This document shows, in pieces, positions 1 to 64,000 of a stretch of 64,000 bases of DNA. Origin of the DNA: a virus (taxonomy: Duplodnaviria > Heunggongvirae > Uroviricota > Caudoviricetes). Location of the stretch: the IMG/VR virus record IMGVR_UViG_3300046522_000748. One strand, written 5' to 3'. The stretch's first letter is position 1. Every line of letters starts with the position of its first letter. The notes below the pieces were generated by a model. The model did no database searches and was not told where the DNA came from. It saw only the letters and a program-made list of their open reading frames with translations. Both the position numbers and the translations under genes were made by a program.

Positions 1-75
1 CAAGAAGGCATGCCTGCCATGTGATATACATCCGCCGTCCGATTAAGAGCGGCGGATAATTCGCCAAGGGATGAG

Positions 76-1353
76 TCAGTCGTCAAACTCGATATCTTCA
101 GGTTTTCTCAGGTACAAGCGTGCCTGAATATTCACAATTATAACTTGATCGGGGTCTTTCCTCATTCTGGCCAATTTGAGGGCTTCGAAGCTTGCGAAAT
201 CCGCACCGCTTGGATCATCATCGATATAGAGAATCATGTCCGAAAGAATCAGAAAACGCGGATCGAGGCTGGTGATCTTCTTTTCTCGCAATTTTTCGAG
301 CTTGGACAGGTGGAGTTCATTCAGTTCGAAGCCCGGCCCCATGAGTTCAGCGAATCGGTCGCGGATGTCGTAAATCGCATGGTCAATACAGGTATGCAGG
401 TTTTCTGATGGCAAGACGCCCTTAATCAGGTAGCCATCATCCAATACATTCAGTTTTTTTCGCAGGTAGCCAACCGGCATGCCGAATTTGCCGTACCCGG
501 CCAAACCGTCTTGGGGAGCCATGAGCCCGATAATTTCACGTAGTTCAGCTTCGTTGAGTTTTACGTTCATTTGCAGGGCTTTAATATTCTTCTTGATTGC
601 CGCATCCACATCAACCAACTCTTGTCCGGAGCGGACACGGAACTCGGCCAAAACTGTCATCTGGCAGCAGCGCAGTTTTGAATTCCTGTAATCATTTGGC
701 ACGCATACCACATCCCGAGGATGAACCTTTACCAGCACCAGACGGCTGCGGGAATCGCCACCGAAAAAGCCATTCGCCAGATACCCCACTGTGCAGACGT
801 GGAGGCCTGCTGAGCAGCTTTGCTCTGGATCGCTGCAAACATCTTCCCGTGGCATTGATGCGATTGCCCCAGGCTCATAGAAGACGGTCTGGCTATAGTG
901 ATCATAGAAGTCTTTGCGCACGGTTTTGTACGCCAGCATGTAACCATCATCAGTGATTGGCAGCGCGTTGTTTTCGATGAAGCCGTACAGCTCATTGACG
1001 GCCCGCTGAGCCGGGTTTTGTTTCAGGTTTTCCATGAACCGCAGAAATTTAGACGGATCTTCATTACGAGCGATCATTTCAGTAATTTTATCGCGCAGAA
1101 CGCTGTGCAATTCCTCACCGTCAAAAATCAGTGCGCCGTCATCAACGCTCATGCGGCCATTTTGTTGGGCGCAGAAAGCGCGGATGGGGTCAATCAGCGC
1201 CTGCACCTGAGCCACATCATCTTTTTTCAGAGCGAGGACGATTTCTGAGAATTTTGGATGATCTTTTCGAACCATGCACGGGCGTGCTTCGCCTGGAAGC
1301 ATCATGGAAACAACATCGGCGCGGATTACGAAAGAAATATTGGTGTTCGTCAT
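76..1353 (-). CDS. rIIB-like protein (425 aa)
   Basis: Long ORF 31 nt downstream of the rIIA-like GHKL ATPase gene on the same strand, which is the conserved phage rIIA-rIIB arrangement. I cannot name a diagnostic motif. Confidence 0.45.
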   Translation of the reverse strand: MTNTNISFVIRADVVSMMLPGEARPCMVRKDHPKFSEIVLALKKDDVAQVQALIDPIRAFCAQQNGRMSVDDGALIFDGEELHSVLRDKITEMIARNEDPSKFLRFMENLKQNPAQRAVNELYGFIENNALPITDDGYMLAYKTVRKDFYDHYSQTVFYEPGAIASMPREDVCSDPEQSCSAGLHVCTVGYLANGFFGGDSRSRLVLVKVHPRDVVCVPNDYRNSKLRCCQMTVLAEFRVRSGQELVDVDAAIKKNIKALQMNVKLNEAELREIIGLMAPQDGLAGYGKFGMPVGYLRKKLNVLDDGYLIKGVLPSENLHTCIDHAIYDIRDRFAELMGPGFELNELHLSKLEKLREKKITSLDPRFLILSDMILYIDDDPSGADFASFEALKLARMRKDPDQVIIVNIQARLYLRKPEDIEFDD

Positions 1354-1384
1354 TGGGTCTGCCTGTGAAATATGTGGGTTGCCT

Positions 1385-3730
1385 TCAGGCAGCCTTTGAA
1401 ATTGTGAAATTAATGTCGTTTTTTTGAGCCTTAACCATCATCACCATTGCGATGTAATTTCGCACCATGGCCTTGCGCTCTTCTGTGCCCGTACTGACCT
1501 TGTTGATCTCCGGATGCATCTGACTCAGCATTGGAAAGTCACTCAGCATGGTTTTCAGGGGATTCATACGCGTCTTCAGGCGGTTGATCCGATTGGTTGC
1601 TTGGATCGTCGCTTTTTTATTTTGTATCCAAAACGACGAGCCTTCACTGATGTACGATCTCGTATCGTTGCATTTGTCTCTGATGGCTCCGAGCCGTTCA
1701 GCCGCTTTGAATTTCCACGCTTGGGCGCCGAACAGGTCAGCACTCATGGCTTTGAGCTTGATGTGGTGCTCAATTCGCAAATCACCCAATTTGTAACTGT
1801 GACCAATCATTTGCTTGGCCATGGTGCGTACCATGGTCTTGTTCAATGTATGGTTTGGGTCATCACCAATGGTCTTGAGGACTGTATTGATGTCTACCAA
1901 ACAGGTGAAGTCTGACAAAACATCGAGGGTTTTCTTTTCGAGTGCGATGAGCCCCGAAAAGCCTTCAATGTTTTGAATGTTGGGCAAAAAGCCCAAGGTT
2001 GTGGCGACTTCCATCACAATGGCGCACGGTGATTCCCATTTGCTGTTGCTTCTCTTAAGGAAATAATAAACTGGTTCTGCATTCTCAGTGGCATTTTTGA
2101 GAACGTCATACAGATCTGCGGGCTTTATTTCTGTGACATTGCTGATCGAGTAGCGTGAGCTGTACACCTTTTTCACGCGTTCCAGCAATGGCACTGCCTG
2201 GGCCTTGTCAATCATGCGCTTGTGTTCGGCGCGTGCTTGATCAGCCAGGACTTGAATCAATTCTTCAGTCAGTAGCGGAGGATTGCCAAGCTGGCGAATG
2301 AGGTGATTGGCAGCCTCCATTGGAATAGGTTTACCGCGCTCCCCTTCAATAACGAGCAAACTACAGCCTTTCGCGTACATATAGGTGTTGAGCAGCTCGC
2401 GGTTTAGTGTGCGTGTTGTTTTCACCAACACATGCAAATTTGATTTAGGCGTAATTTCCGAAAACACTGATTTGCGCGAACTTCTTTTGATTGGTTCAGC
2501 GAAACGCAGGGTCATCAAGCGCATTTCTTTCGGCTCTACGTAGAGCTTTTTGATCTCCAAATCCCTCAGGCTCAGATCTTGGAAGTCAAAATGAGTCTGT
2601 TGTATCGTATCCAAACCCAGCATCATCAACAAATCGCCAGCCATCTGGTCGTTGATATGCTGCATCAGTTGCCAGTCGGTCATGTCAGTGCTGACGCGTT
2701 CGAGCTTTTTCTTCACGAATTTGACGATTTCGCGCATTCGACGTTCGATGGCACGGCACGTCAGCTCAGTGTATTGCAGCTTCTCGCGGCCAGTATCGAG
2801 GTTCACCGGAGTTTTGCTGATGTCCAGCTCGATGACCAAGCCTTGTAGGCGTTTGATGTTCAGGTCGCCCAGGGTATAGCTGTTTTGAGCCGCCATGGTC
2901 TCAAAATCGAGTGGATAGCTGATGCCACCAATTACAACGCTGTTATGGTTGATATGGTTGTAGGCATCTGAGAACGTTTCTTTACTGCTGTTGTTCGAAA
3001 CTTGCAGGTATTTCCAGCCTTTGCTGGAATGCTTCACCAGTTTATTCAAGCTCCCACGCAAAGCCAAGACTTTATCGGTGATGTCTTTGCCGATGAACAC
3101 AGGAATGGAGGCGGTGTGCTGATACAGCTTAATGGCCTCGATCTCAAAGGTGTCAATGTCGGCAATTTCAACCGGGACGTTCACAATGACGCCATTGGCG
3201 TGATCAGTCGGCCCTTCCGCCAGCAGGGTCATGTGGGGGTAATTCGCCTCATCTTTGTAGCATTGGTAGAGGCAGCGCTGGCCATCTTTGAAAGCTTCCA
3301 CGGTAAACATACTGGAATAGGAAAATGGCGACTTGCTGCCTACTCCAAAAAAGCCGTTGTTCTTTTTGCGTTTCGCCGACAGAGACATGAAAAAGTTGCC
3401 AATGAGTTTTTCCACCTCTGTCCCGAACAGGCCAATCCCTGAGTCTTCGATGATCAGATAGGGTTCTGCGTGCGTGGGCAAATGCACATGAATCGGTTCA
3501 AGGGGTTTGCCAGCATCGATGTGTGAATCCAATGCGTTGGTGGATAGCTCGCGAAGCACGGCTTCCTGGCGACGATGGTGCGAGTAGATGTTGGAAGACA
3601 ACACATGAGCAGCCATGGCGACGTTCGAGAAACCGTAAGCTACCCCCTCCCCCATGTTGCTGCGCTGCACTTCAACGGCTTTTGGATTGATCTGCATGGC
3701 TATCCCGGCGAGTAATTTGATAAACGTCAT
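1385..3730 (-). CDS. rIIA: rIIA-like protein with N-terminal GHKL/HATPase_c domain (781 aa)
   Basis: Bergerat-fold motifs near the N-terminus: N-box ELSTNALDS, G1-box IEDSGIGL, G2-like GVGSKS. The size and the downstream partner gene match phage rIIA. Confidence 0.6.
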   Translation of the reverse strand: MTFIKLLAGIAMQINPKAVEVQRSNMGEGVAYGFSNVAMAAHVLSSNIYSHHRRQEAVLRELSTNALDSHIDAGKPLEPIHVHLPTHAEPYLIIEDSGIGLFGTEVEKLIGNFFMSLSAKRKKNNGFFGVGSKSPFSYSSMFTVEAFKDGQRCLYQCYKDEANYPHMTLLAEGPTDHANGVIVNVPVEIADIDTFEIEAIKLYQHTASIPVFIGKDITDKVLALRGSLNKLVKHSSKGWKYLQVSNNSSKETFSDAYNHINHNSVVIGGISYPLDFETMAAQNSYTLGDLNIKRLQGLVIELDISKTPVNLDTGREKLQYTELTCRAIERRMREIVKFVKKKLERVSTDMTDWQLMQHINDQMAGDLLMMLGLDTIQQTHFDFQDLSLRDLEIKKLYVEPKEMRLMTLRFAEPIKRSSRKSVFSEITPKSNLHVLVKTTRTLNRELLNTYMYAKGCSLLVIEGERGKPIPMEAANHLIRQLGNPPLLTEELIQVLADQARAEHKRMIDKAQAVPLLERVKKVYSSRYSISNVTEIKPADLYDVLKNATENAEPVYYFLKRSNSKWESPCAIVMEVATTLGFLPNIQNIEGFSGLIALEKKTLDVLSDFTCLVDINTVLKTIGDDPNHTLNKTMVRTMAKQMIGHSYKLGDLRIEHHIKLKAMSADLFGAQAWKFKAAERLGAIRDKCNDTRSYISEGSSFWIQNKKATIQATNRINRLKTRMNPLKTMLSDFPMLSQMHPEINKVSTGTEERKAMVRNYIAMVMMVKAQKNDINFTISKAA

Positions 3731-3758
3731 ATTATATGTCGCCGTGCGATTTTGTCAA
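3731..3758 (-). promoter_or_regulatory. sigma70-like promoter (TTGACA-N16-TATAAT) directly upstream of rIIA
   Basis: Minus-strand -35 TTGACA lies at 3753-3758 and -10 TATAAT at 3731-3736. The -10 abuts the annotated ATG, so the true start may be the internal Met (MQINPKAV). Confidence 0.4.
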
Positions 3759-3791
3759 TGCAACTTACGCAAGTCTTTTCGGTAAATGGTA

Positions 3792-3820
3792 TTGACATTT
3801 GTGTCGCATTTGGCTATTAT
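3792..3820 (+). promoter_or_regulatory. sigma70-like promoter (TTGACA-N17-TATTAT), divergent from the rIIA promoter
   Basis: TTGACA at 3792-3797, a 17-nt spacer, then TATTAT at 3815-3820. Confidence 0.45.
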
Positions 3821-3851
3821 GAGCCCATATTCTTCAGCCCATGGATGCCTC

Positions 3852-4625
3852 ATGAAATTCTTGAAACCTGAACACATGCTCTTGCTGAATCAGTCGTGTG
3901 CTGACATTGATGGCATGATTCGCCTGACTGAGCGCATTCATGATCCGGAACAGCGGGAAAACATCGTGCGCAAGCTGGCTGACGCCAAGGATACCTTGGC
4001 GGCACAATACGGGGAGCTTGAGCAGGATGATGGCTCGCTTCTGGTAAAGCACCCGGCCTTCTGCCTGATCTACATTGATGAGGATTTGCTCGATGAGCCG
4101 GTGAAATTGTTTTTCGCCAAGACCAAGGCGCTCAGCTCGATCAAAATCTCCGTTTACCGGGCGGATGCCCGCGTCCTACCCAACGGTAACGTTACTTACG
4201 AGCGACGTGAGCAGTTGGCAGGTGTGGAACTCACTCAGGAAGTGTTTTCAAAGTGGATTACGATTTCTGGCAGTGGCCGTTTCCCAGCGACTATCCGAAA
4301 TTTTGCAGGTCAGAACCTGAGTTATCCAGGTGATGCCTCTGAGCAGTCGTCACGAATGCTGATGGACGCCGCCTACAAGGTGCCCGATGGCTTCGAAAAG
4401 TGGGGGCAGGACATTCTGAACATCGTCAGTACCCGAGCGGCCAAAGGTGGTGTGATGAGCAAGTCGGCGCGTGATGAAATCCGTAATACAAGCAGTACGC
4501 TTGAGAGTTGGATGGCATCCAACCCGAATTTTTATGCCCGAGAACTGGCCAAGCATGTCACTCAGGTGGCAAACAATATTGAGATGGAAGTCGTTGCCGC
4601 CAGCAAGCTTAAGGGGGAGAAATAA
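3852..4625 (+). CDS. hypothetical protein (start set at MKFLKPEH)
   Basis: ORF-track frame 3786..4625. The start is placed downstream of the promoter at the in-frame ATG. Confidence 0.45.
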   Translation: MKFLKPEHMLLLNQSCADIDGMIRLTERIHDPEQRENIVRKLADAKDTLAAQYGELEQDDGSLLVKHPAFCLIYIDEDLLDEPVKLFFAKTKALSSIKISVYRADARVLPNGNVTYERREQLAGVELTQEVFSKWITISGSGRFPATIRNFAGQNLSYPGDASEQSSRMLMDAAYKVPDGFEKWGQDILNIVSTRAAKGGVMSKSARDEIRNTSSTLESWMASNPNFYARELAKHVTQVANNIEMEVVAASKLKGEK

Positions 4626-5539
4626 TGCTTTTTCAAACTGATCTTCGTGTTCTGGGCTTGACCGAGGGCGAAGCAAATTTGCTGATTGGTGCTGCCAATG
4701 ATGCAATGGCTACAGTACGCACACACATCACGCCTCATCAAATGCGTGACGCGGAGTACGCTGACAAGGCGTTGACCGAAAAGGTTAATGGTGGGGTTAT
4801 TGAGGCGGCTGAAAAAGCTGAGCTGTTTTCGGCCTTCATGCTTCACAACCGGGATTGGGGTAGTTTTTCCCCTCGCACCTTGGGCGAAAGAGTTGTCGCT
4901 AGCGGTGATTCCTTCGCCGAGCACCCGAGTTTCGGCAGTATTGACCGCAGTATGTTCACGACCACTGCGCCGCGTGTCTTCGGTTCGCCAAACACCAGCC
5001 GCAGCATGACTGGTCTTCGATTTCACCGTGGAGTCGTTGAGGTGGATGATAAGATGCTTGCAGGGCGTGAGCCGTATCTTCGTGAAGGCATGACATTGCT
5101 GGAGTTGCACCTGTCGCTGGATCAGTTCTCTGGCTTGTTGCGTGACCGCCATAGTAATAGTCCCTGCGCATTGGAGCACTGGAACTATCGTTATCTCGAC
5201 GTTCCGCCTCGGATGCTGTCCACTTTCGACTCCGTTGAAGGGGTGGAAAAGCGTTCCATAGCTGTGTGTAAGCCGGTCATAGATGCAATCAGGTCGATGG
5301 GTGTCTATTTGTCCGAAAAGGCAAAAATCAGCACTCAGGCTGATTATGCTGAGCTTCAGGTATTCGCCAGGGCGATTCAGGATGCGCTCATTCAAGCTCG
5401 TGAGCCCATGCAGCAGGTGTTGAAAGATGCTGCTGGAACCTCGGCAGAAGCAGCGACCCGTCAGTTGATTGCTAATATCGCCGAACCGCTCAAGGCGCTT
5501 GGCATGGATGCAGACTCGCTACTGCTTCAGTTGAAATAG
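4625..5539 (+). CDS. hypothetical protein (304 aa)
   Basis: Start overlaps the upstream stop (TAATG), suggesting translational coupling. Confidence 0.5.
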   Translation: MLFQTDLRVLGLTEGEANLLIGAANDAMATVRTHITPHQMRDAEYADKALTEKVNGGVIEAAEKAELFSAFMLHNRDWGSFSPRTLGERVVASGDSFAEHPSFGSIDRSMFTTTAPRVFGSPNTSRSMTGLRFHRGVVEVDDKMLAGREPYLREGMTLLELHLSLDQFSGLLRDRHSNSPCALEHWNYRYLDVPPRMLSTFDSVEGVEKRSIAVCKPVIDAIRSMGVYLSEKAKISTQADYAELQVFARAIQDALIQAREPMQQVLKDAAGTSAEAATRQLIANIAEPLKALGMDADSLLLQLK

Positions 5540-5711
5540 GTGTGAGTCCAGGGTAATTGTAAACAGCTTGCAGTTACCCTGGGCCTCAATTAATATCGTT
5601 AAAAACTAGCAGACATATTGAGTCTGTCATATCGTTGCACGGTGCCTGATCAACAATCTTGTGGCGCCTCACGTTTTCTTGATGTCAAATTAATCTATCC
5701 AAAGGTGCCTG

Positions 5712-6725
5712 ATGCGTCATATTGCTATTGCTGTGCTGGTCTCTGGTCTGCTTGCGGGCTGTGCTGTGAATCAACCTGAGCAAGCCCCCTCCAATCCTGT
5801 AGTCGCCCCTGTGGCTGCCCCTCAGGACGCCACAAGTAATCTGCCGCAGGTCGCTGTCTCTGAGGCTGACGTTTTGCTTCAGGATGCTTACCGCGCCGAA
5901 GAGCGTAAGGACATGGAGTCAGCATTGCCGCTCTATGAAGAGTCTGCGCGAAAAGGCAGTGCAAAAGCACACTATGAGCTGGCCCGTCTCTATGCACAGG
6001 GCGCTGATGGCGTAGTTAAGGATCTGGCGGTGGCGAACCGTCATTTGATCGAAGCGTCCAGCATGGGTAATGATGAGGCTACGCGTGTTTTGGCGTGGCA
6101 GTACCTGCGTGGAGCCGGTGTTGAAAAAAATCAGGTGAAAGCAGTCGAGCTTTTTGATCAGGCGGCAAAAACCAGCCTGCGAGCACAGCGTGAAGCTGGC
6201 ATGCTGTACGTGAATGCCTACCCGCAATACGCACTGAATGATTCGAAAAAGGGGCTGTCGTACTTGCACACGGCTACTCAAGCAGGTGATGCCGAATCCG
6301 CTTTTTATCTGTACAAAACCGTTACACAAATGGGTGCTCCAACGGATGAGTCCGATGCGGCCCTCGTGATGGCTGTGCAAAAAGGCTATCCAAAGGCATT
6401 GTTTCTGGCGGGCAGCGTGGCCATGAAACAAGGCAAGTACGAGCAGGCTAGTCAGATCTACCTGAAGGCTGCCATGAATGATGATGCGGCATCCATGTAC
6501 GAGTACGCGAACAACGTGCTGCTGAAGAAATTCAAATCCAATGAGCGCGAACTGGAAGCCTGCACATGGTTCGCCATTGCCGCATCAAAAAATAATGAAG
6601 CGTCGATCAATGAGCTGGTGGCTCAGGCAGGCCTGCGTCGTATGCTGGAGAAAAAACAGCCTGGGCGACTCGATAACATGATTGCCAGCACCAAGCAGTT
6701 GATTCGCCCGTGGAAAGCCGAATGA
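5712..6725 (+). CDS. Sel1/TPR-repeat lipoprotein
   Basis: Signal peptide ending in the lipobox LLAGC. Repeated Sel1-like units (AKAHYELARLYAQG; NDEATRVLAWQYLRG). AGGTG Shine-Dalgarno 7 nt before the ATG. Confidence 0.6.
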   Translation: MRHIAIAVLVSGLLAGCAVNQPEQAPSNPVVAPVAAPQDATSNLPQVAVSEADVLLQDAYRAEERKDMESALPLYEESARKGSAKAHYELARLYAQGADGVVKDLAVANRHLIEASSMGNDEATRVLAWQYLRGAGVEKNQVKAVELFDQAAKTSLRAQREAGMLYVNAYPQYALNDSKKGLSYLHTATQAGDAESAFYLYKTVTQMGAPTDESDAALVMAVQKGYPKALFLAGSVAMKQGKYEQASQIYLKAAMNDDAASMYEYANNVLLKKFKSNERELEACTWFAIAASKNNEASINELVAQAGLRRMLEKKQPGRLDNMIASTKQLIRPWKAE

Positions 6726-6860
6726 TAATGCTGTAACATGGTAACCAGAGCGCGCTTGAGCCTTCTCGCTCTTAAAAACCAGATAAGGCCCGCGTAGCAC
6801 CTGTTGTCGGTCGGTTCGTAAAGAGCAAAAGGCAGCCAGTTGGGCAGCGGCCAACTCCTA

Positions 6861-6890
6861 AATCCCGGACTTGTTCCGGGATTTTTGTTT
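6861..6890 (+). terminator. rho-independent terminator
   Basis: Stem AATCCCGGA cttgt TCCGGGATT followed by TTTTGTTT. Confidence 0.6.
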
Positions 6891-6945
6891 GAGTTCGTTT
6901 AGGCTTGGCATTCCGTATCAGGGGTATCTTGGCATGTCATTGTTA

Positions 6946-6974
6946 TTGACATTTTCCGCAAGCATCCATATAAT
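6946..6974 (+). promoter_or_regulatory. consensus sigma70 promoter (TTGACA-N17-TATAAT)
   Basis: TTGACA at 6946-6951, a 17-nt spacer, TATAAT at 6969-6974, 30 nt upstream of the 7005 ATG. Confidence 0.5.
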
Positions 6975-7004
6975 TCACACTATTGAAAACATTGAGTTAG
7001 AAAT

Positions 7005-7856
7005 ATGAACAATATTCAGATTGCCAAGGGCGTGACGTATTTTAAGGTTGAGGTTGTTGGCCATGGTTTGGCTACCCAGCCTGCTACAATCAAGCGCCTT
7101 ATGGCCAAGACGGATTCGTATTTTGACGATAAAGATCAGACCCCGTATTGCGTCTTCCAGGAAGTCGATTCAAATGGCGCTGCAATCAACAAGTCCTTTC
7201 GCGAAGACATGTTGTTTTGGCACATGAACGACACCGTACGGGGAGCAAAAGTCCACTTGTTTGACTCTTCTGAGTTGGCAGTGGCCTTTGCTGCTGCTCT
7301 GGATCTGGAGAAGGATCACAAGATTGCTCGTATCCGAGAGGATGCGATTGCTAATAATCTGATCTTGCTCGAAGAGATGGTTCCAGGCTTTGTTTTCCAT
7401 TGCTCGCACGTCATTGAGAGCATGAGCCGTACATACGTCGAATCCTTTGAGGTTGTCTCCTCGCCAGTGTTCAATGAGGTGGTTGGGTCATACTTCGTAT
7501 TGGTTCGCAATCTTAACGCCGGTCATGAGGTCAGCCGAAGCCTGTGTGATATGTCTATTGGAGAGCTTAACTCCCATAACAAACACCGAAGCTTCAGGCA
7601 GCTAAGGGAGGCAGAGGCCTACGTTGATGAGTTTAATAAGACTCGTACGCAGCTAGATCTTGCTCATGTGTGGTCATCCTTTCATGATCGTTTTTTTGAT
7701 CACACACGTTTTACAGCAATAGACCTTGACCGGCGTGATTCAAGCTCCTTCTTTATGCCGCCACAACGCGAGCGCCTTCCAAAGCGACCACACGGCAAGA
7801 ACAATTTTAAACAGAATCCTTCGCGCAACACTGGGCCAAAAACTGGTCGCTGGTAA
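7005..7856 (+). CDS. hypothetical protein (283 aa)
   Basis: Long ORF downstream of the consensus promoter. Confidence 0.5.
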   Translation: MNNIQIAKGVTYFKVEVVGHGLATQPATIKRLMAKTDSYFDDKDQTPYCVFQEVDSNGAAINKSFREDMLFWHMNDTVRGAKVHLFDSSELAVAFAAALDLEKDHKIARIREDAIANNLILLEEMVPGFVFHCSHVIESMSRTYVESFEVVSSPVFNEVVGSYFVLVRNLNAGHEVSRSLCDMSIGELNSHNKHRSFRQLREAEAYVDEFNKTRTQLDLAHVWSSFHDRFFDHTRFTAIDLDRRDSSSFFMPPQRERLPKRPHGKNNFKQNPSRNTGPKTGRW

Positions 7857-7947
7857 TCCCTGCGAGAGGTCTTCTACACATGCGCCATAATTGACATTTT
7901 GCCATTATTATTGTACAGTTCAGTGATTATTGACCTTGGACTCCATT

Positions 7948-8382
7948 ATGACTAATAGTACAACGCCCCCTGCTGTGGATCAGTTTTTCAATATCGTTGA
8001 GATGCTTGCAGAGGTGGCCAAAGCTGCACACTATCTCTGTGAAGACTCGATGGAAAATGAGCATGGGGCAATTGTTGCCGACGAAAAGAGCTGGGAGGCC
8101 CTCAGTAATAAGCTGGATCAACTGGATACGCTGCCAGAAATTGACGATGGCTATGTGCGTGATGGTTGGCTGCGGGCGCTGAAACACCTTCAGCATCTGA
8201 GAATTGTTGGTTACGCAGTTAAATGGCAGGATGGCAAAATTGAACAACGTGGGCCGTATCTAGAGGCTGCTCAGCAATATGCTGATGCCTGGAATGCGGG
8301 TGTTGAAGACAATAAGGCTCGGGTGATCGAAGTGTACGCCTATGACCCTGTTATCGTTCCAGATAAGGTGACCAGTGAATGA
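7948..8382 (+). CDS. hypothetical protein
   Basis: Start at MTNSTTPP. First gene of a coupled run 7948-9530. Confidence 0.45.
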   Translation: MTNSTTPPAVDQFFNIVEMLAEVAKAAHYLCEDSMENEHGAIVADEKSWEALSNKLDQLDTLPEIDDGYVRDGWLRALKHLQHLRIVGYAVKWQDGKIEQRGPYLEAAQQYADAWNAGVEDNKARVIEVYAYDPVIVPDKVTSE

Positions 8383-8855
8383 GACACTCCTATCACAGTA
8401 ACAACCATGTTGACTGGTCTAAAGCGCCGCAAGAGGCTGTTGGTGTCATGCTTGGCCCGTGCATCACTCGGCAAGGGTTTGATGGAAAGTACACCCATTG
8501 TGAACAGGTTTTCGTCTATTCCTATCCGTACCAGGAATTTGATTACCACAAGGTTGAGAACCAATACGGCGAGATTTCTGGATTTGGTGTTCGGGTCTGG
8601 TCTTTCCGGCCTCATCCTGACTTTGCCAAGCGTATCGGCCAGATCCCCGGCAATGCCGAGTACATGAACCGTGCAAACGGTATGCTTTATCGTAAAAACC
8701 CTCAGGCCCCTCATTCTGACCATGCTAAGGCTGAACGCCTTGAATTGTGTTGGCAAGGTCATACCGGCGCTTGGGTGGACACCTCAATGGCCAATGTGGC
8801 ATTGGATTTTAACAGCAATAAATATGAGAAATTCCCTCAGGGCGTTAATCCATGA
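8379..8855 (+). CDS. hypothetical protein (158 aa)
   Basis: ATGA stop/start overlap with the upstream gene. Confidence 0.45.
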   Translation: MRHSYHSNNHVDWSKAPQEAVGVMLGPCITRQGFDGKYTHCEQVFVYSYPYQEFDYHKVENQYGEISGFGVRVWSFRPHPDFAKRIGQIPGNAEYMNRANGMLYRKNPQAPHSDHAKAERLELCWQGHTGAWVDTSMANVALDFNSNKYEKFPQGVNP

Positions 8856-9235
8856 TGTCGCTTGAGCAGGAGTTGCAATCCTATTTGGTGCTTCCAGCCG
8901 ACTGGGACGGCTATGGCGGTGTGCCCGCCCCAAAGGGCGTAGTTGAGGATGCCTTGAGGTGGTTGGCCACCCTGCCCTCTAGTGACGCCCTGCCCTTGCC
9001 CATGGTGGCCGGTGACGGTGAGGTGTCGCTTTATTGGGATGTCGTCGGTCTGTATCTGGAGGTGTCTTTTCCTGGGGATTCGACTTGTCACTTCATTGCC
9101 GTTTCTGAAAAAGAGCGTTATGGCTGTGACGATCTCAGCATCGCTGAGGCGGCTCGGGATTCGAGGTTTTTGAGGTATTACTCGCTCGCACAGAAAACAA
9201 TTATTGAAAGGCGTGTCAATGAAACGAATTTCTGA
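8852..9235 (+). CDS. hypothetical protein (127 aa)
   Basis: ATGA overlap with the upstream gene. Confidence 0.45.
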   Translation: MMSLEQELQSYLVLPADWDGYGGVPAPKGVVEDALRWLATLPSSDALPLPMVAGDGEVSLYWDVVGLYLEVSFPGDSTCHFIAVSEKERYGCDDLSIAEAARDSRFLRYYSLAQKTIIERRVNETNF

Positions 9236-9530
9236 TGGAATTATTGAGTGTCCCAATACCGGGATCTGTAAAATCGATATTGATAAAATCTGCCAAGCAT
9301 TTCGTGAATCGTCACTGATTTCTGAGTATGACGGTGAGTTTAGACTGTATGACTATACGCCTGTCAGAATGCTTCAGCGTACAAAAATAACCATTTCTCA
9401 ACGTGACGCAGAGACGATCATTGCTCAACTAAGCTTGTTGAAATGTCAAGACGGTGTGTTTGGCAAGGCTTATAAGTACGTATTGACGCATAAACTTGTC
9501 AGAAATACGTATAAGAAAAATAAGGTTTGA
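9219..9530 (+). CDS. hypothetical protein (start at MKRISDG)
   Basis: ORF 9204..9530. The internal ATG gives a shorter overlap with the upstream gene. Confidence 0.35.
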   Translation: MKRISDGIIECPNTGICKIDIDKICQAFRESSLISEYDGEFRLYDYTPVRMLQRTKITISQRDAETIIAQLSLLKCQDGVFGKAYKYVLTHKLVRNTYKKNKV

Positions 9531-9802
9531 TGCGCCTTCCTTTGCGCTCACATCTCTGAGTCCTTCTGCTCATCTATTTCTTTTAGTCGCATTCGTATAA
9601 ACGCTCTGCGCTGCTCGCCAGTAAGTCCAGGTGGAAATGAAATTGTAGGGCCACTCATGGCCTCCTTCATTTTCTCAAGATCGAAATTAAAGGTGTATTC
9701 GGCGTCTGTATTAGCAGTCATTTGATATCCGTAACATTGATTTCTGTTTATAATGACAACAGATATTCTTAATTGCAAGCCAATACCTATGAGGAACTAA
9801 CA

Positions 9803-10264
9803 ATGTGGCAATCAATAATGATACTGGGCCAAGATCACTGGCAGATCGATCTTGTCATCAACACACATGAAACTGAAGACGAGGCTATTCTCTGCGCCAG
9901 CAAGGGAAGATTCTCGCCGCGACTGGTTATTCATGGTGACGATTACGCTTTGGAAATCCAGGTCGATGGTGTTAGCAAATACTATCGAGACAAAGATATT
10001 GTAGTGACGGAAATTTCCAAAGAAAAACGAGCGGTGTTGGGAATGCCGCTCGACCCATCCAATGCCGAGGACTTCAAGCAGATTCAGGCATCCATGGACG
10101 CAATTGAGGCGGGAGAGGATCATCCTCGTATCGTCACGGAAGCAGATATGGTGCCCTCTACTATCCGCTTGGAGCATCTCATTATCATGAATGGTGTCGG
10201 GAGTACCATTGACCACCTCGCTTGGGGCGTTGATCCTGTCCCTCAACTTCCTGAACAAAAATAA
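9803..10264 (+). CDS. hypothetical protein
   Basis: GAGGAA Shine-Dalgarno 5 nt before the ATG (MWQSIMIL). Confidence 0.45.
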   Translation: MWQSIMILGQDHWQIDLVINTHETEDEAILCASKGRFSPRLVIHGDDYALEIQVDGVSKYYRDKDIVVTEISKEKRAVLGMPLDPSNAEDFKQIQASMDAIEAGEDHPRIVTEADMVPSTIRLEHLIIMNGVGSTIDHLAWGVDPVPQLPEQK

Positions 10265-10276
10265 GGACTCTAAATC

Positions 10277-10729
10277 TTGCCATTTCTCCACTCGATTAAC
10301 AGCGATCACTACGGAACCTATCAGGCCCTTTGTGTCGGAATTGTAGACTATGGAAGATTGCTGCGCACTATGGGCGTTTCGGAGTATGAGCGGTGGTATT
10401 GGCGCTATGGCCCTCCTAAGTACTTTAATGCCTTTACGTCTATTACTTTGTATGATTACTTGGATAGCGACGGAAAATCCATGCACCTCGACCGTATGGC
10501 TATCTTTGTATCTACCAAAGAGGCGAACAAGGAATGGGATTCCAGAAATACTGCCTATGGAAGGGCCATCGGCGACAAACGAAAAAGACCATTCCCAGTC
10601 AGCACAACAGTTAAGGATATCGAAAAATGGCAAGCCAGTCTTCCTGCTGGAATACTGGTGCCAGAATGGATGAAAGAGTGTTCAACTCTCGAAGAACTCC
10701 GAATTGCTGACAGGAAAGCGCACGAATGA
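10277..10729 (+). CDS. hypothetical protein (possible TTG start)
   Basis: AAGGA 9 nt upstream of TTG. An ORF in another frame (10350..10673) was judged less protein-like. Confidence 0.3.
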   Translation: MPFLHSINSDHYGTYQALCVGIVDYGRLLRTMGVSEYERWYWRYGPPKYFNAFTSITLYDYLDSDGKSMHLDRMAIFVSTKEANKEWDSRNTAYGRAIGDKRKRPFPVSTTVKDIEKWQASLPAGILVPEWMKECSTLEELRIADRKAHE

Positions 10730-11016
10730 AGACGGCCAATGAGAGGTATCGATCCTCGAAGTCCTATCGGCAACGCTGGATTCTTCGTGAGTTGAATAAA
10801 ACAGGCCCAATCAGGGGTGATGATCCAGGTTTTGTGCTGGAGTTTGCTGAAGCGTGTTGTGCCAAGATTGAAGACGCGGCCAGTGGTACTAGATGTAGTC
10901 TACTCGATACCTATTTTCGGTATCTTCACAGCTTGGGGCAAATAAAGCGAGACATGCAGTGTGAGGCCACCAATGATGGTAAAATGCTGATTCATTGGTG
11001 GTACTCTACACATTAA
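10726..11016 (+). CDS. hypothetical protein (96 aa)
   Basis: ATGA overlap with the upstream gene. Confidence 0.35.
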   Translation: MKTANERYRSSKSYRQRWILRELNKTGPIRGDDPGFVLEFAEACCAKIEDAASGTRCSLLDTYFRYLHSLGQIKRDMQCEATNDGKMLIHWWYSTH

Positions 11017-11018
11017 AT

Positions 11019-11987
11019 TTATGCTTCGTCTAAAAGGTCAAAAGTACTATCTTCACTCTTCTTTTCAGAAAATAGCAGTGATCGAATTCCAAATCTATTT
11101 TTTGGTAAATCTAGCCAATTTACATTCGGGTTGACTTCTTTTAATTCGCTCAAAAATTCAACACCATTAATTACTTCCATTAAGTTTTTGTCCAGTTCTT
11201 CTAAATGCGTTCTAATCTCAAGGCATATATTTAATAACTCCTCGAATGGATGTTCACGATTTGTATTCAGGTTGATTTCAGCAATATTGATGTTTCGAAA
11301 AAATACAGCCAAATAAGAAATGTTGTCTAGGTTACGTATTGTCGCAATAGCCATCTTTTTGTTTATTTGAGTAAATGTCCCATCCTTGAATTCATTCAAG
11401 AGAACGTTTCGAACACTCACCATCAATACAGATACCATTTCTTTCCATTCATCGGTGGAAAAGTTATATGTATCAATATCTGTATTTCCGAATCGAACGG
11501 AGCTTATAGTATTTATTTCTTCATAAGATGCTGCTGCACTAACAAAAGAATCTGCTTGCTTTTCGCTAAGCTGTAATGGATTTAAGTTAATATATGAGTA
11601 GTTAAGAATCCCGGATAGTCGAGAAATCTTTCGTTCATCACCACTTTTGAATATTTTTTCTATAGCCGATCTTACATGACTTTCAACATCATTTGACATT
11701 GGTCGTGTAGTGGCTTGAGCAATTCTATAGATAATTGAAGGGATGTGTCCTGCCAATACACACGCATCGATATCTTCAATTGGAATGATGTGCCCGTATT
11801 TGTAATAATCAATCATCTGATTAACGTTGGATATCAGAGCATGATCCTCAGCGTCCAAGACTTCTTTCGATGAGATTATATTGTGCTGGGTGGATTTTAG
11901 AGCTTGTTCCAGGTGTTCAATATCGCAAGTTTTATAATATTCGGATTGAAGTATGTTTCGCAATTGTTTTACGTATAGTGATTTCAT
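11019..11987 (-). CDS. hypothetical protein, paralog 1 of a tandem pair, AT-rich (322 aa)
   Basis: Clear collinear similarity to ORF 12061..12978 (e.g. [60 protein letters not shown]). Confidence 0.55.
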   Translation of the reverse strand: MKSLYVKQLRNILQSEYYKTCDIEHLEQALKSTQHNIISSKEVLDAEDHALISNVNQMIDYYKYGHIIPIEDIDACVLAGHIPSIIYRIAQATTRPMSNDVESHVRSAIEKIFKSGDERKISRLSGILNYSYINLNPLQLSEKQADSFVSAAASYEEINTISSVRFGNTDIDTYNFSTDEWKEMVSVLMVSVRNVLLNEFKDGTFTQINKKMAIATIRNLDNISYLAVFFRNINIAEINLNTNREHPFEELLNICLEIRTHLEELDKNLMEVINGVEFLSELKEVNPNVNWLDLPKNRFGIRSLLFSEKKSEDSTFDLLDEA

Positions 11988-12060
11988 TTATTTATCCTTT
12001 GTTCTTTATTGTAAAATGAAAAGGCGAAGTCCTTAACAGCTTCGCCTCCTAGTTGGTCAA

Positions 12061-12978
12061 TCATTCAGGTCGAAACAGAGCCGCTATTATGTCCCTATCC
12101 AGTGTAGGCAAATTGAGCCAATCGACGTGTGGGTTTTTGGGTTCAAGTTCACTCACAAAACATATTTCTGGCTCAGCATTCGCTGTCGCCTTTGTATGTT
12201 CTGCCAAATATACTTTTATTCTGCCTATTATATCTGTAATTTCAGAAGCATACGAATCGGTTAAATCGATAGATGTGCTCACGAGCCTGTGGTTCTTGAA
12301 GTAAATATCAAGTTGACCTTCCCATGCCCTTAAATAGAGAATTTTATTTACGTCATAAGTTTTAGCCTCTACTTCATTGAGAGCATTTTCTCGAAGTGCC
12401 TGAAAAAGAGCTATGACAAACAATCTCCAATCAGAAATGGACATTTCATTAACATGTACATAGGTCTCCCCAATCAGTATTTGGGTAATTCCTTTTTCAT
12501 ACGATTGTGCTGCGGCTTCAAATATTCCGCTCTTTCCTGGCGAAAGACTTAAAGGGTTCCCCTCATAATCAATTGATTTCGTTAGGGTGTTTGACAGTCT
12601 GCTTATAATTTTCTTGTTATTACTTTTGAAGATTTTTGACATGGACTCTTTAATGGATTCCACTATTTCTGGAGACAGGCGATCAAATTTTGAAGCTTTA
12701 ATTGCATAATCAATTGCGGAGATGTACCCGCTCAGTACACATCTATCCAACAGGTCGGCTGGAAATGAATAACCGTATTTGTAAAAATTCACTCGATTAC
12801 GAGTGTAGATCAAGAAAACCTTATCTTCTTCATCAAGCTCCTCGCCACTTGAGGCAATATTTTCTTCAGTGGTGTTGATTGCTCTTTCTAGGAAATCAAG
12901 GTCTGATGTTTTAGCATACTGTGGATAAATCTGATCTTTTAATATTTTCACGTGTTTAGATATCATGTGTCGCTCCAT
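12061..12978 (-). CDS. hypothetical protein, paralog 2 of the tandem pair (305 aa)
   Basis: Paralogous to 11019..11987. Both are visibly more AT-rich than their neighbours. Confidence 0.55.
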
Positions 12979-13078
12979 TGTTTTAGGTTAAATTATATAC
13001 CTCATCAGAAAGACTGCGCAATGCGCAAAGAGGCCAGCCGGGTTCCAGTCTTCTCGCTCACCTTGTTTGTCATTTTGA

Positions 13079-13107
13079 TTGACAGCTATCGCGCATATCG
13101 TTATAAT
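13079..13107 (+). promoter_or_regulatory. consensus sigma70 promoter (TTGACA-N17-TATAAT) for dcd
   Basis: TTGACA at 13079-13084, a 17-nt spacer, TATAAT at 13102-13107. Confidence 0.55.
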
Positions 13108-13140
13108 TTCCTCATAAATAAACAACTCACCGGATCGAAA

Positions 13141-13830
13141 ATGAGCATCAAGCCAGACAAGTGGATCAAACGACAGTGCATGACCCCCACCCATATTCGC
13201 CTGGATGGCGCCGGTAAGGCGCATTTCCACAATAGCGACCTTGGTTCTTTGCCGGTCGCCGAAACACTTTGGCACGAGGTTACTCCTGCTGAGCTTGAGC
13301 AATTCTGGCGTCCTATGATCGAGCCTTTCAACTCAGGTCAATGTCGCGGCAAGCCCGGCGAGCCATCAATCAGTTACGGCGTCAGCAGCTATGGCTACGA
13401 CGTTCGATGCACCAATAAATTCAAGGTGTTCACTAATATCAATTCGGCCACGGTCGATCCGAAAAATTTCAACCCAGAAAGCTTCGTGGACGTGGAGAGC
13501 GATGTCTGCATCATTCCTCCAAACTCGTTTGCGCTGGCCAGCACCGTTGAATATTTTCGGATTCCACGTAATGTCCTGACGATCTGCTTGGGGAAAAGCA
13601 CTTACGCTCGCTGTGGTATCATTGTAAACGTAACGCCACTTGAGCCGGAGTGGGAGGGTCATGTGACACTGGAGTTCTCCAACACCACGACTCTGCCTGC
13701 TAAAATTTATGCCAACGAAGGCGTTGCGCAGATGTTGTTTTTTGAGTCCGATGAAGAGTGCGAGGTTTCCTACAAGGATCGAAACGGAAAATATCAAGGT
13801 CAGCGCGGCGTGACGCTGCCAAAGGCTTAA
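13141..13830 (+). CDS. dcd: dCTP deaminase (dUTPase superfamily)
   Basis: The N-terminus resembles E. coli Dcd. Conserved trimeric dUTPase/Dcd blocks are present ([40 protein letters not shown]). The start is taken at MSIKPDKWI inside the longer track ORF. Confidence 0.7.
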
Positions 13831-13859
13831 GGTTTTTGATCTCAAACAAGGGTGACGGC

Positions 13860-14123
13860 ATGCTTAAGGGTCTTGTAAACGCGCTTGGATCGATTGGGGA
13901 AGGTTGGGCGAGCATCATGAATGCTTGTGCGGGCACCAGTCGCTTTGATGACTACAAACATCTGATGCCGCGTGGGCGTGACGTTAAGCTGCTGACGCCT
14001 GAAGAGGTTTTGAACGCTGATAAGACGGCGCTTCAGGGTGACCAAGGCGGTCTTGTTCAGTGGAAAGACATTGGGCAATGGAGTGATATCGGCAAGCAAT
14101 GGGGTGGCCGGGATGGCGACTGA
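13860..14123 (+). CDS. hypothetical small protein
   Basis: In-frame ATG (MLKGLVNA) within ORF 13758..14123. Confidence 0.3.
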   Translation: MLKGLVNALGSIGEGWASIMNACAGTSRFDDYKHLMPRGRDVKLLTPEEVLNADKTALQGDQGGLVQWKDIGQWSDIGKQWGGRDGD

Positions 14124-14670
14124 TGATCCGCTCTCTTATGTAGAGTGGGCCTTCTTGTCATGGGTGGCTGAGAGCCCTAAATCCCATTGTTTTTACATCA
14201 CGGCCAATAAGGTAATTTCGCAGTTCGAGTTCACCGCAGAAGCTGACAAGGCTGCACAGTCGTTGGTCAAGCGTGGCTTTTTCGATGCGACGAGTTATCG
14301 CTGCTACCGAATCAATAATGCTGGGCTGGGTGCCTTGAAGGACGCAGCAAAACCAGAATGGCAGACGCAAAATACTCCGGCATTCAGCGTCAATGAGCAT
14401 GTTGTGCTCAATTCCCTGTACGAGCGCGGTGCTGACTCGGAATGGAAAATGCTTACGTCGGTTGATGGGCTGAGTCGCGCAAAGCTGGTGTCCGCCTTGC
14501 AAGCGCTTGTTGCGCATGGTTTGGCCACGGCAACACCAAAGCCGGGCGCAGAGATTTACACACAGGAGAATGTACGCTGCCCTTCCCTGTTTAAGCATTC
14601 AAGGTTCGGTTGGCACTACATGCTGACCACTCACGGCGTTGAAAAGCTGTGTGAGCTGGATTTGGAATAA
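14113..14670 (+). CDS. hypothetical protein (start MATDDP)
   Basis: ORF 14038..14670; the start is placed so that it does not overlap the upstream gene. Confidence 0.4.
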   Translation: MATDDPLSYVEWAFLSWVAESPKSHCFYITANKVISQFEFTAEADKAAQSLVKRGFFDATSYRCYRINNAGLGALKDAAKPEWQTQNTPAFSVNEHVVLNSLYERGADSEWKMLTSVDGLSRAKLVSALQALVAHGLATATPKPGAEIYTQENVRCPSLFKHSRFGWHYMLTTHGVEKLCELDLE

Positions 14671-14711
14671 TTAACTTTCTGACAATGTGACAAATTAACG
14701 AGTATTCGATC

Positions 14712-15083
14712 ATGATTGGTGTTTTTCTGGATGACGAGCGCGTTCCAAGCGATGTCACTTGGGGTGTTTATCCGCAAGGTATCGTGTGGCGCATCGTTCG
14801 CAACTATGCGGAATTTGTGACGGCTGTTACTGAGCTTGGCAAAGATGAGTTCGTCATCAGCTTTGATCATGACCTTCAGGATTTCGACGCGGACGGCGCC
14901 GAAAAAACCGGTTACACCTGCATGAAAATGCTGGTAGACCTGTGCATCGATACAGGCGCGGAAATTCCTGTGTGTTTCTTCCACTCCAAAAACGGAATCG
15001 GTGGAGACAACATGGCTGGCTACTACCATAACGCGGTCAAACATTTTGGCCTGCGTCCAACTAAATTTGAGGATGAGAACTGA
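14712..15083 (+). CDS. hypothetical protein (123 aa)
   Basis: ORF; its stop abuts the next start. Confidence 0.4.
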   Translation: MIGVFLDDERVPSDVTWGVYPQGIVWRIVRNYAEFVTAVTELGKDEFVISFDHDLQDFDADGAEKTGYTCMKMLVDLCIDTGAEIPVCFFHSKNGIGGDNMAGYYHNAVKHFGLRPTKFEDEN

Positions 15084-15524
15084 ATGAAAGGCGCGGGCGG
15101 AACGGAAGGCGGTGTCGTTAAATTTCTTGTTGGCTTGATCATGATCGCAATCGGCGGCTACATGCTGCTCAACGCGATCCAGGTCACTTCCAGCTTTGGT
15201 CTGGGTTCACGCCTGTATGGCTTCAATGCCATGGGCAGCAACTATGGCCTCACCAGCGGCATGATCATGGTGCCCTTTATGTTTGGTGTGGGCATCATTT
15301 TCTATGACTACAAAAAATGGCTGGGCTGGGTGCTTGCTACAGGCTCCCTCGCCGCGCTGATCGTCGGTGTGATTTCGTCAATTCGTTTTACGTTCAGGAC
15401 GATGACATCTTTCGACCTGATCGTGATTTTGGTGCTGTTCGTGGGTGGAATCGGCCTATTTCTCAACTCATTGAAATCCGCCAAAATTGATGACAAAACG
15501 ACCAAGGAAGCTGGCGGAGCTTGA
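15084..15524 (+). CDS. small integral membrane protein (about 4 TM)
   Basis: Hydrophobic segments LVGLIMIAIGGYMLL, IMVPFMFGVGIIF, VLATGSLAALIVGVI and LIVILVLFVGGIGLF. Confidence 0.45.
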   Translation: MKGAGGTEGGVVKFLVGLIMIAIGGYMLLNAIQVTSSFGLGSRLYGFNAMGSNYGLTSGMIMVPFMFGVGIIFYDYKKWLGWVLATGSLAALIVGVISSIRFTFRTMTSFDLIVILVLFVGGIGLFLNSLKSAKIDDKTTKEAGGA

Positions 15525-15714
15525 AATGAGCCCGGTGAATTTCTACTTGGGTCTGGCGATGGTGCTGATGATTGGGTTTGTGGCAGGATACTTTGTTGCG
15601 CGCATGACTCAATCAAGCGGCCAGGGAAAGCAAGCGCCTCAAGTCCGTCGATCAGAACACCTGGGACGGGTCGCTTCAAGCCATCCGGCTCATGTCGCAA
15701 CCATTGATAATTAA
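15487..15714 (+). CDS. small single-TM protein
   Basis: Hydrophobic segment FYLGLAMVLMIGFVAGYFVA; overlaps the upstream gene. Confidence 0.3.
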   Translation: MMTKRPRKLAELEMSPVNFYLGLAMVLMIGFVAGYFVARMTQSSGQGKQAPQVRRSEHLGRVASSHPAHVATIDN

Positions 15715-15723
15715 GGGGTCAGC

Positions 15724-16116
15724 ATGACTGATAACACGTGTCCGGTATGTGAGGAAGGCTCACTCACTGAAGTGGTTTCGACCCATGAAGTCTCTCACAA
15801 GGGCCGATGCGGGGTTGTCGAGTCGTTTGGCGCAGTCTGTAGTTTCTGTGAGACCTATCAGGCTGGTGGTGATCATCTACGTGAAAATAAACACCGTATG
15901 CTTCGTTTTAAAGCGAGCATTGACTTCGGGCACAAGGCTGACGATATGCCAATGGATTTGCTGCGCGCCATTTATGATCGCAACCCGCATTTCTATGGCA
16001 TCCCTACCCATTTTTGGTCGATGAAGCTGAGCCGCACCCATGGAACATGTCGATTGCCGCGTGGGCTTTGGCGCCAGCAGTTTAAAATTGGCTGGAAAAA
16101 AGCCTCAAGCATGTAA
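15724..16116 (+). CDS. YgiT/MqsA-type zinc-finger protein
   Basis: N-terminal CPVCEEGSL...CSFC pairs are arranged as in the MqsA zinc ribbon. No MqsR-like partner is adjacent. Confidence 0.4.
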   Translation: MTDNTCPVCEEGSLTEVVSTHEVSHKGRCGVVESFGAVCSFCETYQAGGDHLRENKHRMLRFKASIDFGHKADDMPMDLLRAIYDRNPHFYGIPTHFWSMKLSRTHGTCRLPRGLWRQQFKIGWKKASSM

Positions 16117-16236
16117 ATTATCTGAAACAGTTTTGTAAAAAACGCCTCCATGTTCTGAATTGTCCAACAGCTTGTTGGACAAATTGTCTCTCTACGTCTT
16201 GAATCTCATCCTATATCGCCAATCACTTCTTTAAGG

Positions 16237-18009
16237 ATGTGCATTTTGGTCAGGATAAATGAATTTAAGACTTTGGGTCTTTTGGCGCTGACGGCGTGTT
16301 TTGCTTCCTCATCGAGTGCTGACTGGTATATCCCTGGAATCTCTGAGGGACTTAAGGTCATACATGAGGGCGGAAAAGTAATTGGTGTTATTGCTGGCGG
16401 CGCTGTGCAAGTTGTTGGCGGTGTGGTCGATGGTGCAGGTAAAATTATCGACGGAGCAGGTAAGGAGATCAGCATTTTTGGCCAGAACATCAACAGTGAA
16501 GGCAATATTGCAATCTCCAACGCCAGCCGAGAGTTTAACAAGGGGCTCTCCGACATCGCCAAGAATTTGGATATAGCTGGTCAGGACACCGAAAAAACGG
16601 TGGCCCAAGCGGGGAAAGATGTTGAGTCCAACATAGCGAAGTCTGGCAGAGATGTTGAGGACGCCGCGCATGCAGTCGGCACCTATGTGGATCGACAGAC
16701 TCAAAGCACCGTCAGAAATTACGAGAAAGCTTTCGACCGTATTCGTGAAGGGAAATTTGTGGATGCTGTTTGGCATGCCGCATTAGATCCGCTCAATGAT
16801 CAGCAAAAAAACATGGCTATGGCCTCCATGGAAAGTAGCCTCATTCGAACTGTTGGCCAGACTGCGGCGAGTGCCTATGGTGGCCCCCAAGGTGCCGCAG
16901 CTTATGCAGCATGGCTCACCTACCACCAAACGGGCGGAAACATCAATGCGGCGATCCAGGTTGGTTTAATCACTGGCATAACGGCGCAAGCTTACGGTGA
17001 TTTAAATAAGCACATGACAGTTAATGAATACAACATCTATCAAAAGACACTGGTCGTCTCTACGGTAGGCGCTGTGGGTGTTGCAGCGGCTGGCGGCTCG
17101 CCGGACGATATTAAAAACGGCTTCCTTGCGGCTGGCGCCATGGTGTTGGTTCAGGATCATTACAAGAATAAAACGAGCAAGGACTTGGGTAAGCAGAAAG
17201 AGTTACAGGAGTCACAGATGCCATCAAGGGATGGTTATCCCTATTGCACCACAGGCTATGCGGGAGCCTGTACGCCTGTGCCTGAAGATGCAATCCTGGA
17301 ACGCGGTAAAGACGGCCTTCCCTCCAAATTGGATCGGACGAAAATTGATGTTCGAGTGGATTCTGTCGGTGTACAGGGCAGCGCTGGCCTGGGTGGTGAA
17401 TTTTCTAAGCCCATGATAATTGCTTCCAAGATCCCTGGCGTACAAGGGATGTCAGTCATGCACGATCAGTGGGTTCTTGATTATCGCCTTGAGGGTGCTG
17501 CAATACCAACGACAATCGTACCCGCCATCATTGTCTACTACACGGGAACCGGAGCGCCGTACTACGATCTACAGCGTCAAACCGTAATTGAGAAAACGCT
17601 CAGGGCTCAGGTCAAGGCTGATGCTGGAAAAGCCCCTGAAGATCCAAGCGCACAGCTAACTCCTGAGCAGATTGCAGCCGTAAGTCCTGTAGTGAATGAG
17701 ACGAACTTCACTCGCCCAGATCCTACTTCCATCGTGGATTCGTATGTGTGCGCGCTTCCACAGACGGCCAATCAGATGGTGGTCGAGGAGTTTGACACAC
17801 CTAATCCATTTGTCTGCCGTGTGCTGTATCTCAACGGCGCCGCGCAAACTTCCAAGCCGATCTGGTATGCCCGGCATGAGACCGGCTTTTGCGCAAGGGA
17901 AGCCGCAAAGCTATCGAAAAAGCTGGAATGGCTGGGAATGAAGTGCATTCAACAGGATGGCAGCAAGAAGCTGCTGGCAGAGAGTAAGGTGGCTCAAGCC
18001 AGTCCTTAG
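16237..18009 (+). CDS. secreted protein with amphipathic repeats (590 aa)
   Basis: N-terminal signal peptide (LGLLALTACFASSSSA). The start codon is uncertain. Confidence 0.5.
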   Translation: MCILVRINEFKTLGLLALTACFASSSSADWYIPGISEGLKVIHEGGKVIGVIAGGAVQVVGGVVDGAGKIIDGAGKEISIFGQNINSEGNIAISNASREFNKGLSDIAKNLDIAGQDTEKTVAQAGKDVESNIAKSGRDVEDAAHAVGTYVDRQTQSTVRNYEKAFDRIREGKFVDAVWHAALDPLNDQQKNMAMASMESSLIRTVGQTAASAYGGPQGAAAYAAWLTYHQTGGNINAAIQVGLITGITAQAYGDLNKHMTVNEYNIYQKTLVVSTVGAVGVAAAGGSPDDIKNGFLAAGAMVLVQDHYKNKTSKDLGKQKELQESQMPSRDGYPYCTTGYAGACTPVPEDAILERGKDGLPSKLDRTKIDVRVDSVGVQGSAGLGGEFSKPMIIASKIPGVQGMSVMHDQWVLDYRLEGAAIPTTIVPAIIVYYTGTGAPYYDLQRQTVIEKTLRAQVKADAGKAPEDPSAQLTPEQIAAVSPVVNETNFTRPDPTSIVDSYVCALPQTANQMVVEEFDTPNPFVCRVLYLNGAAQTSKPIWYARHETGFCAREAAKLSKKLEWLGMKCIQQDGSKKLLAESKVAQASP

Positions 18010-18051
18010 CGGATGTATCGGCAAGCTGCCATTACCTGCGCAGCTTGCTGA

Positions 18052-18264
18052 TCAGTGAACGGTAGGAACCTTTGCGCCCATCAGCTTCAGCAGTGCCACA
18101 GTCGGCTCAGCAGGTGCGTCCAGGATCTCTTGCAGTCGATCCATCGCCTCATCAGAGAGCACGATTCTTTCAGAGTCGGATGGATCAAGGTGACCCATTC
18201 CCAGCTCCACATAGGTCACATCAGGATCACCTGCGACCGGCTTTTTATCTTTTTTACTGCTCAT
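18052..18264 (-). CDS. hypothetical small acidic protein
   Basis: 70-aa ORF in the gap between plus-strand genes, with a GAGA-type Shine-Dalgarno. Confidence 0.3.
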   Translation of the reverse strand: MSSKKDKKPVAGDPDVTYVELGMGHLDPSDSERIVLSDEAMDRLQEILDAPAEPTVALLKLMGAKVPTVH

Positions 18265-18428
18265 GAGGATTATCTCTTAAATTTAAATTTAAACTGGGTT
18301 GAATCATACCTATAGATAGAAAAAATGTCAATATGATTTTCAGATCGGCCGTCAAGGAGGAGACATCCACCGCTGGCCCACTTCAGGCCGTAGGCATGGA
18401 TTACCTAATGTTGCGCATGTCATTGTGA

Positions 18429-18457
18429 TTGACATCTGTGCAGCGGAGCCCTATACT
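18429..18457 (+). promoter_or_regulatory. sigma70 promoter (TTGACA-N17-TATACT)
   Basis: TTGACA at 18429-18434, TATACT at 18452-18457, followed by an AAGGAG Shine-Dalgarno (18474-18479) and ATG at 18489. Confidence 0.5.
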
Positions 18458-18488
18458 GGCACCATTCACACGCAAGGAGTGTTCCCCC

Positions 18489-18992
18489 ATGGAATTCAAT
18501 GTTGGCGATTCACCTGAATTGGCTGCATACATCTTGGCTTGTTTCACCAATGAGCCTGAAAAGCATCCCGATGTGTTGGCCAACCTGACTCGCACCTTGT
18601 GGAACAGCCTGAGCTATCGTGTGGCCAAGCCTTTTGAGGAAGGTGGAGCTGCCGAGATCATTTCAGGTACTGGCAAGCACTTCGTTTACGACAAGAAGAC
18701 CCAGCTGGTTTTCTTCAACATGAGCGGCGGCACTCATCAGTTGCTGATTTCTTATTTTGCTGCCTTGCACAAAACCGACTTTTCTAAAGACACCGATGGT
18801 TGGTTCACCGAGCATTTCATGGGGTGGAACGCTCAGGGCAAACTGGTTGATTACTACATCGGCTCCGGTTTGGGCCTGTTTGAATCAACAGTGGGTGGTA
18901 AGGATCGAATCTGGGCGTCTAGTGATATTGAGTTCAACTCAATGGAACGTCAGGTTTTCCGGCGTTTTGAGAAGTTCGATCCTAACGACTGA
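18489..18992 (+). CDS. hypothetical protein (167 aa, MEFNVGDSPE...)
   Basis: Strong Shine-Dalgarno plus promoter; internal start within the longer track ORF. Confidence 0.5.
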   Translation: MEFNVGDSPELAAYILACFTNEPEKHPDVLANLTRTLWNSLSYRVAKPFEEGGAAEIISGTGKHFVYDKKTQLVFFNMSGGTHQLLISYFAALHKTDFSKDTDGWFTEHFMGWNAQGKLVDYYIGSGLGLFESTVGGKDRIWASSDIEFNSMERQVFRRFEKFDPND

Positions 18993-19072
18993 TTAATCGT
19001 TAGTGGGGAAGCTTGTGCATTCCCAGCAATGACACGTATGCACTATCTCACTTAACAACAAGGTGACCAAGA

Positions 19073-19297
19073 ATGAATGATGAAGTAATTAAGGCTGAAT
19101 GCCTTCGACGGGATGCGTGCGATGATCACCTCGTTTACAGTATCTCGGTTGATTCGAGAACTTTCAAACTTGTATGGTCAAGCATTTCCTGGCAATCACT
19201 GATCCATGGTGAGCGTTATTGCATGGTGAAAAACGGGAACATTTTCAATTCTGCTGAAGAATGTCAAGCAGCGATAGCGCGAGCACTGAATCGCTGA
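19073..19297 (+). CDS. hypothetical small protein
   Basis: AAGGTGA Shine-Dalgarno before the ATG. Confidence 0.35.
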   Translation: MNDEVIKAECLRRDACDDHLVYSISVDSRTFKLVWSSISWQSLIHGERYCMVKNGNIFNSAEECQAAIARALNR

Positions 19298-19446
19298 TTT
19301 TATGTCCTAGGGGCTTCCAGTGGGCCGCGTCTGCTGGAGGCTTTCTATAATTGATAGTGAAGTTAATCTTCATCTAAATGTCATTATAATGTCACATTAA
19401 AATCGTACCATACATTAAGTATTACCTTTTCTATTAGGGGCTTAGT

Positions 19447-21294
19447 GTGTGTAGAATAAAAATAGCGCTTGGATTAGTGCTGACATTAGCGGCAATGCCC
19501 GCCATTTCTGAATATCGTTATAATTTTACTTTATCTTCCGGTGGATTGGGGGCTCCTCCCCCTCCAGGCAACGGCGAGTGGGTTCCAGCGAACTCGGAAT
19601 TCGGCGAGTGGATTGTTAAAGGCGATATTTACGGTTGTTCAAACTGGTCGCCCTCTCCATCGTCTCAAGGCAAAGGGGTTGTTTTTGAGCAGATAGCAAA
19701 TGATTGCTCACTTGAACAGAATTCTTGGGAACAAAAATACAAGAAGAATACAGTCACAGGTGAGCTTGCCACTGACGGGCCTCGACTTCCTTTGAGCAAG
19801 GTGATCACGACAACTGATTCGCGAGAAGCAATAGGCATCTTGGAAAATTGGCTACCTTTTGATCCATCCTATACCAATTGGATTGACACGAACTCGCTAT
19901 ATGGCTGCACCTCATGGTCGCCTAACCCTGCTACGTTCACTGTAACGAGCAACTTCACCCAAACCTCAAATACCTGTAAAACAGATCAAGAACGTCAGCG
20001 TCAGGAGCGTGAACAGGAGAAGTTCACTGCCGAAATACGCAATGTGGGTTCTCCGATTGTCGAGCAGCAGACTGCGACAAATCAAACGGCTACACGTCCT
20101 TATTCCGTCATTTTGGGTGCCTGGGCGGCTGTGGGTGAGTCCTACGCATGTTCTAATTGGTCGCCAGCTGCGGAAACTGTCGGTAAAGGCATCAAGTTCA
20201 CACAGAGCGCCACTGATTGTAAGCAGGATCAAACACGTACCCGTTCCGAGTCATTTCAAGACCACAAGACCGGTCAGATCGAGCATGTTTCATCTACAAA
20301 TGAAACTCGCACGCTATCTAATCAGGCTGGAAGCAAGGAATCGACTGGCACAATGGAGCAGTGGGTTGCCACCACGCCGACGTATTCTGCATGGGTGACC
20401 ACAAATGCTCAGTATGCTTGCAGTAATTGGTCTCCGACAGGTTCAAGCAAATCTGTTACGACGACGTTCACACAAACTGCTACCGACTGCAAAACAGACC
20501 AGACTCATAATCGACAAGATCGCGAGCAGGAAAGCACCACCTTAGAAATCCGTGACAAGGGCGTTCCTGTCGCTGAAAATCAAACATTGACAGCACAATC
20601 TGCTACCCGTAACTACACAGTTACAGTGGGCTCATGGGCTGACAGTGGGGCCAAATACGCCTGCGCAAATTGGTCGCCGTCTCCGGCCACGATTCCGATG
20701 GGACAAAACTTCACTCAAACAGCGACTGACTGCAAGCAGAACCAAACACGTGCTCGTGCTGAGTCCTATATCGATCACAAAACCGGTGTAACTACTGCCG
20801 TTGTGGTTCCAAACGATACCCAAGTCTTATCGAATGTTACCAATACGCAAACTGCGGTTGGGCAAATGAACTCATGGAGCGTGAAAGATATTGAGTTCAT
20901 TGATGCCGATGATGACAGCATCACTTTCAGTTGCTCTGGATCGAGCTGCGCGTTGACCGATTATCAGACTATGCGATCAAGCCGCACAGGCAGCACACAA
21001 TCCATCAGCCTTATCCTGAATGCGGCTGCTTACTATCAGGGGGCTGCCAACGACGCTCCGGCACTTTCTTACAACGTCGCAATTTCCGGCATGAGTGGTG
21101 CCTCCTGGAGTGGCTCGTGTTCCTATCCGCGTGGATCTTTCCCTTGCCTCAGTATCAACACTACAAACGTAGCTGCTGGATCGTATTCCCCATCGATAAC
21201 AGTGGCAGTAACCAAGCCAGGAGGCTCGGTGCAAACACTGAACCTGTCTGTTCCCAACTGGACGGTTTACCCCAATGACGGCTGGTTGGATTGA
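19447..21294 (+). CDS. secreted tandem-repeat protein (615 aa; ~55-aa Cys-containing repeats)
   Basis: Signal peptide (ALGLVLTLAAMPAISEY). Repeated Y.CSNWSP...FTQ.A.DCK.DQTR.R... units shared with ORF 25200..28862. Probable GTG start with an AGGGG Shine-Dalgarno. Confidence 0.6.
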   Translation: MCRIKIALGLVLTLAAMPAISEYRYNFTLSSGGLGAPPPPGNGEWVPANSEFGEWIVKGDIYGCSNWSPSPSSQGKGVVFEQIANDCSLEQNSWEQKYKKNTVTGELATDGPRLPLSKVITTTDSREAIGILENWLPFDPSYTNWIDTNSLYGCTSWSPNPATFTVTSNFTQTSNTCKTDQERQRQEREQEKFTAEIRNVGSPIVEQQTATNQTATRPYSVILGAWAAVGESYACSNWSPAAETVGKGIKFTQSATDCKQDQTRTRSESFQDHKTGQIEHVSSTNETRTLSNQAGSKESTGTMEQWVATTPTYSAWVTTNAQYACSNWSPTGSSKSVTTTFTQTATDCKTDQTHNRQDREQESTTLEIRDKGVPVAENQTLTAQSATRNYTVTVGSWADSGAKYACANWSPSPATIPMGQNFTQTATDCKQNQTRARAESYIDHKTGVTTAVVVPNDTQVLSNVTNTQTAVGQMNSWSVKDIEFIDADDDSITFSCSGSSCALTDYQTMRSSRTGSTQSISLILNAAAYYQGAANDAPALSYNVAISGMSGASWSGSCSYPRGSFPCLSINTTNVAAGSYSPSITVAVTKPGGSVQTLNLSVPNWTVYPNDGWLD

Positions 21295-21325
21295 TTCTGT
21301 TTAATTGATGCTGTCGCATAAGACA

Positions 21326-21350
21326 AAAACTCGCTAATTGCGAGTTTTTT
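21326..21350 (+). terminator. rho-independent terminator (bidirectional shape)
   Basis: AAAAACTCGC taatt GCGAGTTTTTT. Confidence 0.55.
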
Positions 21351-21360
21351 GTTAATAATA

Positions 21361-21388
21361 TTGACAGTTTTATCGTGCGGATTATAAT
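21361..21388 (+). promoter_or_regulatory. consensus sigma70 promoter (TTGACA-N16-TATAAT)
   Basis: TTGACA at 21361-21366 and TATAAT at 21383-21388, followed by a ~130-nt leader before the operon. Confidence 0.5.
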
Positions 21389-21519
21389 GTCATTAAGGAT
21401 GGCCACCTTCCGCTCCCGCCTGAAAAGGTACGGTAAACCCGCTGAGAATCAAACACCTCACTCATAGCATTCAATGAATCTGTGCGTGGCAAGGGGAGCC
21501 GCTACAAGTTAACGGATTC

Positions 21520-22284
21520 ATGGAGAATGATATGAGCAAGTCTTTTTCAACGTATTCTGATTATTCAGCCTTTGCCCATTCAGTTGTGCGTGCCTCCGAT
21601 GGCCGATTGGGCATTAATGGTAGTGGGCTGCTCTCTTTGTTTGCAAAAGCACGTGGGTTTGATTCACCGCAAGCTTTTAAAGCATCTTTCCCGGTTTCAC
21701 CGGAAGCAGCCCAGTCGGGTGTGGGCCTGACTCACCCTGCGAACTCTCCGCGAGAAAAGATCAGTGCAGAATTTCGATCATCTTTGCATGAGTTCTTCTT
21801 TTCGGAATACGAAGTGTCGATGAAGGTTCGTGCCGCATTGACCCGTATTATTTTTCACGCGGGTGCGCTCCGTAATAATCACGTTCGGAATGAGTTGTGT
21901 GCAGGCTTGGACAATCGGTTCATTGATGAACTTTTCTCCTACCCTCTCACTTCCAGGGAATTTGATCTTGATTACATCGTGAAGGTGTATGGCGATCAGG
22001 CTTATAAGGATCTGTGCAACTCACAAAACGTGGCACATATGCGCTTCACTGATGGCTTGTTGTTCAGGGTGCAGAAAGGCGCTGCGGAGCTGGCATTTCG
22101 GGACATGTTGGATGAAGTGGTGATCTTGCTTCAGCAATTGCTGAGTTCGCCGCTTGAGCGTCAGGCCATCATCAATGGCAACAACGGAAGCGCGGATTCT
22201 GAAAGGCTTTTGCATAATGAGGCTCTTCACCGTCGTATCACTGACATCCTTAATAGCGTTTCAATCAGCGAGTACATGGATTAA
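21520..22284 (+). CDS. hypothetical protein (the ATG at 21532 with GGAG Shine-Dalgarno may be the real start)
   Basis: First gene of the operon 21520-25118. Confidence 0.5.
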   Translation: MENDMSKSFSTYSDYSAFAHSVVRASDGRLGINGSGLLSLFAKARGFDSPQAFKASFPVSPEAAQSGVGLTHPANSPREKISAEFRSSLHEFFFSEYEVSMKVRAALTRIIFHAGALRNNHVRNELCAGLDNRFIDELFSYPLTSREFDLDYIVKVYGDQAYKDLCNSQNVAHMRFTDGLLFRVQKGAAELAFRDMLDEVVILLQQLLSSPLERQAIINGNNGSADSERLLHNEALHRRITDILNSVSISEYMD

Positions 22285-22377
22285 CTGCTGGCCCCTCCTT
22301 GCGAGGGGCTTGCTGCTTTCGCTAAATGAGATCGAATTTCGGATAAACTATTTGAATAATCTACATGGAGTAATCGC

Positions 22378-23007
22378 GTGAATACTGAAGAAAATATGGC
22401 GGGTTTGGCTGGATCTATCTACCCAATGAAATTCAGCGCCAATGCCCTTCGCTCAAAAATTAACGATCCCTCTATTCAGAAAGCGCTTCGCCGCTTTGAG
22501 AAAAGCGAGCAACCGGCTACAAACGTCAGCCTCACTTGGTATGAGTGTGTGATGAAAGAGCTTGATGCCGCACCTGAAGAAGTAATTCAAGAGCATCATA
22601 TTATGTATGCAGAGGCTCGAAAAGCTCTGGCCGAAATGGATAATCCTTCTTGGGTTCGTGTGAGCACGGAACTGTTGAAGACCTTGCTCAGCTTTATTGT
22701 TGTTCGTCGTTCTGTCGAAGGTGTCACTGTTCCTGGCCCTGATTGGGAGCTTTTGCGCAGGCTGATTGCGATGGGTGATACTGGCGCAGTGTGTGAGGCC
22801 CAGAAAGCGATTGATGGCGAGTTCGGGTGGGATAAGTCGCAATGGGATCAATTGAATTTGGGGGTGCCCGAAAATGTAGCTATCTCCAGCTCCAGCAGAA
22901 TGGAGGCGTTTATGCCGCAGCGTGAGCCTATGCGCCCGCTCTCCAGCACAGCTGATGGCGTTTATCCGGTTCGCTCTAAGTTTTTTGAGCGAGGTGAGAA
23001 GGCATGA
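22378..23007 (+). CDS. hypothetical protein (209 aa)
   Basis: GGAG Shine-Dalgarno 8 nt before the GTG/ATG start. Confidence 0.45.
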   Translation: MNTEENMAGLAGSIYPMKFSANALRSKINDPSIQKALRRFEKSEQPATNVSLTWYECVMKELDAAPEEVIQEHHIMYAEARKALAEMDNPSWVRVSTELLKTLLSFIVVRRSVEGVTVPGPDWELLRRLIAMGDTGAVCEAQKAIDGEFGWDKSQWDQLNLGVPENVAISSSSRMEAFMPQREPMRPLSSTADGVYPVRSKFFERGEKA

Positions 23008-23216
23008 TTCGACGCCTGTTCACGAAACTGATGATGCGGTTTTTATTTAAGAAGAGGCTGGAAAACGTCAGTAATCCGTTTGCGTTGCCGCTAACGAGAC
23101 AGTCAAAAAATTTTATGAAAAAGGCGCATGACTCCGTAATAACGGACATGCTTAATCCAAAGAATGTAGATACTTCTCGCCATAGGGCTTTCTGGAGCAG
23201 TTTCAATGACAAGTAA
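23004..23216 (+). CDS. hypothetical small basic protein
   Basis: Fills the gap and overlaps both neighbours at start and stop. Confidence 0.25.
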   Translation: MIRRLFTKLMMRFLFKKRLENVSNPFALPLTRQSKNFMKKAHDSVITDMLNPKNVDTSRHRAFWSSFNDK

Positions 23217-24003
23217 TGACAAGCTTAATGGTCACCCTCCACGTTCAGGGCGCCCTGTGAAACCATCGACTGCAACGTTCGACATTGACGTTTACCCGGT
23301 TATTCACCACCTCGATGCGGCCACCACGCTTGAGCAGGCTGACATCGCTTTTGAGGCTAAGGCCGATGGCGTGTTTCTAATCTCACATCACCGGAACGAC
23401 AGCGCGCTTGTGCCGCTGGCTCATCATATCAAGGCAAAGTACCCAGACAAGCAAGTTGGCTTGAACTTCCTCTCCCAAGGCCCTCTGAAGGCATTGGACG
23501 CTGTTGATATCGCGGGACTGGACATGATGTGGGGTGACTACTGTGGCGTCACCTCAGGTGAGCCGGAAAAGCTGGCGCATGATCTTGACATTCGCAACGA
23601 TGAAATTGGCATGAAGAAAATCTTTGCCTCCGTTGCCTTCAAGTATCAAGCTGAAGACGCCGACCCGCCCCAGGCTGCACGCAATGCCAAAATCTTTGGC
23701 TTTATTCCTACGACCAGTGGCGCAGGAACCGGCGAAGCACCGACCGTGGACAAGATCAAGGCCATGAGCGCAGCTGTTGATGGAAATTTGGCGGTGGCCA
23801 GCGGGATGACGGTGGAAAACATCACCGATTACGCGCCCTATCTTCGCTACGTTCTGGTGGCTACCGGGGTGTCGTTGGACGACCATCATTTCGATTTTGA
23901 GCGTCTGTATCGCTTCATTGCGTTGGCCAAAAAAGCCAAGACAAATCACTTTGTCACCAATGTAATTGGGACTGCTGTAGGACAGCAGAGAGGCGGTGAG
24001 TAA
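23206..24003 (+). CDS. BtpA/SgcQ-like TIM-barrel (phosphate-binding barrel) protein
   Basis: C-terminal glycine-rich phosphate-binding block (IPTTSGAGTGEAPTVDKI...LAVASGMTVENI) and an overall beta/alpha pattern typical of BtpA-family barrels. Confidence 0.4.
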   Translation: MTSNDKLNGHPPRSGRPVKPSTATFDIDVYPVIHHLDAATTLEQADIAFEAKADGVFLISHHRNDSALVPLAHHIKAKYPDKQVGLNFLSQGPLKALDAVDIAGLDMMWGDYCGVTSGEPEKLAHDLDIRNDEIGMKKIFASVAFKYQAEDADPPQAARNAKIFGFIPTTSGAGTGEAPTVDKIKAMSAAVDGNLAVASGMTVENITDYAPYLRYVLVATGVSLDDHHFDFERLYRFIALAKKAKTNHFVTNVIGTAVGQQRGGE

Positions 24004-24848
24004 TGTCGGTTAAGGCGAAGTTTCTGATCGACCGGTATGTCGTCGAGGATAGCTATCACGATGACCTTTATGAGCAGTTGACGCTGCTCGGATTTGAGGT
24101 CGTCTGTGATGGCTACACCTATTTTACCCAGGAGCCTTCGACCAAGCATTTCGATGATGATGACTGTGTTGTTCTATACGGCAGCATGAGCTTTGTGGAG
24201 CAATTTGGCCGTGGGCGCGGGTTTATTCCTGGCGCTTACTACACCAAGAGTCGCTACCTGTGTTCACAGTACATGCACAGACTGCCGGAAGGCATCATGG
24301 CCAACGATGACTATCTGATGCTGCCTTTTGGTGAGTTTGTTCGCCGTCACGAGTCGATTTATCAGTTGTTCAAAAGCAACAAGATTTTCATTCGACCCAA
24401 TTCTGGACACAAAACATTCACGGGCCTTCCGATTCATATTGAGGAATTTACTCACGAAATCAATACGTTGAAGAAGCTTCTTAACGTATCGGATGACACG
24501 TTGATTTTGATAGCGTCCTGTAAGCAAATCACGGCGGAATACCGATTCTTCGTGGTCGGTGGCAAGGTAATTACTGGCTCCAGGTACAAGCTTGGAAATG
24601 AGCTGTCCATCGAGCCGGTCATTGATGAGGCGTGCCTGGAGGTGGCTAATCGCGTTGCCGAGCACCCTTGGCAGGTTGATTTGGCCTATGCGTGCGATGT
24701 CGGCATTGTCGATGGAAAACCGAAGGTCATCGAACTTAATGCGTTTTCTACATCTGGCCTCTATGCCGTTGATATTCCTAGCTTGTTTTCTGCCGTGGCT
24801 GACATCGCTGTGGCTGAATGGCAAGGCGACGTTTCACTGACTGATTAA
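24003..24848 (+). CDS. ATP-grasp family ligase
   Basis: ATP-grasp signature blocks KIFIRPNSGHKTFTG, YRFFVVGGKVITGSRY and KVIELNAFSTSGLY. TAATG overlap with the upstream gene. Confidence 0.5.
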   Translation: MSVKAKFLIDRYVVEDSYHDDLYEQLTLLGFEVVCDGYTYFTQEPSTKHFDDDDCVVLYGSMSFVEQFGRGRGFIPGAYYTKSRYLCSQYMHRLPEGIMANDDYLMLPFGEFVRRHESIYQLFKSNKIFIRPNSGHKTFTGLPIHIEEFTHEINTLKKLLNVSDDTLILIASCKQITAEYRFFVVGGKVITGSRYKLGNELSIEPVIDEACLEVANRVAEHPWQVDLAYACDVGIVDGKPKVIELNAFSTSGLYAVDIPSLFSAVADIAVAEWQGDVSLTD

Positions 24849-24863
24849 TTAAAAGGACAAGCA

Positions 24864-25118
24864 ATGCCCGGCCCCCATAACCACCTCTGCCTGAAACATG
24901 GTGGAGACCGTGAGACGCCCGATGATTTCTGGCTGTGTGATACCTGTGCCCGTAACCACATCAACAACTGTGCCTGTGGAGCGCCTGCTCGCTACTTTGG
25001 CGAGGCTCTGATGTGTGCCGTGAGCTGTGAGCAGTGCAAGGAATTTGTGATGTATGTAGGCTTTGACAAGGACGTTCGCAAGCTGTGGAACGAAGGCGTT
25101 CGAGGCAATGTCGAGTAA
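24864..25118 (+). CDS. Cys-rich small protein (84 aa, 8 Cys in CxxC/CxC/CxxxCxxC spacing)
   Basis: Possible Zn-binding protein or a substrate peptide of the ATP-grasp ligase. Confidence 0.45.
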   Translation: MPGPHNHLCLKHGGDRETPDDFWLCDTCARNHINNCACGAPARYFGEALMCAVSCEQCKEFVMYVGFDKDVRKLWNEGVRGNVE

Positions 25119-25155
25119 ACGAGAAACGAGAAATGAGCGTCTTTTGAAGCATTCA

Positions 25156-25190
25156 TAAAAAAGGCCTTACACAGTAAGGCCTTTTTGTTT
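25156..25190. terminator. bidirectional rho-independent terminator
   Basis: AAAAAAGGCCTTAC acag GTAAGGCCTTTTTGTTT, between convergent genes. Confidence 0.6.
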
Positions 25191-25199
25191 ACGCCATTA

Positions 25200-28100
25200 T
25201 TATTGGTATCTAACCACGATGTACGGATATCCGTTGGTTCCGCTCAGGTAGCTGGCGTTTCCAAGGGTGTCAACACCATACATCCAAATGGCTGGCCCTT
25301 TGTTTGAGCCGCTCATGGCGATTGCGTACGTCAGGGTGTCGCCCTTCAGTATTGTAATGGCGCTGCCGAGTTGAAACAGGATGTTGGCGTTATCTAAGCT
25401 GCCAACTACGTTGGCGGTTCCGGTCGTGCAGCCGCCGCTAGAGCCGCACACATTGAGTGTCATCACGCCGTTAGCTGTATTGTTGTAGTTGCCAATCAGC
25501 ACCGATAGCTGAGTGATCACGCCTTTCTGCATTTGGCTGATTGTGCCGGAGTAGTTCACACCATTGGTTATTTGCAGGGCTGTGTTCGTACCACTTGGGC
25601 CTGTCAGCGGCACTACGCCATGGGCAGAAGGATCATCCACAACGAGGGTTTTGTTGGCAGTCTTTGTCACACCCACGGCGTTTTGCCCGGTGATTGTGTA
25701 GGTGTAGCTGCCAGCAACTGTTGGTGTAATAGCCTTCGAGGTTGCGGTGCCCACATTCACACCTGTTACCGGAACTCCAGAGTTATTCGAGCTTCCGGTG
25801 ATGGTGTACGAGGTTACTCCAGTGCCAGACCAGTTCAGTGTGAAGGCTTGTCCCGTAAACGGGGTGGTTGAAGCCGATATGGTGCCAATAACTGGGTTAT
25901 CGACAACCGTCACATCAATTGATTTCAGGTTGCCTACGTTTGTTACGCCATTCAGCGTTTTGGTCGCTGTCGCGTAATAGGTCGTTGTGCCTGCCACACT
26001 GGCAGCCGAAGGCGGAAGTGTTGCTGCGGCACTGTTGGCTGAGTTGCGGCCTTGAAGCAAAGCACCACTGCTAATGCCGGTGCCCGCAAACGTAAGGGCG
26101 GCTGATGGCGAGACGCTGATGGCAGTAGAAACGCCGTTGACATTCAATCCACCGATGGAGGGTGCCGCTTCAGTTGCTACGACTCGTGTAGCTGTTGCGG
26201 ACACACCAATGGCGTTCGTTGCAGTAAGCGTATAGACGTAAGATCCTGCCGCCGTTGGTGTTGCGGTAGTGCTGCTACCGACCACGGCTTGGTTGGTTGT
26301 TGAAAAACCAGAGCCTGCGGCACTGCCACGTAGCGCGTAGCTTGTGACATTCGTTCCGCTCCAGGTCAGTGTAAGCGGCGTATTGATGAAGGCTGCCGTT
26401 GGGGCTGATAGCGAGGCTGTTGGCGCGGCTGCTGTGCCAGTAGCTGCGCGGGTGTCCGCTTGGCTTCTGAGAGTTTGTGTTTCATTTGTCGGCGTGATCG
26501 CAACAACCTGTCCCGTCAGATGATCCACATATGACTCATTGCGGGTTCTGGATTGATCCAGAGAGCAGTCTGTAGCGTTTTGGGTAAATGCCTCGCCCAT
26601 AGCAACAGTTGTTGTAGCCGGAGACCAGTTGGTGCATCCGTATTTAGCGCCACTGTCTGTCCATGTACCCAGGGTCACGGTATAGCTGCGTGTTGCTGTT
26701 TGACCAGTCAAGGTCTGGCTTTCAGCAACCGCTGTGCCTTTGTTGCGGATAGCCAAGGTGGTGCTTTCCTGTTCACGATCCTGGCGATTGCGCGTCTGAT
26801 CTGTTTCACAGTCGCTTGCGGTCTGCGTGAAGGTTGACGTAGCGGTTTTGCTCGACGGTGCTGGCATCCAGACTGAGCAGCCGTACAAAGCTTTGGTGCT
26901 TGTCCAAGCGGTGTAAGTTGGCGTCGTAGCCGCCCACGTTTCTTTGGTGCCGGTCGCAGGTTGGGTATTGCTCTGCCCCGTCAATGTCTGGGTTTCGCCT
27001 GCGACAGTGACCGCCACCGTAGAGCCGGTTTTATGATCGACGTAGGACTCGGCACGGGTGCGCGTTTGATCCTGCTTGCAGTCAGTGGCTGTCTGCGTAA
27101 AGCTTTGGCCTGTGGTAACCGTCGATGGTGCTGGTGACCAGTTCGAGCAAGCGTACTTCGCGCCATTGTTAGTCCAGGCGCCCAGCGTGACGGTGTAGTT
27201 TCGTGTAGCTGATTGAGCGGTCAGCGTCTGGTTTTCAACAACAGGCGTGCCTTTGTTGCGGATGGCCAGCGTAGTGCTTTCTTGCTCGCGATCCTGGCGA
27301 TTGCGAGTTTGATCGGATTCACAATCGCTGGCGGTCTGCGTAAAAGTTGCTGTAGCGGTTTTGCTCGACGGTGAGGGCGCCCATATTGAGCAACCGTACA
27401 AGGCGTTGGTGTTCGTCCAGGCTGTATAGGTTGGCGTAGTAGCAGCCCACGTTTCTTTGGTGCCGGTGGCGCCTTGCGTATTGCTTTGGCCGGTTAGCGT
27501 CTGTGTTTCACCAGCAACAGTGACGGCCACAGTTGTGCCGGTCTTGTGATCGACGTAAGACTCAGAACGAGTGCGCGTTTGATCCTGCTTACAGTCGGTG
27601 GCGGTCTGGGTGAAGCCTTGACCCACGGTGACGGTCGATGGAGCAGGAGACCAGTTAGAGCACGCGTATTTAGCGCCGCTGTTGATCCAGGTGCCCAGTG
27701 TCACGGAGTAGCTGCGGGTGGCGGTCTGGCTGGTCAGGGTCTGGCTTTCAACAATGGGTGTCCCTTTGTCGCGGATCTCGCCAGTGTTTTGCTCTATCTC
27801 ACGATCCTGACGGGCACGCGATTGATCGGTCGTGCAGTTTGAGGCGGTTTGACTGAACGTAGTGGTGGTCGTTTTGCTGGCGCCAGTCGGCGACCAGTTG
27901 GAACACGCATTTAGAGCGCTTGTGTTGACCCAGGCAGTGTACGTCGGCGTTGTGGCAGACCATTGTTCCATCGTGCCGGTAGATTGCTTACTGCCGCTCT
28001 GGTTGGTCAGTGTGCGGTATTCATTCGGCTTGGTGACCTGCTCATTTTCACCGGTTTTGTGATCTTTGAATGATTCAGCTCGGGTTCGTGTCTGATCAAC

Positions 28101-28862
28101 CTTGCAGTCGGTAGCGGTTTGGGTGAAGGTCGTGCCCTTGCCTATGGTGCTTGCGGCTGGTGACCAGTTCGAGCAGGCGTAGGACTCGCCCACCGCTGTC
28201 CAGCTCCCTAACGTAACCGAGTAAGGTCTGGAGGCATTTTGGTTGCTCAGTGTTTGCTGTTCCGTCACAGGCTCGCCGCTGTTGCGTACCTCTTCAGTGA
28301 AGCGTTCTTGCTCCCTGTCTTGGCGTTGACGTTCTTGATCCGTTTTACAGCTGCTGGAAGTCTGGGTAAAGGTGTTGGTGGTGGTGAATGTTGATGGATT
28401 CGGTGACCACGCCGTACAGCCATACAGGGCGTTTGTATCCGTCCAACTGGTGTAGGTCGGTGCAATGCCCAGCCAATTTTCCAGTACGCCAATCTCATCA
28501 CGCGTTTTTGAGGCGCTGATGGATTTTGATTCTGTGTAGGCGGCGTTTGGAATTGGCTCAACCACACCCGTTTTGTCATTTCGACGTTGTGGATGAACTA
28601 ACCTTGTTTGATCTTGTTTGCAGTCATCCGCTTTTTGTACAAAAGAAATCCCCTTCCCAATGCTTGAGGTTGAAGGAGACCAATTGGAGCAGCCATAGAT
28701 CTCCCCGGAAGATTTCCAGGCGTCATAAGTCGGCTCTACTTTTGTCCACCCATTGCCGGTGGTAGTGGTTAATGTGTAAAGATATCGGTAGTCATTGGCT
28801 TGCGTGAGCGCAGCCTGACTACTGAGTCCAGCTAAAACAAGTAAATGAGGTAGTAGCTTCAT
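25200..28862 (-). CDS. giant secreted tandem-repeat protein with C-terminal Ig-like region (1220 aa)
   Basis: Signal peptide MKLLPHLLVLAGLSSQAALTQA. About nine ~55-aa Cys-pair repeats arranged as ~110-aa super-repeats (TYTAW..NALYGCS.W.P...TFTQTASDC..DQTRNRQDREQE...YACSNWSP...FTQTATDCKQDQTRTR.ESYVDHKTG). C-terminal Thr/Ser/Gly-rich beta-type region. Confidence 0.65.
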   Translation of the reverse strand: MKLLPHLLVLAGLSSQAALTQANDYRYLYTLTTTTGNGWTKVEPTYDAWKSSGEIYGCSNWSPSTSSIGKGISFVQKADDCKQDQTRLVHPQRRNDKTGVVEPIPNAAYTESKSISASKTRDEIGVLENWLGIAPTYTSWTDTNALYGCTAWSPNPSTFTTTNTFTQTSSSCKTDQERQRQDREQERFTEEVRNSGEPVTEQQTLSNQNASRPYSVTLGSWTAVGESYACSNWSPAASTIGKGTTFTQTATDCKVDQTRTRAESFKDHKTGENEQVTKPNEYRTLTNQSGSKQSTGTMEQWSATTPTYTAWVNTSALNACSNWSPTGASKTTTTTFSQTASNCTTDQSRARQDREIEQNTGEIRDKGTPIVESQTLTSQTATRSYSVTLGTWINSGAKYACSNWSPAPSTVTVGQGFTQTATDCKQDQTRTRSESYVDHKTGTTVAVTVAGETQTLTGQSNTQGATGTKETWAATTPTYTAWTNTNALYGCSIWAPSPSSKTATATFTQTASDCESDQTRNRQDREQESTTLAIRNKGTPVVENQTLTAQSATRNYTVTLGAWTNNGAKYACSNWSPAPSTVTTGQSFTQTATDCKQDQTRTRAESYVDHKTGSTVAVTVAGETQTLTGQSNTQPATGTKETWAATTPTYTAWTSTKALYGCSVWMPAPSSKTATSTFTQTASDCETDQTRNRQDREQESTTLAIRNKGTAVAESQTLTGQTATRSYTVTLGTWTDSGAKYGCTNWSPATTTVAMGEAFTQNATDCSLDQSRTRNESYVDHLTGQVVAITPTNETQTLRSQADTRAATGTAAAPTASLSAPTAAFINTPLTLTWSGTNVTSYALRGSAAGSGFSTTNQAVVGSSTTATPTAAGSYVYTLTATNAIGVSATATRVVATEAAPSIGGLNVNGVSTAISVSPSAALTFAGTGISSGALLQGRNSANSAAATLPPSAASVAGTTTYYATATKTLNGVTNVGNLKSIDVTVVDNPVIGTISASTTPFTGQAFTLNWSGTGVTSYTITGSSNNSGVPVTGVNVGTATSKAITPTVAGSYTYTITGQNAVGVTKTANKTLVVDDPSAHGVVPLTGPSGTNTALQITNGVNYSGTISQMQKGVITQLSVLIGNYNNTANGVMTLNVCGSSGGCTTGTANVVGSLDNANILFQLGSAITILKGDTLTYAIAMSGSNKGPAIWMYGVDTLGNASYLSGTNGYPYIVVRYQ

Positions 28863-29034
28863 AATCCCGCCGCTAAAATTGTGTCATGTTGTCATTCTGA
28901 CTAGTATACGACCTTTTTGCCTTAATATTTAAAGTTGACTGGTCATATGTTGGCTCCATACGTCTGCTGATGTCCAGACTCTGGCCGTGATGATAGGCCA
29001 CAGAGGCGCACTGCACGCCCCTGTAGGCACCTTG

Positions 29035-29625
29035 TTAGAGCTTGATGCCCTTCTCTGCCGCTTCTTCTTTGAAGTGTTTGACTTTAGAGTCTTCGCCCAG
29101 ATGCTTGCCGATTTCATCTATCGGGTGCGTGAGCCAACGAATGAGCGAGGAATCTTGTTGCTGGGCGGGCTTTTTCTTCCATTTTCTTTTCAGGTTACCC
29201 TTCCACAATTCCGCTTTTGTGTCGGGATCAAAACGTGTTGCCTCAATGAATTTTGCGCCAACACGTTTGAATTTGACCACCTGAGGTTTGCAGGAACTAT
29301 TACCGGTGCCTTTTTCTTTGTAAACAACACTTTTGTCAGCCTGTTCCCCCATTCTCTCCAGCGGATACCGGCAGTGATGGCGATTGTTCATAGGGCCATC
29401 CCAGACGTGAAAAACGTTGTAGCTGGTCGAGCTTGGGCCGATGTAAGCCTTACCAATGATGTTGCCCTGGCCATTCATTTCACCGCGCCATACGCCTGCC
29501 AGCGAGGTGCTGTCTGTTTGTTTGAAGTTTTGTTGCTCTTTTTGTGTCTGATCTTGTGCCTGGGTCATCATGGGAGTTGAACAAACGATGCCCAATAGGA
29601 TTAATCTTGATAGTTGTCTGATCAT
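29035..29625 (-). CDS. secreted protein (196 aa)
   Basis: N-terminal signal peptide (LILLGIVCSTPMMTQA). Confidence 0.45.
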   Translation of the reverse strand: MIRQLSRLILLGIVCSTPMMTQAQDQTQKEQQNFKQTDSTSLAGVWRGEMNGQGNIIGKAYIGPSSTSYNVFHVWDGPMNNRHHCRYPLERMGEQADKSVVYKEKGTGNSSCKPQVVKFKRVGAKFIEATRFDPDTKAELWKGNLKRKWKKKPAQQQDSSLIRWLTHPIDEIGKHLGEDSKVKHFKEEAAEKGIKL

Positions 29626-29870
29626 TGTTTTTTGGCTTTCTTGGGTTTCTTTTGAATGACCACATTGGCAACGTGTTCAATCGCTACGTTTTTCATCAGT
29701 GAGTAGCCATTTTCACCGCCTTTTGTTCCGCCGCCGAACCACTGCGCCAGCAGCGCAACGGCTTCAGCGCCTTTGACCTCCTCGCCATTTTCAAACTTGT
29801 CCCTGATGCTTTGCTTGACAGTAAGTTCGCCATATTCGCCATCTTCAAACAGTTTTTCAATCTTCATCAC
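29622..29870 (-). CDS. hypothetical small protein with Lys-rich C-terminus
   Basis: Overlaps the downstream start. Confidence 0.4.
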   Translation of the reverse strand: MMKIEKLFEDGEYGELTVKQSIRDKFENGEEVKGAEAVALLAQWFGGGTKGGENGYSLMKNVAIEHVANVVIQKKPKKAKKQ

Positions 29871-29898
29871 GCACCTCGTTGGTTGGAATTACAGGCAT

Positions 29899-29931
29899 AA
29901 AAAAACCGGCAGCCCGATGGACTGCCGGTTT
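29899..29931 (-). terminator. rho-independent terminator downstream of tRNA-Thr
   Basis: Minus strand: CCGGCAG tccatcgggc CTGCCGG followed by TTTTTTT. Confidence 0.5.
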
Positions 29932-29936
29932 GTATG

Positions 29937-30012
<76 letters not shown>

Positions 30013-30329
30013 GTTGATGTGTTCATTGTATATATCTGAGCTAGGCTAGGCAAGCATTATTTCATATTTTCTTGATTATTTTATTGGATGTTTGGTCAGT
30101 TAAAAAAATGAATGCTAATGACATTCAGCCTGTGAACATAGTCGCCTTTCTTATGAATCGTTGGTGATAATGCAGGGAGGTCGCAGCATCTGGTTAGCTC
30201 GTGGCCGTAAAGCCAGGGGTTCCCCGACTGATCGTTGTTGCCTGATCACCGCTTCCACAGCCTTGTAGGCAAAGCTGCCGTCCGCACGTGGGGCCAGTAC
30301 CTACGGCAAGTCCACGCAATGCTCTTACG

Positions 30330-30446
30330 CTGCATTGGGAAAGATCGAAGCACGTCAAGGGTGACTGTTTCGCAGTCAAAAGGGAAGTAGCGACACGTCC
30401 CAGATGGTGCGTCTATCGATGTTTTCCAATGCATCCTCTTTCGAGG
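30330..30446. repeat. hairpin-capped inverted-repeat element (family copy 5)
   Basis: CTGCATTGGGAAA ... TTTTCCAATGCA (12-bp stem) followed by the hairpin CCTCTTTCGAGG. Confidence 0.4.
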
Positions 30447-30526
30447 AAGTTGGTTTTTACTGCAAAGCTTCGGCGTGATTATATGGAGCACTAGGCTATT
30501 TTGTCAATAACGAAAACATCAAGGCT

Positions 30527-30730
30527 TTAAATCGAGCAGGTTTTACGGAGCAATTCTGCCGATGGTACACTTGCCCTCACCTTTTCCTCAATTTCAATAT
30601 CGTATAGACGCATTCTCTCACGACTTTCTGCAAATCGCTTGTCGATTGCCGCAGTTTCTTCCTGTGACAACTTACCTGCATTGTATAGGCGCAATTTTTC
30701 TGTAATTTCAAGCAATGCGGCGAGGGACAT
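30527..30730 (-). CDS. hypothetical small protein
   Basis: 67-aa ORF. Confidence 0.3.
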   Translation of the reverse strand: MSLAALLEITEKLRLYNAGKLSQEETAAIDKRFAESRERMRLYDIEIEEKVRASVPSAELLRKTCSI

Positions 30731-30893
30731 TATTCTTACTTCCTGAGTTTTCGTTTAAAAGTTTAATTATACTCACAAGAAATAGTGGAGAGGCATTAAA
30801 CCGAGACGGGACTTTAACCCGTCGAACTCTGTCGTCATCACAGTGCCCTTTTCGCTCGGCCACCGATCTAATGCCTTTCCAGTACAGCCTGAA

Positions 30894-31316
30894 TTAAGAA
30901 CTTTGTGTCTCTTCTATGGGTGTCCACTTTGTGGCGTCCAACTCATGGGCTTTCCACTGATCGATACTGCCATCACCAAAGATTGTCATAATAATGTAGT
31001 CACCACATTTACGGCCATCAGTAACCTGTAGCTCATCAGGGACATAATGGCTTTTGAGCTTGGCAATTCTCTGTTTATTTTCATCAAGCAGCCAATAAAG
31101 TCCAGCATCGCAGACTTTGTAATACACACGAGCCTCAATTCCGGCTGGCCAGTTTAAAACATGACCTGAACGAAGATCGATAGTTGGCATCCAGCCATCG
31201 CCTTTCCGAAATGGAATCTTGCCTCCGGTATCAGCAACACCGTTGATATAGCCGTCTTCCCAATATCGAACGCCAGCATCTAACTCAATGAATCGCGCTT
31301 GTTTGATGTCAAACAT
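30894..31316 (-). CDS. hypothetical protein (140 aa)
   Basis: ORF with plausible composition. Confidence 0.45.
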   Translation of the reverse strand: MFDIKQARFIELDAGVRYWEDGYINGVADTGGKIPFRKGDGWMPTIDLRSGHVLNWPAGIEARVYYKVCDAGLYWLLDENKQRIAKLKSHYVPDELQVTDGRKCGDYIIMTIFGDGSIDQWKAHELDATKWTPIEETQSS

Positions 31317-31571
31317 ATTCTTGATTAATCCCGCTGCTTTTCACCAGTTTACACTATTTGCATAGGGGATCAGCTTATTACCAAGCTGATCTCCAATACA
31401 ACCTCTTGCGAGGTGATTGGGCGGTCTCTCCCGCCGTCACGGCACTACCTTCCGTCCTCGTGATACCTTTGGCGTTTCAGGTGCGTGGACTTCGATTTAT
31501 CTAATCGTCACCGTACTAAGCACTAGGCATTCTTTAGCATTTGGCCTCATTGCTGAAACCGCATGCGGGTA

Positions 31572-32417
31572 TTACTTCACATTGATGCCTGGGTTAGCGC
31601 CCGGCGCCATGATGATGCAGCTCGCACCCTTGGATTCGCAGGCCGTGGCGTACGCATTGATCGCGGCCAGTTGAATCACCTGCTCAGGGGTGTATTTCAT
31701 TTTATTTGCATACTCCTGGTCAGCATCGGCACGGGAGCCTTCCGCTTTCTTGCGCTTGATTTCAGCCTGATCGGTGGCATCCATCGTTTTCGCACGTTGC
31801 TGCTCTGCTGCTGTTTTGTTCATTTGAGAAAGCACGTCTTCATTAGGACGACCGCGACCCATGTTGAAGTCTGTAATGATAACACTAATACCGTCTTTTT
31901 TGGCGCGATCATTCAGCTCAACAAGCAGATTTTTTTCCATTTCCGCCGCAACTTTTGGATCAGTCATGATCTCTGTCATAGTGTGTGCTTTTGTTTGGTC
32001 GCGGAAGGAACTCGACCAAGGTTGGCGCAGATTGTTGTTGAACCACTCTTCGCCTTTGTTCTGAATCAGCTTACGAGCATCGGTAACCTGTACCTGAATG
32101 GAAGTGGAGAAGTCCAGGAGGATGTTGTCCGAGGTTGGCAGATCGTCAAACTGCATTGGGATTGTTTGTGGAGTCATCTGCACTGGAATCGCGATGGTGG
32201 TGTTCCACTCACGGCTACGAGTGCCTGATTTTTGTGTTTCTGGACGAACGCCTTCATGGCCCCAGAAATACGGTCGATCCACAATCACACTTTCGTAGCC
32301 GTTTTCTGTAATAACGGAATACTGGAATGTCGCCCAAATAAAAGCATAAATCACGGCGAAGATGAGCAGGAAGCCGCCTAAAAGCCCTACTGTCGCATTG
32401 CCACGCTGATTGTTCAT
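31572..32417 (-). CDS. SPFH/band-7 (stomatin/prohibitin-like) membrane protein
   Basis: N-terminal TM helix, then a band-7-like core and a charged coiled-coil tail (AAEQQRAKTMDATDQAEIKRKKAEGSRADADQ). Confidence 0.5.
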   Translation of the reverse strand: MNNQRGNATVGLLGGFLLIFAVIYAFIWATFQYSVITENGYESVIVDRPYFWGHEGVRPETQKSGTRSREWNTTIAIPVQMTPQTIPMQFDDLPTSDNILLDFSTSIQVQVTDARKLIQNKGEEWFNNNLRQPWSSSFRDQTKAHTMTEIMTDPKVAAEMEKNLLVELNDRAKKDGISVIITDFNMGRGRPNEDVLSQMNKTAAEQQRAKTMDATDQAEIKRKKAEGSRADADQEYANKMKYTPEQVIQLAAINAYATACESKGASCIIMAPGANPGINVK

Positions 32418-32612
32418 TAGATTCCCTTAATATATGTCTTCTGTCATCTCATGACGACTTAAGTTACGCGCATATAATATCCAATTATCCAATATATGTA
32501 CATTTATTTTTAGGCCCTCACGAATGACAGCGTGGTTGACTTTTCTTGCAGCTTCCATATAATGGCCTCATTCTTCACAGAGATATCATCTCTGCGCAAA
32601 CCAAGGAGCTTT

Positions 32613-32999
32613 ATGAAATCTGGTTTTCTGTTCACCGCAGCTTTCTGCCTGACAGCTGTCGTCACCCCTGCTCTCGCTGAGCCTACAGTTGTCTCCAAAA
32701 AAGGCCATAAGGTGATGTACATTAGTGATGTACACCCCGGCAACGAAGGCCTGCTGCCTGAAGCTGAGCAGATGGCGAAGCAATTCGGCACCTATGATCA
32801 ATTGGCCAACAGCATTTCGATTGATCAGGCATTCGTTTGGGTCGGGACGATCATTACAAAGGATGCAGATGCCTGCACAGAAAGCACGCATGCCATTGAT
32901 CAGTTTATCGAGAAGGAAATTAAAACCGGTAAGACGGTATCGCGTGTTGGGAAGCCTGTGATGAAGATTACCAACAAGCCGATTGCCTGCCCGGCATGA
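32613..32999 (+). CDS. small secreted protein
   Basis: AAGGAG Shine-Dalgarno, then a signal peptide MKSGFLFTAAFCLTAVVTPALA. Confidence 0.45.
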   Translation: MKSGFLFTAAFCLTAVVTPALAEPTVVSKKGHKVMYISDVHPGNEGLLPEAEQMAKQFGTYDQLANSISIDQAFVWVGTIITKDADACTESTHAIDQFIEKEIKTGKTVSRVGKPVMKITNKPIACPA

Positions 33000-33079
33000 G
33001 GCCGATTTGGCGGGGCGGCGTCCCGCCACATTGAGATCTGTGCCAGTCAACTGATTGTGTTTTCTATTCAATGTGAAAC

Positions 33080-33103
33080 AAAAAGCCCGCTCAATGGCGG
33101 GCT
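33080..33103 (-). terminator. rho-independent terminator
   Basis: Minus strand: AGCCCGC cattga GCGGGCT followed by TTTTT. Confidence 0.45.
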
Positions 33104-33125
33104 AGATTGTGACAGGCGTTCTGCG

Positions 33126-33386
33126 TCACATATTGAACGCGTCCAGGGCCTCTTTACAGGTCATCTGGTAGCCGAGCGAGGCTCCTTCTGAATCACCTCG
33201 CATTGGTCCTGTATCAGTCATGACCCAAGGTACTTCGTTTTCACCCATCGTAAACGCTAGACCGTTCTGGTCACAGGCAACCCATTGTGATCGAGAAGAA
33301 AGCTGGTCGGCTGCGGCATACGCCAATCCACAAAGCCCAAGAGCGATGAGAGCCGCCAAGATGCGCAGCTGAATTCGTATTTTCAT
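33126..33386 (-). CDS. small secreted protein (start at MKIRIQLRIL)
   Basis: Signal peptide ALIALGLCGLAYAA. Confidence 0.4.
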   Translation of the reverse strand: MKIRIQLRILAALIALGLCGLAYAAADQLSSRSQWVACDQNGLAFTMGENEVPWVMTDTGPMRGDSEGASLGYQMTCKEALDAFNM

Positions 33387-33404
33387 GTTTTCACTCGATT
33401 GATG

Positions 33405-33563
33405 TGTACCGGTTCTGCATTGGAAACCCATGTGAAGAGACTCGAACTCTCAGATCTCGGCAGTTTGTCCCGACCGTGGATCGCGCGCCTTCCCGGTTCT
33501 GAGTCCCGGTTTAGGTGCCGCCTGCGTCTACCAATTTCGCCACACATGGGTTTCCAATGCAGC
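33405..33563. repeat. hairpin-capped inverted-repeat element (family copy 1) enclosing a tRNA-like gene
   Basis: 20-bp perfect IR CTGCATTGGAAACCCATGTG (33405-33424 / 33532-33551), then the hairpin CCTCCTAGGAGG (33552-33563). Confidence 0.5.
33417..33538 (-). tRNA. tRNA-Leu-like (type II-like) gene, ~122 nt, with ~35 nt extra between D and T arms; no CCA
   Basis: Minus strand: acceptor CCATGTG/CACATGG (7 bp). 5' TGGCGAAATTGGTAGACGC matches the tRNA-Leu D arm. T arm GAGAG-TTCGAGT-CTCTT. I could not resolve the anticodon arm. Confidence 0.35.
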
Positions 33564-33744
33564 CTCCTAGGAGGATGTTTTGGGCAGGGCTGGAGGCAAA
33601 TTCCAGCTTTTCAAAGTGCCTTGGCCACGGGTTACATCACGTATAGCTTAATGAAAAGCAGCCCCGTTATTATGCGACAGCCGTTGCCGATTGAACGACA
33701 TTCCTGCTTTTGAATTATACAATATTTTCTTAAAAATATTATAT

Positions 33745-33838
33745 GCATCGGCAGAATGATTTGGTGATGGATTCGAACCATCGTCCCGGAATACCGCGCC
33801 GCTGATCAAACGGCCCTGCCAAATCACTCTCCGATGCA
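33745..33838 (-). ncRNA. tRNA-like hairpin element (GCATCGG-stem family, copy A)
   Basis: ~19-bp imperfect stem GCATCGGcAGAaTGATTTGG/CCAAATCAcTCTcCGATGC enclosing a T-arm-like hairpin GATGG-ATTCGAA-CCATC and an anticodon-like hairpin. It cannot be folded into a full cloverleaf. Confidence 0.3.
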
Positions 33839-34678
33839 CTCTCGTGAGAGAGTGTGGTCGGCATACGTATGCCGATTGATGCACATGACCGGTGCTTATC
33901 TCCGGCTTGGCGGATATGCCACTCCCAGGCATTGCTGCCTGCCATTTTCCACCTATGCCATGGTTGGCCCAGAGGCAGTAGCGCTTCAGCTAGCGCATCC
34001 ATATGCATCGGGGAGTGATCAAGCACAAGCCAATCACTTTCCGATGCACTCTCGTGTGAGAATGCAGTAAAACGTGTGACACAAATGACCGGCACTGAAC
34101 TCCGGCTTTAAGGCGCCAAATCCACCATGCCGTTTCGGGTTTGCTTCCAGGTGGCAATTAAGCTCTCAGTTATCTGGGCTGCGCATCAGCCTACGCATTC
34201 ATTCGCATCGGGGTGTGATCTGGCCGGTGCTGGTCTCCGGCATTCGTGGTTATCTGGTGGCCTGCAACCTTCAGGCTCTACGAACTGGGCACAACCCCAA
34301 CGTCAGATTCGCATTACTTGGAATCACCGAACAGCTCCCGGATGTTTGTGGTTACGGGAGTGCCTGTCCGATGTGTTCCCCACGATCAAGCTTGCTTGCG
34401 CATCAGCCTACGCATTCAGATCACACCCCGATGCGCTCTCAAAGAGAGTAATCGGGCAGTTAGCGACAGGCTGTCGTGCAGTGATTCTGTGTCCGAAGGA
34501 GGTCGGACCGGCATGCAAGGCCATTACGCCATTCACCCACCTATCGGGCTCTGTCACCCCTTCATAACGCGTTCGGGGTTTTACGCGGCGATCCAGACTT
34601 ACTTTTATATGGGGTTCCAGGGTCGCATCTCGCCCATTTCGTTTTGGCTTACGCCTAATTCTTGCGGTGCATCTGAAG

Positions 34679-34802
34679 CTGTATTGGAATGTCGGTCCAC
34701 ACCATTTTGTGCAATCAACGTCCGGGTGTTCGCCACAATCCGATTGCTCTGGAGATGCTTTTTTAATGACCCGCCGACATTCCGATACAGCCTCTTTCGA
34801 GG
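34679..34802. repeat. hairpin-capped inverted-repeat element (family copy 2)
   Basis: CTGTATTGGAATGTC (34679-34693) pairs with GACATTCCGATACAG (34776-34790), including one G.U pair. Followed by CCTCTTTCGAGG (34791-34802). Confidence 0.45.
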
Positions 34803-35110
34803 TGATCGGGCCGTCTTTCCGGCTGTCGCAGACCAACGATTGAGCCGGTAGGTCTGAACGGCTATCCCTTTATGCGCTTGGGAGTCCAGCGGCCGGTTAA
34901 CCCCGGTCAGGATTCTTTGTGACACTCATCTTACGTGAGGAGTGTGGTATTCGGGTGACGCTGATGGCCGGTACTGAACTCCGGCTTGACGCTCTCCTGG
35001 GCGTGTTAGCGTATTTCGCCTCGCAAGTGGTCTCTCACCACCTCTTCCCTTTCGGGTTGCCCCAGCCAGTTGCGCATCAGCCTGCGCATTCATCAACATC
35101 GGTGTTGCTA

Positions 35111-35198
35111 TGGAGCGGGTACATGGATTCGAACCATCAGCCGCTAAGCCGCCTTCATCCACTAGTAGGATTTGCCCCCGTTGGGCTCGGTTCCCCGC
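35111..35198 (-). tRNA. aberrant tRNA-like gene (~88 nt) with encoded CCA
   Basis: 3' end ...GATGG-TTCGAAT-CCATG-TACCCGC-T-CCA and 5' GCGGGGA (6/7 acceptor pairs). The D and anticodon arms are non-canonical (anticodon-like loop TACTAGT). Likely a pseudo-tRNA or a type II variant. Confidence 0.3.
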
Positions 35199-35203
35199 AA
35201 ATC

Positions 35204-35274
35204 TGGCGCCCCTACGTGGAGTTGAACCACGCGACTGACGCATGATCAGTGCGACCGTCAATCCCTCCAGGGCA
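35204..35274 (-). tRNA. aberrant short tRNA-like gene (~71 nt) with encoded CCA
   Basis: T arm CGTGG-TTCAACT-CCACG; 3' acceptor TAGGGGC-G-CCA; anticodon-like stem-loop ACTGA-TCATGCG-TCAGT; rudimentary D arm. Confidence 0.3.
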
Positions 35275-35416
35275 AATTCTAATGCAAATGGCCGGTACTG
35301 AACTCCGGCTCAGCCAATCTTTTCTGTTAGGCAGTTTCAACGGCATGCCGTCTCATATACCTGTAAACCCTTTTGGCCCATCCAGTTTCTCAGTGCGCCT
35401 CAGTCGGCGCCAACAT

Positions 35417-35491
35417 CTGCATTGGTAGGTTTACCGAATTGAGCCGCGCTAAACGGTTTCCAGTGAACCTCCAATACAGCCTCTTTCGAGG
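35417..35491. repeat. hairpin-capped inverted-repeat element (family copy 3, short)
   Basis: CTGCATTGGTAGGTT (35417-35431) pairs with GAACCTCCAATACAG (35465-35479), then CCTCTTTCGAGG (35480-35491). Confidence 0.4.
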
Positions 35492-35524
35492 CTAATCCTG
35501 CCAGCCGCTTCTTTGTCTTGCCAT

Positions 35525-35770
35525 TTACACGTGCCGATTGATTTTGAGCGTCCATTCGCGGTCGCCATCTTCTGACAGCGCGACCTCGTGAGACTTTTTC
35601 AGCGCTCTGACAATGACGCTCTCTGTGGCCAGGACAGGCTCTTTGTCTTCATCGTCACCAATTTCCGCAGCCAAATACAGCTTTTCTGCCGCCACTTCCT
35701 TAACCAGCGCTTTGCGGGTCGTATAGACAGTGATCTCGTAGGCTTCGTTAACGGTTGTGTAAATCGTCAT
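35525..35770 (-). CDS. possible small acidic protein (81 aa) inside the RNA island
   Basis: Only sizeable ORF in this region with protein-like composition; weak Shine-Dalgarno. Confidence 0.25.
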   Translation of the reverse strand: MTIYTTVNEAYEITVYTTRKALVKEVAAEKLYLAAEIGDDEDKEPVLATESVIVRALKKSHEVALSEDGDREWTLKINRHV

Positions 35771-35852
35771 CAGAAATTCCGTAATCTGTTTGGTGTGCAA
35801 TCGCACAGTGCATTGGGGTGAAATCTGACCGGATGTGATCCCGGCATGTGCT

Positions 35853-35920
35853 GGTGGACTCGAACCACCGACGCGCCTTTTGCGAGGCCGCTCTACCGAC
35901 TGAGCTACGCACTACGCTAT
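35853..35920 (-). tRNA. tRNA-like pseudogene (5' half GCGTAGCTCAGTCGGTAGAGCG plus T arm GGTGG-TTCGAGT-CCACC)
   Basis: Canonical D arm and T arm, but neither the acceptor nor the anticodon stem can be paired. Confidence 0.3.
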
Positions 35921-36029
35921 CTGTTCACCGGGCCTAGGAATCCCGTCACCGTCAAGCCTATTGAGTCACAAACTCACTTTCAGATTCCACCCCAATGCAT
36001 CCCCAAAGGGGCAGTGGACTTAAAACTGC

Positions 36030-36175
36030 ATTAGTGGAGGCAGCGAAAACTACATGCCATGCTTCGGATATTATCCGAGTCAGGGAATTGAACCCCGGAG
36101 ACACCCAATTTGATGCTTGCCGAGTGTTCGATGCTTCCCTAATGCAGTTTTGTTTACAAGAGCATGTTCTGCTCT
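36030..36175. repeat. inverted-repeat element variant (CTGCATTAG ... CTAATGCAG) enclosing T-arm-like sequence
   Basis: 9-bp IR with the same CTGCATT core. Inside lies CCGGGG-TTCAATT-CCCTG. Followed on the minus strand by the hairpin ACAAGAGC-AGAACAT-GCTCTTGT. Confidence 0.3.
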
Positions 36176-36187
36176 TGTTGGGCTATT

Positions 36188-36216
36188 CTAGCGAGACTAG
36201 ATGTCTGTGTCAATAT
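36188..36216 (-). promoter_or_regulatory. sigma70-like promoter reading into the RNA island (TTGACA-N17-TAGAAT)
   Basis: Minus strand: TTGACA cagacatctagtctcgc TAGAAT. Confidence 0.35.
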
Positions 36217-36257
36217 CATTTTTAGGTTTTTTGAGTGTATTCGTATTTGATACTGAT

Positions 36258-36575
36258 TTAGTGGATGGCAAGCACATTACTTCGCTGAATCATCAAAATA
36301 TCATCTATCTGTAATCCGTGATAATTTGTATTTTTAAGCACGTTGGCAACTGAGCCGTACATGTGAAGTGGCCCTACTGCCAGAAGATCCACCCAGAACG
36401 CTTCACTGCCTTTTTTGCCGTAATCGCCTACGCCCACTTTCACATAATCGCCAACCTCTAATGAATAAAGTTCGTCTGCGTCCGGAAGCGTTATGGCAAT
36501 GTCTGGCTTGCCTGCGATTTCTTGTGCGTCATGGAGATCTGCGTGTTTAACTGAATTTGGGTCAAATGTGGTCAT
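36258..36575 (-). CDS. hypothetical protein (105 aa)
   Basis: ORF. Confidence 0.45.
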   Translation of the reverse strand: MTTFDPNSVKHADLHDAQEIAGKPDIAITLPDADELYSLEVGDYVKVGVGDYGKKGSEAFWVDLLAVGPLHMYGSVANVLKNTNYHGLQIDDILMIQRSNVLAIH

Positions 36576-36634
36576 GGTTCGCTCTAATAATGTGAGTGGT
36601 CGTTAGCGGCAAGTGGTTTGAATTTCATATATTA

Positions 36635-37108
36635 TCAAATGTGCGCTTCAAGCGCCTCTTTCTTGCGTCGGAAGATTTGCTTCTTCCTGCTTAAGACTTC
36701 GTTGTCGATGTCGCCAATGTCATGGCCTCGTTTTTCATGAGTAATCAGCGCCGCAATCATCGCATTATTAAGCTTGGTAAAAGTGCCGATATAAGTGGAT
36801 TCACCCTCATCGTTGGAGAGATATGGCACGGACTCCTCGTAATAAACGGAGAATTCATTGGGGGTGTGGAACAGTCGAACAACCTCGGCATGGCCACCAT
36901 AATGCTCGCCAAAATTATTACCTTGAGTCGGTGTGGTGCAAATGCGCACGCCGACTAGTTCTCCTTCCTCGACGTTCCGATAGTTGTACACGCCCTGATA
37001 GACCGAAAATCCATGAAAATCGTTTGCTGATTTCACGGATGCCAATCGCACAAATTCTTTGTCCTTTAGCATTTCGTCAATTTGTTCGTCATTTATTAAG
37101 TCTTTCAT
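36635..37108 (-). CDS. hypothetical protein (start at MKDLINDEQ with GAGGG Shine-Dalgarno)
   Basis: ORF 36635..37171; the start is placed at the in-frame ATG with a Shine-Dalgarno. Confidence 0.45.
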   Translation of the reverse strand: MKDLINDEQIDEMLKDKEFVRLASVKSANDFHGFSVYQGVYNYRNVEEGELVGVRICTTPTQGNNFGEHYGGHAEVVRLFHTPNEFSVYYEESVPYLSNDEGESTYIGTFTKLNNAMIAALITHEKRGHDIGDIDNEVLSRKKQIFRRKKEALEAHI

Positions 37109-37237
37109 GATTCGCCCTCTGTAGCCTCTGTATTGTTCAATTATACAGGAATCTCGTAACTCATACCTCATGTCACTATCATTGACATATGCCTGGATGA
37201 TGGTTAAAATATCGCTAATTCAACACAGGTGCGGATT

Positions 37238-37633
37238 ATGATTACTCCAGAACTGTTGCAACAAAAGGCTCAACAGGCATCAGGCATAGAACAACATTTT
37301 TTGACCCTGGCTCAGCAATTTATGGTGCGCCAAAACATGAGTGGCGCCGCTGCTGTCGGCTCATTCATCGATCAAAACCTGAAGGTTCCAAAAGCTGGTG
37401 AGCGTGTTTTGATGCCCGCTGGTGTGGAAATTCGAACGACTGGCAAGAAAGGCGTCTTCACGTCGAAGCGCAAGCAGATTGTGACGGTTCACCGGGTAAG
37501 TGATGGCGGTCTCTATGAGGAGCGCGGAGAGGTCGTGGAGATCCCTGCATCCATCATCTGGGCTGGCGCCGGAGGTTATTGGTGCGAGGTCGCTGTCCGT
37601 GACTGGGCGAGCGCTGCGGGTATAGTCGGTTGA
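37238..37633 (+). CDS. hypothetical protein
   Basis: AGGTG Shine-Dalgarno 8 nt before the ATG. Confidence 0.45.
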   Translation: MITPELLQQKAQQASGIEQHFLTLAQQFMVRQNMSGAAAVGSFIDQNLKVPKAGERVLMPAGVEIRTTGKKGVFTSKRKQIVTVHRVSDGGLYEERGEVVEIPASIIWAGAGGYWCEVAVRDWASAAGIVG

Positions 37634-37671
37634 CAGCAGGGTGCTGCCCTACCCTGACTTTAAACTCAAAC

Positions 37672-37714
37672 TAAAAAGCCGATGCCCTTCTTCTGGTCAT
37701 CGGCTTTTGCGTTT
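37672..37714. terminator. bidirectional rho-independent terminator
   Basis: AAAAAGCCGATG ...13 nt... CATCGGCTTTTGCGTTT, between convergent genes. Confidence 0.55.
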
Positions 37715-37723
37715 GGTTGTGTG

Positions 37724-39373
37724 TTAGGAAATCCGGAATTTACCAACCATCTGATTCAGTGAAACAACCACCTTGTCGAGGTCAATCAGGGAGTGTTGAG
37801 CCTCTTGAATGACATCGCGGCTTTGTTGGCTACCGGCGCTGATCGACTCAGCCGCTTTGGCCATCTCGGCGGTGGCTTGTGACTGTTCACTGGTCGCATG
37901 GTTGATGACTTGAATCTTTTCAACAATGGAATTCATGTCGGCGCGAATCCCTTCGATCTGGGTAATGGCCTGATCAGATAGAAGTACCCCATTGTTAACG
38001 GAATGGCTGGTTTTGGCCATCCGCTGGGTGGCCTGTGCGGTTTCCTCACCCACTGCCTTGATCATGTCGGCGATCTGCACGGTCGCTGTGGAGGTGCGGC
38101 TTGCAAGAGTTCTGACCTCATCAGCGACTACAGCAAATCCACGGCCTGATTCACCCGCCCGAGCGGCCTCAATCGCGGCGTTGAGCGCCAGAAGATTTGT
38201 TTGGTCAGCGATGGAGCGAATCACGTCAACGATGTTGCTGATGTCTTTAGAGCGTGCCTGGAGGTTGCTGATAACTTGTGACAGGTCATTGACCTGATTG
38301 CTGATGGCTTCGATCTCTCCCGCTACTGCGCCAACGGCTTTGGAGCTGCTTTGCGACTTCTCACTCGACTCCTGAACCACTCTGGCAGTCTCATGCGTGC
38401 TTTCAGCAATGTTGTGCATGGTGGCCGTAATTTCTTCGATAGTTGCAGCCGTTGTGGTCGCCTTATCGCTCTGCTCCTGAGAGTCGGCATGAATGACTCT
38501 CATCATTTGGCTCATGTCATGAAAGCCGGTTTTGAGCTTAGTGGCCTCATCTCGGATGACTGCAAACATCTCACGCAAGTCGCCAACAAATCTGTTGAAG
38601 GCAACGGCCATTTGGCCGGTTTCATCCTTGCTGTTCACCGGCAGCATGCGGGTCAAATCCCCTTGGCCAGAAGACAGGTCATTGAGTGCCTGGAGAAAGC
38701 TATTCAGTGAGCGAGATACCAGATTTCCAAGCAGGAATGCAGCGAGTAGCGCGATGATGAATGCGACGCCGCCCACCAGGGCCACTTCCATCACGACGCG
38801 TTTGCGTGCTTCGGTCACGTCTTTTAGATCGGCGTCGGCGGCAATCACGTATTTATCACCATTGGGGGCAATGGCGCGCACGTAGAGCGTTCTGAACTCG
38901 CCATCTGCTGATGAGTACTCAAGATTCCCGGTAGCGCCGGTCAGCAGCACGCTTTTGACGATATCCTTGGCTTCCTGATTATCATAGGTGTGCAAGTAGT
39001 AATTAACGCCCTTGCTAAGTTCATCGTCAGTCAGGGATGAGGTGGCGAATACCACATCGCCGCTTTCATTGAGAACAAAGGTATAGAGATAAGGCAGGCC
39101 TAGTTTTTTGGAGAGCTTGGTCAGCATCAGCGACTGGTCGGTGCCAAAAGAGTCGTCTTTCCCTGAGCGACCAACATTTTGGTGAACCTTCGGATCGACA
39201 GAGAATTCAACGGCATGAATTGCAGTCAGCAGCTTTGTGTCAATTTCATCCATCGCCATCTTTTCTGCGTTACCCCAAAAGGCTGATGCGAAAATGGCGA
39301 TGAGAATTAATGACACGGCGATAAATGAAACCCTGACTTTGCTATGAAAGCGCAGATTGTTGAACCACTGCAT
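37724..39373 (-). CDS. methyl-accepting chemotaxis protein (MCP)
   Basis: Two TM helices around a periplasmic domain, a HAMP region, then the highly conserved MCP signalling domain ([35 protein letters not shown]). Confidence 0.8.
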
Positions 39374-39573
39374 GGATGCTCCGATATATTTTATATTTAA
39401 TGATTAAGTTTGGCTGGCGCGGACTATACGCACCGCATTTAAAGGGGTCAACAGAGGACTGAGGGGTGGACTTACCACTGGTCGGCAAAAGGTGCTGGTT
39501 TTTTGTTGAAGTAACAAAAGCGCTGTTGCAGGGCTGATGGCGTGACAAATTCGAGCATGCATTTATGTCGGAA

Positions 39574-39610
39574 ATGAAAAAGCGGATACCAAATTGCTCT
39601 GGTATCCGCT
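39574..39610 (-). terminator. strong rho-independent terminator (minus strand)
   Basis: GCGGATACCA gagcaatt TGGTATCCGC followed by TTTTT on the minus strand. Confidence 0.55.
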
Positions 39611-39905
39611 ACATGTCGGTCGCACTACGCATCCCTATTGCTAGGGGCACTGAGTCTGAATCTCAGCCCGTTGCCAACTCTTTTCCGGTTAACCCACTAC
39701 TACCCGGATTTATCTTCGCCTTATGGGGAAAGCTAAACACAATGGCGTCCGCTGATCTCACGCTTTTGGCCAGTCATCTGTCGAGCGCACGTCGCTCCAA
39801 GCCTTGTGGGCGCAATGGCGGGTCACTTTCACTGGGATGTCCACCGCTATATTTCTCAGGCCGGGCATGGTTACCCATGCGTGATCGCACCTGAACAGCA
39901 CTTCA
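39611..39905 (-). ncRNA. candidate ~300-nt small RNA between IR element copy 4 and the terminator
   Basis: No minus-strand ORF of 60 aa or more. Bounded upstream by the hairpin/IR element and downstream by the terminator. Contains internal hairpins (CATGG-gtaac-CCATG). Confidence 0.3.
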
Positions 39906-39959
39906 TTGTATTGGAATGCGATGCAGTGGCATGACATTCCAATACAACCCCTTACGGGG
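39906..39959. repeat. hairpin-capped inverted-repeat element (family copy 4)
   Basis: TTGTATTGGAATG (39906-39918) pairs with CATTCCAATACAA (39935-39947), a 13-bp perfect stem, followed by CCCCTTACGGGG (39948-39959). Confidence 0.45.
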
Positions 39960-40079
39960 AGTGTTGGGCGTTTTATTCGGCAAGAACCTCGCGGCTCCCG
40001 CAGGCCAGACTACCTCTGGCGCCTTTTGGTAGACGTTTAATATGACCGTCTTGAAAAGACAAAAACCATCCAGTCATTC

Positions 40080-40156
40080 TGGAGCCGGTGACAGGAATCG
40101 AACCTGCATAACGATGATTTGCAATCATCAGCCTAGCCTTTCAGCAACACACCGGC
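40080..40156 (-). tRNA. tRNA-Cys (anticodon GCA), CCA encoded
   Basis: Acceptor GCCGGTG/CACCGGC, anticodon arm GATGA-TTGCAAA-TCATC, T arm GCAGG-TTCGATT-CCTGT, discriminator T plus CCA. Confidence 0.75.
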
Positions 40157-40401
40157 ATGCTCTTTTCAACTGATTAGGCAATCATTTAAGCCGTGCTTTT
40201 ATGATTTCCACTTCAGTCTATATTCTTGAACTTATGGTTAATATTCAGAAGGGTGAGCGTCAAATCTCACCCTCCTCGCCCGTTCTCAGGCGAACAACTG
40301 GATATGTTCAGTTGCCAATCCCTTATTACAGCACAGGGTCTGCCTCCCAATATTATGGCAAACGGGAGCACCTATTCACGGAAACCATCCGCAAAAACTG
40401 G

Positions 40402-40475
40402 CTGGCGATGCTGGGCTCGAACCAGCGACCTAATGATTAACAGTCATTTGCTACTACCAACTGAGCTAATCGCCA
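40402..40475 (-). tRNA. tRNA-Asn (anticodon GUU), no CCA encoded
   Basis: Acceptor TGGCGAT/ATCGCCA, U8-A9, D arm GCTC-AGTTGGTAG-TAGC, anticodon arm AATGA-CTGTTAA-TCATT, T arm GCTGG-TTCGAGC-CCAGC. Confidence 0.8.
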
Positions 40476-40678
40476 ACATAAACTCTAAAGATGTATTCGT
40501 GTAACACCGAGATTGTGGGCCTCCAATCGGCCAAGAAAAACAGTGTTACGCGAATGTTCTTGTCAGAAGTCTTTCAAATGCAAACACGCATAAAACAGAA
40601 CTATCTCCACTATAAGCCAAGTACGAGCCTGGATTATAGTGTGGCCAGAGCTTGCACCCTGACCGGAATAAAATTTCG

Positions 40679-41068
40679 TCAGTCTTCTCGGACAAACCTG
40701 AAGCCTGTAACCGCTGCGAAATCTGGCACATGGTCACCATTATAAATCAGCTTCCACTTTTTGTTCGCCAGCTCTTCCAAATGAAACATACGCTTATCGG
40801 TTTTCACCGCTACGGGCTTGATCATTTCGAATTCGCCCAGACCTTTTATTGAAAATTTGCCGTTTGACAAGTCAATCGACTCAACATCAACAATGTCTTT
40901 TACATCGGATTCGTCGTTCGAGAAAAAGTATGTGTTAAAGGTCAATCGCCATGTCCCATCTGGAAGTTCATCCAAGTGAAACAGGTTTTTCCGGATTTTA
41001 ACTGCTGTTACACCACTCAATTCAAGTGTAATGTCAGTTCCAACCAGCTCAATTGCCCTTCGAAACAT
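40679..41068 (-). CDS. hypothetical protein (129 aa)
   Basis: ORF between tRNA genes. Confidence 0.45.
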   Translation of the reverse strand: MFRRAIELVGTDITLELSGVTAVKIRKNLFHLDELPDGTWRLTFNTYFFSNDESDVKDIVDVESIDLSNGKFSIKGLGEFEMIKPVAVKTDKRMFHLEELANKKWKLIYNGDHVPDFAAVTGFRFVRED

Positions 41069-41116
41069 GCTGATCCCTTAAAAACTAGAGTGGTCATTTA
41101 GACCACTCTTTTTATT

Positions 41117-41204
41117 TGGCGGAGGCGAAGAGATTCGAACTCTTGGACCTGTTACAGTCGGCAGTTTTCAAGACTGCTGCCTTAAGCCACTCGGCCACAC
41201 CTCC
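41117..41204 (-). tRNA. tRNA-Ser (anticodon UGA), type II, CCA encoded
   Basis: Nearly identical in layout to E. coli tRNA-Ser(UGA): GGAGGTG-T-GGCCGAGTGG..., anticodon loop CTTGAAA, long variable arm, T arm AAGAG-TTCGAAT-CTCTT, then CGCCTCC-G-CCA. Confidence 0.85.
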
Positions 41205-41439
41205 AAACTTTTTAGAGCTATTAACTCATCATCAAGAGTTTCTGTTTCCAGTCACTCTGGATCATAAGTCAACTACGCCTATTATTGAACCGGGCGAAGC
41301 GGTTACCTCTTGCTACCACTGGTAGCCGAGCAACAAGAGTTTGGAATTTGCTAGCTGTTTTAATTTCTAGCTGGTTCCGAACCCTATGTCGCTATAATAA
41401 GCATCTAAGCATCGCGTGTCAACAAAAATCTCAACTATT

Positions 41440-42321
41440 TTAATCCTTTAGAAACATTCCGCAGCTCGCTTTTACATCAAAGCCGACTTTTGGCACGATT
41501 CTCCAGCTTTCTGCCTTGATCAGCGAGCGCAGGATCTCGGTATTGCGCTGAATGACCTCTTCGCACGGCTCCTTGCCATATTTTGCCGAATATGGGTTAT
41601 AGCGAACGATGTTCAGGTTCACCTTCAGGTCGCGCTCGTTGATCGCATTGGCAATGGCGACCATATCAGCTTCAGAGTCATTCTCGCCTTCGATGAAGGC
41701 GAAATGAATCTTTGGCACTTTATGGCTGAAATCTTGCCATGCCTTAAGCATATCGAGGCCATGTTCAGCCGTGTGCGCTCGGGCCAGCCAACGCTTACGG
41801 AACGATGGGTTCATGCTGTAGATCGAGTAATAGATCTCTGGATGCACCTCTGGAAAAATGTCTTCCAGTCGCAAGTCACCCATCGAGGTTGGAAAAATAG
41901 ACGACACCAGGAATTTGGATTCCAGGCCATGAGCTTGCGACTTCGCTGCCAGTCCATTGAGCAATTGCGCGCTGTCACTCAGCAGCAATGGGTTGTTCAG
42001 TGGCTCGCCCCTGGCCATGAAGTTCCAGTGGATGAGCTTGGCCGGAGCTTGGGTGTCGTAATGCTCCAAGATGCGTTCGGCCTGCTGCATGAAGTCGTCC
42101 ATTTCAGCATTGTCGAATTGATTCTGGCCGGTCGAGGTCAGGTGGCAAAATCGGCACGCTTGATCGCAGCCAGATTGCGAGGACAGGTAGCCAATGATGT
42201 ACTCAGGCACCCGGCGAACGTAACGGTTTTCATAGCGACCGACATTCGGCGCAGGGTACTCAAAGTTGACAGACTGATCCTGCTGACTGAAGTGGGCTTT
42301 GAAAATGATGTTCTGGCTCAT
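41440..42321 (-). CDS. RlmN/Cfr-family radical SAM RNA methyltransferase homologue, lacking the N-terminal domain
   Basis: SSQSGCDQACRFCHLTSTGQN matches RlmN [21 protein letters not shown]. Further matching blocks: MARGEPLNN, VSSIFPTSMG, IEGENDSEAD, LKVNLNIVRYNPYSAKYG, and the second catalytic Cys in DVKASCGMF. Confidence 0.6.
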   Translation of the reverse strand: MSQNIIFKAHFSQQDQSVNFEYPAPNVGRYENRYVRRVPEYIIGYLSSQSGCDQACRFCHLTSTGQNQFDNAEMDDFMQQAERILEHYDTQAPAKLIHWNFMARGEPLNNPLLLSDSAQLLNGLAAKSQAHGLESKFLVSSIFPTSMGDLRLEDIFPEVHPEIYYSIYSMNPSFRKRWLARAHTAEHGLDMLKAWQDFSHKVPKIHFAFIEGENDSEADMVAIANAINERDLKVNLNIVRYNPYSAKYGKEPCEEVIQRNTEILRSLIKAESWRIVPKVGFDVKASCGMFLKD

Positions 42322-42410
42322 GCGTGCCTCGGTATATTTTGTTTGTGTGATTATAGCTTGGCTTTGAAGATTTTCAATTTTTCATTGAGTCGAGTGCCAG
42401 CGGATAGGAT

Positions 42411-42686
42411 TTAATTCACGGCTTCTGCTGCACTCTCAATTGCATCATTTCTCATGCGCTCAATCGAGGTAATTAGTGCTGCTTTGGTCTCTGTGAATGG
42501 GATATCATCTTCAATGAAATATTGAATAGCCAAACAATGTGCGAAGATCGGTATTTGAGCATCAGTAATATCTTTTAGCCCATTTTCATCCACGGCTAAT
42601 TCTTCCGGGTTCCAGAAAAAAGGCTCCCTGCCCTGCATTGCTGGCATAAGAAGTTCCAATTTTGGAGTGAATGGAATTTTCTGCAT
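42411..42686 (-). CDS. hypothetical small protein
   Basis: 91-aa ORF. Confidence 0.35.
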   Translation of the reverse strand: MQKIPFTPKLELLMPAMQGREPFFWNPEELAVDENGLKDITDAQIPIFAHCLAIQYFIEDDIPFTETKAALITSIERMRNDAIESAAEAVN

Positions 42687-42730
42687 ATTATGGGTGCTCG
42701 TTGAGTGGGTTGATTGAGGTTCTTCGCCGA

Positions 42731-43696
42731 TCAGATTGAGGGCGATGAACGTGTTTGATTAAGTGATTGAGTTTGTTCGTAGCGCTTCGCTGCCTGTGGG
42801 TTCACGTCCAGGCTGGTCATGTCCAGGGCGTTGTGGTCAACGGCACGGTCGTGATCAATCAATTTACGCAGCGCTTGAGGTACATCCACTTCTGCGGTTG
42901 GGCGATATTTCTGCTCAATGTTCTGCATGGCGGTGGCCAGGGTATCGATCTGCGCCTGTAGATCCTTGCAGGACTTTTCAATTTCGTTGTACGGAGTAAC
43001 GAATCTGTTTCGCTGATCAATGCACATACGCTCGGCATCGTCGAGTTTCTGCATATTGAAGATCGACATGAAATCGATGATCGGCTCAATGGTAAAATCC
43101 AGAACGGTGTCAATCACTGACAAGCCCAGCACATTCTTATCGCTGGTGCGCTGTTCTTTGAGGGCGTCTTGAAAGGCATTGGCGTGAGCGAACGCTCTGG
43201 AAACGTCATCTTGAGCGCTGCTGGTATCTAGGGCTGAAATAACGGAGAAGACCTTGTTGCTGGAGATCGCGTCTGTAAATTCGCTCCAATAGGCACTGTT
43301 ACAAGATGCGGCTGCTTTGTCCAGATGTGCCACGGCAGTATCGCCTAGGCCTTTTAGCTCATAAAGCGGTGCAACAGCAGCCTCAAGGTTCTGGCGTTTT
43401 GCAAGCAAATCACCCCATGTCTTGTTGTCGGCTGGTTGAGCTTCGATAAGCTCCACAACGCGCTGATCCAGCCAAAGCTGAGTCGATTCACGGGATGACT
43501 GCTCAATCGTGCTAAATCGCTCCTGAGCGGCCTTCAACCCTTTCTCCGCTGGAGTGTCCATCACCGCATCAACAATTTGCCCCCAGAGGCCAGTCCGAGA
43601 CTGTTTATCTGATACTACGCCCTGCTCTGCTTGAGCAAGTTCTGAAGCAGCCGCACTAAAAGTCTTGCTGATCGCATCAATTGATGGGCTGCTCAT
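42731..43696 (-). CDS. hypothetical protein (321 aa)
   Basis: Long ORF preceded by an AAGGA Shine-Dalgarno and an AT-rich leader. Confidence 0.5.
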   Translation of the reverse strand: MSSPSIDAISKTFSAAASELAQAEQGVVSDKQSRTGLWGQIVDAVMDTPAEKGLKAAQERFSTIEQSSRESTQLWLDQRVVELIEAQPADNKTWGDLLAKRQNLEAAVAPLYELKGLGDTAVAHLDKAAASCNSAYWSEFTDAISSNKVFSVISALDTSSAQDDVSRAFAHANAFQDALKEQRTSDKNVLGLSVIDTVLDFTIEPIIDFMSIFNMQKLDDAERMCIDQRNRFVTPYNEIEKSCKDLQAQIDTLATAMQNIEQKYRPTAEVDVPQALRKLIDHDRAVDHNALDMTSLDVNPQAAKRYEQTQSLNQTRSSPSI

Positions 43697-43728
43697 TAAT
43701 AATCCTTAAATAAAAAAATTATATCACA

Positions 43729-43753
43729 GAAAAAAGGCCGCTTTCGCGACCTT
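43729..43753 (-). terminator. possible terminator (8-bp stem with one mismatch, then T-run)
   Basis: Minus strand: AAGGTCGC gaaa GCGGCCTT followed by TTTTTT. Confidence 0.3.
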
Positions 43754-44165
43754 GGGTATTACAAGCAACCGGGGATTTTCTTAGATCACTCTAAGAACCG
43801 CAATCAAGGCAGGCTCTATGCGGTTTTCTTCCGCATACTATTGAGTGTGCCATGACGCTGCCCCGCTCACCGCCACAACTGAACTTTCGCATGGGCTTGG
43901 TACTTGTTCAATCGTCACTTATCACTAACATTTCCGACAAATAACAAGTGATCACAGTTATCTGACCGTGGCCCACACCAGATTATGGTTGCCTCTTTAA
44001 TTTTCCTGGGATGCTGGCCCAGGCCGTCTTATCTTAACAATGCGGGGAAAAAACGGAACCCAGCCATTGCACACCGTCTTTTATGCTTCACACTCAGATT
44101 GTTTTGACGGTAGTTAGTCAACAATCCATCCCATAGCGTGAAGGTTTGCGGAATACACCGCAAAT

Positions 44166-44510
44166 TCAGATCATGATCCAGCGATACCCATCTGCAATCA
44201 TGGCGTCAATTGTTGCCAGATGTTCTTTGTATTGAGCGCCACCTTTGCCCTCAAAGGAATTCTCAAGAAGCCAATCACGGTAAAACTGAGTGGGGTTTCC
44301 AGAGTTGAGTGCGGCTTTCGTTACAGTGGTAGGTGTCTGAAAAACAACATCAAAATTAACAATCTTGCCCTTTTGCAAAGCGAGATTCATGCTCATGTTG
44401 CTACTACCTCTATAGCGTAAAATTTCGAGCGTGGCGCAGTAGACGCCTTGCTGGTCGAGTATTAGCTCAGCCAGCGCTGGATTGCAATCCCCAGAGTTCT
44501 TAACCACCAT
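44166..44510 (-). CDS. hypothetical protein (114 aa)
   Basis: ORF. Confidence 0.4.
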   Translation of the reverse strand: MVVKNSGDCNPALAELILDQQGVYCATLEILRYRGSSNMSMNLALQKGKIVNFDVVFQTPTTVTKAALNSGNPTQFYRDWLLENSFEGKGGAQYKEHLATIDAMIADGYRWIMI

Positions 44511-44537
44511 CGGCTTTATCTTTACCTTCTAAAAGCC

Positions 44538-44575
44538 GAAAAAACGCCAGCTTTACTTAGAAGCTGATGAAAGCG
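44538..44575 (-). terminator. rho-independent terminator ending the tRNA-Gly/tRNA-Met transcript
   Basis: Minus strand: CAGCTT ctaagta AAGCTG GCG followed by TTTTTT. Confidence 0.5.
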
Positions 44576-44839
44576 TCGATGTTCCTCATCTCAAAGGCCC
44601 CGATTTTCACAGTTCGGGGTTCTGATTTGCTGTCTACTCAGCAAAATTCCGGATGCAGTGTTGCTGCAAACATTGACCAACGCAGAGCCTCCCTAAAGTA
44701 TCGCTATACATAAAACCGAAACTTAATGTACTTACGATGACTCTTCGAGAGGACTGCAAACTTGCCTTGCGGCGAACTTTTACATGGTGCTAAAGTAATA
44801 CTTTATGACCACAACAACTGGTCTTACACCTTTTTAAAA

Positions 44840-44916
44840 TGGTCCGAGAGGAGGGACTTGAACCCCCGACCACCCGTTTATGAGACAGACGCTCTAACCA
44901 ACTGAGCTACCCTCGG
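44840..44916 (-). tRNA. tRNA-Met (anticodon CAU; elongator or Ile2-lysidine type), CCA encoded
   Basis: Acceptor CCGAGGG/CTCTCGG, U8-A9, D arm GCTC-AGTTGGTTA-GAGC, anticodon loop CTCATAA, T arm GGGGG-TTCAAGT-CCCTC, discriminator A plus CCA. Confidence 0.8.
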
Positions 44917-44923
44917 ACAACAC

Positions 44924-44997
44924 TGGAGCGGATAGCGGGAATCGAACCCGCGTCATTAGCTTGGAAGGCTAAGGTTCTACCATTAAACTATATCCGC
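44924..44997 (-). tRNA. tRNA-Gly (anticodon UCC), CCA encoded
   Basis: Acceptor GCGGATA/TATCCGC, anticodon arm TTAGC-CTTCCAA-GCTAA, T arm GCGGG-TTCGATT-CCCGC, discriminator T plus CCA. Confidence 0.85.
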
Positions 44998-45047
44998 TTA
45001 AACCCTGCGAAACTTAGCGTCTGCTTCATCTCGACTTGATGCTGGCT

Positions 45048-45076
45048 ATGATATCGAAGTAACTATCACCTGTCAA
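45048..45076 (-). promoter_or_regulatory. sigma70 promoter (TTGACA-N17-TATCAT), proximal copy, reading into the tRNA-Gly/Met operon
   Basis: Minus strand: TTGACA (45071-45076) ggtgatagttacttcga TATCAT (45048-45053). Confidence 0.45.
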
Positions 45077-45204
45077 CATTTATTTTCTATTAAATTCAAC
45101 AACTTGCGTGAATCTTAAAAATAATGGCCAGACCGTCATCATACTGCGTCCATGAGAGAGGATCTGGCTCTGGCCCTGCTTAAAAGCTCGACTTAGTGTT
45201 GGCT

Positions 45205-45233
45205 ATGATATAGAAGTAACTATCACCTGTCAA
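45205..45233 (-). promoter_or_regulatory. sigma70 promoter (TTGACA-N17-TATCAT), distal duplicated copy
   Basis: Same sequence, 157 bp upstream of the proximal copy. Confidence 0.45.
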
Positions 45234-45362
45234 CATTTATTTTATATTAAACTCAACAGCTTGCGTGAATCTGGAAAAAAATGGCCAGACCGTCATCATG
45301 TTACATCCATGAGAGGGGATCTGGCGCTGTTGGGTTTATCGTAATTATAATTTCGAATTAAG

Positions 45363-46133
45363 TCAACGCTTTGCGACGATTTCCTTGACGGTGTACCCAA
45401 ATCCCGCGACCCACTCTCTGTAGATCGCCGTTTCGTACTGCCGGGTGGCCGTAAGAAAATTCCGGTTCTGCGAACCCAGGTTCTCCAGAAGCGTGGCCAA
45501 GGCAGCGGCAGGCATATCCATCTTTTGGCAAGGGATCGTGTCCATGACCGCATGGCTACTGAGGCCGACCATCACAGCCTGATCAGCTTCGATGCTGCCG
45601 AGGAATTCGATGGTTGAGCTTTGCCCAAATGTCCGCTCGGTTCGCTCGTTTGTTCGAATGCACCTGACGACATCCACCATCAGGTATGGATTGGACTCCA
45701 GTATGTCCAGTGCATCAGTCCAGATGGTGAACAAGTACACGGATGTGCCGCCCTGAGCCTCATGTGACGCAGGATGCTTGCTCTTGGCCATGCTGAGGCC
45801 TTCGTCATGGAAATACTTGCGCATGGGACTGATATACCCTTCAAATCCCCTGCCCTGTTGCGGATTTTTGCCAAACATTGGTGAGAAAAACATCAACATC
45901 TGGTTGTTCACGTACAGGGTCGTTTTCCCGCTGGTATGATAGTGCTGCGAGAACACAATGTTTTTCTCAGCCATATCGACGCGGCGTTCAGATGACCAGG
46001 GCTCGTTGGCATCAAACAGCTTTGGCAGGGCGTCGCTACGGTTCATGTAGTTGTAAATGGTGTGCGAGAAATCGAGCTTTTCGATCTTATCTAGGCCTTC
46101 ATTCCTCACAGCCATTAGCACCAAGTTGCCCAT
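45363..46133 (-). CDS. hypothetical protein (256 aa)
   Basis: ORF. Confidence 0.5.
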   Translation of the reverse strand: MGNLVLMAVRNEGLDKIEKLDFSHTIYNYMNRSDALPKLFDANEPWSSERRVDMAEKNIVFSQHYHTSGKTTLYVNNQMLMFFSPMFGKNPQQGRGFEGYISPMRKYFHDEGLSMAKSKHPASHEAQGGTSVYLFTIWTDALDILESNPYLMVDVVRCIRTNERTERTFGQSSTIEFLGSIEADQAVMVGLSSHAVMDTIPCQKMDMPAAALATLLENLGSQNRNFLTATRQYETAIYREWVAGFGYTVKEIVAKR

Positions 46134-46216
46134 CTGTCCTGCCTCTGATGTTTTTTGACATTATACGTTTCGCCACCTCAGTATCAATAGTAATGACATG
46201 GGCGTGCGTCGTGCAA

Positions 46217-46642
46217 TTAACTCGAATGGGCGGCGCTTACAGAGTCCCATTTCAGGGTTTCTGTAGTTGATGTATTTGAGCGCTGATAATCCTTGAGCAT
46301 TTCGCTGTAACGACAATTACTAAAGTCGTACCGGCAGTGTGCGTTAATTATGTCAAGGAGAAGTGCTTTACTTTTATTACTCGAAAGTTCTTTAAAGGCA
46401 TCGAGGTCTTCCTTTTTCTTTTCAAGAACAAAATTGCTATTGCATTCGATCCCGGAGTTTTGACCGCAAAAAACGCGTTCTACGTTTTGATTGATAAAGG
46501 AGATAACGGCATCTCGATTCTCGGCAGTGTCAGAAAAACCCGATGGACTGATGAGGTCAATGCCTTGCGCTTGGCAGGTTGTCGCGGCCATCATTGAAAT
46601 GAATGCGAATGAAAACGCGGTGATAATATTTTTACCGTTCAA
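46217..46642 (-). CDS. small secreted protein
   Basis: Signal peptide MNGKNIITAFSFAFISMMAATTCQA. Confidence 0.45.
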   Translation of the reverse strand: MNGKNIITAFSFAFISMMAATTCQAQGIDLISPSGFSDTAENRDAVISFINQNVERVFCGQNSGIECNSNFVLEKKKEDLDAFKELSSNKSKALLLDIINAHCRYDFSNCRYSEMLKDYQRSNTSTTETLKWDSVSAAHSS

Positions 46643-46669
46643 AGTCTTTCTCCCAAAAGGCCGTGTTTG

Positions 46670-47341
46670 TTAATCTTTAGATGGTTCATCAATGTCTGAA
46701 ATAGGAGTGCCTGTCTGCTCAAGTCGCTCAGTCAACAATTCCGTCACTTCATCATTATCCTCTGGATCGAAGAGGTCGATGTCCATATAGACCGAAAAAA
46801 GAAGCTGATCGAGCGATATTTCCACAGTGCTTTGCGCAAAAACGGTCGCGATATTTTTCGGCTGCTTGTCACAAAGCATATTGGGATTTGGCTGACGGTC
46901 GATAATCTCGGCGTTCCGAATCTCGATAGGTAGATACAGCAGGTCTTTGAGGTTCAGGAGGCCGAGGGAAACGTCTCCTTGTGGGGTAACGCCCCATAGA
47001 TTGACCTGCTCTTGAACCGAGTAAAGCTCCGTACGAATGACATCCGTTGTTTTTTGCAGTACCAGATGGGTGATTTGATCATTGCCAGGGTTGGCAATTA
47101 GGCCAATGCGCGGTTTCGCTGCGACCGACAGGCGCAAAAACTCATCACCCCAATTGGACAACTTGAGCAAATCCGGATAATTGATCAGGAGCAGTTTTAT
47201 CGTGCGAAGAGTAAATGATGCGGCTTTATCGAACTCGATGTGCTCACCGATGACCGACAGTACATTGTCTTTGTTGACCAGAGTCGCATCGTCATCCAGG
47301 CGGCTCAGCAGGCCGGACTTGCAATCGAGTTTCAGCATCAT
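46670..47341 (-). CDS. hypothetical protein (223 aa)
   Basis: ORF. Confidence 0.45.
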   Translation of the reverse strand: MMLKLDCKSGLLSRLDDDATLVNKDNVLSVIGEHIEFDKAASFTLRTIKLLLINYPDLLKLSNWGDEFLRLSVAAKPRIGLIANPGNDQITHLVLQKTTDVIRTELYSVQEQVNLWGVTPQGDVSLGLLNLKDLLYLPIEIRNAEIIDRQPNPNMLCDKQPKNIATVFAQSTVEISLDQLLFSVYMDIDLFDPEDNDEVTELLTERLEQTGTPISDIDEPSKD

Positions 47342-47441
47342 TTCATCCTCACGTCATCCAACATAGTACGGTTCATCTGGTCATCGCGTCAATTTACTTA
47401 CATTGTGTTTAAACCACCCAGAACCCTTCCGGGTGACAGCC

Positions 47442-48047
47442 TTATAGATCTATGGAGGCGATCAGTTTGGGGGCCAGATCATAACTGTGGACAGCGATCA
47501 TGTGTCCCCAGCTATCAAAGCCTTCATGTGAGGTGTTAGCAAGTACAACTGGGTCGGTCAGCACGATGCTCAGTGCGCGAGCGGCGAAGCTGTCCAGTCG
47601 ATTAAAAAAGCTGTCATCACTGCGCTTGAGTTTTTCAACAAGCATGGCATCAGCCACTTCCGTTGGTTTATCACCAATCAGGCTGCTCCAGTTATTTCCC
47701 TCGCTCCAGTCATGCGTCATCTCTTCGGTATAAACTTGCAGGCTTCGCTCTGCAAAAATGGCCAGCGGGGTCTTGGCTCCATACTTCCCGCACTCTTCGC
47801 CGACAGGCCAAAAATCGCTCAACGGCCAACCATTATATACCTCGGTGGCGTCCATGGAGGCGGAGACATCAATCTCAAAACCTTCGCTGTATCGCCCACG
47901 GGTAATGCCCACGACGAACATGTCATACGGGTAGTCGCTTTGGTACTCAGCATCGAGGTCAAGTTTGACTTGCTGACCAATGAAAGGCGTACAGCCGAAT
48001 CGCTCTTTCCAGAACGCCAACGCCTCGGTAAAATTATTTTTCATCAT
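47442..48047 (-). CDS. hypothetical protein (201 aa)
   Basis: ORF. Confidence 0.45.
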   Translation of the reverse strand: MMKNNFTEALAFWKERFGCTPFIGQQVKLDLDAEYQSDYPYDMFVVGITRGRYSEGFEIDVSASMDATEVYNGWPLSDFWPVGEECGKYGAKTPLAIFAERSLQVYTEEMTHDWSEGNNWSSLIGDKPTEVADAMLVEKLKRSDDSFFNRLDSFAARALSIVLTDPVVLANTSHEGFDSWGHMIAVHSYDLAPKLIASIDL

Positions 48048-48101
48048 GATCCCTAACGTTAATCGATGGGAGAAGGCCGCATGCGCTGCGGCCCTCTGAG
48101 C

Positions 48102-48428
48102 TTAAATGGCGTTGTCGGCTGGACAGGTGATGTCCACTCTGGATTCGGTGGTAACCGGTTCCTGGAGATTGTTTTCACCCTTCTTCTTGTCCTTCAGGTG
48201 ACCGTCAATGGTGACCTTGTAACACTTGTCACCTTCCTTGATCTCTCGAACCCCCGTGAACATCATGGCAGATGTCAGTTCGGTATCGCCGTTTTCAAGG
48301 ATGATCGCATCAGCGAGATAGCCAATTTCATCACCACTCTCACTCAGCACCTGAATGTCAGGAGCCTCGGCAGCATAAACTGCGTTGGCGAACAGCAAAG
48401 CAAAAGCTGAAAAAACCATTTTGATCAT
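48102..48428 (-). CDS. small secreted protein
   Basis: Signal peptide MIKMVFSAFALLFANAVYA. Confidence 0.45.
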   Translation of the reverse strand: MIKMVFSAFALLFANAVYAAEAPDIQVLSESGDEIGYLADAIILENGDTELTSAMMFTGVREIKEGDKCYKVTIDGHLKDKKKGENNLQEPVTTESRVDITCPADNAI

Positions 48429-48472
48429 AAAAACCCCGTGGCTGACCAGACCATCTGGTCAGCGATGTTGTG

Positions 48473-49003
48473 TTATTTGGCGGCGAGGTATTCGTCGGCG
48501 AGTTTCTTGGCCAGCGCGCCGTCGTATAGGCCCTGGAACTGCTTGAGGTGCTTCATCACACCGCCGATGTTGGTCGCCTGCGAGGCTGCGATATGCTGGC
48601 GCAGCGTTTCATCGTCCATCAGGGGCGGAACAAATTGCTTCATGATTTCGTTTTCAGCGGCAAACTTCTCAGGTTCATAGCCGCTTTTGATCGATTCAAT
48701 GTTGCTTTTGATGAACTTGCGAACCTTGGCCTCAACCTTTTCGTCAGTGATCTCACTGTCGTCTTTGACCAGTTCGAATGTGATCAGGTATTCCACGCCA
48801 TCAACGCTCTTGGTAGCGTTTGGATCTTCAGGGCGCTCCATTTCCGCCGTCAGCGGAATCAGCTTTTCTTGATATTCCTTGCCGTTAATAGCGTCTTTTT
48901 CAAGAGCACCCAGAAGCTGGGTGGCAATGCTGCAAGCAATGACTTGATCTGGCTTGCCTCGGGTTTCAGTTCGCAGTTGTTGAATTTTCTGATACAGACT
49001 CAT
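48473..49003 (-). CDS. GatB/YqeY-domain protein
   Basis: C-terminal region (ATNIGGVMKHLKQFQGLYDGALAKKLADEYL) and overall helical layout resemble YqeY (…[32 protein letters not shown]). Confidence 0.4.
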   Translation of the reverse strand: MSLYQKIQQLRTETRGKPDQVIACSIATQLLGALEKDAINGKEYQEKLIPLTAEMERPEDPNATKSVDGVEYLITFELVKDDSEITDEKVEAKVRKFIKSNIESIKSGYEPEKFAAENEIMKQFVPPLMDDETLRQHIAASQATNIGGVMKHLKQFQGLYDGALAKKLADEYLAAK

Positions 49004-49203
49004 GTGCTTCTCCTACTCATTGTCACGATTAACGCCCGCTTATGCGATAGCGTTGCATTTATTTCTACAAAAACTAACCGCTTAAAATCAGCAAAACCCT
49101 TACGAAAAGGGTCTTGTCTTGTGCAATTTTCACAATCGGAACGGCTAGCTTGTTTATGTATTATATGCTTCTTTGTTGCCTATGTCAATTGCAATGACAG
49201 CAA

Positions 49204-49386
49204 TCACTGCTCATCAAGCTCTGCATCGCGCTCTTTCTCAAGCTGGGCTTCATATTCGCTTTGACGTTGTTGGTCTTCCTGGTCTTCAAGCTCCTTGCAC
49301 GGGTCGCAGTATGGAAGGCCAATCGGCCCGCTGTCTGTGATCCAGCAGAGGGGAGTGTTACAACGGAAGCAGTGGAGCCTGTACAT
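49204..49386 (-). CDS. small Cys-rich (zinc-ribbon-like) protein with acidic tail
   Basis: CFRCNTPLC...PYCDPC. The start is set at the in-frame Met downstream of the overlapping gene; the long ORF is 49204..49545. Confidence 0.3.
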   Translation of the reverse strand: MYRLHCFRCNTPLCWITDSGPIGLPYCDPCKELEDQEDQQRQSEYEAQLEKERDAELDEQ

Positions 49387-49441
49387 ATCAAACACCTGGG
49401 CAAATTCAGCAGAATGCTGGTTTATAATTGAAGTCGTTGCA

Positions 49442-50002
49442 TTAGGCTGCGGTGGACGTAATAACGCCTTTGCTAGCCGCTTGGGGTCGCGCCTCATCCG
49501 TGAGTCGGAGTTCTTCCGCCAGTTCAACCAAGTCGAGCGTCTCATAACGTGTAGGCGCTGAAACTGGGTAGGTCTGATACACGGTATCAGTGAGCTGGTT
49601 GAACATCAGGCTGTCGGTTAGCTGGGCGACATAATCCAGAACCGTAATTGCGTCGCCTGATAGATGGTCAAATTCTTCTTTGCCCACAAAACTAACCTCG
49701 ATTCGGTGCGGCCATTGTGTGTCATCGAATGTAGAACGGAAAAGGCGATTTGACGCCATCGACCGGCGCAGGGATTCGGAGTCAGGCCCATGGTGACCAA
49801 ACTTCCAGGTCTCTCCACTGATTGTCTGTCCATAGCGCAGGGCGCTGAGCCAGTCAGCGAGATAGAACATGAAAACGATTCGCTGAGCGGACAGGGTTGA
49901 GGACTGGCTCTTGTGAAGAAGATAGGCGGTAGCCTGTTGAATCTTGGTCATAGGGTTTTCCAGGCGAATATACCGGCAGTAGGCGCTGCGATAGCGCAAC
50001 AC
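49442..50002 (-). CDS. hypothetical protein (186 aa)
   Basis: ORF. Confidence 0.45.
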   Translation of the reverse strand: MLRYRSAYCRYIRLENPMTKIQQATAYLLHKSQSSTLSAQRIVFMFYLADWLSALRYGQTISGETWKFGHHGPDSESLRRSMASNRLFRSTFDDTQWPHRIEVSFVGKEEFDHLSGDAITVLDYVAQLTDSLMFNQLTDTVYQTYPVSAPTRYETLDLVELAEELRLTDEARPQAASKGVITSTAA

Positions 50003-50062
50003 CCATCAATTTGCCGATATTATGACTATGCGAACGACTTATGTCAACCTCAGTGACTTTGT

Positions 50063-51112
50063 TCAGGCAACGGAAAGGCTCATGCTCTGATTGGACACCT
50101 GTTTGGATGGCACGACCAGCGCGTAGCCCAATTTGAAGGCGCCCTCAACGTCTCGCAGGACAGTTCTGTACATGTAAGATGCCTTTTCTTTCATTTCTCG
50201 AATCTGCTGCTCGCTTTTGCCTCGGCCATCATTTTCAATGGTTTTGAAGATTGAGATTTTTGCGGCGACAAGTCCACTGATGACGCTTTTTACATCTCTG
50301 CCATTAACAGCCAATAGGGCTTTTTTCATTAACAGAATGCTGTCCTTATTAAACTCTCTATTTTCCATAATGAAGGAGTCAATAGTCCGCATGGTGGGGA
50401 TGAATGAGCAAACCTGTTTCATGGACGGAATATGCAGTTTGTGCGTAATGGGCTCATTCGCCTTCTTCTGGTCAAGAATGAACTGCTCCATGGAAATAGG
50501 CTTTGGTTCTGTCTCTTTCAGATGCGGCATGTACTTGATGATCATCTCGGCGGCTTGACGCAAATTCGTTGCCTCGGCGTATTCAGCTTGACGAGATTTA
50601 AAGCAATCGGAATAGCTGGCGCCTAGGCTGATAGAGCTGGCAAAGGACTGTTGAAGATCGAGTTCCGCTCGAAGATTATTGCTCTTGATGCAGGTCAATA
50701 TCTCGACTGCCTGGGTTAAACGTCGATCCGAGAGAGCCTGATACTCGGCATGGGCCTTTACATTCTTAATCAGGGTTTGAGTTTCCTGGTTTAGCTCAGA
50801 CGGCAGCGCGTCATAAATCTTGCTCATGATTGTATATTTGAGCTGATCAATCGACATGACATTTTTGTAGCTATCAGCACGCATCTGTGCAACAAACGAT
50901 AACGCCTCGACAGGGTGGTTGGCGTCTTGCTTCTTTAGGGTTTCTGCATAAAAATCATTGAATTTCTGAGAAATGCTAACGACTGAATTGTACATGTTCT
51001 TGATTTCATCAACGATAAAATCACGGTGTCCGTGCATTTCATTAAAGCTCTTTTCGAGAGTATCGTTAATGCTATCTTCCATTATGCATTTAAATTCTTT
51101 CAAACTCGGCAT
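50063..51112 (-). CDS. hypothetical protein (349 aa)
   Basis: ORF. Confidence 0.5.
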   Translation of the reverse strand: MPSLKEFKCIMEDSINDTLEKSFNEMHGHRDFIVDEIKNMYNSVVSISQKFNDFYAETLKKQDANHPVEALSFVAQMRADSYKNVMSIDQLKYTIMSKIYDALPSELNQETQTLIKNVKAHAEYQALSDRRLTQAVEILTCIKSNNLRAELDLQQSFASSISLGASYSDCFKSRQAEYAEATNLRQAAEMIIKYMPHLKETEPKPISMEQFILDQKKANEPITHKLHIPSMKQVCSFIPTMRTIDSFIMENREFNKDSILLMKKALLAVNGRDVKSVISGLVAAKISIFKTIENDGRGKSEQQIREMKEKASYMYRTVLRDVEGAFKLGYALVVPSKQVSNQSMSLSVA

Positions 51113-51194
51113 ACTTTAATCTCGTTTTTGATACAAGTATAACACAGCGAAAGTCAATATTTTTAATCATTAAAAAACCGCCCGAAGGCGGTCT

Positions 51195-51953
51195 TTAAAT
51201 TTCTACTACCAAGAATGGATCAAACTCCTTATTGGGGTATTTATTGGTGCCTCTGGGGTTGGCCACAACACGCGTATCTCCGATCATACAGTCGGTTTTT
51301 GAATGCATATGACCGTGTGCGTAAAAATCAACTTTATTGTACAGCAACATTGAGTCCAATTCAGAGCAATACATATAGTTGTGAGGATGGCCTTGATATA
51401 TGTCAGGCACACTTTTATGGGTAAGTGAGTGATGAGACAGCAACACAGTTTTGCCGTCAAAATCTTTTTCCAACTCACTTTGGAAATAGGACTTCGACTT
51501 CAGATGCTCAGACAAAATGAATTGTGAGTTAATGCGTTCATCTCGCTCATCATTATCGATGTACATGTAGTCCTTGGTAACGCCCATTCCTTGAATAAGG
51601 CACAAGGGATTCTGATTATTAAAATCAGTCCACAGCGTGGCACCGATAAAGCGAACATCGTTAATGACATGGGTGCTGTTTTGCAGCAAGAAAATATTTC
51701 CGTGAGACTTGGCCTTCTCTTCCCAGGCTGCGTAGGTATCTTTAAGCGAGCTGAGGTAGAACTCGTGATTACCCAGCACCAAGAGTACAGGTTTTGTATC
51801 AGCAATCCGGCGCACAAAGTCATAACCACGAGTGCCCTCATGAATATCACCCAGCACTGCGCAGGCGTCCGCCTTGCAGATAGGCGGTTCCATGCCCCAC
51901 ATGTCCAGATGGGGATCGCTAAACAGATGTAGGTTGAACGGTGGGCGGCTCAT
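51195..51953 (-). CDS. calcineurin-like metallophosphoesterase
   Basis: Motifs DPHLD, GDIHEG, GNHEF and GHMH in the canonical order. Confidence 0.65.
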   Translation of the reverse strand: MSRPPFNLHLFSDPHLDMWGMEPPICKADACAVLGDIHEGTRGYDFVRRIADTKPVLLVLGNHEFYLSSLKDTYAAWEEKAKSHGNIFLLQNSTHVINDVRFIGATLWTDFNNQNPLCLIQGMGVTKDYMYIDNDERDERINSQFILSEHLKSKSYFQSELEKDFDGKTVLLSHHSLTHKSVPDIYQGHPHNYMYCSELDSMLLYNKVDFYAHGHMHSKTDCMIGDTRVVANPRGTNKYPNKEFDPFLVVEI

Positions 51954-52019
51954 CGTGTGCTCGAAATTAAAGGATTCTTGAGTATTATGTTTGGGTTGCG
52001 GCCCTGTTTCAAGAGCCGC

Positions 52020-52754
52020 TTAGATTTGCTTGATTTTGACTTCCTTGAAGACAGCCTCTCTCACCGCTTGTGGTACGCCTTTCATGCCTTCATTCAGCAT
52101 GAAGTACAGATCTTTCGAGATCGCACGGGCCTCGTGGTGAATCGATTTCAGCTTTTGCTTATCGGCATCGCTGCTGTATTTGCGATCCTTGATCAGGGCG
52201 TTCACCTGCTCTTGCTTGGCCTTCATCTGAGCGTTCAGCCCCAGGATCTTGGTGACGATCTCGGTTTTCATCGCTTTCGCTTCAGCGGGCTTCAGGGAGC
52301 CGCTCAGCGTAATGTTGAAATGGTTCGCGAAGAGCTTGAGGAACTCTTCGACCTTGGCGAATTGAAAACTCTTAAGCGCTTGTTCGTCGTGATCGACAAA
52401 GAATGCCTTCAACAGCTCCTTGGCTTCGGACACGGAGAATTCACGGGAGTATTCCACCCCGCCGTCTTTGGACATTTTCACGGTGGCGCGCACAGTGTGG
52501 GCTTCCACGTTCTTGAAATTGAAACTGAAGGAGAACGAGGCGCCAGCGTTCACGAAACGATACAGGTAGATGCAATCGAAGGTGATGGGTTTGCGCAGGT
52601 TGGATTCATCCAATCCCCAGCAATTGAACTGATACGATTGACGGTTCAAATTGACCTTGTTGATGTGTGGCAGCGCCATAAAACCTTTCAGATGCGGGCT
52701 CAGCACCTGCATCGGCGTTTGTTGGCGTTGTCCAAATTCATCTTGCTTCATCAT
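52020..52754 (-). CDS. hypothetical protein (244 aa)
   Basis: ORF. Confidence 0.45.
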   Translation of the reverse strand: MMKQDEFGQRQQTPMQVLSPHLKGFMALPHINKVNLNRQSYQFNCWGLDESNLRKPITFDCIYLYRFVNAGASFSFSFNFKNVEAHTVRATVKMSKDGGVEYSREFSVSEAKELLKAFFVDHDEQALKSFQFAKVEEFLKLFANHFNITLSGSLKPAEAKAMKTEIVTKILGLNAQMKAKQEQVNALIKDRKYSSDADKQKLKSIHHEARAISKDLYFMLNEGMKGVPQAVREAVFKEVKIKQI

Positions 52755-52780
52755 GGCGATCAGTTCCTTGTCTTGTTCAA

Positions 52781-53239
52781 TCAGTCTACATCGAAAGGTT
52801 TGAGGCGGTCTTCATCAGTATCGAAGTGATTCATCGGGTGTCGTGCCACCGTCTTTGCGTAGTCGGCATGGAAAACCACCTGCCTGCCACCCTTGATCAC
52901 GTAATTAGGGTCGGCTTCGATGATCTCAAGCACGCCTTCAAAATGGGTGCCCGCATTACGTTCATCCAGCGGAAACCACGACTGGTAATGCTCAAGGCAC
53001 TCAAAACCAAAAAACCAGTTCTCATCGAGCAACGATTTATCGATCTGGTCATTCTCTGGAAGGGGCCTGCGCTCATAGTAGTTCGAGTAATCCATGCACA
53101 TCACAGAGCCAATGTTGCTGTCGAGGGAAGTCTTGTAGCCATATCCTTCCTTATCGACCACGCGGTAGATCCGCACTTTTTCGCTGGCAACCTGACCTTC
53201 GCCATCGCGGATCAGGGACTTTCGTTGTTTCGTCTGCAT
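52781..53239 (-). CDS. hypothetical protein (152 aa)
   Basis: ORF. Confidence 0.45.
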   Translation of the reverse strand: MQTKQRKSLIRDGEGQVASEKVRIYRVVDKEGYGYKTSLDSNIGSVMCMDYSNYYERRPLPENDQIDKSLLDENWFFGFECLEHYQSWFPLDERNAGTHFEGVLEIIEADPNYVIKGGRQVVFHADYAKTVARHPMNHFDTDEDRLKPFDVD

Positions 53240-53307
53240 AGCCTTAACCTCTGCTTGAAATTTAATGCCGTTTTAGGGCCATTTCTCGCTGGGTGGGCTT
53301 GATGTAT

Positions 53308-53856
53308 CTATGTTGCATTGCCAAACGCCTCGTTGAAAAAGCGCAGCTCTTCTTTATATTGACGGTACTCATCAACGATAGTCTTGATGACGCCAAAATG
53401 CTGGTAAACACATGTGTCCATGTCTTTCGACAGATGCTCAAGCGCGCCCAGGATGTTCACCTTCTCCATTTCTCGGCGCGCCTTGTGAATGGCGGTGTAA
53501 ACCTGTAGATCCTCATCCATCAACACCTGATTAATCAGCGCGAATCGATTGTCTGAGACATGAAACGTCGGTTTATACGCGGCGTAGGCATTCTCGAATC
53601 GTCCACGAAGCGCCACCAGCTCCAGTGTTCGGATGCAAGCGAGGCATGCTGCGCCTTTGGTTTCGAGTTCATCAAAAGCCGCACGATCCAGCAGATAGCC
53701 CGGCTGTTCCGCGCTGCACATTGCATGGCCGTGCGCGCCTGCTACATCAACTCGAAGATGATTGTTAGTGGTGGTCATTGCTTGGCTTCCAAAAGGCTGG
53801 CGTCCAGTAGACGCGTTCAATGGGTTTATTTTAGCCATCTTGACCGCGCATGTCAA
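53308..53856 (-). CDS. hypothetical protein
   Basis: ORF; the start is uncertain. Confidence 0.4.
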   Translation of the reverse strand: MTCAVKMAKINPLNASTGRQPFGSQAMTTTNNHLRVDVAGAHGHAMCSAEQPGYLLDRAAFDELETKGAACLACIRTLELVALRGRFENAYAAYKPTFHVSDNRFALINQVLMDEDLQVYTAIHKARREMEKVNILGALEHLSKDMDTCVYQHFGVIKTIVDEYRQYKEELRFFNEAFGNAT

Positions 53857-53877
53857 TGATAATGACAGGCTGCCTCA

Positions 53878-53906
53878 TTGACTGACTACAACATTACTTG
53901 TATATT
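53878..53906 (+). promoter_or_regulatory. sigma70 promoter (TTGACT-N17-TATATT)
   Basis: TTGACT at 53878-53883, a 17-nt spacer, TATATT at 53901-53906, followed by an AAGGAG Shine-Dalgarno (53915-53920). Confidence 0.5.
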
Positions 53907-53928
53907 ATAGGAAAAAGGAGCCCCATTG

Positions 53929-54291
53929 ATGATTTACGCAACGCTGATTCGTCGTTATCTGCTACCGCTTATTGGTTACTCGGTTCTGGCAGCCCTGCTG
54001 GTTGTGGTGTGTGTCTGGAATTTTGAGGGCTTTCTGCCCGTTCTGTCATTTGGCGTGTTTTTGGGTGTCGTACTCTTCTGTATTCCTGTGCTTATTTACA
54101 TTGATTACAAAGAGGTCAAGGGGCACATTCGAAGTCTGAACGACGTGCGAAAAGGCGGCTCAGTGCCTGCTGACTACGTTGAAAAAACAATTGCCTTGGC
54201 GGCTGAAAAGACTGGCGTACCAGAGTTCGTGGTGTCCTACTTCTTCCGCCGAGCAGCTGCGATCAGCAACATCAAACAGCTCCAGGAGTAA
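53929..54291 (+). CDS. small membrane protein (2 TM)
   Basis: Hydrophobic segments; ATG lies 8 nt after the Shine-Dalgarno. Confidence 0.5.
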   Translation: MIYATLIRRYLLPLIGYSVLAALLVVVCVWNFEGFLPVLSFGVFLGVVLFCIPVLIYIDYKEVKGHIRSLNDVRKGGSVPADYVEKTIALAAEKTGVPEFVVSYFFRRAAAISNIKQLQE

Positions 54292-54295
54292 TTCA

Positions 54296-54880
54296 ATGAA
54301 TGCCATGTGGTGGTGTTTTGGTATTTCGGCATTTTGTCTTGCGATGGCCTATCGAGAGGTGGTAATTGAATGCCTGAAAGGTTTGGGGCTCCTCATTGGC
54401 TGGCTTGTGATCGAAGAACCTGTCTATGCATTAATCTTGGTGGTAGGCGGCATTTCGTATTTGATTTATGGCAGTCCTAAAGAGCTACTTGATGAGCCAT
54501 CTGAAGTTCAAAAAGTGGAAGTGCCGATCAAAGACAGCATACGTCTGAGTAATGATATCACTTATAATCTTGGAGAAATTGGCAGCAAATACCGAGTTCA
54601 ACTTGCTAACGGTGGCAATGACTTGGACTTCTCGGCTGATGATGTTATGGGTCAACTTCAGAAGGTATTTCCAAACGACGGTCGGCTTTTTGTAGCACCA
54701 GAAGTCGGTTGGTATTTTATTGGCAAATCCAGTTTGGCCATCCGGTCTGTTGAAGGGCACCCGGTAAACGACGATCTTTGCGTGCTCATTAATGAGCGAG
54801 CCTCAAAAGTGGTTGATAAGACTTTTGGATGCGTCCAGGCGCCTACAGAAAAAGACACTTACATCTGGAAGAAACTTTAA
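54296..54880 (+). CDS. membrane protein (start MNAMWWCFG)
   Basis: AGGAG Shine-Dalgarno and N-terminal TM helices. Confidence 0.45.
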   Translation: MNAMWWCFGISAFCLAMAYREVVIECLKGLGLLIGWLVIEEPVYALILVVGGISYLIYGSPKELLDEPSEVQKVEVPIKDSIRLSNDITYNLGEIGSKYRVQLANGGNDLDFSADDVMGQLQKVFPNDGRLFVAPEVGWYFIGKSSLAIRSVEGHPVNDDLCVLINERASKVVDKTFGCVQAPTEKDTYIWKKL

Positions 54881-55024
54881 GGGCTTGGCGAATGTTGCTG
54901 CATCAGCATCGCTGTCCTGCGCGACCTGAATGCCTCACCACGATCTACTATGGACTCTTTAACGTGCTTGCGTGCTCTTAATTAAATGTTGGATAATGAT
55001 AATTCAACTTTAATTGGAGTAAGT

Positions 55025-55411
55025 ATGCCTTATTATAATATTGTCGATGGTCGTTGTTATGTGGTGAAAGATAAAGACATCCCTGATGAAGACTTGTATG
55101 AAGCACGAGATTTGATTGCTGAGGATGCTGAGTTCAAAAGTCTTACAAGCGATGTTGAGGACGAAGGATTTGTACTCCAGGTTCAAGTAGACAGTGAAAT
55201 AGGTTGGCTTGGCTTGTACCTTGGAAAGTTAATTAATGATGATAATCACAGCTATCAGGGCAAGATCATCACATTTAGGAAAAATGACGCCGACCACATC
55301 GAATTTGAGACCAAAGTGGCTGCCTATGATCAGCGTGTTGAGTCGATCCTGAGCCGCCTGGATCTACCTCATACCAAAGACGTTGGAATTGTTTTCAATC
55401 AGTGGGACTAA
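55025..55411 (+). CDS. hypothetical protein
   Basis: GGAGTAAG Shine-Dalgarno before the ATG (MPYYNIVDG). Confidence 0.45.
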   Translation: MPYYNIVDGRCYVVKDKDIPDEDLYEARDLIAEDAEFKSLTSDVEDEGFVLQVQVDSEIGWLGLYLGKLINDDNHSYQGKIITFRKNDADHIEFETKVAAYDQRVESILSRLDLPHTKDVGIVFNQWD

Positions 55412-55496
55412 AGACAGCAGCCATAATTGTCAATCATGTTGACAGGGGTGGGGTTTTTAGCTATACTCCTCGGCATAAACCAACAGGGGATTATGG

Positions 55497-56540
55497 ATGA
55501 GCAAGAACCAAGCTTACGATGCTTTCACTGGTGAGAGTATTGATGACAAACAGCGTGTGATTGCTTTCCTGTTGGTCGATGAGGGCGCATCGCATCATCA
55601 AGCGCTACTGGAACACTCTGCCTCCAGGCCTCTGAGGCTGTCGAGTTTGCCTGTTCATGGCTATTGGGATGCGAAGTCGTCTGTTGTCGTTCCGGACAAA
55701 ACAAGCAATCTGGACGTACTGGTCTATTCCAGCTTGTTCGAGGGGTGCGCCAGTTTCATCGATGTTCAAAATCTGTTGAACGGTTATGTTAATGGGCCAA
55801 TACAGGAAGAAAACGGCGAAATAAACGTTTATTCCATGATGGTTATTTCCGAGCATACCTTTGAGGACATCAAGAAGATTCCGAAGGTCGCCATGTTCGG
55901 TCGAACATTCGATCCTGATAAATTCGTCACGGAAGTAAATGCCGTCGCTGATTTTTTCATAAAAATTGAGGAAAAGAGCGTCAGCGTTGATGAAAAGGTG
56001 CTCATTGGCATCAGGAACATTTTGGCTTTTAAATCAAAAATCAGGTCTTTTTTTGATGAAGTGCCACTCGAAGTGCCTCACGAAACCGTTCGCTCCGAAT
56101 TCGGCAACAATAGATCTCCATTTTCTGATGAGCTGAAGGCAGTCTTGAGTGATCTTTGTTTGTACGGTGATGGTGTTGTAGGTCATCTGGCGCAGAAACG
56201 TCGTAAACCTGCGCATTACGATGAATGCCTGCGGGGTCTGTTTGATGCCGGGTTTATGAATGAAGCCATGCATGCCATGAACAGGACATTTGCACCATCG
56301 GTGGCTCATACCTGTATTCCATCACCAGAAACTAATTTGGGCCTGATGGCTCCAGCTGTCATTCGGGAAATGGAGTTGATTCTTCGCCAGCAGGCTGATT
56401 ACATTCAGAACAGCGCCAGGGTTCTGGATCTTGAGGATCTAGACCATTCAATTGAGAAAATTCAGCAGGGTTTGGCTGTCGTAATGAGTCGGCGTAATGA
56501 GCTGATTGAAATGCAAAAAGCCAAGGCAAATCCCCTATAA
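55497..56540 (+). CDS. hypothetical protein (347 aa)
   Basis: AGGGGA Shine-Dalgarno before the ATG. Confidence 0.5.
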   Translation: MSKNQAYDAFTGESIDDKQRVIAFLLVDEGASHHQALLEHSASRPLRLSSLPVHGYWDAKSSVVVPDKTSNLDVLVYSSLFEGCASFIDVQNLLNGYVNGPIQEENGEINVYSMMVISEHTFEDIKKIPKVAMFGRTFDPDKFVTEVNAVADFFIKIEEKSVSVDEKVLIGIRNILAFKSKIRSFFDEVPLEVPHETVRSEFGNNRSPFSDELKAVLSDLCLYGDGVVGHLAQKRRKPAHYDECLRGLFDAGFMNEAMHAMNRTFAPSVAHTCIPSPETNLGLMAPAVIREMELILRQQADYIQNSARVLDLEDLDHSIEKIQQGLAVVMSRRNELIEMQKAKANPL

Positions 56541-56555
56541 GTGATCTGAGATAAA

Positions 56556-56590
56556 AACAAACCCGGACATGTCCGGGTTTGTTTATTCTG
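56556..56590. terminator. bidirectional terminator (perfect palindrome)
   Basis: AAACAAACCCGGACATGTCCGGGTTTGTTT. Confidence 0.6.
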
Positions 56591-57194
56591 TGGGTCGCGT
56601 TTTGCGTTCCGGATTTTCCGCCATCAGCCGGTCTATTTCCTTTGCATGCCGGGTAAAGAAAATATTCTTTTGCTCTACATCAATCAGTCTAGCCAGCGCT
56701 GCGTTGAGAAAGTCCTGCAAGCCCCACCCTTTCGCCTCTCGCAACAGATTGACGTAAATGCTCATCAGTTCGCCGACCATCTTGGAGATTTTCGTCAGCG
56801 GTGAATCCATCACCATGTGGTCGATGTCCTCAACCACCTTGGCCAACTCGCCCACAATCCGAATGGCTTTGTCCAGGCAGACCTCGGGCGTCATCTGGTC
56901 GGCACTCAGGTGTTCGTGGGTCTTGTAATTGCAGACATTGGCCATCGACATGGCCACGATGAAGCCATCCAGGCAAGCCCTCTCGACAGCCGGGCCAGTG
57001 AGACTCTCTGGCTCATCATGCAGCGTGCAATACAGGCGTGAAACGTACTTGCACTGGTGAAGCACCAAGTGAACCAACCGCCGTGGTTTGGACAGAGTGT
57101 AGATGTCTGTGTGGAACAGGCGATCATGCAGCTCCTGTCGGTACTGAAGGTCGAACAATTGGGCTTTGATGATATGCGTAATGGGCTTAGTCAC
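56583..57194 (-). CDS. possible MazG-like NTP pyrophosphohydrolase (low confidence)
   Basis: Helical protein with paired VGELAKVVEDIDHM / MVGELMSIYV blocks reminiscent of the EExGE-type MazG/HisE fold. Confidence 0.3.
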   Translation of the reverse strand: MTKPITHIIKAQLFDLQYRQELHDRLFHTDIYTLSKPRRLVHLVLHQCKYVSRLYCTLHDEPESLTGPAVERACLDGFIVAMSMANVCNYKTHEHLSADQMTPEVCLDKAIRIVGELAKVVEDIDHMVMDSPLTKISKMVGELMSIYVNLLREAKGWGLQDFLNAALARLIDVEQKNIFFTRHAKEIDRLMAENPERKTRPTE

Positions 57195-57490
57195 TTTTTT
57201 CTCTTTTTCGCAGTGGCGTCTTTCATCTTGCCGAATTTCCGAATGATTTTCACCTTCAGATCAGGGGCTTTGAGTTCGATGGCCTGCTTGATCAGCTCAA
57301 TATCGAGTTTGTATTTTCTGATTTTATTGCTTTGTTTGGAAATTATTTTTCCTGCGCCAATACGAATACGGGTGTCTTCCTGATCGGCACGACTGATTTG
57401 AGCCTGAAGGTGGTCGTAAATCAGACGTGCTGACGCTCGATGAGCTTCAGGAATGCCGTGCTCCTCGCACATTTTTGTGAAATTATCCAT
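57191..57490 (-). CDS. hypothetical basic protein
   Basis: ORF overlapping its neighbour by 4 nt. Confidence 0.4.
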   Translation of the reverse strand: MDNFTKMCEEHGIPEAHRASARLIYDHLQAQISRADQEDTRIRIGAGKIISKQSNKIRKYKLDIELIKQAIELKAPDLKVKIIRKFGKMKDATAKKRKK

Positions 57491-57499
57491 GTTGGTGCC

Positions 57500-58039
57500 T
57501 CACAGCAGGTTTTTCGCAAAAACCAGTCGCGACAAGTTCGTCGCGTCCACCAATGCGTTGTGCTGACGACCCTCGAACGACAATCCTGCCTCTTCCATGG
57601 CCTTGACCATGCTGACCTGACTGCCGTTATGGCGAACTTTGATCATGTATAGCAATGCAGCATTGATCGAGGTGGTGATTGGGTTTTCGATGCCCTTCCA
57701 CTTGCACTGCTCGCCCAGATATTCGGTGTCATTGCCCCATGCCACGTAGGTTTTTTTGCTGCCACCGAACTTCTGTTTGATGGTTTCCAGCACCTTATGG
57801 AGTGGGCGCCCCTGTTTGCTCACCATGGCTGGTGTAATCCCGGTCAGTTGGGTGCAGAACTCCGACACCCGATCTTCATCTGGTTTGACGTAATAGTGCG
57901 CGTCACGCAATTTCCTGCCGGTGAGCAGGCACAGCTCAACAATGCCGATGGAGATGATCTCGCCGACACGGCGATCCCCTTCATCCCAGCAGCACATTTC
58001 CATGTCGTAACAAACAACCTTGGAGTAATCGGATTTCAC
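57500..58039 (-). CDS. DEDDh-family 3'-5' exonuclease (DnaQ/oligoribonuclease-like)
   Basis: Exo I motif VCYDMEMCCWDEG (D.E), Exo II YVAWGNDTEYL, and Exo III HNALVDATN (H-x4-D). Confidence 0.6.
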   Translation of the reverse strand: MKSDYSKVVCYDMEMCCWDEGDRRVGEIISIGIVELCLLTGRKLRDAHYYVKPDEDRVSEFCTQLTGITPAMVSKQGRPLHKVLETIKQKFGGSKKTYVAWGNDTEYLGEQCKWKGIENPITTSINAALLYMIKVRHNGSQVSMVKAMEEAGLSFEGRQHNALVDATNLSRLVFAKNLL

Positions 58040-58065
58040 GGTAACCTCTTTTCTATTCTGTCGGC

Positions 58066-58533
58066 CTAGTCCAGGCTCGATTTACTGCGACCATATTTGG
58101 GAAGGCTGTCCAGGTCGATACTGGTCACGAAACGATAAAACGCACGGGATGGTGGAACGCCCATCTTGATGTAATTCAAGTAGCCTTCAGGCCACTTCCA
58201 GCCATCACGCTCGAACTCGCGGCTGCCATTCTTTTCGCCGGTCAACCGGTGCAAGGAAAAGCCACGGTATTGAGCCGTCTTTGTAAAAGGCGACTCCTGC
58301 ATCTCCTTGAGTAGCGCCATAAACAGGTCTTGCTCATAACCCTCTGGCTGATAGATCACTGGCCAAGGACAATGCCACGTCGCCCGCTTAGTATCGCTAC
58401 TCCAATCCTCGCCCTCCGGAATCTCTCGACCAGGGCGCCAGTAGCCTTCAATGCCGATGGGGAACGAGTGTTCGCCATTAACATCGACAAACTCGGCGTA
58501 CTGTTCTGCGCGTGATTTGGCTGGATTATTCAT
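58066..58533 (-). CDS. hypothetical protein (155 aa)
   Basis: ORF. Confidence 0.45.
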   Translation of the reverse strand: MNNPAKSRAEQYAEFVDVNGEHSFPIGIEGYWRPGREIPEGEDWSSDTKRATWHCPWPVIYQPEGYEQDLFMALLKEMQESPFTKTAQYRGFSLHRLTGEKNGSREFERDGWKWPEGYLNYIKMGVPPSRAFYRFVTSIDLDSLPKYGRSKSSLD

Positions 58534-59135
58534 GGCTTTATCTCTTCCACTTTGATGAAGTACCCATTGACCGTGGCGCCTGAGCGATTGCGGATCTTTT
58601 GAAGTCGCTCTGCGAGAACGGTATCCAGATCGATGTCATGCTTACTGGCAATGACGCACAGTGTCTGCATCAGCAGCGAGACGGATGGATTGAAGATCAG
58701 GTCGTCTTCGGTGTTGACACCCTTACTCAACCGTCCCATCTGGATCATCGCCAGCAAAACCAGATCGGCTGTCTTGTTCTTGTTGTCGAGTTCTCGACCT
58801 TTGCGGCTGGCAAAAAAGCTTTTTTGAAACTCACTGAACGTCGGATCAACGCCTAGCACCGTGTCCAAGTATTCATTAGCCAGAATATAGCGCATGTCAG
58901 CCCGTCCGTAATGCTCGACGAGAGTCAGCAGGGTGCCGATGAGGCTGCCGATTTTGCGGCCCAGGACATCCATGTCTGGCATGTAGTCATAGACACATTG
59001 TGCAATTTCACCGAGTTTTTCACTGGCGTGAAGCGCAATCGTTTTGGCATTGCTCTCAGCCAAAAGAATGCCATTGTCTCTGGCCCAATCGCTGAAACGA
59101 TCCTGTTGCATGGCAATACTTGGAGAAAGACTCAT
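58530..59135 (-). CDS. MazG-like nucleotide pyrophosphohydrolase
   Basis: LHASEKLGEIAQCV resembles the MazG EExGE helix; size and helical character fit. ATGA overlap with the downstream gene. Confidence 0.45.
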   Translation of the reverse strand: MSLSPSIAMQQDRFSDWARDNGILLAESNAKTIALHASEKLGEIAQCVYDYMPDMDVLGRKIGSLIGTLLTLVEHYGRADMRYILANEYLDTVLGVDPTFSEFQKSFFASRKGRELDNKNKTADLVLLAMIQMGRLSKGVNTEDDLIFNPSVSLLMQTLCVIASKHDIDLDTVLAERLQKIRNRSGATVNGYFIKVEEIKP

Positions 59136-59137
59136 GT

Positions 59138-59566
59138 CTATCGTTCCTTGGTGGCTGAAGAGGCGTCATTAAGCCAGTCGATGGCGTGTTGCGGAAGCCC
59201 TTCAGTGAGCAGATGAGCTTGCTCAAGCCGCTGAAGTGCGTGGAAGGTTGCTACGACATGCAAGGCACGCTCATTGCCGGGCTTGCTCTTCCTGATTGCC
59301 ACGTCCACATGGAGTGTCCTCCAGCTATCGGTGTAGAGCTTCGCAATCAGGGCAATGTCCTGTTCTTTTTGAGTAAAACTGGACATCCACTCGCCCAACT
59401 GCGCGGCGCGAATATCGTGTTCTGAAGACGGCTTGTTCCAGTGCGATGAGTTGGTGTCAAAAACCTCGCTGCTCGACTGAATCCTGGTCGAGGCTATGAC
59501 ATGGCTGATCGACAGTTCTTGCGGTACTTCCTGTGCGGTCAAAACCGCATGTTCGGGTGAATTCAT
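59138..59566 (-). CDS. hypothetical protein (142 aa)
   Basis: ORF. Confidence 0.4.
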   Translation of the reverse strand: MNSPEHAVLTAQEVPQELSISHVIASTRIQSSSEVFDTNSSHWNKPSSEHDIRAAQLGEWMSSFTQKEQDIALIAKLYTDSWRTLHVDVAIRKSKPGNERALHVVATFHALQRLEQAHLLTEGLPQHAIDWLNDASSATKER

Positions 59567-59579
59567 TGTCGTCAGTCCA

Positions 59580-60017
59580 TTATTCCGCAGTCAGCTTTTC
59601 CAGCATGTCCCAGGCTTCACGTTTAATCACACGTGGGCAATTATCAGCGTGCTGAATGCCCTGCTCATCATCAACATCGGCTTCCTGTTGGCAGCCTGCA
59701 CATTTGACCAGATCGGCGTTCCAAGAGCCTTTGGTGTGATATTCATCGGCGCCCTTCCCAGCCACCAAAACCTTGCGCACCAAATCCTTGATATGCGTAA
59801 GCTCAGCAGCCAGTTTTTGGTGGCTGTACGCTTCCGAATGAAGATACGTCGCCAGCGCCCGAATGGCCATCTCGCCGTCACCTTGAGGATGACGCACGGT
59901 AAACTCTTCGGATTGATCTGTACCAGATGTCTGCACATCATATAGGCCATTCTCTAGCTGAATGACTTGAACGACGCCAACCTTGGTTCCTTCTGCTTCC
60001 GCGACAATTTTGCTCAT
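59580..60017 (-). CDS. hypothetical protein (145 aa)
   Basis: ORF. Confidence 0.4.
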   Translation of the reverse strand: MSKIVAEAEGTKVGVVQVIQLENGLYDVQTSGTDQSEEFTVRHPQGDGEMAIRALATYLHSEAYSHQKLAAELTHIKDLVRKVLVAGKGADEYHTKGSWNADLVKCAGCQQEADVDDEQGIQHADNCPRVIKREAWDMLEKLTAE

Positions 60018-60156
60018 AAAGCCCTCCGATTTCCGTTATCATAGCAATTGCCACGACATTTGTCAATACCATTGACCGCTCGTAATTTGCCTGTAGCGCC
60101 ATCATACAGAACATTTTTCTTCTGAAGATGATATTATTTCATAAAAGGAGATGCTT

Positions 60157-61197
60157 ATGATCAGCAAAGAAATTGAATCAACGATTTTAAAAGAAATGAA
60201 AACCACCGTGCTTGTCCATGCGATGGCGAAAGAGCTAACCAAACAGAAAATAACCGATCCTAGCTTGTGGAATCGCGAGTCTTTGATAAATGGCATTTCT
60301 AAACTTTACCCTTTGACAGTTGCCCTTGAGGCCAATTTAATAATAGGGAAGCTTGAGGCTGTACACCGCAAGGGTATCGTTGATGTATACCTTGATGTTC
60401 TGAAGGAGAATGGACTTGAGGATTCAAAAGAACTTCAAAAGGACTTTGGCTATTATATAGCAGACGTCTTTTATCCTGCTCAAATAGATAATGACGACGA
60501 ATTTACAGCCTCTTACCATGTGGAGCCGAGGGATCTTACTCTAGATGAGGACATCATGGAAACTGAGGTGTACCTACATGAATTTGAGCATGAATCAAAG
60601 TTCAAGCCCTGTTTAATGGACTTTATGTCATTGCCTTTCTACAAGGGCCTGAGTCAGAAACAAAAAGATCAGTTGACTTCACAGAATCACTCTAGTGCAT
60701 TTTCTATGCTTTCCCAATATACCGGTTCAGCTACCGACGCCAGCACCTTGCTTGCTCTGACCAGCAGGGTTGTCTCACACACTAACCAAAGAGATCCCGG
60801 TAACTCGTTGTCAAAAGAAGATCTTAGTCCTAAGAACATGGGTATACATGCGTTGGGGCTTTGTACAGCATCTCGTATATTGGGTGGATATTTGTGCAAT
60901 CAAGATGACCGGGCAATGCGTAACTTAGACTTGGTGGCATTGAAAGAAAAATATCTTCCTGAATTTGATGAATTTGTTTCTTCTGGAATCGACGTTGTGG
61001 GTTATGCCAAGGGATTGGCGATTTTCGACGCATCAATCGGGAAGGATGATCAATTCGGTTTAATTGAAAACTCAAACCCCTTTAATGCCAACCCTGAAGA
61101 TGACAAATATTGGCAGGTCAGTGAGACAATATTTGACGATAGAATGATCCGTCGAAACAAATCTTTGGGTACATCCCCTTCCTTCCCGTCGATGTAA
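60157..61197 (+). CDS. hypothetical protein
   Basis: AGGAG Shine-Dalgarno 7 nt before the ATG (MISKEIEST). Confidence 0.5.
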   Translation: MISKEIESTILKEMKTTVLVHAMAKELTKQKITDPSLWNRESLINGISKLYPLTVALEANLIIGKLEAVHRKGIVDVYLDVLKENGLEDSKELQKDFGYYIADVFYPAQIDNDDEFTASYHVEPRDLTLDEDIMETEVYLHEFEHESKFKPCLMDFMSLPFYKGLSQKQKDQLTSQNHSSAFSMLSQYTGSATDASTLLALTSRVVSHTNQRDPGNSLSKEDLSPKNMGIHALGLCTASRILGGYLCNQDDRAMRNLDLVALKEKYLPEFDEFVSSGIDVVGYAKGLAIFDASIGKDDQFGLIENSNPFNANPEDDKYWQVSETIFDDRMIRRNKSLGTSPSFPSM

Positions 61198-61244
61198 ACT
61201 AGCTTGAGGCCGATAGGCAGCCTTCAGGATGTCTACCGGCCTCA

Positions 61245-61895
61245 TCAGCCGCCACAAGTGGCGAATGGGCCAGCAGGTGCTTGTGTCACGCCTCTTGCCG
61301 GACTTTGAGAATCCAATCCTTTCTGTTGGCGCTCAGCGAAAGTCAGCAACTGTCCCAGTTTTCGAGTGGCTATCGTGAACGTTTCTTTGCCCGTTTGGTT
61401 GAACCCCATGTTTTTGTACCATTGATGCAAATTTTCTTTGACGGCGCCGTGCTGCCTGCGAGGGATGTCTTCCAGCTCGATAAGCAAGGGGCTGGCCCGA
61501 AGGAATACCACGGGAGCGATATTTTGGTAGTCGGCCAGCTTGCGCAGCAACTCGGTGCCGTAGCCCATGCCCCGGCACTCATCGTCAATCTTGAGGATGT
61601 CCACGAACACCATGTTCACCCGAGGAATTCCTTTTTTGTCGAGGAAAGGCTTGGCGGCTTTTTGCATGTCCTGGTCAGCGGTAAACAACATGTCAACAAA
61701 GTCATTACCCCACACGGGCGCAAACTCCGCGTGACGCTGTTTGGCGTCACCGGCCAGCACGAGCAGCCCATTCATTTCAGCGATCATCAGATTGTGATGG
61801 TCGTAGGCATTCATTTGGAACTGTTTGAAAAAGCAACTGAGATCCGGCCAGCACGGTCGGTAATCCTTGGTTTCGTGTTCGATTGAAACGATCAT
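61245..61895 (-). CDS. GNAT-family N-acetyltransferase
   Basis: Motif A-like block VFVDILKIDDECRGMGYGTELLRKLADY. The true start may be an internal Met. Confidence 0.45.
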   Translation of the reverse strand: MIVSIEHETKDYRPCWPDLSCFFKQFQMNAYDHHNLMIAEMNGLLVLAGDAKQRHAEFAPVWGNDFVDMLFTADQDMQKAAKPFLDKKGIPRVNMVFVDILKIDDECRGMGYGTELLRKLADYQNIAPVVFLRASPLLIELEDIPRRQHGAVKENLHQWYKNMGFNQTGKETFTIATRKLGQLLTFAERQQKGLDSQSPARGVTQAPAGPFATCGG

Positions 61896-61920
61896 TTCTG
61901 CTTACGCTCCTGGTGCGTGA

Positions 61921-62385
61921 TTATTGGCCATAGCCACAGCTTGTAGAAGGCACAACCCTCAGTTTTGGTGGTGGCATAGTAATCACGAGACCTTCTGCTG
62001 GCGCCCGTTCATGGACTTGGATGTTTGTTTGTTCAAGTGTCTCTTTGGGGATGTAGGCCCAAATGAACTCCTCTCCCCGCCCAATAGCATCACGGTAGCG
62101 ATGATTACCGTCTTCAACCTCAAGATCGTAGCCACAGACAATCGGCGGGCGCGAGAGAGGATTCATTTTTCCATAGCGCGCCTGTTTTTTCTCGGACTTT
62201 TGATTGTGATCGTCATCGCCGGGTTTTAGGTCGTTGATAGCAACCTTCACCAACTCAGCTTGCGAGCCGTGGAAGTATTCCTCGACCATTTCCTCGTTGA
62301 CGTAGGTGGGGCAGTTTTCCGAAATGTAAGCAGCGATCTCACGTTCATCTTTAAGAAGTGCAGGCCATGTGATAGTTTTTGGCAT
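61921..62385 (-). CDS. ParB/Srx-like nuclease-domain protein
   Basis: EVEDGNHRYRDAI matches the ParB N-terminal DGxHR motif. Confidence 0.4.
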   Translation of the reverse strand: MPKTITWPALLKDEREIAAYISENCPTYVNEEMVEEYFHGSQAELVKVAINDLKPGDDDHNQKSEKKQARYGKMNPLSRPPIVCGYDLEVEDGNHRYRDAIGRGEEFIWAYIPKETLEQTNIQVHERAPAEGLVITMPPPKLRVVPSTSCGYGQ

Positions 62386-62487
62386 AGGGAATCCCGATTC
62401 ATTATTTTTTAACTATACTGCTTTATTATCAAATTATATCAGGATTAACAACGGTTTATCCTGCCTTTGCGATCTAGAGGAGATATT

Positions 62488-62806
62488 CATGAGTCTGCAA
62501 AAACTTCCGGAAACTGAAAAGCGCGTTGAAACAGGTGCTGTGCAATTCGGTGAGGACTGGCCGGGTGTTTTCCTGCGGGGCGACAACGCCAGTGCGTCGG
62601 CGTTCATGATGGCGTCCAGGGCCGCTAATATCGCCAGTGCCAGTGAAGACCGAGATGTGCTGTCGATGTGCCTAATGGTCGTGCAACACGCTCAGCTGCT
62701 GTCTGAGGCCGATGTGCATGGGCAAACTCAGAATGCGGTGAATGGTTACGCCAAAACCGTTGAGGATCGTTGTAAATCGTTTCGAGTCAACGCGCTGGGG
62801 ATCTAA
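62488..62806 (+). CDS. hypothetical protein (start MSLQKLPET)
   Basis: GAGGAG Shine-Dalgarno before the ATG. Confidence 0.4.
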
Positions 62807-62821
62807 GCGCTGAGCGTCATG

Positions 62822-63700
62822 CTACCCGGTGAAATACAGCTGGGTAGCAATGATGCTGGTTAGGAGCACAATGTCTCGTGCAGTGAAGATCACCCTCTTG
62901 TCCTGCATGTAGTAATACAGGTAGCCGATGAGTACCATGCCTGCACTGCGCAGGGTCACGTACTGCTCGACAGGTATCTTGGTCACGATCTCGGTGTTCA
63001 GAAACTGGGTGATGCAATAAAGGGTTACCACGACCAGAAGATTGCGCTTGTTGGACATGGAGGCATTGAGCTGTTTTAGCTCCTTGTTTTTCAGCGACAG
63101 CAGCAGGAACACCACGATATTGATGCCATTGGTTGCGATCAAATAACTGTAGGAGTCGAATTCCTGCATCAGTTTGGCATGCAGCACAATCGAAAAGGTG
63201 CCAATCAGGACGTTCAGGATCAGCCAGTGCAGTCGAGTGACGGCGCCAGACTTGAGCTTATTGAAGTAATAGACAATGGTCAGCAACAGGGTAATCGCGC
63301 ACATGGCGATCATCGAAAACAAGCTGTCGTACTGCACCTCCACCGTGTTTTTGAACGGTAGCGCAGTGACTACAATGAAGCTGGCGACCGGTGCCGCAGA
63401 GATGATCAAGAAGCTTGAAAAATTGAACAGTGGCATGTTGTCCTGACACTGTTTACGGCCTTCTATCTGCACCATCACCAGGGCAATCAGTAGTACCTGA
63501 GAGACATAGAACCGAAGGTCACCCAAAAAGGCAAAATCAACGGGTGTTTCGCTCAGCAGTTTCCAGGCGAGAAACACCACGCAGCTACTGCTGCACATCA
63601 TGGCTGCGCTGGTGTATTTGATGTCGTACAAATCAGATTGAAGCTTCTGAAAGTGGACAGTCAGCAGCAGGAAGAAAGGGAAAAGCAGGTAGGCCGTCAT
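62822..63700 (-). CDS. polytopic integral membrane protein
   Basis: About 8-9 hydrophobic helices across the whole length. Confidence 0.5.
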   Translation of the reverse strand: MTAYLLFPFFLLLTVHFQKLQSDLYDIKYTSAAMMCSSSCVVFLAWKLLSETPVDFAFLGDLRFYVSQVLLIALVMVQIEGRKQCQDNMPLFNFSSFLIISAAPVASFIVVTALPFKNTVEVQYDSLFSMIAMCAITLLLTIVYYFNKLKSGAVTRLHWLILNVLIGTFSIVLHAKLMQEFDSYSYLIATNGINIVVFLLLSLKNKELKQLNASMSNKRNLLVVVTLYCITQFLNTEIVTKIPVEQYVTLRSAGMVLIGYLYYYMQDKRVIFTARDIVLLTSIIATQLYFTG

Positions 63701-63754
63701 TCAGGTCTTTGATCAGGCGGATGGAAGAAATGAGAGAAGGCCCGAAGGCCCCTC

Positions 63755-64000
63755 TTAAGTGTTTAATGAATGTGATTCGGCGATTTTTCCCGAAGGATCA
63801 ATCACCGTTGCTTTCAACCAGAAGCCACCGTAGTAACCGTTGTGTTCGTTGTGAGCCTCAAAGGTCACCATGTCTCTGTCGGTCAAGACCTCCAGAAATT
63901 CGACTTCGTGCGCTACGTCGTTGCACGCAGAATCCAACACTACGTTAACCTTCTGTGTAACCCGGATATTCATCAGGGTTTCGCCCACCAGGGAGTTCAA
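63755..64000 (-). CDS. hypothetical protein, 5'-truncated by the window edge
   Basis: The ORF runs to the window end with no start codon inside the window. Confidence 0.35.
   Translation of the reverse strand: MNSLVGETLMNIRVTQKVNVVLDSACNDVAHEVEFLEVLTDRDMVTFEAHNEHNGYYGGFWLKATVIDPSGKIAESHSLNT

Follow-up and report, generated by a model that had tools for sequence, protein, structure and literature searches.

A radical SAM gene in a tRNA array of a megaplasmid-like element belongs to a widespread Tyr-type sister family of RlmN and Cfr

The window analyzed here, a 64,000-nucleotide stretch of DNA catalogued as a Caudoviricetes virus (IMG/VR record IMGVR_UViG_3300046522_000748), carries a radical SAM gene that an initial annotation took for an RlmN/Cfr methyltransferase lacking its N-terminus. 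Is this gene a shortened but genuine RlmN or Cfr, able to methylate ribosomal or transfer RNA and perhaps to confer drug resistance, or does it encode another kind of enzyme? The gene occupies positions 41440..42321 of the minus strand as an intact open reading frame of 293 aa with an ATG start. A GAGG ribosome-binding site, read from the sequence, lies 5 nt ahead of the ATG (42327..42330, minus strand), and upstream of it a sigma-70-like promoter, TTGAAA-16-TATAAT (42350..42377, minus strand), matches the consensus at 11 of 12 positions, a consensus match only. The ORF of 91 aa upstream of the gene showed no similarity to RlmN and was rejected on that ground as a split-off RlmN N-terminal domain.

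The location of the gene amid tRNA genes, on which the initial annotation had remarked, is real: five of them, all on the same strand, lie within 5 kb. Downstream of the radical SAM stop codon by 236 nt is tRNA-Ser(UGA) (41117..41204), which has a promoter-like site (41394-41422) and a terminator-like hairpin (41087-41109) of its own, and further downstream are tRNA-Asn(GUU) (40399-40475) and tRNA-Cys(GCA) (40080-40156); tRNA-Met(CAU) and tRNA-Gly(UCC) lie upstream (44840..44997), and all of these features are on the minus strand. With same-strand tRNAs on both sides, the radical SAM gene is thus part of a loose array of five tRNAs that extends from 40080 to 44997. The window tRNAs near the gene (Ser, Asn, Cys, Met, Gly, and Thr) all have A37, which does not discriminate; in E. 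coli, m2A37 occurs in other isoacceptor types than these, a point against a tRNA substrate.

Neighboring window ORFs of 91, 321, 129, 114, 256, 223, 201, 178, and 1220 aa had no Pfam or PHROG matches, those of 91, 321, and 129 aa had no NCBIfam matches either, and, the closest clade excepted, no homologs of neighboring ORFs were found beside the gene at other loci. Apart from one methyl-accepting chemotaxis protein, the rest of the window consists nearly entirely of ORFans. A megablast search with positions 39000-46000 gave no match in the phage collection and, among plasmids, a single 40-nt match (41158-41197) within the tRNA-Ser gene; the element itself is absent from the phage and plasmid collections searched in this way. 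The exact window protein is also encoded on a 1,136,521-bp JGI contig, where it carries the automatic label “adenine C2-methylase RlmN.” Given this contig, the ORFans, and the chemotaxis protein, the window fits a pMPPla107-like megaplasmid. The window copy was placed in the Pseudomonas-megaplasmid branch of the family, with 66-68% identity to the pMPPla107 protein.

The Pfam model Radical_SAM (PF04055) gave only a sub-threshold match, 28.0 bits with a gathering threshold of 29.5; from motif and fold, membership of the radical SAM superfamily is in no real doubt. All of the top seven NCBIfam matches were RlmN or Cfr models, and all fell far under their cutoffs: 46.2 bits against 290 for the RlmN equivalog TIGR00048, and 41.1 against 550, 42.9 against 530, and 38.3 against 468 for the Cfr equivalogs TIGR04432, NF000424, and NF011024, respectively. 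The sole strong library match was PHROG 27142, “Fe-S-cluster redox domain-containing” (367.7 bits, E 1.3e-109), aligned from residue 4 to 292 on profile positions 3-300 of 300. No defense-system model in PADLOC-DB 2.0 matched the radical SAM protein. When a profile of the family was compared with the PDB, the only matches were to Cfr (9p0p, E 1.4e-13) and to RlmN (E ~1e-8). An AlphaFold2 model of the window protein, built from a 76-sequence alignment (pLDDT 95.1, pTM 0.91), has the RlmN-type three-dimensional fold, and Foldseek placed RlmN and Cfr at the top (TM 0.74-0.80), with the next family at 0.52. From the PDB profile matches and the Foldseek ranking, RlmN/Cfr is the closest known kind, as the initial annotation had supposed from sequence similarity. 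A family HMM scored 277-506 bits for members, approximately 90 for two other phage “mini-RlmN” proteins, and 38 for E. coli RlmN. A profile search had been put forward to decide the assignment to RlmN/Cfr; the best curated matches were indeed RlmN and Cfr models and not those of an unrelated family, but the scores were low and only PHROG 27142 matched strongly. Judged by these scores, the window protein belongs neither to the RlmN equivalog nor to those of Cfr.

Residues were mapped by alignment to E. coli RlmN, with the numbering checked on the K-12 sequence, and conservation was taken from the 120 closest homologs and from 150 representatives of 50%-identity clusters, two sets that agree. 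The aligned span covers RlmN residues 76-361 only; the N-terminal helical domain (RlmN 1-75), whose absence had already been noted, is missing, and so are 23 C-terminal residues. The CX3CX2C motif and the C-terminal catalytic Cys described in the initial annotation are both kept. In the stretch Y45-LSSQSG-C52-DQA-C56-RF-C59-HLT, the three cysteines of the [4Fe-4S]/SAM cluster motif C52-x3-C56-x2-C59 (codons at 42145..42168, minus strand) correspond to RlmN C125, C129, and C132 and are present in 149 of 149 representatives. At the other end of the protein, G280-FDVKAS-C287-GMF, the segment GFDVKASCGMF aligns to DDIDAACGQL, and Cys287 (codon 41461..41463, minus strand; Cys in 149 of 150 representatives) falls on the methyl-carrier cysteine (RlmN C355, Cfr C338) within the shared loop GxD[IV]xA[AS]CG, with G288 on G356. 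Glu31 (codon 42229..42231, minus strand), invariant in the family, aligns to RlmN E105, and the GEP SAM-binding motif is kept. The position of the resolving cysteine (RlmN C118, Cfr C105) is occupied in the alignments by Tyr45 (codon 42187..42189, minus strand); 148 of 149 representatives have Tyr there, and one has Cys. Across the 150 representatives there are no conserved cysteines beyond the three of the cluster and C287, and hence one cluster and no auxiliary cluster, and the strong conservation of the catalytic residues indicates an enzyme under selection.

Several further residues are invariant and specific to the family (S12, D15, S17, N19, R33, R37, R104, Y164, Y165, Y168, W178, H206, R240, and Y241), and R36, in the active-site region, and W195 are additional family-specific residues. 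To judge from the aligned residues, the surroundings of the active site are remodeled relative to RlmN. Given the number of differences in this region (the YYSxYS motif and R33, R36, R37, R104, and R240), the substrate may differ considerably from that of RlmN.

Of sequence clusters made at 50% identity, no fewer than 419 match the family at E<1e-30, and 2759 at E<1e-3. The gene occurs in the Pseudomonas jumbo phages 201phi2-1 (gp434), Psa21, Phabio, RVTF4, D6, and Viktualia, and in the Caulobacter phages CcrColossus and CcrPW and Brevundimonas jumbo phages; homologs in sequenced jumbo phages share 41-51% identity with the window protein. It is also present on no fewer than 94 IMG/VR contigs; of the 80 that were kept, 26 reach 200 kb or more. 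Among Pseudomonas megaplasmids of ~0.9-1.2 Mb, identities are 58-68% for pMPPla107, the pBASL58-type plasmid of Leaf58, and the FeN3W and P. silesiensis plasmids, and 60-66% for pMPCFBP13716, pPLMAXa, and a P. serbica plasmid. Chromosomes and MAGs with the gene belong to Planctomycetota, Myxococcota, Saccharibacteria, actinomycetes, and alphaproteobacteria. Longer members (up to 497 aa) contain no extra Pfam domain, and the operon around the homolog in pMPPla107 (locus L005), which encodes proteins of 356-449 aa, gave no Pfam matches. A viral clade around locus L117 shows T4-like synteny only, with UvsX-like, gp32-like, and terminase-like genes recognized by eye, which we did not count as functional partners. 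A literature search returned no publication on the family and no biochemical evidence for any member. We conclude that this widespread, uncharacterized family is a Tyr-type sister to RlmN/Cfr that occurs mainly in giant mobile elements.

The tRNA neighborhood seen in the window recurs elsewhere. Counting lineages at 70% identity (n=62), we found a same-strand tRNA gene within 1 kb of the radical SAM gene in eight and none in 54, corresponding to a rough binomial p of 0.001 against a background of ~3.5% that is itself a rough assumption and not a measured null. Locus L085, whose radical SAM protein is 74% identical to that of the window, has the same order of radical SAM gene followed by tRNA-Ser(UGA). 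In the Pseudomonas jumbo-phage clade (L089-L095), an array ending in Leu, Leu, Ser(UGA), Cys, and Thr is followed ~400-460 nt on by the gene. Within a 22-tRNA array (L116), the next tRNA begins 13 nt past the stop codon of the gene; two other loci, L136 and L110, have the gene inside or beside a 21-tRNA array (inside in L136), and L146, L048/L049, and L062 have a same-strand tRNA no more than 1 kb away. No tRNA lies near the gene in pMPPla107, the FeN3W plasmid, 201phi2-1, or CcrColossus. Window tRNAs and tRNAs with the same anticodon in the jumbo-phage arrays are 60-93% identical, a range that we judged uninformative, and an argument for common descent from this comparison was dropped. The link between the gene and tRNA genes, which the initial annotation had emphasized, is thus seen in a number of phage and plasmid lineages independent of one another, and a functional connection is plausible.

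A second association was found in bacteria. At 36 of 72 genome loci, which come from Planctomycetota, Myxococcota, and a few MAGs, an AbiEii-type nucleotidyltransferase gene (PF08843; PADLOC AbiEii E 1.5e-35) lies next to the radical SAM gene in divergent orientation; it is the only gene matched by PADLOC at the bacterial homolog loci. Downstream of the AbiEii gene are one to three genes for TIGR02996-LRR proteins, followed in 22 loci by a P-loop sulfotransferase-like protein and sometimes by a sulfatase; at L052 the linkage to AbiEii is kept despite a rearranged gene order. The Pfam records of L082 and L083, the only two loci with such records, contain no member of the AbiEi antitoxin family. 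A primary role in sulfatase maturation (anSME-like) was rejected, given that a sulfatase is found in only 8-11 loci and that auxiliary-cluster cysteines are absent. Three reports describe DUF1814/MenT/AbiEii toxins as modifying tRNA acceptor ends (PMC7450476, PMC10435456, PMC11375011). The linkage to tRNA genes and the linkage to AbiEii thus both point toward tRNA, and neither is proof.

What could such an enzyme do? The textbook example of how sp2 carbons are methylated by radical chemistry is that of RlmN and Cfr, in which both cysteines are considered indispensable. Class A radical SAM methylases are defined by two conserved cysteines, of which C118 (Cfr C105) is reported to be indispensable for resolving a covalent enzyme-RNA intermediate (PMC9692996); RlmN C118A and Cfr C105 mutants pile up the covalent protein-RNA species (PMC9692996; PDB 5hr6, 5hr7). 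Newer work gives C118 the part of a general base, setting off radical fragmentation, and not that of a disulfide partner (PMC9692996), which in principle leaves room for a tyrosine to fill the role. Because the resolving Cys is reported as essential in RlmN and Cfr and the family has no other conserved Cys, a Tyr substitute is nevertheless conjecture.

Taking sequence features and predicted fold together, the gene product is best explained as a functional single-domain radical SAM enzyme of a distinct sister family to the class A enzymes RlmN and Cfr. The reading of its chemistry that we favor, and hold with middling confidence, is a methyl-cysteine radical mechanism like that of RlmN, with Tyr as the resolving residue and RNA, probably tRNA, as the substrate. 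One SAM would methylate Cys287, and a second would be cleaved to a 5'-deoxyadenosyl radical that activates the S-methyl group by hydrogen abstraction; the resulting methylene radical would then add to an sp2 carbon of a base. In place of the missing Cys, Tyr45 could act as general base and radical quencher and so assist release, possibly helped by the family-specific aromatic cluster Y164/Y165/Y168/Y241/W178. That the substrate is most likely RNA, and probably tRNA, is suggested by the recurrence of the gene in tRNA arrays of giant phages and of a megaplasmid-like element, and by its tight linkage, in Planctomycetota and Myxococcota, to an AbiEii/MenT-type nucleotidyltransferase, from a toxin class that acts on tRNA. 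The phage or megaplasmid enzyme might then modify the element's own tRNAs or those of the host, for instance to tune decoding or to shield tRNAs from defenses that target them.

The most serious alternative, possible though on balance doubtful, is that an RlmN-like scaffold has been repurposed for non-methylating radical chemistry or for a substrate other than RNA. Cys287 might serve as a hydrogen-atom donor and Tyr45 take part in relaying a radical, in the manner of spore photoproduct lyase or the radical SAM epimerases, or the enzyme might act on a protein, a free nucleotide, or the DNA of the phage or plasmid. In keeping with this, the family has lost the second of the two cysteines by which class A methylases are defined and lacks the RNA-binding N-terminal domain, and its invariant family-specific aromatics (Y45, Y164, Y165, Y168, Y241, W178, and W195), together with the arginines R104 and R240 beside the SAM motifs, suggest a remodeled active site. 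At most loci there is no tRNA near the gene, and the bacterial neighbors (the nucleotidyltransferase, the P-loop sulfotransferase-like protein, and sometimes the sulfatase) might work in a pathway for small molecules or nucleotides. However, the family has the entire methyl-carrier loop motif of RlmN and Cfr, beyond the Cys alone, the equivalent of E105 is kept, embedding in tRNA arrays recurs in phages, and no auxiliary cluster or added domain hints at another substrate class.

A bolder version of the favored reading, which we consider improbable as a whole, would make the family a new mechanistic subclass of radical SAM enzymes that modify RNA, with a Tyr, supported by a Tyr/Trp relay, for the resolving Cys. 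In giant phages and megaplasmids, where its gene would often be transcribed together with the element's tRNA arrays, the enzyme would place a C-methyl or related mark on tRNA and so protect translation from host toxins that target tRNA, such as AbiEii/MenT nucleotidyltransferases or anticodon nucleases. The same enzyme in Planctomycetota and Myxococcota would partner an AbiEii cassette without the canonical AbiEi antitoxin, in a self-protecting or regulatory role.

That the gene is a genuine RlmN/Cfr orthologue, producing m2A or m8A at 23S rRNA A2503 (and at tRNA A37) and, if Cfr-like, multidrug resistance, is very unlikely. The curated models that match best are those of RlmN and Cfr, and the labels that JGI/NCBI pipelines give to family members read “adenine C2-methylase RlmN” or else “radical SAM enzyme, Cfr family.” Set against this are the equivalog scores (46 bits where 290 is the cutoff, and 41-43 where 530-550 are), the gap between members and E. 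coli RlmN on the family HMM (277-506 bits versus 38), the essentially invariant Tyr at C118/C105, and the lack of both an N-terminal domain and a C-terminal tail; the bacteria that host these elements, moreover, presumably have an rlmN of their own. The membership of RlmN/Cfr assigned in the initial annotation is therefore not sustained, and because C118/C105 is reported as essential and is here a Tyr, formation of m2A or m8A by the textbook mechanism cannot be assumed. The Cfr-type antibiotic resistance that it had raised is unlikely to come from this gene.

Two further explanations fared worse. The protein might be a natural crosslinker, in which a stalled covalent Cys287-CH2-RNA adduct tags or blocks a target RNA stoichiometrically; accumulation of the covalent intermediate in the RlmN C118A and Cfr C105 mutants (PMC9692996) and the lack of an alternative conserved Cys in the family would agree with it. 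The invariance of Tyr45, however, suggests a catalytic role over simple loss, and a suicide enzyme fits oddly with a housekeeping-like place in tRNA operons. As we also know of no precedent for a natural crosslinker of this kind, we regard it as a far-fetched possibility. Although the protein lacks 75 residues of RlmN at the N-terminus and 23 at the C-terminus, a decayed, 5'-truncated rlmN remnant devoid of function is effectively refuted by the conservation of an architecture of ~290 aa and of invariant catalytic residues in hundreds of diverse members, and is further opposed by the intact ORF with promoter-like site and RBS, the confident AlphaFold2 model (pLDDT 95), and the rejection of the upstream 91 aa ORF as its split-off N-terminal domain.

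By keeping the methyl-carrier Cys with a Tyr at the other position, the family offers a ready-made test of the role of the second cysteine. Its recurrence in the tRNA arrays of mobile elements, together with the AbiEii-linked cousins, points to tRNA modification as a still unexplored side of the contest between these elements and their hosts. In practical terms, automatic “RlmN” or “Cfr family” labels on such genes should not be taken as antibiotic-resistance determinants.

Among known systems, RlmN (TIGR00048; PDB 3rfa, 5hr7, 6fz6), the dual-specificity C2-methyltransferase of 23S rRNA A2503 and tRNA A37, has in common with the family the CX3CX2C motif, the equivalent of E105, the GEP motif, and the methyl-carrier loop GxD[IV]xA[AS]CG. 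At an identity of ~17-21%, the family differs from it in lacking the N-terminal helical domain and C-terminal tail, in having an essentially invariant Tyr for C118, in having YYSxYS where RlmN has SLHAPN, and in several family-specific Arg. Cfr (TIGR04432/NF000424; PDB 9p0p), the 23S rRNA A2503 C8-methyltransferase and resistance determinant, is the best profile-to-PDB sequence match and shares the class A scaffold and the methyl-carrier Cys (C338 in Cfr), whereas the family has Tyr in place of C105 and no N-terminal domain, and its settings are jumbo phages, megaplasmids, and AbiEii cassettes and not resistance contexts. The phage proteins of PHROG 27142 (201phi2-1 gp434, those of Psa21 and Phabio, CcrColossus gp283, and those of Brevundimonas jumbo phages) at 41-51% identity are equal in length to the window protein and have the same invariant residues, including the Tyr. 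Other phage “mini-RlmN” proteins, gp170 of Tunturiibacter phage Tunturi_5 and gene_104 of Klebsiella phage 05F01, resemble the family in lacking the N-terminal domain and in having CX3CX2C and an SCGMF-type C-terminal loop, but reach only ~90 bits on the family HMM, and at the C118 position Tunturi_5 has Cys and 05F01 has Val where the family has Tyr.

A conserved cassette adjoins the radical SAM gene in divergent orientation in Planctomycetota and Myxococcota, and it was present in half of the genome loci (36 of 72, L010–L081). It consists of an AbiEii-like nucleotidyltransferase, one or more TIGR02996-LRR proteins and a P-loop sulfotransferase-like protein, with a sulfatase in some cases, and is exemplified by L083 (4987–11032) and L082 (3086–10942). 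No AbiEi antitoxin family was recorded in these two loci, the two whose called genes have Pfam records. The cassette may represent an undescribed toxin or defence-like system.

Transfer RNA genes for serine (anticodons UGA, GCU and GGA) were unusually often the nearest tRNA to the radical SAM gene or close to it, although these cases represent only about three independent lineages and are not statistically meaningful. Such genes occur in the window (41117–41204), in the relative L085 (3162–3249), in the genome loci L048/L049 and L055–L057, and in the Pseudomonas jumbo-phage clade (L089–L095). A preference for tRNA-Ser has reportedly been found for MenT3, a toxin of the AbiEii family. The window also carries a tRNA-Cys(GCA) on the minus strand (40080–40156, called by ARAGORN) that is possibly atypical or degenerate. 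Against the Rfam tRNA model, which has a gathering score of 29, it reached only 32.9 bits, compared with 56–76 bits for the remaining five window tRNAs. Large viral contigs, the longest reaching 453 kb, carry tRNAs with a CUA anticodon (amber-suppressor type, labeled “Pyl” by ARAGORN) some 2 kb upstream of the radical SAM gene, at about 6132 in L146 and at about 5871 and 5951 in L151 and L160; this hints at stop-codon recoding in these phages.

Other RNA-related genes also neighbor the homologues. The FeN3W plasmid encodes a VacB/RNase II exoribonuclease directly 3′ of its radical SAM homologue (L002 6921–8858), and 1.7 kb downstream of the homologue in phage CcrColossus is a gene for a tRNA nucleotidyltransferase (L008 8616–9770). 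Within the 22-tRNA array of the viral locus L116, a 187-aa ORF (10388–10951) weakly matched PF22547 (E = 1.5e-4, below the gathering score), a 2H phosphoesterase domain of a type linked with RNA end repair.

In an otherwise ORFan-rich region, the window encodes a methyl-accepting chemotaxis protein (37724–39373, minus strand) with HAMP and MCPsignal domains, also assigned to PHROG 8572. The FeN3W megaplasmid likewise has such a gene (L002 1795–3417), with approximately 2.6 kb separating it from the radical SAM homologue. In pMPPla107 (L001 147–11387) and a related metagenomic contig (L005 1–16091), the homologue sits within a long same-strand run of proteins of ~270–520 aa. Pfam searches of the nine pMPPla107 proteins gave no significant matches, and the L005 proteins have no recorded Pfam match.

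A 236-aa ORF antisense to the radical SAM gene (window 41704–42414, plus strand) was treated as a shadow ORF. Similar antisense ORFs cluster over the homologous loci, but this is due solely to conservation of the sense gene.

Further RlmN-like phage proteins with a short N-terminus are gp170 of Tunturiibacter phage Tunturi_5 (L086 1375–2373) and gene_104 of Klebsiella phage 05F01 (L087 1351–2280), the latter flanked by an ADP-ribosylation gene and nrdD. At the position of the RlmN resolving cysteine, C118, which is Tyr in the family of the window protein, Tunturi_5 gp170 still has Cys whereas 05F01 gene_104 has Val; phages therefore harbor several distinct mini-RlmN lineages.
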